64,000 nt of DNA from Trichosphaerium sp. ATCC 40318 (Eukaryota > Protista > Tubulinea), in NCBI GenBank assembly GCA_038496445.1, contig JALMLS010000081.1, positions 62,001-126,000 on the forward strand, in the 5' to 3' direction. The notes below the pieces were generated by a model. That model saw only the letters and a program-made list of their open reading frames with translations. It had not been told where the DNA came from and ran no database searches. Position numbers and translations under genes: made by a program. Positions 1-64,000 of the stretch are shown here, piece by piece (position 1 is the first letter of the stretch; each line of letters begins with the position of its first letter).

Positions 1-88
1 CCATTTACGATTTTTTGCTTTTAATTTTTTTTGTGGCTGCGTCCTTACGAAACTAAACACCTCCTCTTATATTTTGACACTCAACTAG

Positions 89-1608
89 GCTAAAGAGATC
101 CTAAAAGACGAACCAAACGTAGTTTCGGTCAGCTGTACTATTACCGTTGTTGGTGACATTCATGGGCAATGGAACGATCTAATCGAGTTGTTTCGCATCG
201 CCGGCGATGCACCTGACACAAACTTCCTTTTCCTTGGAGATTATGTAGATAGAGGTACGTACCTTACATATAGAAGCACAAACGATCAAAAATCAATAGC
301 TCGCGCCTACTTTTAAGGCAATTTTTGATTTACGCCTCTAGCTTTTTTGTATGCCTTTTTCTGCCCACCGGATTTACTTTTTTAATAGGTTATTACTCCT
401 TGGAATGCGTTAGTTTGTTGTTCTGTTTGAAAGTGCGATGGCGAGACCGAGTAACAATGCTACGAGGTAACCACGAATCAAGACAAATCACACAGGTGTA
501 CGTACACTCTTGGCCAATATTAAATCAATTTACATGCAAATCAGCACCTGCAGAGGTGTTGAAGCAATTTTTTTTCGGTTTTTTTTTTTTTATCTATTTG
601 CGTTTTTTTATTCTTGTTAATTGTCGCTTTAGTTATGGATTTTACGATGAGTGCTTGAGAAAATACGGAAATGCTAATGTATGGAAATACTTTACTGAAC
701 TGTTTGACTACCTTCCAATATCCGCCTTAATTGAGAATAGAGTACGCCGAAAACATTTTCACCTTAAAAGCGCATACTTGTCCGTCGTTTGTGCCGTTTT
801 AATGTGCTCACACGCTTCAATCGGATTCGTGCACATTGTTCATTTTAAAAAACTGCTTTTTTTTGAACGTCAATAAGCTTCGAGTACTCACCTTTTTTTG
901 CGTAGATTTTCTGTCCACATGGTGGTCTGTCGCCTTCCATAGACACGATAGACAACATTAGAACGTTGGACAGATTCGATGAGATACCTCATGAGGGACC
1001 AATATGTGATCTTATGTGGTCCGATCCAGACGATCGGTACGTGCTTTAAAACCATTCTATACTTGAAAAATTTTTACTGATGTTCGCGTTTAGTTGTGGA
1101 TGGGGTATCTCTCCTCGTGGCGCTGGCTACACCTTCGGGCAAGATATATCCGAGCAGTGGAACCATACTAATGGGTTATTGCTTGTATTGCGCGCCCATC
1201 AGCTTGTAATGGAAGGTTACAACTGGAGCCATAGTCAAAACGTCGTCACGTTATTTAGTGCACCTAACTATTGCTACCGCTGCGGTAACCAAGCGGCAAT
1301 AATGGAAATTGATGACAATATGAAATACACCTTGTACGTCCTTCATACTACTCCAATCTTTTCACTGCTGTGATCAAATCGCGGATTATTGTGCTTTATT
1401 GATGCAATTACCGAAAGTCTATTTTGGGTTGATCTACACCCTTTTCTAGCCGATTTTTCTGGTTTTGTTTCTAAAAATATCCAAATTCTTTTTTTTTTAC
1501 TTTTGACGTTCGTGTTGCTTACTTTTGTTTGATAGCCTTCAATTCAATCCTGCGCCAAGAAAAGGGCAACCAAACGTCACTCGAAAAACACCGGATTACT
1601 TCCTTTAA
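89..1608 (+). CDS. PPP2C: Ser/Thr protein phosphatase 2A catalytic subunit (5' end outside window)
   Basis: Spliced exons give [47 protein letters not shown] and the C-terminus [12 protein letters not shown] (1606-1608). Confidence 0.95.
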
Positions 1609-2237
1609 TTTTACTACTGAGCATACGCACTGTTTGTTGATTGCGTGTCAGGCCTGTTATGTTAGTCCTGTTATATTGTACCTTTATGATAATAAATTCT
1701 GGTCATCACCTCCTCGCCTCAATTATTGCTTTTGGTACCACACTACAATGCATTGTGCAAACTAGTTTATTAAAAGTGATAGACGCAACCACCTTTCTTT
1801 TTATTGTACAAGGCGACGTTTACTAGCAAGTGCCGCGATTTAGGTAGTGCCTTGACGTTTCTTGGCTTATGGCAAGTGATTTAACGTGGTCACGATCGAT
1901 CAATTTGACCTTTTGTGAGGTTCGTTTTGATATTGATGTCTTCTTGAATTCTAGTTGTATCGAGAGCAAAGCTAGGGTTCAAAACTGTAGATACTAAGAA
2001 ATCACGTGCCACGTGAACTTGAGTTTTGCTTCAAGTAATAGGTCACTGTAAGTCTTGTTTGCATGAAAGTTTACGCGAATGCGACAAACCCACATACTCG
2101 TTCACTAACAGCAAAATGAACTTCGAATCCTTGCAAAACTCAGAAACAAAGATGCAATAAAAATACTCGTTCCCGGCCAAAGGAGTCGTCATGAAAAATC
2201 AAAAAAAAAAAAAAACTGTCATAAATGTATTAGGAGA

Positions 2238-3038
2238 TTATTTTTCTGTCTCTGTGACAAGCAATTCCGTTGCAATTTCTTGTAAAAAACCTTTGTGGGT
2301 AAGGGCACCGCCTTGGCACTTGTACAGAATAAAAGCATTTGTGAGGGCATAGTAAAACCAACCAACAAGAAGTGTCACTTTCCATTTTTTGAACCGGCAA
2401 TCTGACCAATAGGACTTGACCAGCTGGCCAAATTGATCACTGTAGCCCTTGGTATCATCATATATTTTCAGAACATCTCTTCTCTTGCTGTTGTCAAATG
2501 AACTTTTGTCATCATCCACACAGTAGAGAGTGGTGGCCAACTTTACAATTCCATTGTTATGGGTTGCGGTAATATGATGGTGCCTTCCAGTTGTTTTCAA
2601 CCATTTTGCAAATTGAAAGAAGGATTCATTTGGTGTAGGGTGTGGCTCAATCAAAGGGTTGATAAAGTCAATTAGATACCTAGTGCAATCATTGAGACAC
2701 TTGGATTCTATGGCCCAGACGTCTGGTTTCTTTATGTTGTGAGTTTTTATATCACACTCAAAATGTTGAGCTGGAATACGGATTTCATCAACACATGTGA
2801 AATAACCTGGTACCATGTGGCGCTTGAAGGCACTCACTAGCAAAGAATGTACCAAGGTAGCATCAAATTTCATGTTGGCAGAGATGTTGAAGTAGTGATC
2901 AAGTGGCAGCAAACCCTGTTTTCCTGGAAATGAAATTTGTACTTCACCTGTGCTCCATAATGTGCGAATATTCCTTACTCCAATAATCCCACGCCACAGC
3001 ACTGTGCCAAAGAATTTCTTCAAATGATTAGCACTCAC
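2238..3038 (-). mobile_element. piggyBac-like DDD transposase remnant, internally deleted
   Basis: Intronless ORF with CVDEIRIP...KKPDVWAI (cf. VDE-xx-P...KPxKYGIK) and YDDTKGYSDQF...KKWKVTLL...ALTNAFILYK (cf. YNxxMGGVD...KWW...NAYILY). The segment around the second catalytic Asp is missing. No convincing TIRs found. Confidence 0.75.
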
Positions 3039-3083
3039 ATTTTTTTGGTTAGTGTGGCGTAGTTCAATGTGCTTGTCTTTAAT

Positions 3084-3574
3084 ATGTTTTCAAAAATCGC
3101 AAACCCGCGTAAAGTGTTAGAAACAGCGAAAAAAAGCGACGATAAGAACATCAAAGCTAGCCTTGGCCTCATTACGTACTTAGTTTTTGACAAATTTTCA
3201 ACCATTTGCTTGGCAAAGAACTGAAACTCGAAGTTTTGGTTTAACTTTCTCTATTTTAGGCGCTTGGAAGGAGCACATGTCAACTGTTTGGAAAATTTAC
3301 CATTCCATATTGCCACGGCGCTTCTCACATATAACGCACGTGTAGACCCAGGCGTTTGTGATAATCTCATGTTTTGGTACACAGTGAGCAGATTTTTGTT
3401 CTATGTTCTTTATGGTGTAACAAGCAAAGGACCTTCTGGCTTTTCAAGGCAAGTTTCACTACCTCTTTATGAATTTATTTCATTTATTTGTCTTTTAGGA
3501 GTATTGCATTCGCTGCTGGCCTTGGTATTCTATTCTATACGTTCACTACCGCTCTAAAAGCAGCTATATTGTAA
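3084..3574 (+). CDS. MAPEG family membrane protein, possibly 5'-truncated
   Basis: RLEGAHVNCLENLPF motif followed by hydrophobic helices. Three exons; the second intron is GC-AG (3449-3498). Confidence 0.7.
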
Positions 3575-3805
3575 CTAGGCTGCAGTAGATAAAAAAACAT
3601 TCACTGTACTGTGCAGGTTTGTTTACTTTGTTTTAAAACTGCGACTTCGGCTTCATTTTCAATAAATAAATACGTTAGACAGTCAATGAGTAATCAGTTT
3701 TCCCACGTGGGTTTTTTGTTGAACAAAACAGAAAAAAAATGTTTTTAGAATAAAACAAATTTGGTTTTTGCCTTGCAAAGTCAATTACTATTTGTAACAC
3801 CTGCT

Positions 3806-6800
3806 ATGGCTTCTGCTGATGAAGAGACTGTCGAACTTGATCCTGAAGGACTTCTTAACGATGAACATCTCGCGGTAGTAACAAACAGAAACCTAGGAAA
3901 CAAAAAACGAAACGCCAAAGCCCTAAAAGTCGTCGGACATGACCCATCAACTGTACTAGAGTAAATTCATATTTTTTGACCGTAATTGTTTGTAAGGCTA
4001 AATTAAAAACGCGATTGGGTCTAGAACAAGACGAAGAAGTGGAGGAAGCAGTGAGAGGTACATTACAGTTTGATTAAGTGCAATTACCAAACGACTTTCG
4101 TTAATAACCACAAAACAGGTTCTGCAGCCATTCCAATCTCCGAGTTTGAGCGCTTACAGAAACCCGCTGGCGCTGATAGTAGAATTTTAAAAAAGAAACC
4201 CACACACAACAGTTCAGGGGAGCGGAAAGCGTATCAAGTGCTAGGTTCGTTTTTTTTATAAATAAAGTACTATTATTGCCCTTCTATCGATATTTTTCGT
4301 TTAACCCGAAAATCAACACGTTTTTATTAGGATACAGCCCATCCCATTCAAAACTCAACGAAACCTACGGTATAGCAGTAGAAGAGCAAGAGCAAGCTGA
4401 GAAGGACCGTGTTTACTGCCATCACTCACTGTCAATCCACGGTAGTTACCCTGAAATACATGAACCAACGCTGGGTAAAGAGGAAACGCAAAAAGTATGA
4501 TTTTTAACGCAAAGCGTGTTTATGTTCCGTTGTTCAACTTTTTTGACGTTTTTTTTGTTTTACAGGCACAGAACGTATTGGGCTACTACAAATCAGAGAA
4601 TAAAGTAATTGACACCCTAGGCATAGGTGATTTTTATGAAAGCACCACGCCATCCGAGACGCTCGCGGACCAAATTATTGTATCTATTGTGTAAGGTAGC
4701 ACCTGTAGTGTTCCGCTCGTGTATTTTAAACGCCATGTTGTATTAAGTCTAGTTTGTTCTGTAATGATGTTTTTTGTTGTTTTTTTGGGAGCATTCTTTG
4801 TGTATATCGTAGCTGTGTCACCTACATTACCTGTTCAAGTGTTCGACACGGTACAACGGAACGGAGCTCATCCAGAATCAGACTTTTTACCGGCTGTTGG
4901 CTTAAACTTCCTTAAAAAAACCCAACACCGCACTCAGTTGGGAAGGAAGTCTTCCGTTAAAATAGCGGGTATTAAGGCTGTGCGAGGCTCAAAAAAAGTA
5001 GGTAATCGACTACCAATTCGTAATAGGCGCTCAGGATCCCAAAGTGATTTTTTGTATTGATATTCGAGTGCACTGGAGATATTTGGTGCGTAGTTGATTG
5101 CTTTTTATCATTTTAGATGAAAGTAGTCTATATGTGGTTGCGTTTATTCCGTACGTCCAAAGACAACTTGCTTACGCAAGATCAGGACAGAAATAGCAAC
5201 AAACTGCTTAGTTCGTAATAAACGCGCCACAAACACTCTTTTACGTTTATGGCACAAGCGTCGCAACCCTAAAACGCATTTGCACAAAATTGGCAATATT
5301 TTTCTCCTAACCTCTCGTTTTGTAGCTTTTATCACCATGTCTGATAACTACGATAAAATGACAAAGCAGGTACGCAAGATTATCCAAAAATGCATCTTTT
5401 CAAGTTGAACGCATTAGTTCTACAACAAAACAAAAACCCTGACCTCTCTGATAGCAACTTATACGCTTATTACGCGAACGTGACAGAAAAAAAGCGAAAA
5501 AGAAGAGTCGGGGTACACACAGAAAATAGTGGTTTTTTTCCTTTAATTCTGACGCGACACTTTATAGCTAGTGTAGATAGTGTAATTAACCACCAAGCGA
5601 GGAGCGTAGCATCATTACCGGAGTCTCCACGGGGTGTGGAGTTCAATACGGCCAGAAGGTAATTATTTTATTACTTCGCATTGAAAACTCGTAACTGGAC
5701 TGAATGTCTTACCGATTGAGCCATTTTCTCGTTTTACTTCAACAAGTTACCTCCTTATTTGTTTTTTTTTGTACTTACCCCTTTAAACGCAGCAACAGTG
5801 ATGAATCTCCTCAATTAGAGCGTAAATGGGAAGATCGTAGGGCGTCCATTTTGGAAAGAAGAAAATCGAAAAAAACGCTGCGACAAAAAGCGAAATCTAC
5901 CTCCCACATATCAAGAAAGATCAATCGTCGCTCAGCACGTACGTTTGTTTTTTTTTTTTGCTCTTTCTTGGGTTGTTACCAAAAAATTCCATTGACAACT
6001 CAACTTTCCATACAATTCACAAAAATTACGTTTCCTTTACAAGTTAGTGATCTAATAATATGATATAGATGATAACACAACAGTATACTATATATCTGGT
6101 ATGTAAATATGGAATTAGTTCGTCCTTGAAGGGAGCTGGCATAGAAATGCTGTTTTTTCGTTTTTTCGGATTTTTTTTTTCTTAATTGGGAGGGAAAGTG
6201 TTTGTTGATTTTATTTTAGGATATAGAGAGCGTGGCGGTCAGCCAAAGAGCCTTCATGATTATATAAACTTTGTGAGGACAGTTGCAGGAGATTTCAAAG
6301 ATGCCAAGAATCTCGATGACCTCGCTGCACTCGCATCTCATTATGAGTGTATCAGAGCCCTTCGCCGTAATATTCGTGGCTTGGCTACTATGATTAAAGA
6401 GAACAAACCCGTATGTATATGTTACTAGCTTGCTTTCATTGATATATCTTTTTTGTTTTGTTGATAGAGAGTTTGAAGACCTAATTAATGCTTTGTAGTC
6501 TGACTCGGAGAGTGAACCATCAGAGCCTGAGGAGTTAAGGAAATCTCAAGACACTGATGAAATCAAGTCTTCTAAGAGCTTAAAGCGCATAAAGAGGACC
6601 ACTAGCACAGTACGTCAAAGGAAACTCATAAAGTCTTTCAACATTTTTTTTTGATTTATTTTATCGATTCACTTGCTCAACTCAATTTTAGTCTCCACGT
6701 GTTAGTATTCCTAAAAAGCGTCCATCTAAGCGTCTAAAACTAGAAAAAGGAGGGTCTGAAAAGAGTCGAAGAACTCGTGCTAGGAGGAAACGTAAAAAGC

Positions 6801-8891
6801 AAAAGATAAATGTTAGTTACTCCTTAGGTACATACACTTGAGAGAGTAATATTTTGAAATCAACAAACTTACATATTTATTTAGATGATGTGCATGAAGT
6901 AACAGAAGCATTGGATTTTAATGCTACCAAAAAGAAATGCATCCTGGCGCTTCAAGCAACACTCAATCACTTTGAAGACTTGAAAAGCCATTTCTTCCAT
7001 ACTTTACGCACAGGTATGTGTTATATCTGGGTGTATGATATCACGTGTTTTTTTGACATGTTGTGTTAGGTCCACGAAGTGGTTCTCACAGGCAGTCTCA
7101 AGGCGCTCAAGAGACTCAAAGGTTTCTTGCTGATCCAGGTAAAGCTGATAGCCTTGCTCAGTGTCTCCGTGAGTTAGATCGTATTTGGAATAGAAGGAGA
7201 CTAATCAAATCGGGTGTCAGGTTCGATAGGAAAACGTGTGGTACGTTATTGTGATATAACTGTTTTTTTTTAAATTTTTTTTTTTTTCATTGCGTGGCTT
7301 TGTGGATACTTGGTGTTTTTCTTTATTATTAATTTTATTAAATAGATGATATTACACCTACGTTTACCGACCACAGCAAATCTTGGTATGAAGAGTACTT
7401 TCTAGATAAGAAAGGTAACGTTTTGTCTTTTTTGAATTTTTTACAATTTTTGCATTTTTTGGGTGTTTCTTTGTTGCTTATGTACCGTTTGTAGATTCTT
7501 ATAATTACTTGGGTGGTGTAAGTATAGATACACCAGTTGCCGTTTCCTTGAGACTTGAAAAGGTATACAAATCGTTTTATTCTGTTTTCGAAATATCATC
7601 AGCTTGGTTTTTTTTGACACTTTGTAAAGGGTTCTAACAGCAAAGAACAGTTCCGATGTATAATCCGTAGTACTGGTGTACGTATTACATGCTAAATATC
7701 TTATACATTTAGTCATATTTTGCTGTTGTACAGAGTATTTTATTAATTGTTTTTGGACCTAGGGATGTAAAAAGATTTTAATGTCAAAAGACGAAGTTGA
7801 CCAGAATTTGACAGGAAAAATTAAACAGAACTATCAACAGCTCTTAGAGCACTTAGAATTCAAGGATTGCTTTGGATTAGAGCTTCGTGGATCTAGATTG
7901 ACACCTTGTAATAAGAGTAAGCTTGATGACAAGCTGTTAGAGTTTGAAAACAAAGAACTCGGGTTCAATAGAAAGTTTAAGTTTGGTATACTATATTGCC
8001 AAAAAGGTCAACACAAAGAAGAACAAATGTACCTCAACACAGGCGGTAGTCGCTATTTTGATGCATTTTTGAATATGTTGGGTGATAAGGTACAACTCAA
8101 AGGTTGGACAAAATTTGCAGGTGGTCTGGATACCAAGTGTACGTTTTGCGTCGGGTTTGTTTGCTTTTCAAAAGTACTAATTTTTTTTTTCTTTTTAGCA
8201 AACCTCACTGGTTCACATGGGTTGTATACAACCTTTAATGATAATGAAATCATGTTCCATGTATCTACACTTTTCCCTCTTGTTGATGATGACGACCAAC
8301 AGATTGGAAAGAAGGTGTGCCTCATGAAGCTTTTGTTTTTGTTTTTTTTATTAATTTTTCTGTTTAGAGACATATCGGTAATGATGTCACTTTGATTGTC
8401 TTCCAGGAGCCTGGATGCTCTTGGTTCAATCCTACAAAGATATCATCTAAGATGATGTCATCAATTATTGTTGTTCGTGCTCTTGAGGCCATTCCAGGGT
8501 GCGTCCAGTGCCATTCTCTTCTTTCTACTTTTTTTTTTGTCTTTGATTGTACCCAACCTGACTTGATTTTTAGTTGCGAGTTTTACGAGGTTGGTATGAT
8601 TAAAGAGTGTGAAACATCGCACACAGCACCTGCTTTGCCTTCCCCTCCTGTATTCTCCCTCGGAGACAAATTTAGAGAGTGGCTCCTTATGTTAGGTACA
8701 TAGGAATCCGTTGAACTCCCATTTTCTTTTCGTTTTCTTTTTTTTTTGATTTCTAACTTACCCTGGTAGCTATCAACTCCGAGTTGGCTGTTTATAGAAG
8801 TGCTGCATACCAAAAAAGAACCAGAGGCGTATATAAAGACCTGTTGCTTGATGTTATGCGACAATTTCATCCTGACTTCTACAAAAGTTAA
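3806..8891 (+). CDS. Large multi-exon Rap/Ran-GAP domain protein
   Basis: C-terminal FKFGILYCQKGQ, GWTKFAGGLDTK, EIMFHVSTL and QQIGKKRHIGND (catalytic Asn thumb). Joining the N-terminal exons into the same gene is inferred. Confidence 0.8.
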
Positions 8892-9119
8892 AAAACCGAT
8901 CATTCCAAAAAAAAACCTCCAATTCCCTCCTAAACCCATTAATGTAAAATAAAAATGAAAACTTTGAAAAAAAAAAACCCGACCCACGTGTTGTTCTGAC
9001 ATTGAATTAAAAATGTGATATCAAAAGTAAACTTATGCCACGTGCGAGAACTACGCTTCGATACCAGAAACGCTTGAAGAGCTTGAAGTTGTTTTCAGTT
9101 TCCTCAGACTATTGGTCGT

Positions 9120-9724
9120 ATGGACAACACAACTATTAACTGTACAACAGAAGTACGCCAAATATACATATGTCTGACACTGTTGCTAAGGCAATAAATC
9201 CAATAGTTTCCGGGAATGAACTCAGATTCAACACAAGCCTGATAGAGGCAGAATTTGTAAATTGCATGGTCGAGGCTGATTTGTTTGCTGTTGGCACTGC
9301 TAAAGATGTTGCCGCTGATATTAAGCTATCGCTTTCACCTGATATTACGTTCAAATCAAACGCTAATGTGAACAGGTCAGCGAAACATACAAGAGCACAA
9401 TTTTCTACTTTTTTGTCTCGTTCTTTTTTATTTTGTTGACTTTCTTCTCAGGCAGGTGTATTTCACCACGTATCATTGATGGCATGTGCCAGTACGACGT
9501 CGTTTTTCAAACATCTCAACGCCCAACTCTTTTACTCCTTTTGTCATATTTAAACATCTCTTCTAATGTATTTTAAAGGTGTCAGACATTCCTTTGGTTC
9601 AGGACTTAAGATGGCAGTGATATACATTGTGAAACAGATGGTATTGTCATTTTATAACAATGGCTCCACCTTAAGGATCCTTTAGAGTGACTAAAGGGGA
9701 CACGAATGCTTTTGCACTGTGTAA
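9120..9724 (+). pseudogene. Probable pseudogene of a Cys-containing hypothetical protein
   Basis: Exon/intron structure is recognisable, but the last exon has in-frame TAA 9607, TAG 9683 and TAA 9692. Confidence 0.4.
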
Positions 9725-9956
9725 ATATAACCGAATTCTGTAGCGAAAATAATGAATGAAGCGAGGAATAAAAAAAACTTTGTTCTCATGCTTTCGTACT
9801 ATTATATCGAAGACTCTTTGCCTTATACAAGTTACTAAAAAAGATATTGCTTTATTTTGCACCACAATAAGAGTGTTGTAAGTTTAGAACAATTTGACCA
9901 AGGAGTGAATATCAATACAATGCCGAAAATACTATGTATTCCTTTACGTAATTTTG

Positions 9957-11717
9957 TTAAAGAGTGTTGTTGTTCTTTGCTATGATGATTTTAACACGTT
10001 CCTCCAAGTTGAATCCAAGTTGTTTCAGCGCATTTTTTTCAAGTTCATCAACAGTTGCACCTGTCTCGTTCATCAAAAATCCAAGTTCTTGAGCTCTTTC
10101 ACTTGGAAAACCTATCCTCAGCAATGTTGACTTCCAATCAGTTTCAACTTTTAGAACTGATTGATTCTCGTGTGGTACACTGAAATGTGACTAAAAAAAA
10201 CGCCATTAATAACAATTGTTTTACAAAAGAAGCAAAGCTGGTAGGAGGTGTACCTTACTATTGTCAATAGAAACTTCTGGTTTATTGAGCCAGGATTGTG
10301 AGTGTACCACTTGGATGTTTGGGATGTTTTCATTAAGCAATGGATTACAATCACTTGGTTCATAAGGCTACAAACACCTGTAAGTGCACACCTAATCAAA
10401 AGACGTACAAAGTTGTGATTTTGTTGTGCAGCTCTAAAGGCTCCTTTAATCATTTCAATATCTTGAGTACTACCACCAAACTTGGTGTAAATATGATCAG
10501 GATCAACTGCAGCTTTTGATAAGCACTCACAATGGTCTTCTTTTAACGTTGAGTTTTTCTCTTTCGTGTTACAGTCTTTGGTTGCCTACATTTTATTAAA
10601 ATGTGAAAAAATGCAAAACAACATCAAATACCTTGTTAAACACCAAATTTTTTTGTTTCTTTGTTTGACCTTTATCCATACCATCTGTATGACCACCTGT
10701 AACCAATCTGAAGTCATGAGATATTGCCAAGTAATGTAGATGTTTAAGCGCAAATTCAAGATATTTTCCAGGTAATTTTAATGGTTTGTTTGATGAGAAC
10801 GACTTAATCCATTTTGCATGACTGTCTGACCAGAACTTCTCAATCCATTTTCCTTGACCCCATCCAAACAAACAACCTTCATCATCAATTGCAAATGATG
10901 AACTCTCACCAGCATGGACAGATTTGATGTTATTGAGTTCTTTGATGATACCCTGGCCATACATGTCATCAATACTCAACCCAAGACACCCACGCCAGTT
11001 AAGTCCAAAAGAAAATACTTGTCCTGACTTGAGGAGAACAAGCACATGACGCTCGCCGATGGCAATATCAGTGGCATCATCAATACTTGGAACACGTGAA
11101 ATTGTGTTTGGATTCAAGAATAATGATTTATCTGTTTCATTATCTTTTGTTTTTCCCCAAAGAAAGACATGACCTGTTGATGTCATTGCTCCACTTACAT
11201 ACGAGTTTGTTTGAATTTTTTGAACATTTTGAAGATTTGGAATAACCGCATGTGTTGAAACTGTCCTCTCGTCGAATGAGTGACCCAATCCATGATGTAC
11301 GTTGTATCCCCAAGAGTAGACCTGGCCTGATTGCGATAACGCCATACTCACATAATAGGCAGAGACTTTTGTGATTTTTGGGAGATTTGGAACACGTGTT
11401 GGTGACGAAACAGGTGACTTGTAGTGACCCACACTCAACGAACCGTTTGAATTAAAACCCCATGCATACACAATACCGTTTGAATCAACTGCAAGGCTAT
11501 GATGGCGTCCAGCAGCAATACAGACGATATTTATGAGTGATGTTATTGGTCTAGCGACGGAGTTCTTTCCCTTGCTTGTATTACCCAATTGGTGCTTGTT
11601 GTTTAGTCCCCACGTGTAAACAAAGCCATTGCCTGCTATTACCATTGAATGTAAGTAACCAGTGGCCAAACAGTTAGCGCGTTGTAAATTAACTTCTGAA
11701 GTTTGAGGCTCTGCCAT
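9957..11717 (-). CDS. RCC1-repeat beta-propeller protein with a short C-terminal helical (SAM-like) domain
   Basis: Repeated VYTWGLN..QLG, IAAGRHHSLAV, VYAWGFN and IGERHVLVL motifs. Three further spliced exons run to the stop at 9957. Confidence 0.88.
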
Positions 11718-12104
11718 AACCACCTAATATCGTAAATACTGCAAAGATTTGGCTGCTCCTTAATACTGGAGGCCGAAATAATAAGCCAGTCAGTAACTTG
11801 TGATGCAGTTTAGATAAATTCGATACAATTTTTGTGTTTGCTTGGCAAATCCTAAACGCAAAAATCTTCGCTTTGTTGTTTATGAAACGTTTTGTTGCTC
11901 TTCTGTTGGTGTGCATAGCAGTAATAGTATTGTCGAAGCATCCAAACGATAGCTACCACATCAAATTTGTTACAAATACCCCCACACGTGCACGATAGTA
12001 GTTGAGGAGTACGTACCAAAGTATCGGTTCGTAAAAACCAAAAAATTAACTTGGAATCTAAAAATCCTTCCAAAACAAAGATTCTCTTTTGACAACCTAA
12101 CAAA

Positions 12105-13140
12105 TCTTCCTCAAAAGGTGGAAAACCATTGAACACAGCATTTGGATTATATAGATCTGGAACAGAACTCAGAGGTGTTTACACATCCAAAGCGAGTGTA
12201 CGTTTTAATAAACATTATGATAGTTCTATCAACCTAAGGCAGCCAGAGACGCTTGTAAGCAGACAGGGCCACAAGCTTGCAATTATCCTACTTTCCTTAC
12301 TGTGGTGACCTCGGTGGCGAATTTGCGATATCTACTGAATCTCCTACTTCTGGTACTATTGTACTTCGCCATGAACTCTGTCACAACTTTGGTAAAGTTG
12401 GCACGGACTTATAGAGCAAAAAGCAGTTGTAACATGACACTTCATAGGCGAGGAGTATGATGGTGGATATGCCTACAATGGCCAATTACGCTTTGTCTCT
12501 TAATCAAACAGCCTCTAAATGGGCCATTGGTTAACTGATAGACCTCCAGTAGTCGCACAAGATGCGCAGTTGAGACTTCAAGTAAGTAATCCCTTTTGTA
12601 CTTTCAAAGTTTTTCTGATTTTTGTTTTTTAGGCTTACCCTTGGTATTTGCTTAAAGGAGGTCCTATAAGTTATAAGTTCGGATAGAATGGACAGTATAA
12701 ACGATGGCTATTAGATTTTACTATTTCTGGATGTCCTGAAGAAGGTAAGGCCCACTAATTTGTTTCTGGTTTTTTGTTGGCTAAAGTTGTTTCAAAACTA
12801 GATTCTCTTATTGTCCTCTTTGATGGTGAACCACTCGATTGGAAGTCACATGGTGAAGGCGAAAGAACGTTTTATCAGTATAAGGAATCCGAAGGATTCT
12901 CTTCTGGTGAACATACCTTAGAATTCAAGCAGGGTAACCGAACTTAAAACGTTTTCAAAGCGTTTTCTGGGCAATTTGGACACTTCATGAATACATGGAC
13001 GCACCTCAGGTCCAGATTATATCGGAGCATACCCTTAGAAATACGTTGGCAGATCCAGATACAGACCTATGAACGAGTATTGTCTCATGCGCAATATGAG
13101 TTCTCCACATTTCTGTCCTGTTGATGTTGAGAATATGTAA
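12105..13140 (+). pseudogene. Peptidase M64 (IgA peptidase-like) pseudogene
   Basis: PLNTAFGLYRSGTELRGVY, GGEFAISTESPTSGTIVLRHELCHNFGKVGEEYDGG (HExxH) and CLMRNMSSPHFCPV. In-frame stops (e.g. TAG ~12684), frame breaks and no N-terminus. Confidence 0.8.
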
Positions 13141-13363
13141 GTAGTACCATGTCCCTTTAATGACTTTGTTGACACGTGTTCATGATATTTAGGTGGCTTC
13201 GTTTCTTTGCTGTAGTAAACTTGATTGATGATGTCATGAAAACAAAAGAAACAAGTTTCACACATGATGGGCTCAGGTGTGGTGAGTCTTGATTGAAGGC
13301 GACTTGAATAATCTTAAAAGTATCAATGATGGCAGTACTTAGTTGGCACAATAAGAACGTCAC

Positions 13364-14128
13364 ATGACACAATGTTACATGACAAAGAGGAATACATTCC
13401 AGATACTACTAATTTTAAATCAGTGTAGTCTCATCACAGATGAAGGTGTTAAAGCACTAAAGGGCGTTCATTCCATTGAATTATGTTGTACACGTGTTAC
13501 AGATGATGGTGTTAAAGCACTTGCTGGAGTTCATGAGATAAGTCTAAACAACTGTAACATAACAGATGAAGGTGTTAAAGCTTTACCTGGTGTTCATATA
13601 ATTAGTCTTTATAGAACAGGAGTCACAGATGAAGGAGTTAAGGCGTTGGCTGGAGTTCATACTATCAACTTAGGTGGTAGTCATGCGACAGATGAAGGTA
13701 TTAAAGAACTCGCTGGCGTCTATTATATTACCCTTTACGACACAGCTATTACTGATGAAGGTCTTAAAACTCTGAAAGGTGTTCATAGAATACATTTAGG
13801 ACTTTGCAATATTACAGATGAAGGGATTAGCGCTTTAGCTGGTGTTCATACTACCAGTCTTTTTAGCACAAGTGTTACAGATGAAGGTCTTAAAGTATTG
13901 AAAGAGGTTCATGCCATTGATTTAGGATACTGTAATCACGTGACTGATGGTGTAAAGCATATAGCTGGCGCTAATATAATTAGTCTGCTAGGCACAAACG
14001 TGACAGATGAAGAGATTAAAGCTATTGAACGTCTCAAATTATTGGCTGGTGTGCAATCTGTTGTTTGTCTTTCAAGACCAAAAGGGGAACCTAAAATTAA
14101 AGCCTTTCACACTATTTATTACAAGTAA
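13364..14128 (+). CDS. Intronless leucine-rich repeat protein (about ten 21-aa repeats)
   Basis: Tandem TDEG(V/I/L)KxLxGVHxIxLxxxx(I/V) units. The true start is uncertain. Confidence 0.85.
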   Translation: MTQCYMTKRNTFQILLILNQCSLITDEGVKALKGVHSIELCCTRVTDDGVKALAGVHEISLNNCNITDEGVKALPGVHIISLYRTGVTDEGVKALAGVHTINLGGSHATDEGIKELAGVYYITLYDTAITDEGLKTLKGVHRIHLGLCNITDEGISALAGVHTTSLFSTSVTDEGLKVLKEVHAIDLGYCNHVTDGVKHIAGANIISLLGTNVTDEEIKAIERLKLLAGVQSVVCLSRPKGEPKIKAFHTIYYK

Positions 14129-14683
14129 ACACATTAAATAAAAAAGTTGTAAAAAGTATTGCATGCGCAATTACACAATCTCGCTCTCCTATTTTCGTAT
14201 TCGGTACATCACTGGGTACATCACTTGGAATTACCAGGCATCAAATTACTGAAGGGTGTTCATGAGGCACTCAATATTTATGCCTTTTTATAGTTATGTT
14301 ATGTTACAGGAGAAGTTGAAACGTTAGAGGGACTCAACTGTATGTTGTAAGCAATTCTTTAAGGTAAATTACAGTTCCGATACATGTCATTTTATGATTT
14401 TTATTTTGAGTTATTCACGTGTTTATGGAGGGCAGGGAATAGCTTTATGTTTCCGTCTTTATAAATGAATAGTTTTATAGGTTCCATCCTATTATTATAT
14501 TAATATTATGTAATTACACGTGTGGTAATAAAATCAAACGTGCAACATGAATGTTTGTTTCAAAAAAATTGTGTTCAAAATACATTGTCTTTTTCTCTCG
14601 CAAAGAATGACTTTTCTACAAACTGTATTTTCATGGAGAGCAAAGAAGTTGAGGTGGTTCAAAATGTATTACTGCAAGTTTTT

Positions 14684-15773
14684 TCAAAATTGGTTGTAGG
14701 CGTACCCAGGGCGATAAACAAAACTCCAAACTACATGTTGGAATACATGTATTTGTTTTTGTTTTTCTTCCTTCTCTTCTACAATACGAGGACGTTTCTT
14801 CCTTTTTGAAGTAAAACTTGATTTTCTACGCCTTGATATGAATCCTTTTGGTTTTACAGCTTTATGACCAGATACAGTTGCGCGTCTTGTTCCTGGTTTC
14901 CTATTAAAAACTCTTGAAATTTCGATTATCTTATTGGTATCATAGACAAGACGTGTCAACTCTTGTTTCTGTGTTACTGACACTGGAACTATATATATCA
15001 TTCTTGCACCATATGAGCAAGGTCTATGCGTTAAAACTAATCGATTACCTTCTATAATACAAGAGGAATGAGCAGAAAGCGTAAAGAGTTTGTACATTTT
15101 TTCTGAGAAAAAGGAAAAAAAAGCGTTTGCGCAGTCACGTGACTTTTGCGAAAAGAATGAACTGATTAATTAATGTCAAATTATAGAGGTGTTCTGTGTA
15201 AAAATGAGTTGGTGTCTTACGTCGTTCAATGTCTCTAACATTTGGATCGTGTTTTCTTATTGTTAGCACCAATGTGGGTTGACTAATAGAAAAATCATAA
15301 AGTGTAACTGCTGCCTTGAATCCAACCATACTAGTAAATCGATACTCGAATTTATGGAACTCTAGGCTATTGTCAAAGACCACACAAAAACCAAAAACCA
15401 AAAACCAAAATTTTTTCTGTTTTTTTTTTTTGGTCAAAAATGAACGGGTTTTAACTTTAAAACTCGTTTAAAACGGGTAAGCGCTGAGAATACGCCTATC
15501 TGGGAGTCAGTGCGTACTGGTGATATAACGTTCTCTCCAAAGCTGCCATTGTTGTTTATTTTTTTTCAGTTCATCTGTATGACTTTGTTTAATGTCTGTA
15601 GGGGATACAAAGCCATTTTGCATGCGTGTGAGGTGTTTCCAAAGAGCTTTATCCCGTGTAATTTGCCATAATACACGAGATGTCGCCAAACAGTTCATTA
15701 AAGCTGTAACATCCCGTACTTTGAATAATATGGCGAAATGAAGTTCATACGGCATGTCAATGAACGAACACAT
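14684..15773 (-). CDS. F-box protein (three exons)
   Basis: FIDMPYELHFAILFKV...LATSRVLWQITRDKALWK F-box. GT-AG introns join ORFs 15507-15896, 15135-15437 and 14684-15097 in frame. Confidence 0.7.
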
Positions 15774-15910
15774 TGTTTTCTTTGCTAAAACGCCTTTGAC
15801 AGGATATGACGCGATTAATACATTATATTGCTGTAATTGCAGGTCGGTACATATTTGCTTAACCTGCCTTAAGCTGTACAACCGTAAAAAGCCCACCAGA
15901 GCGCTCAGCC

Positions 15911-18485
15911 ATGCTTCTGTTGCCTAGAATAGCTAAGTACAGTCGCGTTTCGCGCACAGTTGCTCAGACGTCATCATACAAGTCTCAACGTTCTACAGGC
16001 GTAACTGTTCGTTTGTATGCCCAAGCGCAACTCAGTACGTCATTTTTAACCCTTGTATTTTGTTATTGACACAGTATGAAAGCAAATGGCCTAGAACTAT
16101 TCAGCAAGGTATCAAAACACGCTAGAGATAGCAGAAAAGCAATTTCAGACGATGTTGGAACATACAGCTATACAGACGTTCTTTCTGATTCTAAAGACGT
16201 CTCTAAATTATTGCGAGGTGGAAGGTACGCTCTAGAAAGCTCCAGTATTAAGCACAAAAGTAAAGACAAGTTTTTCCCTTTGTAATTCGAGGCCCAAACA
16301 AACAAAAAAATTGATTCCATTTTTTTCAGCTCGGACTTGAATCAATCACGTGTTGGTATACTCACACCAAATGACTATGATTATGTTCGCTCTATAATGG
16401 GTATTTGGAGAGCTGGTGGTACAGCTGTACCTCTTTGTACGTTTGTCAACAAAGACGTCAACTTTTGGGTTGTGTATCTTGTTGGGTTTTTTTTTTTGCG
16501 TTTCTAAAAGAATTATGAACACGTGCGCTACTCACTAGACAATATGCTTTTTTGTTTGTTTCCTGACTTGCAAATATCTTACCTCTAATTTTTTGTTATA
16601 TTTAGGTCCTTCTCATCCTCCCTCTGAAATGGAGTATTTTCTTACAAATACAAAGTGCTCTCAAATTTTATGTTCAGCTGATCTCGCATCAAATATCAAG
16701 GATGCTTGTCAAAGAGAAAACATTGTATTGCATACAATAGATCCTTCGTCAAGAGGAAAACCCAAAGAATATAGTGAAGATGTTGAGGAAGTTAAGGCAA
16801 GATTTTTAATCACGTGACATTTGTAACCAACCGGTTTTTGTGAGAAACCAAAATTTTGACGAGTTTTTTTTAGACGTTGACAGAGGATAGAAACTCATTG
16901 ATTATTCATACCAGTGGTACTACTGGTAAACCAAAAGGAGTTGTATTAACACACAACAACTTGAAGGCTATGGTAAGACATCTGAAGTAGTTTGTTGTTT
17001 TTTGTTGAACAGTGCCATTTTTAGATTCAATCTTTAGAAGAAGCTTGGGAATGGAACAGTAACGATCATATATTGCATACTCTACCGCTACATCATGTCC
17101 ATGGTCTTGTCAATGTACGTCTGTATTCAAAAGAAATAACAAAGCCGGGTTTAGTGTCCAATAGACTGCTTTGTTCCATCTGGATCACATGTTTAGATTG
17201 ATTTTTTTACAATAGATACTACTTTGTTCGATCTGGGCAGGAGCACATTGCACAATGTTTAAAAAATTCGAACCTGCGTTGATTTGGCAGTTTATCCAAA
17301 AAACAGCTGATATTACATTATATATGGCTGTCCCTACAATTTACAGTGCGTTTTTAACACCCCACGTGATTTTGTTCTTTTTTTTTTGGACTGATTTTAT
17401 TGTTTTTAGCAAAGCTGATTCATGCGTACGATAAAATGTCCTCAGATGAACAAAAACAAGCTCAAGAAGCTTGTAAAAAGCTTAGACTTATGGTATCAGG
17501 ATCTATGGCTCTTCCAGTGACTACATTTGACAGATGGAGAGATATTTCAGGACACAAACTTCTTGAACGCTACGGAATGACAGAAATTGGTAAGCAAAAT
17601 CTACAACTTTTTGAAAGTTGGTGCTAACGAAGCTGGTACTAGGTATGGGTTTCTCTAATCCGCTTCATGGAGACCGCTTACCAGTAAGTAATTGATATAA
17701 GTTGTTGATCATGTTCTCAACCACTATAGGGTCGTGTTGGTAAGCCATTACCAGGTGTTACAGTCAGGATTGTTCAAACTGAAGATGACAATCCGAATAT
17801 TGGAGCGTTGCAGGTTAAAGGTCCTCAGGTTTTCAAAGAATACTTTGGAAATCCTGAAGCTACTGCTAAAGAATTCGATGGTGATTGGTTCAAAACAGGA
17901 GATATTGCAGGTACCATTTTTTTTATTTGAGATTTCTTGAGGGGATACATCTGACATTTTTATTAAAAAAATAGAGTATCGCGAGTCTGATCAGACGTAC
18001 CGGATTGTAGGTCGTGCAAGTGTTGATATTATAAAATCAGGCGGTTATAAAATAAGGTACGGTTAAAGTATACCTTACATTTTCACCACGTGATAACCGG
18101 AAGGTTACAAAAGTAACGCTAAAAAACAACTTTTGCATTTTACGGATTGAAGCTTATTTGGTTTTTAAGCGCACTTGAAATTGAATCTGTCTTATTGACG
18201 CATCCTGATATTGCTGAAGTTGCTATTGTGGGTGTAGAAGATGAAGAATGGGGGCAAACTATTGGTGCATTGATATCAACAAAATCAGTAAGTTGCAAAT
18301 TAAGCACCTTCTTTTTTTGACACGTTTTTGTTTAGGGCAAGGATATGACTCTTGATCAACTTAAAGAATGGTCAAAAGAACGATTAGCAATATACAAAAT
18401 GCCAAGGAAGCTTATAGTAGTTGATTCAATACCAAGGAATGTAATGGGGAAAATGAACAAAAAGCAACTTGTAAAGTTGTTCTGA
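15911..18485 (+). CDS. ACSF3: Mitochondrial acyl-CoA (malonyl-CoA) synthetase, ACSF3-like
   Basis: Arg/Ser-rich presequence, [65 protein letters not shown]. Confidence 0.88.
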
Positions 18486-18755
18486 TCTTGTCAGTAACAA
18501 AAAAACTAAAAAACACACGGCACAGTAGAAGCCACTATATGCACACTCTTCTATGTAAGGATATTCAAAAATGTTGCTCGTGGTAATACCTGAAGTGATA
18601 TAACGCATTGAAGCGTCATTTGGTTGTTTGACCAAGGTGTAGTTGTCGTAGTGAGCGGTGACCAATTTCGATTTTGCAGAAAGCACGACTTAACCTCAAA
18701 GTAAATTGGAAGCTCTGCTTGCCTCACGTCGGTTACCACAGCGTTTTCAAGTATA

Positions 18756-19872
18756 ATGGAGCATGATAATGACATAACAACGTTACCGCCTGAACTGGTT
18801 TATATTATAGCGCATTACCTTCCAATGCGTACGTTATTACGTAGTAGACTCGTATCGTGCTACTGGTGCAGTGTTATCACCAGCATGGAAATATTTAAGG
18901 TAAACAAACGAAACAACAACCTCTTTAGCCTAATTTTGTATGTCAGGACAGTCAATCAACGTTTAACGCTAAAGAAAAAGGTGGTTTTTCAAAAGAAGTT
19001 AATGACCAAGCATTTACAGTTTTGCCAAATGGGACCGTGCGTGTCTTCTGAAAACACGTGATTTATTTTTATTTTTGTGAACAACAAAAAACAGCCCAAG
19101 AGTACTATGTGCTGCGTGTTTATCTAATTGTTTTAGGTTGCTTATAGTTATGACAATGTTAATGCTATTTATGTATACTCATTCAAATCAAAGACAACAA
19201 CAATTGTAGATGTGACGACGCCAGAGTATATCACAACATTAAGTAATAATAAGCTTGCATATATAGCACAGAATGGAGTGTATACAGTGACATTAGATAC
19301 ACATAAAGTAGAGTGTATGTCAAAGGCGGGAGACTTAAAAATACGCTCAATTTGTCGAGATAAATTTGGAAGTATTCTACTCTCCTGTAAATCATCAGTT
19401 ATATGTATACCAACACCTTATATAAAGACTACAGTATGTACTCTACCAGGCGATGAATTCAACCAAATTGTACGTCACAAGCTGAACAACCCATTCAAGT
19501 TCTTTTTTTTTTTCCTTTTTTTCTTCGATTAATTGGATTGTACAGGTTGTTGATCAAGAAACAAACAATATCTATGTCTCTAGTACTGTAGCTTATCACT
19601 GTGGTGGTTGGATTATTAGAATATCGAATGATGGAGATATAAAGAAGCTTGCTTGGATAGATGGGAGTATTGTAAGCATAGTTCTTGATGGCAAGAAAAA
19701 TATATATGTTGCTACAACAGATGACTTGATTAAGCTTTATTATAAAATGAACTATGCGCAACTCAAGCTATATGTTAGTGGTATGCATGAGGATTTTGTT
19801 AAACTTTGTTATCATGAAAGATCTTTGTATATCTTAACAAACAGCACAAAATTGTACAAAATAAACTTGTAG
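18756..19872 (+). CDS. F-box protein with beta-propeller-like C-terminus
   Basis: ITTLPPELVYIIAHYLPMRTLLRSRLVSCYW F-box, followed by beta-rich exons. Confidence 0.75.
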
Positions 19873-20006
19873 CTTCCTTGATAAAAAAAAGAGAGAGACA
19901 GCATAGCTGCAGTATCCTGAACAATACTGATACCCACGACCAAAATAGCTGTTGTATTGGGTAGCATTTTCAAACTATTTCTGTTTCAATCAATGTGGTT
20001 GATTCA

Positions 20007-20239
20007 GGAATTGACCCGGAGTATCAACAACAAATTTTATCGATATTCCTGTTTTTTTCACTGTATTTGTTCATCACTATGAGCATTCAGTACATTGTAA
20101 CAAGCAAAAATATTTAATTAACCTAATAGAAACCATTTTATCAAATATGAGGCATGGAAATTATTTTGGCTATGAGCAATGACGAACTGAAAAGTGAGGT
20201 TATAGACAATCTGTTTTATCCACAATCTGGGTCAGTTCC
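20007..20239. mobile_element. MITE copy 1 (Tourist/PIF-Harbinger-like)
   Basis: TIRs GGAATTGACCCGG / CTGGGTCAGTTCC flanked by a TCA duplication (20004-20006, 20240-20242). Internal sequence aligns with 33106-33328. Confidence 0.8.
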
Positions 20240-20812
20240 TCAGTGATGTTAACAATCTTACACATTGAATCCCATTTGTCAACCGAGTACAGGTACTAAA
20301 TATACAAAGAATGTGCAACAGTCTCGTTTGTTTCACACAACGATATTTAACCATAGACTAAGAGCCGGCTGTAACCACCGCTTTTTTTTCAACCAAACGT
20401 GATTCTTTTTTTTGCATTTTATCTTTCGCTAGACATAAGGATTCTAATGCTATTGTGCATGGGAACTCACTATTTAATAAATACAAAGATAGCACTACGC
20501 TGAAAAATGACAGCAGGTGGATTTAGATAGAACCTCTTAAAAAAGTAAATGATGACCCTCTTTTGTCCATCCAAACAGCTACCAACTCGTTAATGACGCA
20601 TGTATAAGGTCAACAGATAAGGAGTTGACGCTGTTCAATTCTTTTTGGTCTAGAACTGTACTCGTGATCATATTCACGAATAGTACTCCTGTAGAACCAA
20701 GTTTGTGAAGCTGTAACAGCTGTTTCTTATTGCGCCTAATTGGACAGAATTTTCTGGGTTTTTTGTACTTTTTAGCCAAGTCCATTCAAAAGCGGAAGCC
20801 ACAGCAATAGAC

Positions 20813-23412
20813 ATGCAATGCACGTTTGTACTTGGCGTGTGCTTGCTTATTGGGTGTTGTAGAGGTAATTGCTGTGTTTTTAGCAAACTTTAGTTCAACA
20901 CCGTTATTTCAGCGCATTTACGCTTAAGACCGCTTCTATTATCAATTAGATGCTTACTTACTGTTAATTTCAGGGCTTTTTGTTTTAGACTCTTTTACTA
21001 CCAACGATACTGTCCAGGCTATAGCATGGAGGTCTGACGGTACAATGCTACTTGGGTTTGATAAGAGAGTGCTGAATTACGACACAGATGGTAATGGTGG
21101 CTGTTTTTCCGTAAGATTGTAAATTTCTGATCATACTACATTAGGTACCTACCTAGGTGTTGCCGTTCCTGGCACCTACTTAGTAGCAGGACAGCCACAA
21201 GGTATAAAACAGTCTTTTGCCTTTTTTGACAAAAAAAAAACTTAGTGTTATTCAGGTCTCGCTTTTAACCCTTCTGGTACTCACCTCTACGTTGGAGGCG
21301 GACAAGATAAAAATATTGTACGTGTTTTCTTGAACTAGCCGCGGCTTGAAAAATTTGAGCGGAATTCCGACGGAATTATACTCAAGCAGCAGTGCAGTAT
21401 TATTCCAATTCCCAATGAAAAAAAAAACCAAAACTTTTGTTTCCGATATTCCATCTTCTCTTAAAAGGATAGATACCCTTCTATGTATTATTCGTCCGAA
21501 TTATTGTTATTTCTATTCGAGTAATACACATACGATAGTTTGACGTACAAAGGCATGATGAAAAAAAAAACTTTTTTTTTTTGTTTTTTTTCACGGAATA
21601 TCGGCGCTTTTTCTTCCCAGAATAGTGTGATTTGTTTTTTCTAACGTCATGAATTTTAAGCTTATATTTGACGCTACTTCAATGGTGAATGTGGATGGGT
21701 TTTCTCTTAAAAATCCGTCAGTCAGCAGCTCATTTATTCGACAAGTTTCTATTGACTCATCTGGAGAGTTCTTTGTTGCCGCTGTCTTTTCAGGAATTGA
21801 TAAGGGTATCTATGTATTTCAGTTTACTAGTGGAATAGTCCCTGTATTTTATACAAAATCAGTTGCTATTCCAGATAGCTTCTCACCTCAGGTAAACACA
21901 TTTTTTTGTGGAACTTTCTTTCGGACTTTAGTTTTTTTTTTCTCAAGCCAAGACAGACAGAATAATTGTATGTAGTCACTTTACTGATTTGTTTTATAGG
22001 CTGTATCGTTTTTAGGTAACTTAGTTATTGCAGCTTCAAGAACAAATCTTTTTTTATTCACCAATATAAGTACGTTAATAACACATCTCTACAAATGGAC
22101 TTAATAAAAATCGGCCATATTCACTTATTTATTACCAGGTGATCCAGGTGCTACTGCCAATCAATTTGGAGTCACCACTAGTTCCGAACCAATAACAACA
22201 ACTCATCAAGTTACTTACATAGAACCTTACGAAAACAATACATTTCTAGTAGCTGGATTAGCTTCATTATGGATTCTTAGTGATAGACGTAAGCCAAAAT
22301 AATGTGTTGTGATTTTTTAACAGTTTAAACTCTACCTCACGTCTTATACAATTTTTTGTAGCAACTCTGAATGAAAAGCTTCTACCCAGCTTGGTTGATT
22401 GCCAAGCAGTGAGCGTTTCACCTGTAGATGGGGTAATTTGGGTGTCAACAAACCAACTACTGACAAGCTACTCATTCACACCACCTGTACCAACAAGTGC
22501 ACCAACAACATTAAGTCCAACTGCTTCACCAGTACCAACTAACCCGAATCCGCCACCAATTGGACAACAAACAATGGATCCTACTACGATTACACCCACT
22601 GAGTCTAACACATTATCATGTGTTGGTACTCCTCCAGCGATTGAAGGAATAACTTGTTTGACCGATACTTGGGGACTAACATCTTATGTTGTGCCACCTA
22701 TACTAGTATTGCCAATTTCAGCCAGCGTGCCTGGTTTGCCAATCTCAGTGATTGTCCGGGGTGAGTTTGTTGGCTAATTTTTTCTTTTGCTGTTTTTGTA
22801 ACTCTTTTCTAGGAAACTTCACTTGGACAAATAATTCTGTTATTGTTTTGAACGCACCTTATGTGTTGAATGTATCAGACTGTATAGATATTCAAGGTTT
22901 GAACAATTCTCTTTTTTTGTGGTGTTACTGACGGTGTTGTATTTTTAGATTCTGAGTTGATATTAAACTCTACGTTTGAGTCATATGAAGATAGCTTCGT
23001 CTTCATTGAATTCAACAGTACCTGTAATATAACAGAAGGAAACAAAGTCCCTAACGTCACTTTGACTGACACTGATAGCTCAAACTGTGTTTCTGCGACA
23101 GGTGTCTATGGTAATTACAACACGTCATGTCTTCTTTCTAATTGAATTTGTGTTTTAGAGACCAATAGATTAGTTATAATTTTTGACACATTTTGTGATC
23201 AAGGAAGCGGAGAAAATGGAGGGGAATCATCATCACTATTTATTCCTGTAGTTTCTGCAGGTGTTGGTGTTTTCTTAGTTATAATTATAGCTATTATTAT
23301 CGTCATTCTAGTGTATAGACCTGTTTGTTTATTCCCTTATAAGAAAAGTACAAGAAAAAAAATAATACCACGTGGTGTTATTGTTAGTTCTCCGCTAGAA
23401 GAGACCACGTAA
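20813..23412 (+). CDS. Type I membrane/surface protein (signal peptide, beta-propeller-like region, Pro/Thr stalk, TM helix)
   Basis: MQCTFVLGVCLLIGCC signal, GLAFNPSGTHLYVGG and VSIDSSGEFFVA blade-like motifs, PTSAPTTLSPT stalk, C-terminal hydrophobic helix followed by RKVQEK. Confidence 0.7.
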
Positions 23413-23972
23413 TAAATCCGTAAAAAGTTATCGATCGGGCAACTCCCATTCAATAACCACCATATGTCCAAAACCAATTTCAGGACACACAAACATGTTT
23501 TTAAATTTGATCGCCAACGTACATTCGTTGAAAACCATGTTAAGTGCGGAGAATTAAATGTACAAAAATCGTAGTTTATTGTTGTTAGATGAATGTTGAC
23601 ACTATTCATGTATAGATAACATGGCGATTGCCAAAGAGGTACATCGTGAGAGTACCCACAAGAGAAATGTCTGTAATGTTGTAATAATTACAATAGGACG
23701 TAATTAACCTTACTGGCGGCATCACAACAGATGGTGTGTATTTATTGTATAAATTCAAGCCGATTAGAGTTTTTTTTTCAAAAAGCGCACATACCAAAAA
23801 AGATGCCAAAATTTTTCATCAAAAATATCACCTGACGCTAGGCAAATGTTTATTAGAAATGTTCATGCGATTTTTCCTTTTTTTTACCGATAACATTTAA
23901 TTTCTGATCCTAATTACATTTATTTCATCTTCCACGTGATTTTTCACGTGATTTATGTTGATAAACTGTTAG

Positions 23973-26628
23973 ATGGTCGTCAATTATTTGGAATGGATGC
24001 TGAACACTATCAAAAGGTACATAAACGCTTTAAACACGTGCAATAAATACCCTGACATATCGTTTAGATGAAAAAAAAAGAGGTGAGAATCACTGGCATC
24101 TTCAGAAAGAAAAACAAAGAAAAGTTGCGAAATGGAAATAATGAGTTATAGGATCCAACTTTTTATTTACAAGTTGGTCGCTGGATTGAAAAGGTTCTTG
24201 ATAATCCACTTGACGATGTAACAGATTTATGGGGTTCTTTAAAGAGTGGTGTAGTGCTGTGCGAGTAAGTGAGATAGTAACAAACGTGAAACATGCTGAT
24301 GGTTTGTTAAGGTTAGCGAATAAAATCAAACCAAATATTATCAAAAAATTTAACAAAGGAACAAATCTACACCCTCTCAGAGAGAGGGAGAATATTCAAT
24401 TATATCTAGAAGCTTGTTGGAAACTTAGTGTAGATCATCATTGCATGTTTGTAACATCTGACCTTCACACAAAGCGAGAAATGAAACCGGTATCTGACAA
24501 GACTCAAAAAAAAATAAACAAAAAACCCACTAATATGTCGCTACCTAGGTTGCAACAAATATTGCTGCTTTAAGTCGCGTTGCACATTCACTTGGTTTAT
24601 GTAATGTCACCATAGGTCCTCAACAAAGACCACCATCAACGGTACAATGGATATACGACTTGTTTTTTTTCATCTAATATTTTTTGGCTTCTCAGAGCAA
24701 GTGGGAAGTACCAGTTATAGGAAAACCTATTTATTCAGGTCAGCTTGAAGGACAAGACCCCATTGAGCTCGAGCTCAACATAACAAAACAAGAGCTCGTA
24801 GAGGAAAAGAAAAATGTAGAAAAATACAAATATTTATCAGTACGTCCTTTATCCAAACTATTTCTAGATGACAAAAAAACTTGGTTTGTTAACACGTGTT
24901 TCTCTCAGGAATGTCTCCAAGAAGACGTTAAAAAATTAAAGGAAGAATTGCAGTTAACAAACAGGAAAACAGATAGAAATGTTCTTCTTCTGTCAAGAGA
25001 GCTTGAAGCGATGGTTAACATGTCAAAATCCGAGAGTTACGATACAGTAGTACAAGTAAGTACATCTTATTTTTAATCTACACGTGCTTTCGTTATAAAA
25101 TCACACTAACCCACGTGAAATTCAGGCTCTCACTGGAGAAAAGGAGCAAATAATTGAACAATATGAACGGTACGAACAGTGTTGATAATTCAACATCTGC
25201 GTCATTTAGTATTTTGTTGAATATGACTTGACCAAAGGGAGCTTGCTTCTATCCGTGAAGAGAGAGACAAAGCTTTAAAACAATTAGAAGATGAAAGGGA
25301 AAAACGAAAGAGTCTCTCATACAAATTCTCACTTCTGAAGCGCGAAGAGAGCAAGGTACTAACATCAAACAAATTCGGATTCTGAAAAGTTCTCGTTTTT
25401 GATCTAAAATTTAAACCAAAAAAACAGACAAAACGAGAATCTCTTGGCCTCCTCAGAAGAACAAAACCTGTAAAGTCCATGACTTCAAGTAATGGTTCCT
25501 CAAACCCAAGAAGTCTTCGCATGTCATCTAATAGGCGCCTACAGCGTAATAGAAGGTAAACTAAAAGTGAACTTTGAGCTTTTTAGATGAAAACTAACTT
25601 GATCCTAAATGAAGCTTCCTTAACACAACAATGATACCAGATATGTCTCTAGCTGCTTTGGAAGGAATAACAACTGATATTCTTAATTCTATTGTTGTCA
25701 CGAGTACACGTATAGATAACGTGCGTGGTTTATTGAAAACAGATGCAGGAAGGAGGTGTTTAGCTTTTTTGCTTCGTGAACACTTTAAGACTGTTGCTTC
25801 TGTCAAGTTGAGTAATACTTCTTTTGAATCTATGCTTGTCATTTACAAGCTTTCATTGGATGAGATCCATATTTCAAACGGGTACAAACAATATATCATC
25901 ACTGGAAACTCCAAGGAGAAACAACTTCAAAGTTTTTTTAAAGTTTTTAGTTTACCAGTACCCCTAACGTCGCTAACTTTTTTAAGTGCTGACTACATAA
26001 GCGCTAAGCTTTTACGTGAACTATCATTTCGTATATACAGACAGAAACGAAACACAAGCGAGTATTTAAAGGTACAACGTTAATTTAATATTTGGTTTAC
26101 TTGTTGTTTGTCTTTTTCAGTTGTGCTTGCAGTATTTATCCCCTTTTAAATCAAGTTGGCTCATTTATGGTAGGAGCGTATTAAAGGGCATTTTATCTTT
26201 ATGCATCTTGGTTTTTGGGAGGAATACTTTTGTGATGATCTAGCAAAAGCATACTCAAAAGCGTTTGTCCAATATGCTAAACAAACAAAAGCAAGCACAG
26301 ATGAGCACAATGTATTCCTAGCAAGACAACTAGAGAAATTTGGCACGTGTTTGTTTCTTCAAAAATAACTGCAATTTTTTTTTTTTGAAACACGTGTTTT
26401 CTCACGTGATGTTCCACTGATTATTTATGTTTAGTTCTTCAAATGTTTGGATGGGGGAAAATACCTGTTGCAACACTTCATCACTTTGTTTCACAAATGG
26501 CTGATAAGTTTGATTTACCTGATGACTATGTATCTCAAATTGAAGGTATGTTAAGCATCTCAAATTATCTCCTTTTCGCTAAGTATTATACCCAAGACGC
26601 CATCAACCATGAGGCAAAGTCAGACTGA
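23973..26628 (+). CDS. Calponin-homology (CH) domain protein with coiled coil and SBF2-like C-terminus
   Basis: LFGMDAE, SLKSGVVLC-LANKIKP, ERENIQLYLEACWKL and FVTSDL CH motifs; FWEEYF near the C-terminus. Start uncertain. Confidence 0.75.
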
Positions 26629-26844
26629 ACTTTTTATGTTAAATAAACATTGCTTCAATGTATGTGTATATCCTGGTCTTGACAACTCTGAGAAACGTTT
26701 GTATTCTCCAATAATAAGCTATTGCAGACCCCATGTTTCGTTGAACATGTCTTGAATTTATTAACGTTGTAACAGTGAATGTGTTAGTTGACATTTCACA
26801 GAAATCAAGTCAGATCATAAAAGCCAAAAACAGTCAACTCACAA

Positions 26845-27603
26845 ATGAAACGCAAGAGATCAAATAACGAACCTACCAGACGCTCAAAAAGGGTAACACG
26901 ATCTCAGATAAAAGCAAAAGAACCTCCACCGCCTCCTCCAAAACCAGAGATAGAAGATACAGCAGTATTACACTCGTGGTTCCCAACTGTAAACGACTTT
27001 CTTGAATCTAGCTTTAAATCGCCTGACGCTGATCATTTTATACTAATAAGAGACTACGAGTACAATGAGAAGCTTCCAGAGTCATTAAGGGATCAGTTAA
27101 AGATTGTAGAGCTTATTTCAAAAGAAACAAACGAAATAATAGATATAGTTGATGTCTGGTGTATCAAAGTAACAAATGATTCAAAAAGAGATCATATATG
27201 CTGTCACTCTCAACTAAAGCAAGTCTTTTGGCATTTGAACATACCAGAACTACCAGGCAGTTGGCACCACAGACGCAACATTTCTTACTTGATTATATCA
27301 TCTGCTGACAACGATGACAACTCTCAGTCTGACGATGGTGACGATGATGACGATGATGACGATGATGATGGCGATGATGAGAGAAGTGATGAAGAAGAAG
27401 ATGTAAAAAAATGGTGTTACCTTGGTGATACAAATAGAACCGGTGGTGGTTATGAAACAAACCCTGTGCGTCTTATTTCAACTTCATTTCATTTCGAAAA
27501 AATGTACAAGAAGCAGCTTCAGGCATTACAACATAATGGGATTAATAATTTAAAGTGTCGTATCAACCGATACAAAGCCAGTTTATGTGACCCCAGGAAA
27601 TAA
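26845..27603 (+). CDS. Intronless hypothetical protein with basic N-terminus, poly-Pro and Asp tract
   Basis: 252-aa open frame followed by AATAAA. Confidence 0.65.
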   Translation: MKRKRSNNEPTRRSKRVTRSQIKAKEPPPPPPKPEIEDTAVLHSWFPTVNDFLESSFKSPDADHFILIRDYEYNEKLPESLRDQLKIVELISKETNEIIDIVDVWCIKVTNDSKRDHICCHSQLKQVFWHLNIPELPGSWHHRRNISYLIISSADNDDNSQSDDGDDDDDDDDDDGDDERSDEEEDVKKWCYLGDTNRTGGGYETNPVRLISTSFHFEKMYKKQLQALQHNGINNLKCRINRYKASLCDPRK

Positions 27604-27851
27604 TAAAAGTCGTTTTTGCATTCATTAGACAATTGTCAGTAATTCTTATTTATTGCACGTTTGTAAAGTTCCAAATCCCAACTTTAGTTTCAGTTGTCTG
27701 TTGTCTGTTAGCTACAACAAAAGAGTTTTAAATGATACCATAGCACCCACTATTCCATCACAATTCAGTTCCTACACTTTGTTTCCAGTTCCTTTTGAAA
27801 TCACGTGACTATCTATTATTGCAAAATATATTCAGCAGCGCTTCATCACAG

Positions 27852-29142
27852 ATGGCAGAAAACCCAAGCTTCTCATTTGAGCGAAGTGGCTTTGAGATTA
27901 CATTACAGATTATAAGAGATGATGTACTGAAGATTCAAGCTTTATCCGATTACAAGGCATTAAAAGGTGATTTAAAATACAAATGCCCAACATTAGCTCA
28001 TGTTGTTAAATTATTTGAAGCTGCAGCCTCAAATGTACGTTTTTTATCGACTCATTACACATTCAATGCGACTTTAATTCAAAGCCCCACAACCAAAAAT
28101 TTGTCTTTCCTTGTTTTTATTAAGCCAATTTATTGACCAACGGTACATTCCACATGCCTTCACTCAGGCATGAAGCACAACAAACACTAAGAGCTACAAT
28201 TGTTCACAGTTAAACAATAGTATTTGTGGTTGAACCATACCTGCTGTACAAAAGGGGTCATGGTTGATTTTTAGTTGTTAGTTTTTTTGACTTGTTTGCT
28301 TTTAGTTGGGAGGACTCAAGTTGTCAGTTCAAGTTGAAGGAAGCGAGTTATTGATTGTCGTTGATGAAGTTGATGTGTTGGATGTTACAAGAAAGTACAC
28401 ATTTAAACTAACTAAAAGTGGAGACAAGGAAAAGATTATTGAAACTACAGTTAGTCTCTATACTATTTGCCTGTTATTCTCCACTGATACAGTCACAATT
28501 GAATAGGTCAGCAAATTGATATCACGTGTCAAAAAGCTAGAATTGCATGAGTCGCAACCATTTCGGTTTTCAGAGAAGGATAAACACCCTAATTTGTCAG
28601 TTTATGGAGGCAATACTTTTGTAAAGTACACCGCCAATGGAAATACCAGTTGTCTTGTTGAAGGAGAATTTTGTTGTGGTGTTCACTACACTGCCTACAA
28701 GTACGATCAGAGTTGTATTCATTTGTTATTAACAATAATACTATCAAGGATTATCAAAGGAGGCAACAATGATATTATGATTGGTGTAGTGCCATCCAAA
28801 GGGTTTTCACTTAAAAACTATCCAGGCGCTGGGAAAAATGCTAGTGGTGCATCTATTTGTGGTGCTAATGGTAAAGTGTACTATTCAGACAAGGGTGAAA
28901 ATAAGGGAGGATCAGTATTCACAACAGGTATGTCTGTAAGTTTTATCTGTTTATCATTTATGTGTTGTGTAAAAGGTGATATTGTTGGTGTTACACTTGA
29001 TATGAACAGAAAGTGTGTAGCATTTCACGTGAATGAAAAAACCTCTCAATCAATAAATCTTGCTGGTGATTCATATAGGTTTAGTGTGAACGTGTACAAC
29101 ACTGGTATGGTCGTGCAGTTATTGCCATATTTGTGTTACTAA
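27852..29142 (+). CDS. SPRY/B30.2 domain protein
   Basis: DIMIGVVP, FTTGDIVGVTLDMNRKCVAFHVN and YRFSVNVY SPRY motifs. Confidence 0.8.
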
Positions 29143-29335
29143 AACATACAGATGTACTTCCTTTATAATTGCAATAAAATATTTTGAACACGTGTTGTCC
29201 ATACTACCTTATCACGAACTATGCTTACAGACTACAAGGGAGGATATTTGAGAAATTACAATGAATGATACAACAATATCAACTTTTTTTTTTGCTGAGT
29301 CAAGTTATTTTTTATTATTAGACACTTTTCATTTT

Positions 29336-31596
29336 TTAACCCCATTGATGTAATAATGCCTTTAGTTCTGGTTTATCAGTCATTTGAATAGCTGTTTGTT
29401 CCTAAACATTAACCATGAGTACACAAAGCAAACACGTGGGTTTTTTTCCCTCCAAAAAAGAAGGAGCTATCAGTACCTTGTCATTCTCAATATCGGCATC
29501 AGCGCCAGCCTCCAAAAGAAGCTTCATAATCTCCAAATGTCCTTTGCTTGTTGCTACCATTAAAGCAGTATTACCAGACTTATTCTTTGTATCAATAGAT
29601 GCTCCAGCAGCAAGTATAGCAACAACACATTCTTTAAGACCTTTAAAGCATGCCAACATTAAAGCAGTAGCACCCTAAACAAAAAACAACAAATATTAGA
29701 CCACAACCAACAATACACAAAAAAATTGAAGTAGTGATTGTGTATCATTCAAGTTAAATCATGCAATGACAATTGATGTAGAAAAATCAAACAATTTTGG
29801 TGACATTTATGATTATATTTTTTGAAAGTTTTTTTTTTGATTTGCTTGGTTTTTTTTTTCCTTTTGTACGTACGTAAATTGGATCTGCGTCCTCTACAGT
29901 GGCACCAGCCTTCAGGAGGATAAGTACCATGTCTGCAAAACCCTTGGTTGAAGCAGCCATTAAAGCTGTGTAACCCTAGAATGAGATCAATACACGTTTA
30001 ATTTAATGTCCCTTTTGAGTAGGTTCCAGAAAAAAAAAACCAAATTGAGTGCGTACCTGGTTGCTCACGTGATTAACATTCGATAATGGTAAAAGATACT
30101 CAAGAACTTCTTTTCTCTCATAGAAAGCAGCAGCAATCAATGGAGTATTACCCTAAAGAGTAACACTATTTAGAAAAAAAAAAAAATAGATAATCGGTGT
30201 GTTTTTTTTTTGCATACGTGTTTGTTTGTTGTATTGACATCAGCCTTGTACTCTAATAATAATTTTACAACATCCAATTGTCCATGTAAAGAAGCACGCA
30301 TTAATGCTGTATCACCCTAATATATATATTAATATCAACACTCGCGTGAAGAGACTAAAAAACAAAAACAAAAGTGTTTTTTTCACCTTTTGTGATTTCA
30401 ATTCAGTGTTGGCTTTGTGCTCTAGTAGCATCTTTATAATATTCAAAGATCCTTGTTGACAAGCCCATAATAACGGTGTATCGCCCTAAGATATTGTTAT
30501 CGAAACTAAGTGACTTGAAAACGAACAAAAAATTTGAAAAACAAACCTTCTTCGAACAAGCATTTGGATCAGCTTTTCTTTCCAACAACTTTTTGACAAC
30601 ATCATCAAGTCCTGTCAATGCAGCCCATAATAGAGGTGTCTCTCCCTTTAAAAAAACAACAATAAACACGTATAAAATAATAACACGTGAAAAAGTCTAA
30701 AAAAGAGGCCGACAGGCGACCAAAAAAGAGGAGTTTTCAAAAGTTTTTTTGGTTTGAAGACTCACAAAACTATTCGCCTTGTTGGTATCAATATTCTCTA
30801 GAGATAGCGCCCAGTTGATTATAGGTACATGCTTTGCCCTACAAGCCCAAAGAAGCATACCATTACCCTAACGACAAAAACAAGTAAATATACGTGACCA
30901 CTACGCGCGTAACGGAAAAATAATTTCAACAAAAAAGACTACACTCTTATCAAATCGATTTCTCACCTGGTTGTTTACAGCAGAAGGATCTGCGCCTGCC
31001 TTTTCAAGAGCTTTTATGTATTCTAAATGACCTTGAACTGCCGCAGCTGTCAACGCAGTGTAACCCTAATTTAGAGAGGCGTAAACGGGTCAAACGGGTA
31101 GTGTGAGTACGAACCTCGCTGTTTTTGGCGTCTAGTTCGGCACCTGCTTTAATGAGTAGTTCTGCTGTTGAAATATGTCCCTCCATGGCGGTAGCAATGA
31201 GTGGAGTAACCCCCTAACGGATTGTAAGCGGATTTTTGAAGGTCTTTGTTTGATGGTTCACATAAACGCTCTGTTTGGCTGGTTTTTTTAATAGAGAAAC
31301 GTAGGCGTACGTCTTTTGCGCTTGCATTGCAATTTGCTCCCTTTTCAATTAAAAGACTGACTATTTCGTTATGAGGTGCTATCGCAGCTGATATTAACGC
31401 CGTGTATCCCTTTTTATACACTTAGCCCCTTTTTTAATTTTTTTTTTTGTTCCCGCACTTCAACATCAGCTTGTTCAATCGCCTCGCCACCCTCTAGAAG
31501 CTGTTTAACCTTTGCTAAATCCCCAGCGTCTGCTGCATCTACAAGAGGTGATGAAACTGGCTTTGGTTTTGGTTTTCTCTTTGAACGAATAATCAT
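29336..31596 (-). CDS. Ankyrin repeat protein
   Basis: Exons beginning GYTALISAA, GVTPLIATA, GYTALTAAA, GETPLLWAA, GDTALMRAS, GNTPLIAAA, GYTALMAAS, GATALMLAC. Confidence 0.92.
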
Positions 31597-32043
31597 ATCG
31601 AGCTTCTACGTCTTGTTATCTACTTTGACAGTTGTACTGGACCTGTTGTGACTTTGCTTCCGAAAGAATGTTTCTGACAAAGAAAAAAAGTGGTTGGGTG
31701 TTTTCGAATTCTACTAAACTGAAGAAATGAGTCGCACTCTGGAGTTATATTGATCACCGAATAGAACCCTGACCCATGGTAACAACTGCTGGTCACCACT
31801 TGGCTACTTGGAATTTTAGTCCGAATCAGCACCTTGGTTGAGGCGTTGAATGGCACGCCTATACAACCTCTGTTTTTGGAATAATACAATAAAACCATCG
31901 TCACGTGATTGCTACGTATTAGCAACAATCAACTAGCAACATTTTCCTTGTAGTGGGTAATTTAAATATTGGTAAAAAGGGCAAAAAAGACGCGGTTTTA
32001 CCGTTTCTTCCACTCGGACTAGTACGCTACACTAATCGAATGA

Positions 32044-32436
32044 TCACTCAATCATCCACAATGAACGATACCAGATCTGACGGCGCAGCGTGTGGTGCTT
32101 GCTACGACGCCTGACTTGGTACAAGGACGGTTTCTTTGGCGGAGCTAGCTTGCCTTCCGAGCGTAGTCTCTTTCTAAGAGCCTTCCTTTTTGCGTATATA
32201 TTGGGGTTTTTCTTGTGACTCGCGGGCGCTGTAGTCTCCAAAGATTCTAAGAAGACTATCAGCTGGCTTAGAAGCACACCTGACGCTCTCTTCATTAAGT
32301 CATCAAATGACATTAAACCTTCATCAATTGCCTGGAGTAAGCGGTAGAGAAGACTTAATATCAGTTGTACACTGAAGAGGAAGAGGTTGAAAGATTGCTC
32401 TAAGGAGAGTACTGGAACTATACCAAACGTATACAT
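32044..32436 (-). CDS. Hypothetical basic protein fragment
   Basis: 130-aa ORF with a Lys/Arg-rich C-terminus. No family recognised. Confidence 0.3.
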   Translation of the reverse strand: MYTFGIVPVLSLEQSFNLFLFSVQLILSLLYRLLQAIDEGLMSFDDLMKRASGVLLSQLIVFLESLETTAPASHKKNPNIYAKRKALRKRLRSEGKLAPPKKPSLYQVRRRSKHHTLRRQIWYRSLWMIE

Positions 32437-33105
32437 AATACGTTTTTTATTATGTCTATTAATGTTGCCAAATTTGTTTATAAACCCTTAAAAAAGCAAT
32501 TGAAATAAATTGTGGGATACACTTCACTGAAATATCCATTATAATTACTCAAATATGGATAATGCACATTTAAAAACGCCCACAAACCCTAGTGGTTGTT
32601 ATTTTAGGGCGTGAGAACCATTTTGGCAATGTTTTGGCTCGCGACTTGTGCTTCTAAACGAGTACTTGCATTTCCCGCTTCCTTTTTTGTATTAAATTCT
32701 ACTATTAAGAACGTATACGTTTGTGAACTTGGTCGCAAAGAACGGTGACCTGGACCAAGAAAAGTAGAAAACGACGATACGAAATTGTGAAACGAACCGG
32801 TTCACTGTTTTTTTCCTTTTTCAGGTTTATGAGCGTCGTTTCATGTTTTATAACAACTGCGTGTAAAGAAATCTGCTTGCCGGTAATAAGTTGTAGAATG
32901 GTGCAAATATGCTGTTGCAAATGTAAGTAAATGCATGACGCAGCGTGTCAGGGTGTTGGATTTGCAATAGAAACGAAAACAATATTCAAATCGGACCAGA
33001 CGTTATTTTATTTAACGCGTTACCTGACAATACGTTTAAACCCTTTCCCAAACGTTGGGAATGATAATATCCAAGCGATAAAATAACGGTTAGAAAGTAG
33101 CTGTA

Positions 33106-33328
33106 GGAATTGACCTGTATAAAACAGATTGTCGACAATCACATTTTTGCTGTATTTATTCTTCGCTATGAGCATTCGGTACATTGTAACAAGCAACAAA
33201 TATGTAATTCACTTGATAGCATCCATGTATCAATTATGAGCCACTGAAATTATTTAGGTTACGAGTAACGATGGACTGAAAAATGCGATGAGCGATAATC
33301 ATTTTTCTCGATAATCCAGGTCAATTCT
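33106..33328. mobile_element. MITE copy 2
   Basis: TIRs GGAATTGACCTG / CAGGTCAATTCT flanked by a GTA duplication (33103-33105, 33329-33331). Shares the core ctatgagcattc-gtacattgtaacaagcaa with copy 1. Confidence 0.8.
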
Positions 33329-33374
33329 GTAGATTTAATGGGTAGATTAAATGGTCACATTTATTAGTAGTACT

Positions 33375-35200
33375 TTACATAATGTTAATGTTCTTTGGAG
33401 AATCAAATTTATGAGCGTTCTGTCTATGAACCTTATCGGCTTTAGCACCCTTACTGGTGAACTCTTTCCATGCTTCTTCACAACAAGCATCTTTTACAGC
33501 TTTTTTCTCTTCATCAGAGAATGTCAAGTACTCTAAAGAACAAACAGTGTGTGAGGTACGGTATTGCTCATTCCAAAAAAAAAAACGTGGAAAACAGCAT
33601 GATATTTGTTCTTTGTTACGTACCGGTGTAGAGTTCAATGAAATCGTATGAGAATCCAAGTTCGTTCTCGTCAGTTTGACCATCCCACAAATCAGCACTT
33701 GGTGCTGCTACCAAAACAGATTCTGGCACTTTAAGGTACTATTGCAACAAAAAACATTAAAAATCAAGTTCGCACGTGGAAATAAAGAAAAAGCAATCAA
33801 ACTAGAAATTCTTTACAAATTTCTTATATACGTACAGCTGCAACAGCGAAAACCTAGGGATACAACATTAGCAAACCCTCAAAAAAAAAAAAGGGGAAAA
33901 CTCAAAAAACAAAATTTTTCAAGAAGTTCGGTTTGCATGAATTACTACGTACTTCTGATTTATGCAAATCAGCGATGAGTTGTACATCAACAACACCGTC
34001 ACCTGCTTTACAAAAGTATGCTAGGTATCCATCTTCGTCTTTGTTACCTGTTCCCCTAAATGACGTGTAAACATCGTGTACGTTTCCCACACTGTCTTTA
34101 AATTAGGACGTACATTACGATACAAGGGTTACCAGATTGAGAAATCAATTGAGCTACATAGTATGCAGATGGTGTGCGCATGTAAGATTTTAATTGTCCT
34201 AAAAAATTACGATATAACGTAAGTCGAAAGACCGATAAAAAGGGATGGTAGAGGACCCAATTAAAGAAAACTGAGTTTAAAAAAAGCCGGAAAAATCACC
34301 AACACCAGCAGCAGAAACTACGAGAAAAAAAAAAATCCAAATAGAGTTCTGGTATTAATACCTCTTGCAAATGGTTTTCCCTCAATGCCAACTGCTTTTT
34401 CAACGAGTCTAAAAACAGGATTTAATAAAAGTAAAAAAGTTGATGAATTCTTGCAAATCGGCCGCTGTAACGTACTGAGAGAGTTGTCCATGTAATGCAG
34501 TTTGATCAAGGGTGATGCATTCAGCGCCAAGTGCTTTAGCGACTTCAAATGCGCGATTTTGAATCTGAGGCGTAGAAGAGATTGGTTGAGCCACGCCAAT
34601 TATCTGTAAGGGTATTGTTAGTACATTCAAGGCATTCATTTCGCTTACGCGTTGGATTGGAGAATCTTTTTTGCTTTTTGCGTGGGTACAAAGAGCAAGG
34701 GTTGCGGAGGAGTCGACACCACCACTGGCAAAGAGTTAGTGTTTGTTTGCACAAAATACGACCGTAGTGGAAATTGGGCGAAGTTAGTGAGCTGTGAACG
34801 TACGATAGGGATAAGCAGCACGCTTTGAGACCACAATCTTTCATGTATTTGTTAAACAAGTCAGTCTATTAACATGTCAGTGATAAACGTATTCTCGTGA
34901 CGTAAGGCGTTGTGGAGAGTTGGTTAAATTAGCTGATAAAAAAAAAACAGTTATTACCTTCTCATCAACCCATTTGGCGACGTCAAAACCACGCTTGGCG
35001 CGTACAACTTCGAGTTGTTTACGCAAGTCAGCGTGCATTTCTTTATCCTGCAACAAAGTTTGTAAACGGCCCCAACAAGCACAAAGAGATACACGTCATT
35101 GATTGTAGTTTTCGTAAGTACAAATTGCTACAGTACAGAACAGCTCTGGGAACATTTCCCTTCTAAGATTATTTACCTTTTGTTGTTCTACCCAAGCCAT
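33375..35200 (-). CDS. nadE: NH3-dependent NAD+ synthetase (no glutaminase domain)
   Basis: [59 protein letters not shown]. Start codon uncertain. Confidence 0.9.
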
Positions 35201-35628
35201 TGTATATGTGTTGTTAATCTGTTAACGTAGTTTTACGAATGACAATACTTAGCAAAGCAGTTAAGGTCGCACTTACGAAAAATGTTCATTGATATTCTAG
35301 AATAGCTGCGTTCCACTGCGAAAGTAAACGAAAAACACAAATACATCTTGAATTGTTTTTTCAAACTCAACTTCGCTATGTAGGCTACCATGTAGTTAAA
35401 AACGCACTCTAATACCGTGTGCGCGTACTTACGGTGTATATAGAAGAAAGTGTTGTTAACTAAGCGAAAAAACAGCGCAAAAAAAAAAAACTCTTCAGGT
35501 CACATTTTTTTTTTACTTTTTGTCGCTGAATTGTCATTATACACTTCTCGTTACATGGTGACTTGTTTGAAGTACAGGACGTGAAGGCGTCAATACATCG
35601 AACAAGCGTTAAACAGAAGACTTCAAAC

Positions 35629-37894
35629 ATGTCGGATCAACGAAAGGGGTTCTTTTCGCGTATCTCTAGTATATTCTCTTCGCAAGGTATTACCTAACAA
35701 CCAAAATTGTAACAAAAAACAATTTCGTCTTACATGAAGCCAACACGCGTTTATTTCTCAATTTCGAGCGATCCACGCTATTTCCCTCGCTGTAATAACG
35801 CCATCTTCTACAGAAATAGCACCAAAGAGGACAGAACCACCCATTGTTCACGAAGAAGACACTATCAAAATAGCAGTGCGTAGGAGTATAGCTGGGATAA
35901 ATTAATAATTTTGTCCAAGGTAATTGGTGGGAGTAAAGTGGGTAAAAGCTCTGTTGTACGCAGGTTTATACATTCATGCTATACGCGACAATATGAGCCA
36001 ACAATAGGCAAGGAAAAACACGATATTTAACAAAAATCGAGCGCTTATGCATTATATCAGGTTTTGATACGTTCTCTCAAGCATACGAGCACCCTACAAT
36101 AGAAACTGATCATCACTACAGACTTGTTTTTTGGGATGTAGCCGCACCTGAAGTACGCGCTGTTACGCCATAATTTTGAAGAGGGTATTGGCTTTCCAAA
36201 CAAGAGGAAATTTTGCCTTGTTAGGATTCCTTTATCCGAAAATCTGAACTTTTGCAGAAATACCGAAAAAAACATCTAAACTTCGACCCTTTTTATCCGT
36301 TATACTCACAAAACATCTCCTTTAGTTGTACGGCAAGCACCATACAAGTATTTTTCATAAAGTGCATGGAGTCATTATGGTTTTTGATTGCACAGATGTC
36401 TCAACTGTAGATGTACGCACTCTCTCTCGGTTGAACCGTTCCTTTTTTTGTATCACGTTTTTTTTTCAAATATTGACAATGTATACGTGTAGGTTATAGA
36501 CCAATGGCGCCTCATCTTGTCTACAGAACAGTTTTCTTCGCTTGCGAATGTTCCTGTAGCTTTATTTGCGAATAAAGTGGATAAAGGCAATCTTGTCTTA
36601 AGCAGACAGGATCTTGACACTGTACGTACTTGCTTTTTGTAGAGTCGTTATTAACTTTTGTTTTGTAGTACTGTAAAAAATGCAATTTTAAGTTTTGGGC
36701 GTTCACATCTGCAGCGGAGGAAGGCACAGTGGAGTCATCTGTACATCGTCTATTGGCAATGATTTTAAGCGCCAAGCAAGATAAAATAAGTGAAGATGAT
36801 GCTGTTATGATAACAACAGAGTCAGATGCTGTACCTGTTACAAAACGGATAACTATCAAAGGAGGTAGAAGGCCACAGCCCTCTGACTTGTTCACAAATA
36901 GCGACTATTCGCAGTCCCAAGATGGAGACAGTGCGCAATTTTCTGAAAGCTCTAGCATTGAGGCAATGCATGAGTCGTCTTCACCTATTGAAAGGAAAAT
37001 GACAGAACAAGAGAAAACAAGATTTTCTGAAGTAAAGGCACGTGCTTTTTAGCATACAAGCATACATTAGTACCCACAACTGATTTTTTTGGATTTTTTT
37101 AATGGTTAAATTGATATCACGTGTCAAAAGTTAAACTGACGCTTATTTTTAGATCGTGATTGATGGATTTTATGGCAAGTTGGAGAAAGACTTGGATGAG
37201 ATAAAGGCGCAGGTTCAGGAACATAGAAAACACGATATATCCTTGCTAGAGCGACAACGTGTTGCTGAATATAATACACTCATGTACACTATGAACGCAT
37301 ACAAGCTGGTGCCAGAGATAAAGTGGGAAAACCAAGAAAAGATGAGTTTGGATTGGATACACAGCGCAGTCGTTTCGAATAAGAAGAAATGGGCTAAACT
37401 CTTGGAGAATCTAGATGTTGAAGTCCTTTTATTGAAATTAAATACAGATACACCATCTGCTAATGGCGATACGGTCGTTCGACAACAACACGACTCAAGA
37501 TTTTTGAACGAGAATATTCTAAAGAAAAGCGGAGACGATGCGCCGCTCTATCACTTGAATAGCTACGACGTTTCTCAGAGGGCTCAGAAGCCACGTGGCG
37601 ATGTATTTTTATCAAAACAAGTACAAAAGGACATTAATTCAACTGGTCCTGGAACCTCTGCGCAAAAGAGGCGCAATCCTTTCACGAGGCAAAGAAAGTA
37701 CGTTATTAAACCTGGTTTTATTTTTGAAAGTGGAACTAATGCTCACGTGATCTAGGGTCGCAAATGGCAATAGTTCAAAGGCACGCGCTGGTGCGCGTAC
37801 CATGGGCTTCGGTTTTAGGAAGATTGGTCAACAGAAACCTGAAGCATCAGTGTCTCTAGCTCTACAGCAAGACACAGCCTCCACTGGAGAATAG
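35629..37894 (+). CDS. Atypical Rab-like small GTPase with long C-terminal extension
   Basis: GGSKVGKS (G1), YEPTIG (G2), WDVAAPE (G3 variant), NKVD (G4), TSA (G5), then a long Ser-rich/coiled region with no terminal Cys. Confidence 0.8.
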
Positions 37895-38095
37895 CAAAAA
37901 AATGAGCCAGTGAAAAACAACAATTTTTTTTGACCTTGTTTGTAAATAAAATCGCGTATTATCTTGTACCCCCGTTTTATTTGATAATCAACATGATTGC
38001 TAAGGTTATGGAGACATCTTTCTTGACATTTTGAGTTTTACGTAAACCTTTTTTCATTTGTTGTTTGTTTTGGAAAAAAAGAACTACTTTTAGAA

Positions 38096-40367
38096 CTAGA
38101 TGAGAACCACAATGGCGATCACAATGAGAGCTATTATAGCTGGCGATAGACCGCTGTTAGAGCTTTGGTTGCATTTATCTTGTACGGAGAATAATACAGA
38201 TAAGTGACCTAAAACCTCAGTGCTTAGACTGACATGATCCTATTTTAGGATGTACCTCGTTTATCGTCAATTGGTGTACCGGTTGTTGTCGTACAACCCC
38301 TGTTAATTTCTTTTATGTTAATGTCCACTTCAACACAGTTTTGACTATAAAGAAATATGTCCCGTATCTAAATCAAAGTTACAATGTGTGACGTTTCACT
38401 TGATCACGTGCTTCGCCATCTATTATATTATCCGCAGTAAATTTGATATCGCCTGTTACACTTGCACATGCTGTGTAGTAATTAAATACTCAATTGGTTT
38501 CATATAGGACGTACCGGTAAATGTGAGTACAGAGGCATCTGCAAAAGTCTGAGTTGCATTGATTGTTACATTGGCATTGAATACATAGGTCCCATTCCAC
38601 AGTGTAGGTACTATGATGGTGACAGGATCATCTGCAATCCAATTATCTGATTTTTAAATAAAGTAAGGAACTTCCAGCACATGACCAAGTTGCATTACCG
38701 CATATACAATTAAAATCTGGGAGTTGGGTGCCTCCACAAGAGGTTTCTTTGATCCATTCATCTAACAAAAAGGTTCAACGGCATTCGTTTGTTTCTCTTT
38801 TTCGTACTCCCAGCACAAAAGTATTCATTTGAAGGTCGTGTATCTAGACTGCATTGTCTCTATCGTAATTGACGTTAATGGGACTATAAAGCGTTGTTTT
38901 TGTACCGACTGGTATGCGCCAATATCTTCCAAACCCGGTAATCGAATGACACCATCTATTGTCGAGGACTGTTACTAAACTACAATTTGTATTGAGCGTA
39001 CCAATGTCGTAGTTTATGGTACTCTGACTCGATATTGGTACTGTTGCGATTTAAGGCTTGGAACTCAGGACGTTAAAGGAACGTACCATCAAATATACTT
39101 GAGGATTGTTTTGCATTTAAACGGTAGTCTCCATTGTCAATATCTGAAAAAAAACAAGCCTCTACATTGAGCACAGTTGGTCCATATTGTTTGCTTGTCA
39201 TCACCAAAGAGTTGATGAAAGTCCAATCGTCAATGCCGTCTTCGTCTTCGTTTTCCTCAATCCTAGTAATATCTGTGTGCATTAGTGTTGAAGTAATAGC
39301 GCTCATGTGTGCCTTTGCCGAACGTTCCATACTCAAGAGTAAACTTCCCATCCTTTTTAGTATCGCAATCAGCGAGTAGCGCTTGGGTATGTTAGATGTT
39401 ACCAAAAAGTACAACTGGTACCCGCTTCTATGTTGCCGTGGATCAAAACATTTGACACAACAAAATGTGCTGAATCGTGACAGCTATTAGAGAAATACGT
39501 CAAAGTTTGTTTTAGAATACAAAACTCGTACTCAAAAATCTTGTTTGATTCACATGTGTTGGAGTTGTACATAAATTTATCTACAAGATTCAATGAGCGT
39601 CATGTAATTTAGGAGTAGTACCAACTATTACAACCGTCTCCACACACTTGCTTGTTGACCTTATAAACTCTAAAGGCGGTTACAGATGTAGGTATTACGT
39701 GGCATACTCTCAGTGCACCCAGTGGCAGTACTATCAACAAGTAGTAGTCGCCCACTTTCTACATCAATTACTTCTTTGATCTTGTCAGAGTAATCGGCTG
39801 TAAAACTCATCTCTCTAAATTCTACAAGATTACTTTGGGTGCAGGCTGTATTTATGATAATTTGTTCGTCTTCTTCACTAAAAGTAATTTCTCCATTTCG
39901 AAAAGTGATGTCGTGTGAGTCTACGTCAAAGTTATGTTACAACGAGACCATGGAAACATACTGCCGTTGATGGTTATTATGGGTGATGCCTGTTTGTTGA
40001 ACGTAAAGCCTTCAGTGGTAATGTTTGTGCAGTTTGTTAGTGTGATAGACTCGAAATTTATCTGGCAAGTTGTAAATTTTAAAATTAGAACACATTTGTT
40101 TTTTTGTATCACGTGCCCTGGTGTTACCATCCCAAACGACCCTAATGTCGCTGAAGCCGTCCCAAGTCATATTATGAAGCCCATCACCGCTTATTTGCAC
40201 GCAGTCGTCACTCTGCAAATGATATGTTGGCCTGAAACCATATTATGTAAACGTACTATAGTAACACTGCCCAAATTATCAACTTCTCTGCAAGCCTCGC
40301 CAAAACCAAACAAGCATACCAGTATACACAACATAACCACGCGGTGTATAGCATTAGACGCTAACAT
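38096..40367 (-). CDS. Secreted/surface protein, tandem paralog A (C-terminally shortened)
   Basis: Signal peptide MLASNAIHRVVMLCILVCLFGFGEA, many short introns, ends SNSGLSPAIIALIVIAIVVLI-TAG. Confidence 0.75.
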
Positions 40368-43152
40368 GAGGTTCGAGTTGTGTGAAATACAGAAAAGTGT
40401 TCTAAACTATTCCTGTGATAAAAAAGATTGTTTACACCAAAAACCATTTATTTTCCCCTCAACACGCCCTTGAACAACTGTAGCAACTCATTTACCCAAT
40501 TTCAAATAGTTGAATTACAGCGATAGATTTAAAAATGAGCGTCATTGCCACTAATTACTTTTGGACGTTAGCCCGTATTCCAATTAACGTCGTGTATGGA
40601 GTAAAGGGTGTAGGATTTAACAGAACGCTATTTCAGGTCAACTCCTTTGAAGAAAGGTTGACATTCAAACAAACTAGCAAATCAGCACTCCAAAGAGGAC
40701 ATAGCCACTCATTGATCACCGGCAGTATCAAACAGCAGTGAACAGTAATTTTTTTTTGTAACAAATAAGCAGCCTTCACGTGGCACTACATTAAGAGGCT
40801 TGCTCTCGAACCGTTTTACGCTTGAACGGCGTAATCTTGCTCCGAAGCTGTGGTACTTTGAGTCCAACAACTACAATGACTACAACAGCGATGAGAACCA
40901 GAATGACGATCACAATGGCAGCTACTGCAGCTGGCGATAGACCATTGTTAGAGCTTTGTTTGCATTTATCCTGTACGGAGAATAATACAGAAAAGTGACC
41001 TAAAACCTCAGTGCTTAGGCCGACATGATCCTATTTTAGGATGTACCTTGCTTATCGTCCATTGGTGTACCAGTTATTATCGAACAACCCTTGTCAATTT
41101 CTTCTACGTTGATGTTATCCAGTTCAGCGCATTGTTGACTATACAGAAATACGTCCCTTGTCTAAAATACGTTACTATGCGTGCCGTTTCACTCTATCAC
41201 GTGCCTCATTGTCTTTTATATTATCAGAATCAAATTTGATATTACCTGTTACGCTTGCACATGCTGTGTAGTATTTAATATGCACTGCTTTCGTGTTACA
41301 ATACGCACCAGTGAATGTGAGTACAGAGTCATCTGCAAAAGTCTGAGTTGTATTAATTGTTGCATCATCATTGAATACATAGGTCCCATTCCACAGTGTA
41401 GGTACTAAGATGGTGACAGGATCATCTGCAACCCATGTGTCTGTGATATTAAAAAAGTAAGGAACAGCATGTGAGTAAGTTGCATACCGCATTTACAATT
41501 AAAATCTGTGAGTTGGGTGCCTCCACAAGAGGTTTCTTTGATCCATTCATCTAACAAAAAGGTTCAACGGCATTCGTTTGTTTCTCTATCGTACCCCCAG
41601 CACAAAAGTATTCATTTGAAGGTCGTGTATCTATACTGCATTGTCTCTATCATAAATGACGTTAATGAGAGTGTAAAGCGTTGTTTTTGTACCGACTGGT
41701 ATGCGCCAATATCTTCCAAACCTGCTAATCGAATGACACCATCTATTGTCGATGACTGTTACTAAACTACAATTTGTATTGAGCGTACCAATGTCGTAGT
41801 TTATGGCGCTCTGACTCGATATTGGTACTGTTGCGATTTAAGTCTTGGAACTCAGTACTTTAAAGGAACGTACCATCAAATATACTTGAGGATTGTTTTG
41901 CATTTAAACGGTAGTCTCCATTGTCAATATCTGAAAAAAAACAAGCCTCTACGTTGAGCACAGTTGGCCCATATTGTTTGCTTGTCATCACCAAAGAGTT
42001 GATGAAAGTCCACTCATCAATGTCGTTTTTGTCTTCATCTTCCTCAATCCTGGTGATATCTGTGTGCATTAGTGTTGAAGTAATAGCGCTTGTGCGTGCC
42101 TTTGCCGAATGTTCCATACTCAAGAGTAAACTTCCCATCTTTATTAGTATCGCACTCAGCGTGTAGCGCTTGGGTATGTTAGATGTTACCAAATTATACT
42201 GGTACCCGCTTTAATGTCACCATGGATCAAAACATTTGACACAACAAACTGTGCAGAATCGTGACAGCTGTTAGGGAAAACGTCAAAGTTTGTTTTAGAC
42301 ATATAAAACTCGTACTCAAAAATCTTGGTTGATTCACACGTGTTGGAGTTGTACGAAAATTTATCTACAAGATTCAATGAGCGTCATGTAATTTAGGAGT
42401 AGTACCAACTGTTACAATCGTATCCGCACACTTGCTGTCTGACCTTATAAACTCTAAAGGAGGTTACATAAGAAGGTATTACGCGGCATACTGTCAGTGC
42501 ACCCAGTGGCAGTACTATCAACAAGTATTAGTCGCCCACTTTTTACATCAATAACTTCTTTGATCTTGTCAAAGTAATCGGCTGTAAAACTCATTTCTCG
42601 AAAGTCCACCTTATTATTTTGGGTGCAGGCTGTATTTATGATAATTTGGTTGTCTTCTTCACTAAAAGTAATTTCTCCATTTTGAAAAGTGATGTCGTGT
42701 GAGTCTACGTCAAAGTTATGTTACAGCGGGACCATGGAAACATACAGTCGCTGACGGTTATTATGGGTGCTGCCTGTTTGTTGAATGTAAAGCCTTCAAT
42801 GCTAATGTTTGTGCAGTTTGTTAGTGTGATAGACTCGAAATTTATCTGGCAAGTTGTAAATTTTAACAATTAGAACACATTTGTTTTTATGTATCACGTG
42901 CCCTGGTGTTACCATCCCAAACGACCCTAATGTTGTTATACCCTTCCCAAGTCATATTATGAAGCTCATCGCCGCTTATTTGCACGCAGTCGTCACTCTA
43001 CAAATGACATGTTGGCCTGAAACCATAGTATGTAAACGTACTGTAGTAACACTATCTAAATTATCAACTTCTCTGCAAGCCTCGCCAAAACCAAACGAGC
43101 ATACTATTATACACAACATAACCACGCGCTGTACGGTAGTAGACTCTAACAT
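38099..43152. repeat. Direct tandem duplication of about 2.3 kb (38099-40367 vs ~40892-43152)
   Basis: Long near-identical blocks, e.g. 38720-39070 vs 41510-41855; introns are also alignable. Confidence 0.95.
40791..43152 (-). CDS. Type I surface protein, tandem paralog B
   Basis: Signal peptide, same exon structure as paralog A, full TM helix and basic tail KVPQLRSKITPFKRKTVREQAS. Confidence 0.78.
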
Positions 43153-43305
43153 GACGACCTCGTATGTTTTATACAGTTTGTGCTCAAGAAAAGTGTACGG
43201 AAAATGGTAGTTAAGTGGTTGTCAGAACTCTAAACTACCTCCGCACGTGTCTACAAGACAGTGCTAGAATAGTGGCTTCGTAAGGTTTTCGAGATTGTGC
43301 GTGCG

Positions 43306-46300
43306 ATGCGCTCTTTACCCAAATATAGTTTCCTTAATCGGCTTGGGACTCTTCAGCTGTTAAGGCGCTCTTGTCTGACATGCTGCAAGGGCTACGCACT
43401 GCGTTTACATCGAGGGCGTGTAAAACACTAATCGTTGGGATAAATAAACGAGCGATTACAGCTAAGCGTCAAAACCGCCATTATTGCGATGACGACGAAG
43501 GTACAACGCCAAAAAAACGTCTTTTGGACTTGTTACGTCATATTAAACTCAGTAGTTATCAAAGAACGCCCAAAGAGCTTTTGGGAGGATAAAACAAATC
43601 ATAGAGTGTTTCTAGATGAGGTTTGACATTATTTTGTAGCGCCATGATTAATAGCGTGTACACGCCTGACAAAACGCTGTAGTGCGCTAAAAAATTGAGT
43701 CTGGACGAATTACCGCAACAATGGTTTACTGTCAAAAAAGACGAGATTGTTGAACTTGGTGGCAGGCCACTACTTGAGCACGTCTCATAACCACAAGGCT
43801 TTGTTCCTTACTGACATGTCACGTCTGTTTTTGTAGAAAGTATGATGGCAATTTCTTGAATTCCCTCAAAGCCACATTTCCTGAACACTCATGGGACATG
43901 CAACTCATAGGCAAGTTCCTTCCTTCTTCACCATGATAAATCTTATTTTTTGTGTCTTAGAGAGTAGAGTTGATGGGTTGTCCTGGTACAAGACAGATCA
44001 CCAAGAAGCCTTCTTGGAGAGAGTATGGACATATCTTTGTGGTAGTTTTACTGTTCTAACTGAAACTTAGATTTGCGAGCACCTTGAGATGAAGGACTTG
44101 AATGATTGGTACAACGTTTCTAGAATACAACTCAAGAAAGCAGGAGGTTCCAATCTCTTAAAGTACGCCACACCAGACACTATTTTGAAAAAACCTATTT
44201 ATTGATGTATTGTCCACAAGACGTTTTAAAATGGGAGTACCGCAGCTATTACAGACAATGTATCCAGATAAAAATTGGCGTCTATGGCAAATTAGTATGA
44301 TACTACGAAACCTATCACGTGTTTTTAATACTCACATTTTGTGTATAGAAGCAAGACGGCAGAAGGGTTTTTGGACTATTCAAGCCAATCAAGACAACTT
44401 TATTGCTTGTGTACGATCTATGCACACACACGATCAGTTTTTTTGACCTTGTCATCTTTTAGCTGAAAGAAGACCTTGAAATAAAACAAGAACCAGAAGA
44501 CTGGTACAACGCTGGGCTCAATGCAAATAGGATTAAGAACATGGGTGCCATTGGCCTTCTCAAGTGCGTAGAATAATTGGACTACCCTTTCCAGCCACGT
44601 GACATACATCTAAGCTGACTACGTATTGTTTGTTAGGGAGTACGATAACTCCATTCCCAAGATGTTCTCAGCGTTGCTTCCTGGCACAAAGTGGAATATA
44701 CGTCGTCTCACAAGTAAATTGAGTGAGAAGGATTACTTTGCAATTGAGGCGAATAGGAAAATATTCCTAGACGAGGTCTACACTATGCAAACAGTCTGCA
44801 GCTAACTCCCAATCAGCTAGGCAAGATCCTCAATTTCAGCGGCATGTCTGAGTGGTACAGCGTATTTCCAGCAGCACTAACCAACTACGGTGGCGGAGAG
44901 CTGTTAACGTATGGGTTTTAAAAATTGTATCCCGTTGCTTACTATACGATAGGTTATACAATAACTCATTGCGTGAAGTGTTAATGAATGTGTATGATGG
45001 CTACGAATGGGACTTGAAAAAATTCGGTATGTCATTCATTGTATACAGGCTGAGGGGTTTGTGCTGACATCAGTCCCAGGTCCTACAGACGAGGAACTTG
45101 CGCAGATATCTCGAAAGGACGAAGAATTCAGAGCACAAAAGAAACAGTTAACAAAGGTGATTTCGGTTTAAATACTGGTTAACTTACTCAATTGCAAATT
45201 AGATTGGAAGAGATCTGGGTGTTAAGAATATACCAGGAGATTGGTACAATGTAACAATAGCGAGTATAGTCAGGAAGGGTGGCAAATTTGCGAGGTACTT
45301 AAGGCTGTATACATGTAATCAAACTAATACCTTGGTTAGCGAGTACAATGATTTGTTAGATTTGCTAGTGGCATTCTACCCTGAGCAACAATGGGATTAC
45401 TTCAAAGCAAGGTAGACCAATCACCATTGCTTTCGTAGTTACGGGTTAGCTAAAAGATTGCTTTAGGAATGAATCTATTCCAAGCGATCTCACCAAACTG
45501 AAAAAGTTCTTTGATTGGGTGGGTGATAGAGTTGGTGTAGAGCAACTTGACGATTGGTATACTGTAAAGAAAAAAGATGTTATGGCCTATGGTACGCGTA
45601 TTGAAATTCATCCTATGAAGACTTACGAGATTGTTCAACAGCGGATCCTGTAATTACTCAATGTGGCGGCGATTTGATTGACGTCCTACATCAAGTTTAC
45701 GAGCACCACAACTGGAAAGACTGGATGTTTAAACCGTTGCGATCTGATATTTGGTATGACATCGATACAGTAGTGCAGTGGATACGGTATGAAACACCAT
45801 ATTCCATGTTTGTTGTTGAATGATTTATTTTCTATTTAAGAGATTCGGAAAAAATGTTTCGCATTGAGAGACCTTCGGATTGGTATCGTGTCACAAAATC
45901 CCAAGTTACAGCCAATCAAGGAAATTCTCTTGTTGCACGGTATCGCGATAATTTTAATCAAGCAATGAGTATAGTATACCCACAAGGGGAGGTCAGAGGC
46001 GAGCTGTTATTCGATAGCAACCCTGGTCTTACCAAAACGTGCGTCCTCAATGTTCAACAGCGTTCCCCAACTGACTTGTACTTCGTCCTAGAATCCTTCA
46101 AACGCTTATTCCTCGCTTGTTCCCAGATGATGAGGTTGTAAGAGATTTCGCACATCCATGTTTGAAGCTGGCAGATGATATCAAGGCGCTTGGTGTTTTT
46201 AACGACAAGCTGGACTTTTATGTACCTACTAAAAAAATTGCCTTTGACTTTCAAGGCAAGCAAAACATTGGTATCATAGCAAACTCAACTGACGATATCG

Positions 46301-47833
46301 TTTTACAGAGGATGAGTTTAATTTACCTGCATCTGAGCGTCAAATGAGACCAGCATATGATTTCCACGCATTCTATGCACAAAAGACAGAAGCTTGTGCC
46401 AAAGAAGGTAATACAAAACAAACAGCCATAGAGGGCAATAGATTAATCATATCGAATATAGGTATAACACTGATACCTGTCCCTGGATGGTGGCGATATG
46501 ATGCTGATACTCTTATGGCTGCCATCAATTACTTAAAACCAGAAGCCTTTGGTGGAGACAAAGACAAAGCACGGCCAGTCATGTTCACTCCTGAAAATCA
46601 GTTTCAAAGAGGTACAATCATCTAAGATGTACAACAGCGAGGCAACACATTAACATGTACTCTACTAGGTAAAACTATACAACAACCTTGCGATTGGGAC
46701 CAAGAACAGGATCCAACAGGATGGTACACGGTTTCAGCTTATGAGCTTACACAATGTTGTCGTTACCTAACTATTTCTGTGTTAGGCTCATCTCTGAAAA
46801 GTATGATGGTATAAGAGCGTACTGGGACGGCGAAAAGTTCATCTCTAGAAACGGAAAAGTGCTTGGTATACCGCCTCCAGAATTCATAGAAGGCTTCCCA
46901 AAAAATATGACATTAGATGGCGAACTATGGTCCGTCTATCCCACCCTTACACAGCCCCTAAATTGAAATACGCAGGTCTGGTTATGGAGAACTACAAAAG
47001 GTGTTGACAAGTATAACTAGACAGCGCTCAGAGGCTAAAAAGAAGTGGGATCGTACGCACCACGACTTTTTTGCAACATGCTGACTTGTGCTAGAATTGG
47101 TGTATCACATTTTCGATTCGCCGTCTATACATCTACCTTTTGCACAACGCTACGAACTGTTAAGAGAGAAACTTATCCCTAAGGAGCATAAACACGCAAT
47201 CGTGATTGAACAGTATGAGTGTAAAAGCAAAGAGCACTTACTGAAAGACCTCGATAAAGTAGAGGCCATTAAAGGTATGGAATACCTTTTTGACTACTTT
47301 TTTGTACCTCACAACGCTAACCATTATCTAAAAGGAGAGGGCTTAGTTATACGCAACAAGTATGCGTATTACCTACCAGGACGGACATCCCAAGTACTCA
47401 AAGTCAAGGTAAACTGCTTTTCGTTTTTTGTGTTGTATTGCTCACAAACGTTTGTAGAAATCAGTGGAGATGGAAGTGAAGCTTGTTCGTCCATCCACAT
47501 CAAACAATTATTTGCTCGTAGAGTTGTACGTATAGCAGAATATACACGTGGGTTTTGCTAACTTCCGATAGGCCTGGCGGAGGTGAAATAAGCATAAGGT
47601 GTCAGACAAGTGACTATAAATTCCCTCCTGAAGTTGGCGCGATTTTGACAATCCACTACCAGGGTACAACTGCTGCTCAACGAGATCTCAAGTTCTTTAC
47701 AATTTAAACACTAATAATCAACGTAGGTATATCGCCAACTACAGGTAAACCACAATATCCATGGTTGCTTCGAGAGCGGTTTGATGTGACATGGGATGAA
47801 GTCAAGGAAAGACACAATAACCAAAACTTGTAA
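43306..47833 (+). CDS. Fusion: putative mitochondrial presequence + seven Trp-rich repeats + RAP/PD-(D/E)XK-like domain + ATP-dependent DNA ligase
   Basis: Hand splicing gives one frame. Ligase motifs SEKYDGIRA (I), LDGELW (III), IFDSP (IIIa), EGLVIR (IV), LKVKK (V) and an OB domain. LDFYVPTKKIAFDFQ...KEGITLIPVPGWW precedes the ligase. Confidence 0.85.
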
Positions 47834-47954
47834 ATTAAAATAATAATAACCAACCAACATCGTCATTGAAAACAATGTCTGCATCTGACACGGTGAAATG
47901 TGTTGACGACAAATTGACGTTTTGTTAATTCTAAAACAAAATCGTTGGTGACAC

Positions 47955-49132
47955 ATGGCAACACAGTTTTTAGGATTAGTGAGCAACTGCTTCGCCGCTC
48001 AAAGAAAACAAGGAACGCCACTTCCAGAATTAATAAAACAAGCCCAAAGCAAAGGCTTTAATTACATAGAACTCAGACAAACGCATATTGGGGAACCATA
48101 CGAGACTGGCCCGAAATGCGTGCCAAATCCAGAACAAATTGGCAAAGTAACCGCTTTACTATAAACCCATACGCGTATTAACGTCATACACTAGCTTGCT
48201 ACTCAATTCCCAGACGTTGGGTTCAATTTGGCTGTGGCGTTACCAATTCTCAGCGGAGAGTACGTTTACCTTTAAAACAACCATCTTACAAAGCTGAAGG
48301 CTGTCAACGGACGATGAAATATTCCAACAAGGCTGTAAAACAGCTGCAGCACTCGCAAAAGGCGCTTTTAAGCAGCCATTCCTCCGTGTAGGCAAGTGCA
48401 TTGAGTAAAAGGACGTTCGAAGCTAATAAACCGGTTCAGTCGACACCTACACCGTCGCTACTGCCTTTGAAAAAGTGGATGAAGCACGTGTAACTGCTTC
48501 TCTTAAAACTTTATTGGCAGAGCTCAGGAAAGTAGCTGGCAAGGACGCCACCCTCGTCATCGAAAACTGCAAGCAAGACTTTGCCAAACACATGCGTGTA
48601 GCGGTACGCAGAAAACAAAGAAAAAAAAAAGACGTCAAGATTAATGGTCTCTTTAGAATGCTGCATCTGCCAGCTGTGAAGATATCAAGCTGTGTTGGGA
48701 TCCATGTAACTTGAAAACACAATTCAAAGCAGAGGACTCTGAGGCACGCGCTGCACAGATTCAAGACGCAAACACGGTACACACGGCCACAGATAGTATT
48801 TACCAAAAACAGGCATGTTGATTACTCTTGTTAGATTGGCATGATGCACTTGAAGCAATCAGTCAATGGTGACACCATCGATACGATAGCAGATGTGCGA
48901 AAAACTATTGAGGGAGAGAATGCTCACGTGATCTGTAGGGAGATGTAGACTGGACAGCACAGGTAAAACGTGTTAACGACTTAAAGTACAAAGGACCTAT
49001 CCTGTTTGAAGTCAAGAGCACAGACACCCTATGGACCAAGATTGATGAGGTACCTCTTACTAGTCAGCTATCACGAACACTAATTGTCTAAAGGGACTCA
49101 AATATGTCCGTGGTTTGGGTTTGGCAGTTTAG
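47955..49132 (+). CDS. Xylose isomerase-like TIM-barrel protein (sugar phosphate isomerase/epimerase family)
   Basis: GFNYIELRQ, LVIEN, LCWDPCN, MMHLKQ, GDVDW, YKGPILFEV. Confidence 0.75.
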
Positions 49133-49268
49133 ATGGTAGTGGTTGAAGAGATGATCAAGCAAAACCGGTAGTGTAGATAGACAAATTGAGTTGTAATGCC
49201 AAACTTTTTTTATTTACATATTTTTTTGGTCCAAGTCTTTTTTTTCAAATCATTCTAACACTCACTAC

Positions 49269-50837
49269 TCATTTAAATTTGATGAATGGTAGTATACGTA
49301 TCTTGAGATCACGTCCCTTTCTCGTTGTTATTTGAAAGTATTTGGTTTTTGACGCAAGAACTGCTTCCTAAGTAAACAATGAGCCAACCACCACAATGCA
49401 ACAATATTTAAATTAAGTTTGACTAACCTCACGACTGCTGTACTCTGCTACAAGGATTGACTTTTGTTCATACTGAATAACTGTGCTGTACACTACAGTT
49501 CCATATTTGTCCAGTCCTAAAAGAGAGGGTGTCAAAATACAATCCAAGTTTCTAGTTGATTCGTTCAATAACTTACGTTCATCGATTAAGCTAACTTCTT
49601 TCTTTGGGCAGGTATACGCCACAATCGTACGCTAACCATATACGTCAACTATAAATCAAGAGTGGAGGATTACTACTTACCTTTTTATCTACAGCCTTGA
49701 GTGCAGGATACACCTAGATTGTTTCGCAAGTGAGCACAATGTACGACATAACCGATTCAACGCACATTGATAACGTTGCCTTTAAATTTGCGCTTGTTCA
49801 ATATAGGAATCTACGATAGTGGGATGGTTACTACAATAACTACTAAAACGTCCTGACAACCGTACCTGTTTGTGAGATTTTTCAGTCATAACGGAGAACA
49901 TGACAGTAGTAGGAGGCCAATCTTCATGCCTCTTGGCTTTCCTAGAAATGAGTGAGTTGGAATAACAATCAAATGATTGGTTTTTTTACAATCACTGGAC
50001 ATACTTTAGTTTTTCACCACAGTGCTCCTCTATAAACTTACGGACATTGGCAACGCTCTCCTCAGGAGGGATACCAGTTATAACAAAGTCTCTTATTTGT
50101 CTGATCCAGGCAGGGTGGCTCTCTGTTGGCAAAAACAGTTAGTAACAATACTATTTTCAATGCGCAGTGAGGTTGGAGACAGACATACCTGTGTATGGCT
50201 CAAGATATAGTTTATCAGGTGCTCTAGCCTTATCAGCAGTATCGATGTTCTCACCGCGCATCAGCCGCAAGATATCTGAACGTATAGCGTCTTCCTCGCC
50301 GTCATCCATGGCTGGTAATGATTCCGCCAAAACCACAGAATCACCACTGTCACTCGACCCATCATCATCCTCACCGCTGTCACTTTCATCTTCGTCTGAT
50401 GCAGCGCTGGCATCGTCATCATCATGATGAGTCTTCTTTTCATCCTTGTCACGTGCTGCAGCGACAGCACGTGACTGACCTGCACTTGCTGATTCATCCT
50501 CGCTTAGAGATATCTCCTTGAATATTTCATCTTCTGGTTCCTCTTGGCTTCTTTTTTTCTGGTTTTTAGGTTGTTTAGCTCCTTTTTTCCCTTTTTTTGC
50601 TGATTGAGCTGCGTTGGCGCGTTTGGTACCGCCAGCTTGCTTTTTAGGCCTTTTTCTGGGTTGTGTAGATTTTTCTTCCTTTCTTTTTCTTTTAATCCTC
50701 ACAGGCGCCTTCTTTTCCTTTATGGCTTGCTGTTTCTTGTTCAATTTGTACATAGCCTGGGCTGAAAACCTATTCTGAGTTTTAGTGCGTTGAATGACAT
50801 CAATAATGTACCCAGTTTCAAACAGTGAATTAAACAT
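49269..50837 (-). CDS. Basic/acidic low-complexity protein with two divergent RRM-like domains
   Basis: Lys-rich then Asp-rich N-terminus. FVITGIPPEESVANVRKFIE and LDKYGTVVYS...LVAEYSSREEAV resemble RRM folds. Confidence 0.55.
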
Positions 50838-50928
50838 TGCAACGCTAACAAGTACAGTACAAGCAATGGTATTTGGGGGCCAAAATCGCTGAAATGTAGC
50901 TCAACTCAACAGAAATACACCACGCATA

Positions 50929-52297
50929 ATGATAATGTGGCTTTTGTATGGCGCCTGTGCAGTAGCTTCGGCGTATGTAGCCCTAGTTTACTTGATTTCT
51001 TCCAAAATCCCAAGTTTTAACACTCAAGGAGCACACGTAGTTATAACAGGTGGTTCTTCGGGCATTGGTACAACAATAACGCCCGTGTTTCGTTAATTTG
51101 ACACAACAGGTCTTTGTACAGCAATGGATTGCGCCAAGGCTGGCGCCAACGTTACAATCATCGCAAGAAATCAAAGCAAGCTGGTGTCAGCCGTCGAAAA
51201 AATCAAAAAAGTCTCAAAGGTGCCAAATTACCTCAGCATCAAGTCGATAAGCCTCACAACTGTAACTTTAGAGTGGCTATGTCGCAGCCATCTCGAGTGA
51301 CACGAGCGATTGGACATCCATCAACAACGCCATGCAACAGGCTACCACCGACTCTCCCAACAAGAGAATTGACGCTGTCATCATATCGGCTGGTGTGACA
51401 TATCCCAAGATGCTGGCAGATGTACGATTTAGTGTATTTATGTTATCAAGCTAAACACTGATTCCATAGACACCTCATCAAGAGATATCCAAGCTCGTCA
51501 ATATCAACTTTACAGGAGCTGTGTTCGCTGCAAAAGCGGCTGTACCACATATGAAGCACAAAGAGCATTCAAGGTACCGAACAAAATGTTACAAGTATAC
51601 TAGTATTGCACTTGTCGGTAAATGACACCCGTTTTAGGTTAGTCTTTGTATCTAGCATGGCTATGGTTGTCGGTTCACCAGGATACGCGGTATATACTGG
51701 AACCAAGGTCGCACTACGCGGATTTGCAGAGAGCATCATGATCGAGCTGTCTCCTTACAACATTGCTTCACAAATTGTATGCAACGATTGCAAGTAATGT
51801 TGTAGCATACGTCCTAACAGAGCCGTATTAGATCATTCCTCCAGATGTAGATACGCCAATGTACGAGGCTGAACAAAAGATAAAGTGTGAGGAGTGTAAG
51901 CTCATGTCTGAAGGCTATGGCATTGTACAACCTGAACTGGTACGCAGTACCAAAAAAACCAAAGGTGCACTCAATTTACTCATGTTGGTCTTCAGGTGTC
52001 CGCAAGAATCATGGCAGGTCTCAAAAGTTGGCGATTTTTCGTTCCTATTGGGTCTGACGCCAACCTCGCCACCTATGGCATAGCTGGCCTCTCTCCTGGC
52101 TCATTCACGTACGTTTACACAATTGTTATACTAGCGCCTTCGCGATTAACAGTTTGTCTTGTAGCGAAGTACTGCTGCAGCCAATATTTATGCCAATTGT
52201 CCGACTAGTTGCACTCTCATTTGACATGCCTAAAATGTACAAAGTGGTGATGACGGTGTTCAACAAAAACAACAGTAACAAAAATAAAAACGACTGA
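50929..52297 (+). CDS. KDSR: 3-ketodihydrosphingosine reductase-like SDR
   Basis: N-terminal TM helix, VITGGSSGIG, NVTIIARN, YTGTKVALRGFAESI (YxxxK), PPDVDTPMY. Confidence 0.82.
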
Positions 52298-52481
52298 ACA
52301 AACAAAATGTCCTACCATCTTCAACAGGTCAATTCCTTTTGTTATTCTTTACCACTTTGCCTTCCCCAACGTGATCACTAGCTACTAGAAGCATTACCCC
52401 TATACATGGCGTTGGCTATGAAGACAGTGTGATTCCTTAACCAAAGTGTCAACTTAAAACAATAATCACGTGATAACACAA

Positions 52482-52918
52482 ATGGTACATCCCTTATATT
52501 ATAATTTTCTGTATTTACGCTATGTGCTTTAGGCTCAAACACCAATCACCGCGCAAGAACTTACAGGTACAAACCATAGTTTTATAAGTTTTTTGTTTCT
52601 AATTTAGGTTCGATTAGACGCTTTCTACAACTTCGACAGAGAAAGGGTACGTGGCATATGGTTATATAACTAATCTCGCGTTATTAAATGTAATAGACCG
52701 GCTCGCTTTCAATTGAAGATTTACGCGTCGTTGTAATGACCAATGGAGCCAAGATGACACGTGAAGAGGTAGAATAAATAATATTAAAAACGCCAAGTAT
52801 CAAAAAAATAACAATTACCTATTAGGCTGACGAGTTTATCGATGCCGTAGACTTCAATAAGAATGGACAAGTAGACTACCAAGCGGTTGGGGATTGGCTC
52901 ACAAGCATTAAAGACTAA
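52482..52918 (+). CDS. Small two-EF-hand protein (myosin light chain / half-calmodulin-like)
   Basis: AFYNFDRERTGSLSIEDLR...GAKMTREEADEFIDAVDFNKNGQVDY; five exons, the first coding exon is only ATG. Confidence 0.85.
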
Positions 52919-53085
52919 AAGCCATACAACATTTTGCCTGCAGCTAGCAACACAGCAGTTTTTGTAGCAATAAAAGAACCCAATCTAAAAACCATTGTGT
53001 TTTTTTACCGGTTTATTGAATTGGATCAATTCTCGTCAATTTGCATAATATACATCGATAACAACACACTACCGTTTCGCTTTAC

Positions 53086-53561
53086 ATGGGCAATTCCAAG
53101 CCAACTGGATACACCATAACAGTTCGTACAGGTACGTGCGCACAAGATATTCGTAGTAGTAGCTCGTGCGATCAAACGACACTTTCTTTTCTCGTGTGAA
53201 AATTATACCAACCACTTCACGTCAGGCACCTGGCAGACCACTTGTTGTAGTAAAAAGTTTGTTGGCGTTGTAAATACCTACGATGTCCCCAAAAATGGGA
53301 CTGTTAGAGATTTTCTGGTACAATTGGATGTAACAGAGGACTACATGCGGCGACAGCCTCTACCAGACGGTTTTAATCCAGATTGGACAAACGCTGATTT
53401 TCAAACTGTAACGCAAGCTGGTATGCAGAAGAAAATGCTGTTTACATTCCTCCATCACAGGTAATAATCCGTTTTAGTTTTTTTTTTTTCAAATTTTAGT
53501 TTTTCTGTTAGATAGAAACTTAATGCTCAAAGTAACTTTGAGGGGTGATACAGCGGTTTAG
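53086..53561 (+). CDS. Small hypothetical protein, possibly N-myristoylated (MGNSK)
   Basis: GT-AG spliced frame MGNSKPTGYTITVRT-GTWQTTCCSKKFVGVVNTYDVPKNGTVRDFL. The 3' end is ambiguous. Confidence 0.4.
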
Positions 53562-54056
53562 TTACCACCAGACGTATACATGATATTACAGACGATTTTT
53601 GTACCGGCCTTTCAAGAATTTTGTACAATAGCAAGACGTGCTGCCTATGGTGGATCCCTCAAACGTTTACATAGAAGACACGCTAAAGCCTTGAAACAAT
53701 ATTTAACAAAAAAGTTAGAAAAAATAACTAAAAACCTGTTATTTTACTCTTTGTGTATGTTACACCGCTAGTACGAATAATACCACGCAAGCTAGGTCAG
53801 TACATTTCCTTATTAGCGATCAGTTAAAACTATTATTAACCAACTCACCAAAATACCGCAATTTCGAGTCAGCACGTGCGAATCGCAATTTCTGAATATA
53901 AGCACATGTGCATCGGCGCGATCAAGATTCTATTAAGAAAAAAAAGCACAAATGTGACTCGGATTTGAGTGTCTTGACGTTGTTTTTGTATTTAATTTAG
54001 AAGACTGTCGTCAGGCACTACGTAGTTGTACAAAAAAAAAATAGGCTTGGTAGAGT

Positions 54057-57000
54057 TCAAACTGGTTTCGTGCCACTCTGTTCCAAGACGTGTTTTACGG
54101 CTTGCAAGACGCTCAATTTGGGTGTTAAAGCCAAGGCGTTTTTGGCAAGATCCTCAATGTGTAGATTCGTCAAGTGAGCCACGTATCCGTACATCTCACG
54201 ACTGAGTTTGAGCTTGTTCGACATGGCTAATGTGTATCCACACCACTTTTTCATCCACTTTTGAAACTTGGATATCCTTCGAGCAATGGACGACCCTGCG
54301 CACTTGGAAAAATACAGATAGGCGTCATGGGACATTGTCCTGCACTTGGATTCCCTAATTCTCAGATCAGGTGCGTAAACAGGGCGTGTAGACAGGTACC
54401 TGTGTTGTAATCTTTGGAATCTTTCTTGATGTATGCTTTTGATGGTTAAATTGATAACCCTGTTAAAATGTCACACCAGAGTAGTTAATTGCTTCTATGC
54501 ATAAAAGGTTTCTTACCCTTGAGATGGTTGAGGATGCCAAGTACTCGCTTTTTCATAGAAGATTTCACCTGTGCCGTTATCTGTCTCTATGGCAACAAGT
54601 CAGTTTTTACAGCAGTTACAATAAAACTAACCTATTGTGTCCGTGTTTAGAGAGTCAACCAAATCGTCGTCTTCCTCATCTTCGTCTACTGGCAAAACGT
54701 GGCAGTAAGCGTATGCAAAGCAACAATGAAGCCAGAAACGTACAGTCTGTTGTAGTGGTAGCCGCTTCTACAGATTTTGACGCCAGTTTTTTATCCTTTT
54801 TGAGCCGTTTGTGATGTTTTGTAAAGGCCACTATGTACTCCAGCTGTAGAGTTGACTGTGTTAGTGAGGAGCACAAGCATAGGTTGGGTACCTGTCTGAT
54901 CCGGCGCTCATTTGGCCATAGCGCCTCTGCTACAATATCCAACGTCATCTTAACTCCTGTGTACTGCCGAGGAGCCTTGGTATGAGTTTTGCGCTTCGGA
55001 GGAGGAGGAGCAGTGTTGGCACCAAGCAACGAAGAAATTTCCATGGGATCTTCCTTGGGTATTGGTTGTGTTGTTGGTGCTGATTTAACAGGCGACATGA
55101 CAGGTTTAGGAGGAGACTTTGGGACAACCACTGGAGATATAGACGTTGGCGTTGCTGTTGTGGAAGTAGAGGGATGTGCGGGCGTGATGGCTGTTGTAGT
55201 TGCTGGTGTTGTCGGCGGAGCATGTGTTGTTGGTGTAAATGTGGGTACACCCGAAAGAGAGGCTGTAGGCGCAGCAGGTGTCGTGCCAGTTAACACGTCT
55301 CTTGGAGCACCTATTACATTATCTATTTGCATAGGTGCAGGTGGAGGTACTGGAACATTTGTCGGTCCAAGCCCTTTTACGCTGGATTGAGGAGGAACTG
55401 TAGGAGGATTAGGGACTATCATTGGAGATATAGACATTGGCGTTGGGGTCGTTACAGGTGCTGGCGTAAATGCTGGTGGTGGTGTAGTAACAGGTGATGT
55501 TTTAATCACTTTTTGGGGCGCTGGCATTGCTGGTGGAGCTTGACCTGACATAAACGCGGGTGTGCTCGACAGTCCTGTTGTTGAGGTATATGTTGGGGCG
55601 GCTGTTGGTCCATCTGTCAGTATATCTCCTACACTGTCTATTTGCATGGGTGTAGGGGCAGTTGGTGTGGGTGTGGCCATAGTTGGTATTGGTGTATGCG
55701 TTTGTTTGGGTGCAACATCATCAATGGCTTTGGTTGTTAATGCTATTTCCGGTGGTGCATCCGTGGACGTGTAAGCTGGTGTGATTGAAAGTGCAACCGT
55801 TGATGCATGCGATGTTTGTGATACACCATTACCGACTATATTTGGCAAAGGCTTAGCAGACTTTAAAGGAGGTAGAGAAGTTCTTAAAGGAGGCAGAGAA
55901 GTTGCTTTCTTCACATTCGCATTAGCTGTTGTTGCTTGTGCTAATGATTGCGATGCTTGTGCCGCTCGCTGGTTCAAAAACATGAGGAGTGAAGGTGGTG
56001 AAGTTTGCTTTTTGCCATTCCCTTCCACTTTTGTGAACACACTGTCATTGGTCGCCGACTTGATTGGTTGAATACTGACGTTGGATTGCACAGTGCTATT
56101 GCTTCCACTGGTAGCATCTGTAATCGCTGATTGAGACGTAGAGATATCTCCTCCTGTAGCAGTAAAACGAGATAAACCAGGGTTCACAGATGGTATATGA
56201 GATGGATGAGACAGTTGCGAAGGTGAAAGCATGCTAGAAACGCTGACATTTGTGGGCATATTTAAAGGCACGTTCTGTGTGCTACTGGGGCTCTCTGTGT
56301 TGACTTGAGCGGCATTTGAGGGGGTTTGCAAGCCCACGCCGCCATTGATTGTAGAGGTATAGCCTGATATCGGATTGGGTGGTGAAACAGCCGGAGGAAC
56401 GCCCAGAACGTTTTGCGTATGTGTGGCTGTGGCTGTAGGCGTGATCGCTCCACCCACTGGTTTCTGCTGTCGCTGTTGCTGATGCTGTGGCGGCTGTATT
56501 CGCTTTGCCTAATCGCCATGTCAATCTCTTGCTTCAAAAAGGAGCGCTTGGTTATCGTACCACTTTCTGTTGACAGTCTGGGCAAAACCACTGCCCTGTC
56601 GGTATATCAGCTAGAGGTGGGGTCAAGCAGTATATGTGGCACCCCTTATCGCAGTTATCACATAGTAGCATCTTAGGGTCATCGTCTCCCTTCTTGCAAA
56701 TATCGCAGACCTAGATAGGGAATCACTTGAGATATTTATATTTATACGTCAGCAATAGCTGCTTTTGTCTGTATCATGTCTGTCTTACTTGAGAATAAAG
56801 GTTAACCATGCGAAGGTAGTTGTCAACAACAACTCTTGGTAGCCGTATAGCAAGTGGGAGATCCGCTCTCTTGACCCTATTCCATCTGGAATACCTAACC
56901 GGTAAAGCTGATTCTGGGGCGGAAACCGGTTGTGTAGTGATTACTTTCGTAGCAGTTTTAGTAGTATTGGTGGATGGGGTAGGTGGGGCAACTCTCTTGG

Positions 57001-57895
57001 CCTTGGACTTCGGAGAAAGAATAAACTTTCGGAATTTGAAAGGTGTGCCATGTAACACTTCATACGCTTTCGCTAATAGCGCTCTGACATAGTTTCTAGC
57101 TTCCTAAAAGGAATTACTATAAGAAAATCATTCAAACTATGCGACTGCGTCACCTCCTCCAGTAATGTGGCACACTCAGTAGGTGTTAGAGCAGGGTGTC
57201 CAGTGGCATGAAGTATCATAGACATCTCTTTGTCATAATTCAAAATTTCAGTTTTTCTTGCTTGGCTCAGCGTTTTTTCTTTCGTCTTTCGATAGTCTGG
57301 GCGCATAACACGCTGAATACTCAGCTGATACCAATCTTCAACTGAAAGCTCGTTCTAGTCTGCATAAGGGTACCGCGTGGTAGATATACGTGATGTCCAG
57401 AGGTCCACAAAAAGGAAATTTGAAGAGTCTTGTTATTAGCGCGCACTTTAAGATCCTTTAATTCGCGACCCTCGTACTTATCCATCAATGCATCGTTCCT
57501 CTCAAACATAGCATTCAGCCTAAAATGTGGGTGTGCGGCTGTAAAAGGAATGTTAATTATTCTGCACACAACCAAAATTGCTTGGAGATGACACCTACCC
57601 TTGTTGGTGCGTTGTTTCTTCGCCGGCGGTCCATTTAATTGTTCTTGCGGCGCCTACAAAATGGCAGCGAAGTATGCGTTAAAAAAGAGATGCTAAAACT
57701 GCCAAAACACTCTTGGTAGGCATTGTGTATCGATTTGATAGCGTAAAAGGCTGTAGAATCAGATAATTTAAAATTCTCACAGTCGCTTTTAACTAGAGCA
57801 TCGCGTACCTTGCGTTTGGCGCTATCGCCGTATGGTTCTTCACCCTTGTGTTGGGGTTACGTTTTCACATCCAATACTTTGGAACGTACCTCCAT
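54057..57895 (-). CDS. Spt3-like double histone-fold protein with inserted PHD finger and Pro/Thr-rich linker
   Basis: [15 protein letters not shown]...[11 protein letters not shown] (first fold); [45 protein letters not shown] (PHD); [27 protein letters not shown]...[18 protein letters not shown] (second fold). Confidence 0.75.
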
Positions 57896-58051
57896 TTAAT
57901 GTAGAGCTGATCAATACCGTTGACGCATTACCTGCTTCACTGTGACGTGTACGCGGCCTTCACAGCAACTAAAGGTCAACGCGAACTGAACGCGAGGAGA
58001 CTTAGATTTCCGACTTAGCCATTACTTCGATTGCACGTACCAACGATAAAC

Positions 58052-59078
58052 ATGGCTGGATCTGAATACGACTACTTGTTTAAAAGTAAAAATACGTTTG
58101 TAGCTCAAATATTGTCCTCACTCCTTGCGTAGTAGTGCTCATTGGCGATAGCGCAGTTGGAAAGTCCAATCTTTTGTCCCGTACATAATTTTGCTGTATT
58201 TTATTCTTTTTTTACAACGAATCAATCCAACCTCTTATAGGCTTTACAAAGAACGAATTCAATTTGGAGACTAGATCCACCATAGGCGTCGAGTTCGCCA
58301 ACCGCACAATCGAAGTTGAAAACAAAAGGATAAAAGCACAAATATGGGATACAGCAGGTCAAGGTACGCGAACCTAACGCTTATTCTCCTTTGGACCAGT
58401 TCTAAACCTATATAATCACAGAGAGATACAGAGCAATTACAAACGCGTACGCTTCACTACCACCAGCCTGCTTTGCACCTAGAAAAATAATGCCAATTCT
58501 GGAACCTTGGGTTTTTTTGACATGATTGCTTTATAGATATTATCGCGGCGCTCTTGGTGCTCTCTTGGTATTTGACATTACCAACCGCGACACGTTCAAC
58601 CACTGCCAAGACTGGCTAAAAGAACTGCGTGCAAATTGCCCCAACGATATGAACATCGTACTGGTAGCAAACAAGGTGCGTCACATTGTTGTGGTTGGTG
58701 TTGCAACCAGTATAATTTACCAACTGACGAATAACCACTACTCGCAGAAAGACTTGGGTCATTTACGCGAATGCACGGAGAAAGAGGCACTGGATTTCGC
58801 CAAAGAGAACGGTCTAAATTGCATCGAGACCTCAGCACTGGAATCTACTAATGTAGAGAATGCGTTTAAGCAATTACTGACAGGCACGACGCATTCACCT
58901 TGTAGTAATTGTACAACTAAACCATGCGTGTTTTCGTATAGATATTTATCACAGACACAGCACAGTCAAAAGTCAAATGAAACCTGCAGAAGAGCCCGAC
59001 TTGGCGTCATTCCCACTTGGCGAGAAGGATCCGAAAGAAGTCAAGCCAGCCGATGATGACTCTGTTTGCGCTTGTTAA
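58052..59078 (+). CDS. RAB11: Rab11 GTPase
   Basis: [58 protein letters not shown]-terminal CAC. Confidence 0.93.
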
Positions 59079-59184
59079 TTGACTATATGTACATAATAAG
59101 ATATTGATACAACCATAATTCTGCGTTTAGCACGTACCACGTTAAAAACTCGTGTAAAAAAAAACCAACCTTGAGTAGGAGCAG

Positions 59185-59464
59185 TTACATTTCTTCCTGC
59201 TCGCGAGTTCTACAGTCGTATCCCTGGTACAATTCGATAGCTGTCGTTGTAGTAAAGCCTAGAACAAGCGGTATAACGCTCTCTGAATTTTGCGTTAGTT
59301 AACTCAATTTTTAGTACAACAGGCGCACTTGTATAGTACGCTATAGGTGCAGTTAATGCAACGCCTCCAATTGTCCACCAATACGAGATTCTACTTATAC
59401 AATCGTTAATTCGAGCAGTTTGCTGCCTACGTTTGGCTGCTTCGTCTTGCGCTATGTCCGCCAT
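59185..59464 (-). CDS. Small two-exon membrane protein
   Basis: MADIAQDEAAKRR...WWTIGGVALTAPIAYYT spliced to KSVIPLVLGFTTTTAIELYQGYDC. Confidence 0.6.
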
Positions 59465-60079
59465 TTCTGGTGTAAACTAAGTCAAAATCTTTTCAAATGT
59501 CGCCTTCTCCTCTCCTGATACTCACTAATGCCTGTACTAAACGGACACGCAATCACTGTTCTCTATAGCGTTGAAGTGGGCAATGTATCACTTTTTGGGG
59601 TGTGTGCAACCAACATACGCGTACAGTAACTACAAATTACATTATTACGCTATTTTATTGCTTGTTCGTATACAAGAGGGTTGTACGCGTGTAGTTTGCT
59701 TTGTGCGCCTATAACATAGTACAGCAAATGCCCTAGGTATATTGATATCGTTTTTATGTCCCTACAATCAAAAAAAATTATTACTAAAAACCTGTTTTGA
59801 GAACGCCTCAAGAACGCAGTTTAGTGGCCCAAGGAGTACTTTCGCAAAGAACTGACCCGCCCACAATAAATTTTTTGTTTGTTTTGCTCAATTTAAAAGT
59901 CGCATCCCGCCTATGTTTCTCGAAGCGGTGAAGAAATTCATTCCTTAGCTATATGCTTACATGGAATAGTAATAGCATGCTGCCTGCTTAAGGTATCTGC
60001 ATATGATTACAAAGTGTTCCGAGCTTCTATTTTGTTTTTTTTTTGCTTTACAACGCTTGACCATAAATTGTAAGCCAGC

Positions 60080-61829
60080 ATGAAGCACGCAACAGTACTA
60101 TTGGTAATTCTTGGGTTTTGTACACTATTGGCGCAAACGCAAACGGTGGAGTGTGATAGTATGTAAACATTTAACTACATTTTTGCTAATGCAATGCAGT
60201 ATGTAAATTAGCAGTCGCATGGGTAGATAACTCTCTTGAAGACAAATCGACGCAACATACCATTGCTCAACTCTTTGACGCCGCGTGTGATCTCCTCGGT
60301 AGTGAGAGCGCAAAAGTACGCAGTTTTGAGCCACCACGAAAATTTGTTGGCGTTTTACATTCTAGATCAACACGTCTCACAACGCACTGCAGTGCTCCCA
60401 ATTCGTTGCTGCCAACCTTCCCCGCCTATTGGAATTAGTAGTAACCGACATGGCCCCTCAGAGCGTGTGTGCCAAGGTATGCGCTCTCACACGCTTTAAT
60501 GCAATAAGTAATCAGCTACCTAGGTAGATGTTTGCCCAATTAAATCCGTTCAAGCGAACGGCGGTGTAGAATGTGAAGGTGGCGTTTTTACATTTTTTCT
60601 CGTTGCATTTTTTATTTACCTCCTATCTTAGTCTGCAGCATGCTCTTTGATTTCTTGTATTCGGAACTGGACAAAGAGGCAACACAACATGAGATCGAAA
60701 AGCTACTGGACAGTGCTTGTGTAATATTCAAGCCGCTTGGCGAAGAGGACCAAGTATGCCCAAATCGAAGCCAACTCTGTAACGGATACGTACTAACGCA
60801 GGCACCTAGTGTCGCTCCGTAATCGATGCCAACGAACCACAAATTGTTAAGTACTTACAGAGCAAGTACTCACCATCCACTATTTGCACTTTATTGGGCA
60901 CGTGCCATAAAAAGGTGAGCGTTCATGCATGCAATACAGCTTACATTCAATACACGTGCAAATTGTTACATAATTAAAGTTTATTGGATTTAGCTTGGGT
61001 CAATACTGCTACACCATCACAAAGAAAGACTTGGACACACAGACAAAACTAAGAGAAGCATCAGCGACGAAAGCAGTCAAAAGCGCAACTTCCATTTTGT
61101 GCGTATTTATTAAACCAGTCTCCCACCCAGTTAAATACTTGGCAATGTGCATGCACCCATTTACAATCCGTTAGAAGTTTGATTTTGAGTGGACAGACGA
61201 CGATGATGACAAGCAACAGATTAAAGAACAGCCAAAAGAGCAAGTACAACAACAACAACAACCAGTCATCAAACCTAAGCCGACAATGTAAGTTTATATA
61301 TAACTGCCTTGCCCTTGGATTAAATAGGTTGTCATTCTCATTTCACATTACAGCAACCCATTATTGGCAAAACAAATCACACACATTGTAAAGACAAATC
61401 CCCTAACTGCGTGCGTACTACGACCGTTATCTTGTTGTGCAATTGACGTATATCTGATATCTGGTTAAATAGCTCTCCTGATCCGCACCAAGCTTGTCAG
61501 TTCTGTATGTGGGTGATTAGCGCAATTGAAGCCTTCGCTACTGAGAATACCACAGTCTCTGAGTTATCTTCGTTTGTAGAGAATTTGTGCACGTTTTTGC
61601 CATCCGATTACATTGAAACAGTACGCAACAATTACACTTCTCAACGAGCTCACCCTCTTTTTCTTCTAGTGTGTCAACTTTGTGTCAGTGTACACGCCAC
61701 AGTTGATTGAGTTTATCTCACGACGGGTATGTTTCTTTTGTTGTTTGCAAGAGACCAAGCTAGCTAAACCAATCCTAGGAAAATCCACCTAATCTATGTT
61801 CACAAGTGGCAATATGCGATTACAACTAA
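60080..61829 (+). CDS. Prosaposin-like precursor with three saposin B domains
   Basis: Signal peptide; three 6-Cys SAPLIP patterns starting CDICKLAV, CEVCSMLF and CQFCMWVI. Confidence 0.88.
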
Positions 61830-62059
61830 ACCTGCTTTGGGGTTGTACATTGTGAGTATGTTGATTGTTAATAATAAAATTTAACGTTATAACCGACTGT
61901 ATCTACGCCATATGACCACGCAATAGTATCCCACAACGTCGCGTACCAGGGCAGACAAGTTTTTCCTCCCGAATTGGATGGCTTAACAATATTTTCTGGT
62001 CATTCATTGGCACTGCTTTAAAATACCTACATTACGTACAAAACAGCATCGCAGGGAGT

Positions 62060-63870
62060 ATGGGTACATTTTTGAGGTGGGTGTGTCTGATTGTTTTCGT
62101 TTGTGGCGTATTTTCGCAAACCGTAGCTCGTACGTGATTTGGTGTTACTGTAGACAGGTTTTTCCGAATTGCCACACAAACAAACCTTTTTGGTAATTTT
62201 TTTCAAATTTACTGCCGCTTTACTGCGCCGTAACGCAAGTTACATTGCCTGGTAGAACAGGATGTATTGTTGATCCTTTTTGGCTGTTTTAGATGTTGTT
62301 CCGCGTTAAATAGACTAACACTGCATCAGCGTCAGCTAACAAGGCAGAAGATAAGCTAGTGACAGGTGTCGCCATAGTACGTAATTAATTTGTACTAGCG
62401 CACAACATTTCTCTAGGCGGTAGTGGTAGTACTCTTGTTGGCTCTTGGCGGCTTTCTACTGTTTCTATGGCTAAGGTAGGCGTTTGCCAATCTCATTTCC
62501 TCCCCTTTTGTTGACACGACGTGTAGAAATCGGTATTTACGATCTCTAAAAACATACAAGCAAAAATCGGTACAGTCTAACGGTTTTTTTGATGTTACTG
62601 CATTTGTTTTGTCACAGCACGTGAAGTGCTCATAACCACTATTTTACGCACGCACGTGTGGCAAAAATTACGCGTGACACGTGCACTATACAATTACTTT
62701 GGTGACTAATGAAGCTGTAGGAGGAGAAGCTCACAGGCTGGAAGCTCTGGGTTAAAATATTCTTTCAGTTCATTCTCATAGGCACGCTTGTCTTATAGTA
62801 CATCCTCCACGTCAAACTGATTAACTTGCTTTAGAGCTTATCTCATTGGGTGCGCGTTTGCATCGAAAACGGTATTTAGCATAACTTGTCAATAGTTTTT
62901 ACCATCGTGGGGATCATCTCGTTAGAGCAGCGAACAGGTACACTGCAACAGCTTGTGACTTTACGTGTTGTTGTTATTAAAGTTTGTGGTTAGAGGCTGA
63001 ATGGCGAGGCTTGGACATTGGCGCTATACGCATAGCGTTCTACGTCATTAATGTGGGGCTAAAATACCTGTTGTTGATTGCTGGCTATTTGTTGGAATAT
63101 AAATTCACCAACATCAAAATGCACGCGAAACCACTTCTTATCTTTTATATCACCCATGGCGCTAAGCTCTAATCCTTAATCTAGGCGTATTACAGTGTAC
63201 TTGGGATTGCGACCTGATTGGCTAGAGCTACTAGAAGGGTACCTACACATCCATCTAGCTTTATATTTTATTCTGGCTTTCTTTGTGTTATGCTACTGGC
63301 AGAGATGTAACCAACTGTGTAGATTTGTATTCATTCCTTCTGTTATAATAGATGGCTTTCTTGTAAACGCTGAATTCTTTGTTAATGATACTGTGAGCTT
63401 CTTTTCTTTCTATGCATCATGCACTCATCTTTTTTTTTTAAGGGCGATTTATTTGACTACGATTCCATCGTCCTCCTTGTTTTGGATACTATTCTCTACA
63501 TTAAATTCGTCATCATGTTTACACTCCAGCTGCACAGGGCAGAGCCTGTCGGTTATTGGTGGACGTATCATGTGCTTGCTATAATGGTACCTACCGCGAG
63601 TTACTTTAATCTACATAAAGCTGTAGCCCACACAAAAACTTAACTTCTTTTTGGTAGTATTCGTTGCTCATGTTCATCTATAATCTCACCGTTATCTTTT
63701 TACTTGTATTGGTTCATCTCAATGCAATTGAAGAGAGTGGCATGGACGTAACTGTGGACATGTGGCTGGTACGTTATTACCAAGAGTTGATTTGGTCAGG
63801 TCCACTAACTTGGATTATTGCAGCTCATATTCAACGTTGTAGTACACCAATATTTGTCCTCTTACTCTAG
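62060..63870 (+). CDS. Multipass membrane protein, unknown family
   Basis: Many small exons encoding successive hydrophobic helices. The model is approximate. Confidence 0.55.
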
Positions 63871-64000
63871 TATGGTTAATCAAGGCATTACTACATTACA
63901 TAGAGGCTTCAAACAAATGCCAAAGCTTGAGGCAAAGGTACAATATCTCGACTAGCTACTACTATACAGTATAATTTATTTTAACCTTATGGGAAATAGC

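Follow-up and report, generated by a model that had tools for sequence, protein, structure and literature searches.

Lig E ligases, known from the bacterial structures 4d05, 8u6x and 6gdr and from eukaryotic AvLigE and MvLigE, have a common two-domain core (NT and OB-2), and the kinetoplastid ligase k is a divergent branch of these Lig E-type ligases. The core, both in the known members and at the locus described here, has no DNA-binding domain of its own and carries KxDG and motifs III, IIIa, IV and V. Previous work reported eukaryotic Lig E proteins with added modules in the form of PBZ fingers, and the characterised eukaryotic Lig E works in the nuclear DNA-damage response (PMC10665377). 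The other described systems close to this locus are the helical-repeat proteins with a RAP domain, such as human FASTK, Chlamydomonas OPR-RAP and apicomplexan HPR-RAP. RAP-type domains located after helical repeats are organellar in every lineage studied (PMC8190603, PMC9181182), the catalytic residues are retained in only about 50% of RAP domains, and RAP was reported as undetectable in Amoebozoa (PMC8190603).

In the window (the whole 64-kb stretch of DNA analysed), we found a predicted gene that joins a repeat array, a nuclease-like candidate domain and a Lig E ligase in one protein, a combination with no earlier description. Compared with known Lig E proteins, the ligase core forms the C-terminal quarter of a 997-aa product, after the repeats and the nuclease-like domain, and its motif VI-like segment is altered. 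Like FASTK, OPR-RAP and HPR-RAP, the predicted protein has a presequence-like region, helical repeats and a domain whose motifs recall those of RAP (a hydrophobic-acid-hydrophobic strand then G; later G, a hydrophobic strand and P..W), but its repeat unit is 71-83 aa instead of 35-40 aa, no RAP HMM signal is present, the sequence lacks GPxHF, which belongs to the RAP signature (PMC8190603), and a ligase follows the domain. PPR/OPR/HPR/TALE-type repeats are ~33-40 aa long, form one helical hairpin and have few specificity positions, whereas the units here are 71-83 aa with about five predicted helices, and a pattern of few specificity positions was not found.

Gene model and ligase domain

The predicted gene (43306..47833, + strand, as are all features below) runs from the ATG at 43306 to the stop at 47831-47833 in a single frame, with 30 exons, 29 introns (all GT-AG, 37-73 nt, most with a CTRAC-like branch motif) and no stop codon within its 997 codons. 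The exon structure was obtained by splice-aware dynamic programming and hand curation, and the homology check was colinear for the ligase exons. Several of the predicted introns are in-frame or very short. Between the nuclease-like part and the ligase, the predicted frame contains no stop, and the sole in-frame ATG that is read lies inside exon 22. The boundary intron (46612..46668, 57 nt) has a splice score of 5.0, among the best of the gene; the exon on its 5' side holds the nuclease-like end and the inter-domain linker, and the exon on its 3' side holds the first ligase-homologous residues, with homology from aa 743. Because this strong intron separates the nuclease-like end from the first ligase-homologous residues, one gene is likely, and we consider it very probable that one nuclear gene gives a single transcript for the repeats, the nuclease-like part and the ligase. 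Indeed, the single spliced gene of the original prediction agrees with the one frame, the 29 canonical introns, the colinear ligase and the same repeat-ligase order on an environmental contig.

The N-terminal 40 residues (43306..43487) are basic, acid-free and presequence-like, judged by the composition of predicted splice variants, with 9-11 Lys/Arg and 0 Asp/Glu. Three splicings are possible in the first ~100 nt (intron 43328-43389, intron 43403-43461, or intron 43328-43461); the acid-free basic N-terminus proposed earlier held in the two variants scored, while its exact reading is one of three. Since the N-terminus is basic and acid-free, the mitochondrion is a possible site of action, and we regard a mitochondrial location of the protein as conceivable, if somewhat short of probable.

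The Lig E-type nucleotidyltransferase domain (46695..47408, aa 743-910) was located by colinear homology. It contains KYDG (aa 757-760, 46799-46810), with the adenylated-lysine position K757 at 46799-46801, followed in order by LDGELW (795), HIFD (830), EGLVIR (887) and LKVK (907), as aligned to the ligase relatives P0007 and P0008. The OB-2 domain (47458..47830, aa 911-997) aligned to residue 259/265 of P0007, and its C-terminus carries the motif VI-like PQYPWLLRERFD, in which the motif VI-like segment reads PQYP and that of relatives PRFP. The ligase is colinear across eight exons (135 bits) with P0007, a full-length Lig E-like minimal ligase (PF01068 and PF14743, the latter at residues 199-262; NCBIfam PRK09125), and the motif I exon alone matches 4d05 at E 1.7e-7 and 8u6x at E 2.5e-7. 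The in-frame intron 47275-47334 was confirmed by a gap at that place in all homologue alignments, and Pfam with the OB exons alone gave no match. A search of 1.84 billion representatives with a single ligase exon as query returned 10 weak minimal-ligase matches (best E 5.6e-6) and no fused orthologue.

Judged by motifs and colinearity, the domain is an intact Lig E-type ATP-dependent DNA ligase (PF01068 and PF14743), and it is probably active. With 742 residues ahead of its core, it belongs to the Lig E family as a domain of a eukaryotic fusion rather than as a minimal protein; the minimal scaffold and periplasmic signal of bacterial Lig E sensu stricto were not found here. The original prediction of a minimal bacterial-type ligase distinct from LIG1/3/4, with intact motifs, was confirmed on both counts: the Pfam families are those of Lig E, among solved structures 4d05, 8u6x and 6gdr come closest, and the sequence has the KYDG lysine, LDGELW, EGLVIR, LKVK and an OB domain.

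DWY repeat array and its relatives

Seven repeat cores are located at aa 80, 155, 232, 311, 394, 465 and 539, a period of 71-83 aa with a mean of about 76. All seven cores listed in the original prediction were present and far above shuffles, and its period of ~68 aa had to be replaced by the measured spacing. Leave-one-out profile scores, each unit against the other six, were 28-57 bits, and the maximum among shuffles was 14.5 bits (n=1000). The units are R1 (core QQWF, aa 52-126, 43576..43974, 53.9 bits), R2 (NDWY, aa 127-201, 43975..44359, 56.7 bits), R3 (EDWY, aa 202-282, 44360..44727, 37.8 bits), R4 (SEWY, aa 283-365, 44728..45120, 38.6 bits), R5 (GDWY, aa 366-439, 45121..45479, 32.2 bits, holding two introns of 37 nt and 45 nt), R6 (DDWY, aa 440-510, 45480..45742, 31.3 bits) and R7 (SDWY, aa 511-585, 45743..46021, 28.4 bits). 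Intron positions are periodic as well: in R1-R5 a phase-0 intron precedes the core Trp by 13-14 aa, and a second recurrent intron follows this Trp by 15-19 aa. Pairwise identity among the units is only ~20%; about 11 framework positions per unit are conserved and all others vary, with no hypervariable residue pair evident across the seven units. No paralogue of the gene was found within the 64-kb window.

The predicted repeat model is all-helical, with about five helices per unit and a middling pLDDT of 70, and Foldseek against PDB gave no solved-structure match. VIA-align placed tyrosine-recombinase/Ndc10/ALOG-type helical DNA-binding domains at the top with a best Z of 3.4, which is below the chance level of the tool and serves as a lead only. 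Because of this pLDDT and because no solved structure matched convincingly, nucleic-acid binding by the repeats is an analogy, and site-specific binding may be proposed tentatively.

The repeat forms a family that has no name, is mostly amoebozoan and lies close to DUF4046; it is widespread in Amoebozoa. The Atlas look-up with the R7 exon led to amoebozoan clusters and DUF4046 (PF13255): the nearest clusters by language-model features (0.85-0.93) were unnamed Amoebozoa proteins and DUF4046, and the predicted model of one amoebozoan neighbour of the repeats matches DUF4046 models with a TM of 0.77-0.78. The DUF4046 link comes only from these language-model features and the predicted shape of that one neighbour protein, and Pfam gave no PF13255 match in the environmental protein P0011 or in any exon of the gene at E up to 10. 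The mostly amoebozoan relatives in the Atlas clusters agree with the earlier suggestion of similar repeat proteins in amoebozoan proteomes. DUF4046 itself is mostly from Bacillota according to the Atlas, and the repeat may have bacterial relatives by modelled fold, namely DUF4046 and two uncharacterised proteins, which we take to be planctomycete.

Profile A2, built on the repeats of the window, matches P0011 at E 2.2e-16. The contig of P0011 (environmental, eukaryotic, 5.4 kb) bears repeat-containing ORFs followed by a PF01068 ORF on the same strand and, by this order, is an independent second case of repeats then ligase on a contig unrelated to the window. Word-index searches with A2 found nothing besides P0011, and with P0011 only itself. 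Locus scans gave no match for P0011, profile A7 or the nuclease-like exon on metagenome contigs, for A7 on genome contigs, or for A7 or P0011 on viral contigs. Pfam, NCBIfam and PADLOC were blank for the repeat exons, the nuclease-like exons and P0011.

Nuclease-like domain

The candidate RAP/Vsr/DUF559-like domain (46022..46673, aa 586-735) was recognised by motif pattern only and is split over three exons and two reading frames. Its motif core (46210-46493) extends from LDFY..AFDFQG to KEG/ITLIPVPGWW, motifs that are readable only if the predicted introns 46271-46308 and 46408-46461, whose splice signals are both good, are removed. The intron at 46271..46308 (splice score 3.9; a CTGAC branch motif lies 17 nt away from its acceptor) is unusually short at 38 nt, and its removal is needed for the AFDFQG strand to share a frame with the remainder of the domain; an alternative 89-nt intron (46222-46310) would delete the AFDFQG motif. 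The 54-nt in-frame intron at 46408..46461 (splice score 3.6) lies between KEG and ITLIPVPGWW, and its retention would add 18 residues.

Pfam on the exons of the gene, the nuclease-like exons included, was blank at E up to 1, and so was PDB phmmer with the nuclease-like exons at E up to 10. With hhalign against the DUF559 profile, a narrow one whose members share at least 54% identity, the motifs fell in the expected register with P 0.13 (not significant), and in the HMM test the domain ranked 179 among 2000 shuffles, not above chance. This alignment pairs LDF..AFDFQG here with LDF..VELDGGQH of Vsr/DUF559 proteins (e.g. E. coli YcjD), and the helix and strand that follow with the YD..G-hydrophobic strand; compared with Vsr/DUF559, Asp occupies the second acidic position here and Gln the third, and the His is missing, within a similarity that is not significant. 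The P0011 repeats match AlphaFold-DB proteins at 30-36% identity, among them A0A7S4INU5 and A0A7S4INM7 (E 0.04, probability 0.97-0.98, identity 30-35%), both of which carry the automatic name 'RAP domain-containing protein', and the repeat model of the window itself has a weak match to one of these two (E 2.4). The RAP-like nuclease fold of the original prediction thus received indirect support only, with the RAP-named matches of the P0011 repeats as the one positive hint, and found no significant match in Pfam, PDB or DUF559; we hold an endonuclease-like fold to be slightly more probable than not.

The motif here is D...D-x-Q (LDF...DFQ) in place of the D...E-x-D of DUF559, with the first two acids retained and Gln as the third, and therefore weak or no cleavage is expected. 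Such an altered or inactive nuclease, with Asp at the acidic position of AFDFQ, had been raised as a possibility in the original prediction, and from these residues an active nuclease seems unlikely.

Proposed function and alternative explanations

We propose, at about an even chance, a modular enzyme in which a Lig E ligase sits on a repeat/nuclease-like targeting module, possibly in the mitochondrion. The targeting module would consist of the seven DWY repeats, all-helical and ~76 aa each, and then the ~150-aa domain whose motifs resemble RAP/Vsr/DUF559. The repeat array and the nuclease-like domain would bind nucleic acid, most likely DNA, at particular sites and bring the Lig E ligase to the bound sites for nick sealing, and the nuclease-like domain might serve mainly for binding or nick recognition, with weak or no cleavage.

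The same fusion could be a nuclear DNA-damage/repair ligase whose repeat and nuclease-like module brings Lig E to lesions in chromatin, the basic N-terminus then being a nuclear signal or unstructured. The characterised eukaryotic Lig E proteins, nuclear repair ligases that are induced by radiation and carry PBZ modules (PMC10665377), and the BRCT or Lys/acid-rich tails on other eukaryotic Lig E proteins speak for it, but the composition of the first 40 residues (9-11 basic, 0 acidic) is typical of presequences, and wherever RAP-type domains that follow helical repeats have been studied they act in organelles (PMC8190603, PMC9181182), so that we consider it rather unlikely. It is improbable that the protein processes organellar RNA in the manner of the FASTK, OPR-RAP and HPR-RAP factors, with repeats that read RNA and a ligase that joins RNA or RNA-splinted ends, as the Lig E family seals nicks in DNA (PMC7470946), the repeat unit measures 71-83 aa against 35-40 aa and RAP gives no HMM-level signal, even though helical repeats followed by a RAP-like domain are the layout of those factors and the matches of the P0011 repeats are named RAP domain-containing.

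The low identity among repeat units (only ~20%) and the possible bacterial relatives among the fold matches would suit a fast-diversifying selfish or conflict family (homing-endonuclease-like or an anti-mobile-DNA defence) in which the ligase limits self-damage; we hold this to be quite improbable, since known defence families gave no match, neither a paralogue nor a mobile-element signature adjoins the gene and the frame is intact across 30 exons. It is highly improbable that the gene model is an artefact that turns two neighbouring genes (repeat/nuclease-like and ligase), or a pseudogene in decay, into one frame. Such an artefact would suit the several in-frame or very short introns and an in-frame ATG 25 codons ahead of the conserved DPTGW, but the boundary intron is among the best (5.0), the exons are only 57 nt apart, the 997 codons contain 0 stops and the repeats-then-ligase order occurs also on an unrelated contig.

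An extension of the modular targeting enzyme would be a repeat-guided cut-and-rejoin system of amoebae, programmable and protein-only, in which the units read the target, the RAP/Vsr-like domain nicks it and Lig E reseals it, with paralogues serving different sites, e.g. in the mitochondrial genome; we give this a low probability. If the fusion is real, it represents a further unusual eukaryotic use of bacterial-type Lig E, with a repeat array instead of PBZ or BRCT; Amoebozoa may have expanded a divergent RAP counterpart built on a new repeat type, and a single repeat-guided polypeptide that joins a nuclease-like fold to a ligase might process nicks at directed sites in organellar or nuclear DNA. 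The locus also gives functional context for a widespread amoebozoan repeat domain with no assigned function. Among the other eukaryotic Lig E proteins with appended modules, P0002 carries a BRCT and L004 a Lys/Asp/Glu-rich tail, the latter without DWY repeats. The genomic setting of the ligase relative P0008 is phage-like (Ku/phosphoesterase/FtsK), and the other ligase matches are located on short contigs.

Gene model and probable single-transcript structure

The region is eukaryotic nuclear DNA with a GC content of about 40%, and the neighbours of the repeat-ligase gene include RCC1, LRR, Rap-GAP and SPRY genes together with a piggyBac-like transposase ORF (2238-3038, minus strand; piggyBac-type DDE transposase domain, PF13843, E 1.1e-13). 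The longest single ORF in 43200-47950 does not exceed 158 codons, and the pieces can be chained via short GT-AG introns. The gene was modelled by dynamic programming on codon usage and splice signals and corrected by hand with the repeat register and ligase homology, giving 30 exons and 29 introns on the plus strand from the ATG at 43306 to the TAA at 47831-47833 (997 aa). The introns are 37-73 nt long (median 54), their donors are mainly GTA or GTT, and most have a CTRAC-like branch 11-27 nt from the acceptor. Upstream, the nearest in-frame stop is at 43270-43272, and no ATG earlier than 43306 follows it. In-frame, stop-free introns occur at 46408-46461, 47275-47334 and 45295-45339; because the introns are short and partly of this kind, ORF-based or prokaryote-style gene calling would read through them.

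The following plus-strand ORF (47955-48164, a 69-aa fragment without a Pfam match) lies about 120 nt past the stop; the following gene apparently begins at 47955, and therefore the genome is compact here. Upstream, a direct duplication of 1.36 kb with 92% identity (39014-40369 and 41801-43154) ends about 150 nt before the ATG. Its minus-strand ORFs had no match in Pfam, and by eye their translations resemble parallel beta-helix repeats.

The original prediction placed the repeats, a nuclease-like domain and a ligase in one protein. We found that exon 46462-46611 contains the last portion of the nuclease-like part together with a linker of 40 residues, and that the first ligase-homologous residues (aa 743) lie in exon 46669-46723, both on the plus strand; the 57-nt intron between them has a splice score of 5.0, among the best in the gene. 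There is no stop between the two domains, and the sole in-frame ATG read there sits inside exon 46462-46611. Moreover, the 5.4-kb contig of P0011, an environmental protein with the same repeat type, carries a same-strand run of ORFs without Pfam matches, P0011 among them, with a PF01068 ORF 28 nt later, and also bears a eukaryotic NSRP1_N gene. This contig is a second, independent case of repeats then ligase. The continuous frame, the strong boundary intron and the repeats-then-ligase order on the P0011 contig thus favour one protein, and a single transcript for all three parts, which stays a prediction, is very probable.

The repeat array and its relatives

All seven repeat cores first reported are present in the 997-aa model, at aa 80, 155, 232, 311, 394, 465 and 539, and their spacings (75, 77, 79, 83, 71 and 74 aa) give a period of about 76 aa with a range of 71-83, in place of the ~68 aa proposed earlier. 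The units R1-R7 have 20% mean pairwise identity and share the framework W..F..L..DWY.V..GG..LL..Y..L..YP..W; in leave-one-out scoring each reached 28-57 bits against a profile built from the remaining units, compared with at most 14.5 bits in 1000 shuffles of that unit. In R1-R5 a phase-0 intron lies 13-14 aa ahead of the core Trp and a second 15-19 aa beyond it; often a third is found at the unit boundary. These recurring intron positions are consistent with a unit of three exons duplicated in tandem, and they provide independent support for the exon model.

Pfam, NCBIfam and PADLOC found nothing in the repeat exons, and a profile built from the gene's own units retrieved a single protein among 5.8 billion, P0011 (E 2.2e-16), a 120-aa uninterrupted ORF from a JGI metagenome with one and a half units. 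When the R7 exon and P0011 were used as Atlas queries, the nearest clusters were unnamed and mostly from Amoebozoa (Tubulinea, Evosea, Discosea; scores 0.90-0.93, 186-223 shared features), in agreement with the amoebozoan relatives suggested in the original prediction. DUF4046 (PF13255) was among the nearest clusters, at a greater distance than the amoebozoan ones, and the predicted model of one Atlas neighbour superposed on DUF4046 models with TM 0.77-0.78. The DUF4046 HMM did not match P0011 or the exons of the repeat gene, and no mention of this family was found in the literature searched.

AlphaFold2 models of P0011 (pLDDT 70) and the R5 core (pLDDT 66) consisted of helices only, about five to a unit. 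With the P0011 model, Foldseek returned five matches among AlphaFold-DB clusters (30-42% sequence identity over 113-117 residues), including three A0A7S4IN.. entries, two of the three automatically named "RAP domain-containing protein (Fragment)", and the uncharacterised proteins M5RIS0 and A0A1P8WKU5 (~390 aa, 36-42% identity). The latter two are presumably planctomycete, judging from the accession series, in which case the repeat would have bacterial proteins among its close relatives. The sole match of the R5 model was one of the two RAP-named A0A7S4IN.. entries, a weak one (E 2.4). Among solved structures (Foldseek, VIA) no convincing match to the repeat model was found; VIA scored highest (Z 3.4) against helical DNA-binding domains of the tyrosine-recombinase/Ndc10/ALOG type, a value that falls short of the level the tool gives for chance.

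A Lig E catalytic unit with an appended module

Searched against 1.84 billion representatives, exon 47097-47408 matched just ten proteins, all short minimal ligases (best E 5.6e-6), and each match consisted of two stretches with residues 60-79 skipped, which confirmed the in-frame intron 47275-47334. The spliced residues 743-982, from eight exons, were colinear in local alignment with the full-length 265-aa minimal ligase P0007 (135 bits) and aligned likewise with a second relative, P0008 (123 bits). P0007 has PF01068 and PF14743 and is a PRK09125 equivalog in NCBIfam; the solved structures closest to it are 8u6x, 4d05 and 6gdr, which we take to be Lig E structures, an assumption not needed for Ame-Lig. 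The latter is named as Lig E in a review. In addition, the motif I exon matches 4d05 and 8u6x directly (E about 2e-7). The ligase retains K757 (KYDG), LDGELW, HIFD, EGLVIR and LKVK as well as the OB-2 domain, and the motif VI-like segment reads PQYP..R.R.D in this gene versus PRFP in its relatives. Both the intact ligase and its minimal bacterial type, as originally read, were thus upheld, the type being Lig E.

Lig E seals DNA nicks and cohesive ends with a minimal scaffold (PMC7470946), occurs in several eukaryotes including Amoebozoa, where PBZ modules have been added, and functions in the response to DNA damage; ligase k of kinetoplastids may be a divergent Lig E (PMC10665377). P0002 is a Lig E with BRCT, and in an environmental eukaryotic Lig E locus (L004, 5579-7361; JGI metagenome 3300012894) the exon preceding the catalytic core codes for a long low-complexity tail rich in Lys, Asp and Glu and contains no DWY repeats. 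The PBZ, BRCT and Lys/Asp/Glu-rich additions make an appended targeting module a recurring theme, and the repeat-ligase gene shows a new type of module added to Lig E. At the locus of P0008, one of the closest full-length relatives of the ligase, the P0008 gene lies in a conserved cluster of small genes on one strand, among them Ku, an FtsK/SpoIIIE-like ATPase and, immediately upstream of the ligase, a metallophosphoesterase; the cluster resembles a mobile element or phage with an end-joining set.

Nuclease-like domain, site of action and proposed working

The candidate nuclease-like domain (aa 586-735, plus strand) spans two reading frames and carries motifs in the order TILQTLIPRLF..EV, LDFYVP..KIAFDFQG, a helix ending KEG, and ITLIPVPGWW. 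These motifs depend on the removal of two introns, 46271-46308 (38 nt) and the in-frame 46408-46461 (54 nt); were an alternative intron of 89 nt spliced instead, the AFDFQG strand would be lost. The published RAP signature has three non-polar residues, an acid, a non-polar residue, an acid, G-P-x-H-F and a later L...G..VV (PMC8190603). Like it, the domain keeps the hydrophobic-acid-hydrophobic strand and Gly, and the later Gly and hydrophobic strand, with a P..WW tail also kept; unlike it, the second acid is replaced by Gln, and the P, H and F are missing. Exon-wise searches of Pfam (E up to 1) and, by phmmer, PDB (E up to 10) were blank. With a profile built from relatives of E. coli YcjD, hhalign placed the spliced domain in the expected register (P 0.13, narrow profile and single-sequence query), and in an HMM test the real sequence ranked 179th among 2000 shuffles. 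The RAP-like nuclease fold first proposed is a candidate: its motifs are present in the spliced frame, no profile match reached significance in these searches, and the sole positive pointer to RAP identity is the automatic RAP names of proteins matching the repeats of P0011. Amoebozoa yielded no RAP proteins in a published HMM survey (PMC8190603); if the RAP fold is true, the repeat-protein family would be a divergent counterpart which that survey overlooked.

The initial ~100 nt of the gene allow three splicings, and the two N-terminal variants scored have 9-11 Lys/Arg and no Asp/Glu within the first 40 residues. The basic, acid-free character noted originally was thus retained, with the particular N-terminal string being one of the three splicings. 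Since this N-terminus is presequence-like, the mitochondrion may be tentatively guessed as the site of the fusion protein, at somewhat less than even chances. The main rival is a nuclear repair role, since the nucleus is where the eukaryotic Lig E proteins characterised so far are found.

Whichever the site, the part of the model that stands firm is a Lig E catalytic unit delivered by a large N-terminal module. Helical-repeat RAP proteins and other Lig E fusions suggest by analogy that the repeat array is probably a nucleic-acid binder that places the ligase for nick sealing, with DNA the more likely substrate because of the ligase type. Further, as the acid pattern is non-canonical, the nuclease-like domain would be expected to act in binding or nick recognition, not efficient cleavage; a recognise-cut-ligate cycle as first envisaged is an improbable reading, so far unsupported directly at each of its three steps. 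Neither the literature searched nor the 1.84-billion-protein library contained this repeat type with a described role or fused to a ligase. Taken singly, the parts are all of recognised kinds (a Lig E ligase, an unnamed repeat close to DUF4046, and a RAP-like tail that follows helical repeats), and the repeat-ligase architecture is both real and odd.
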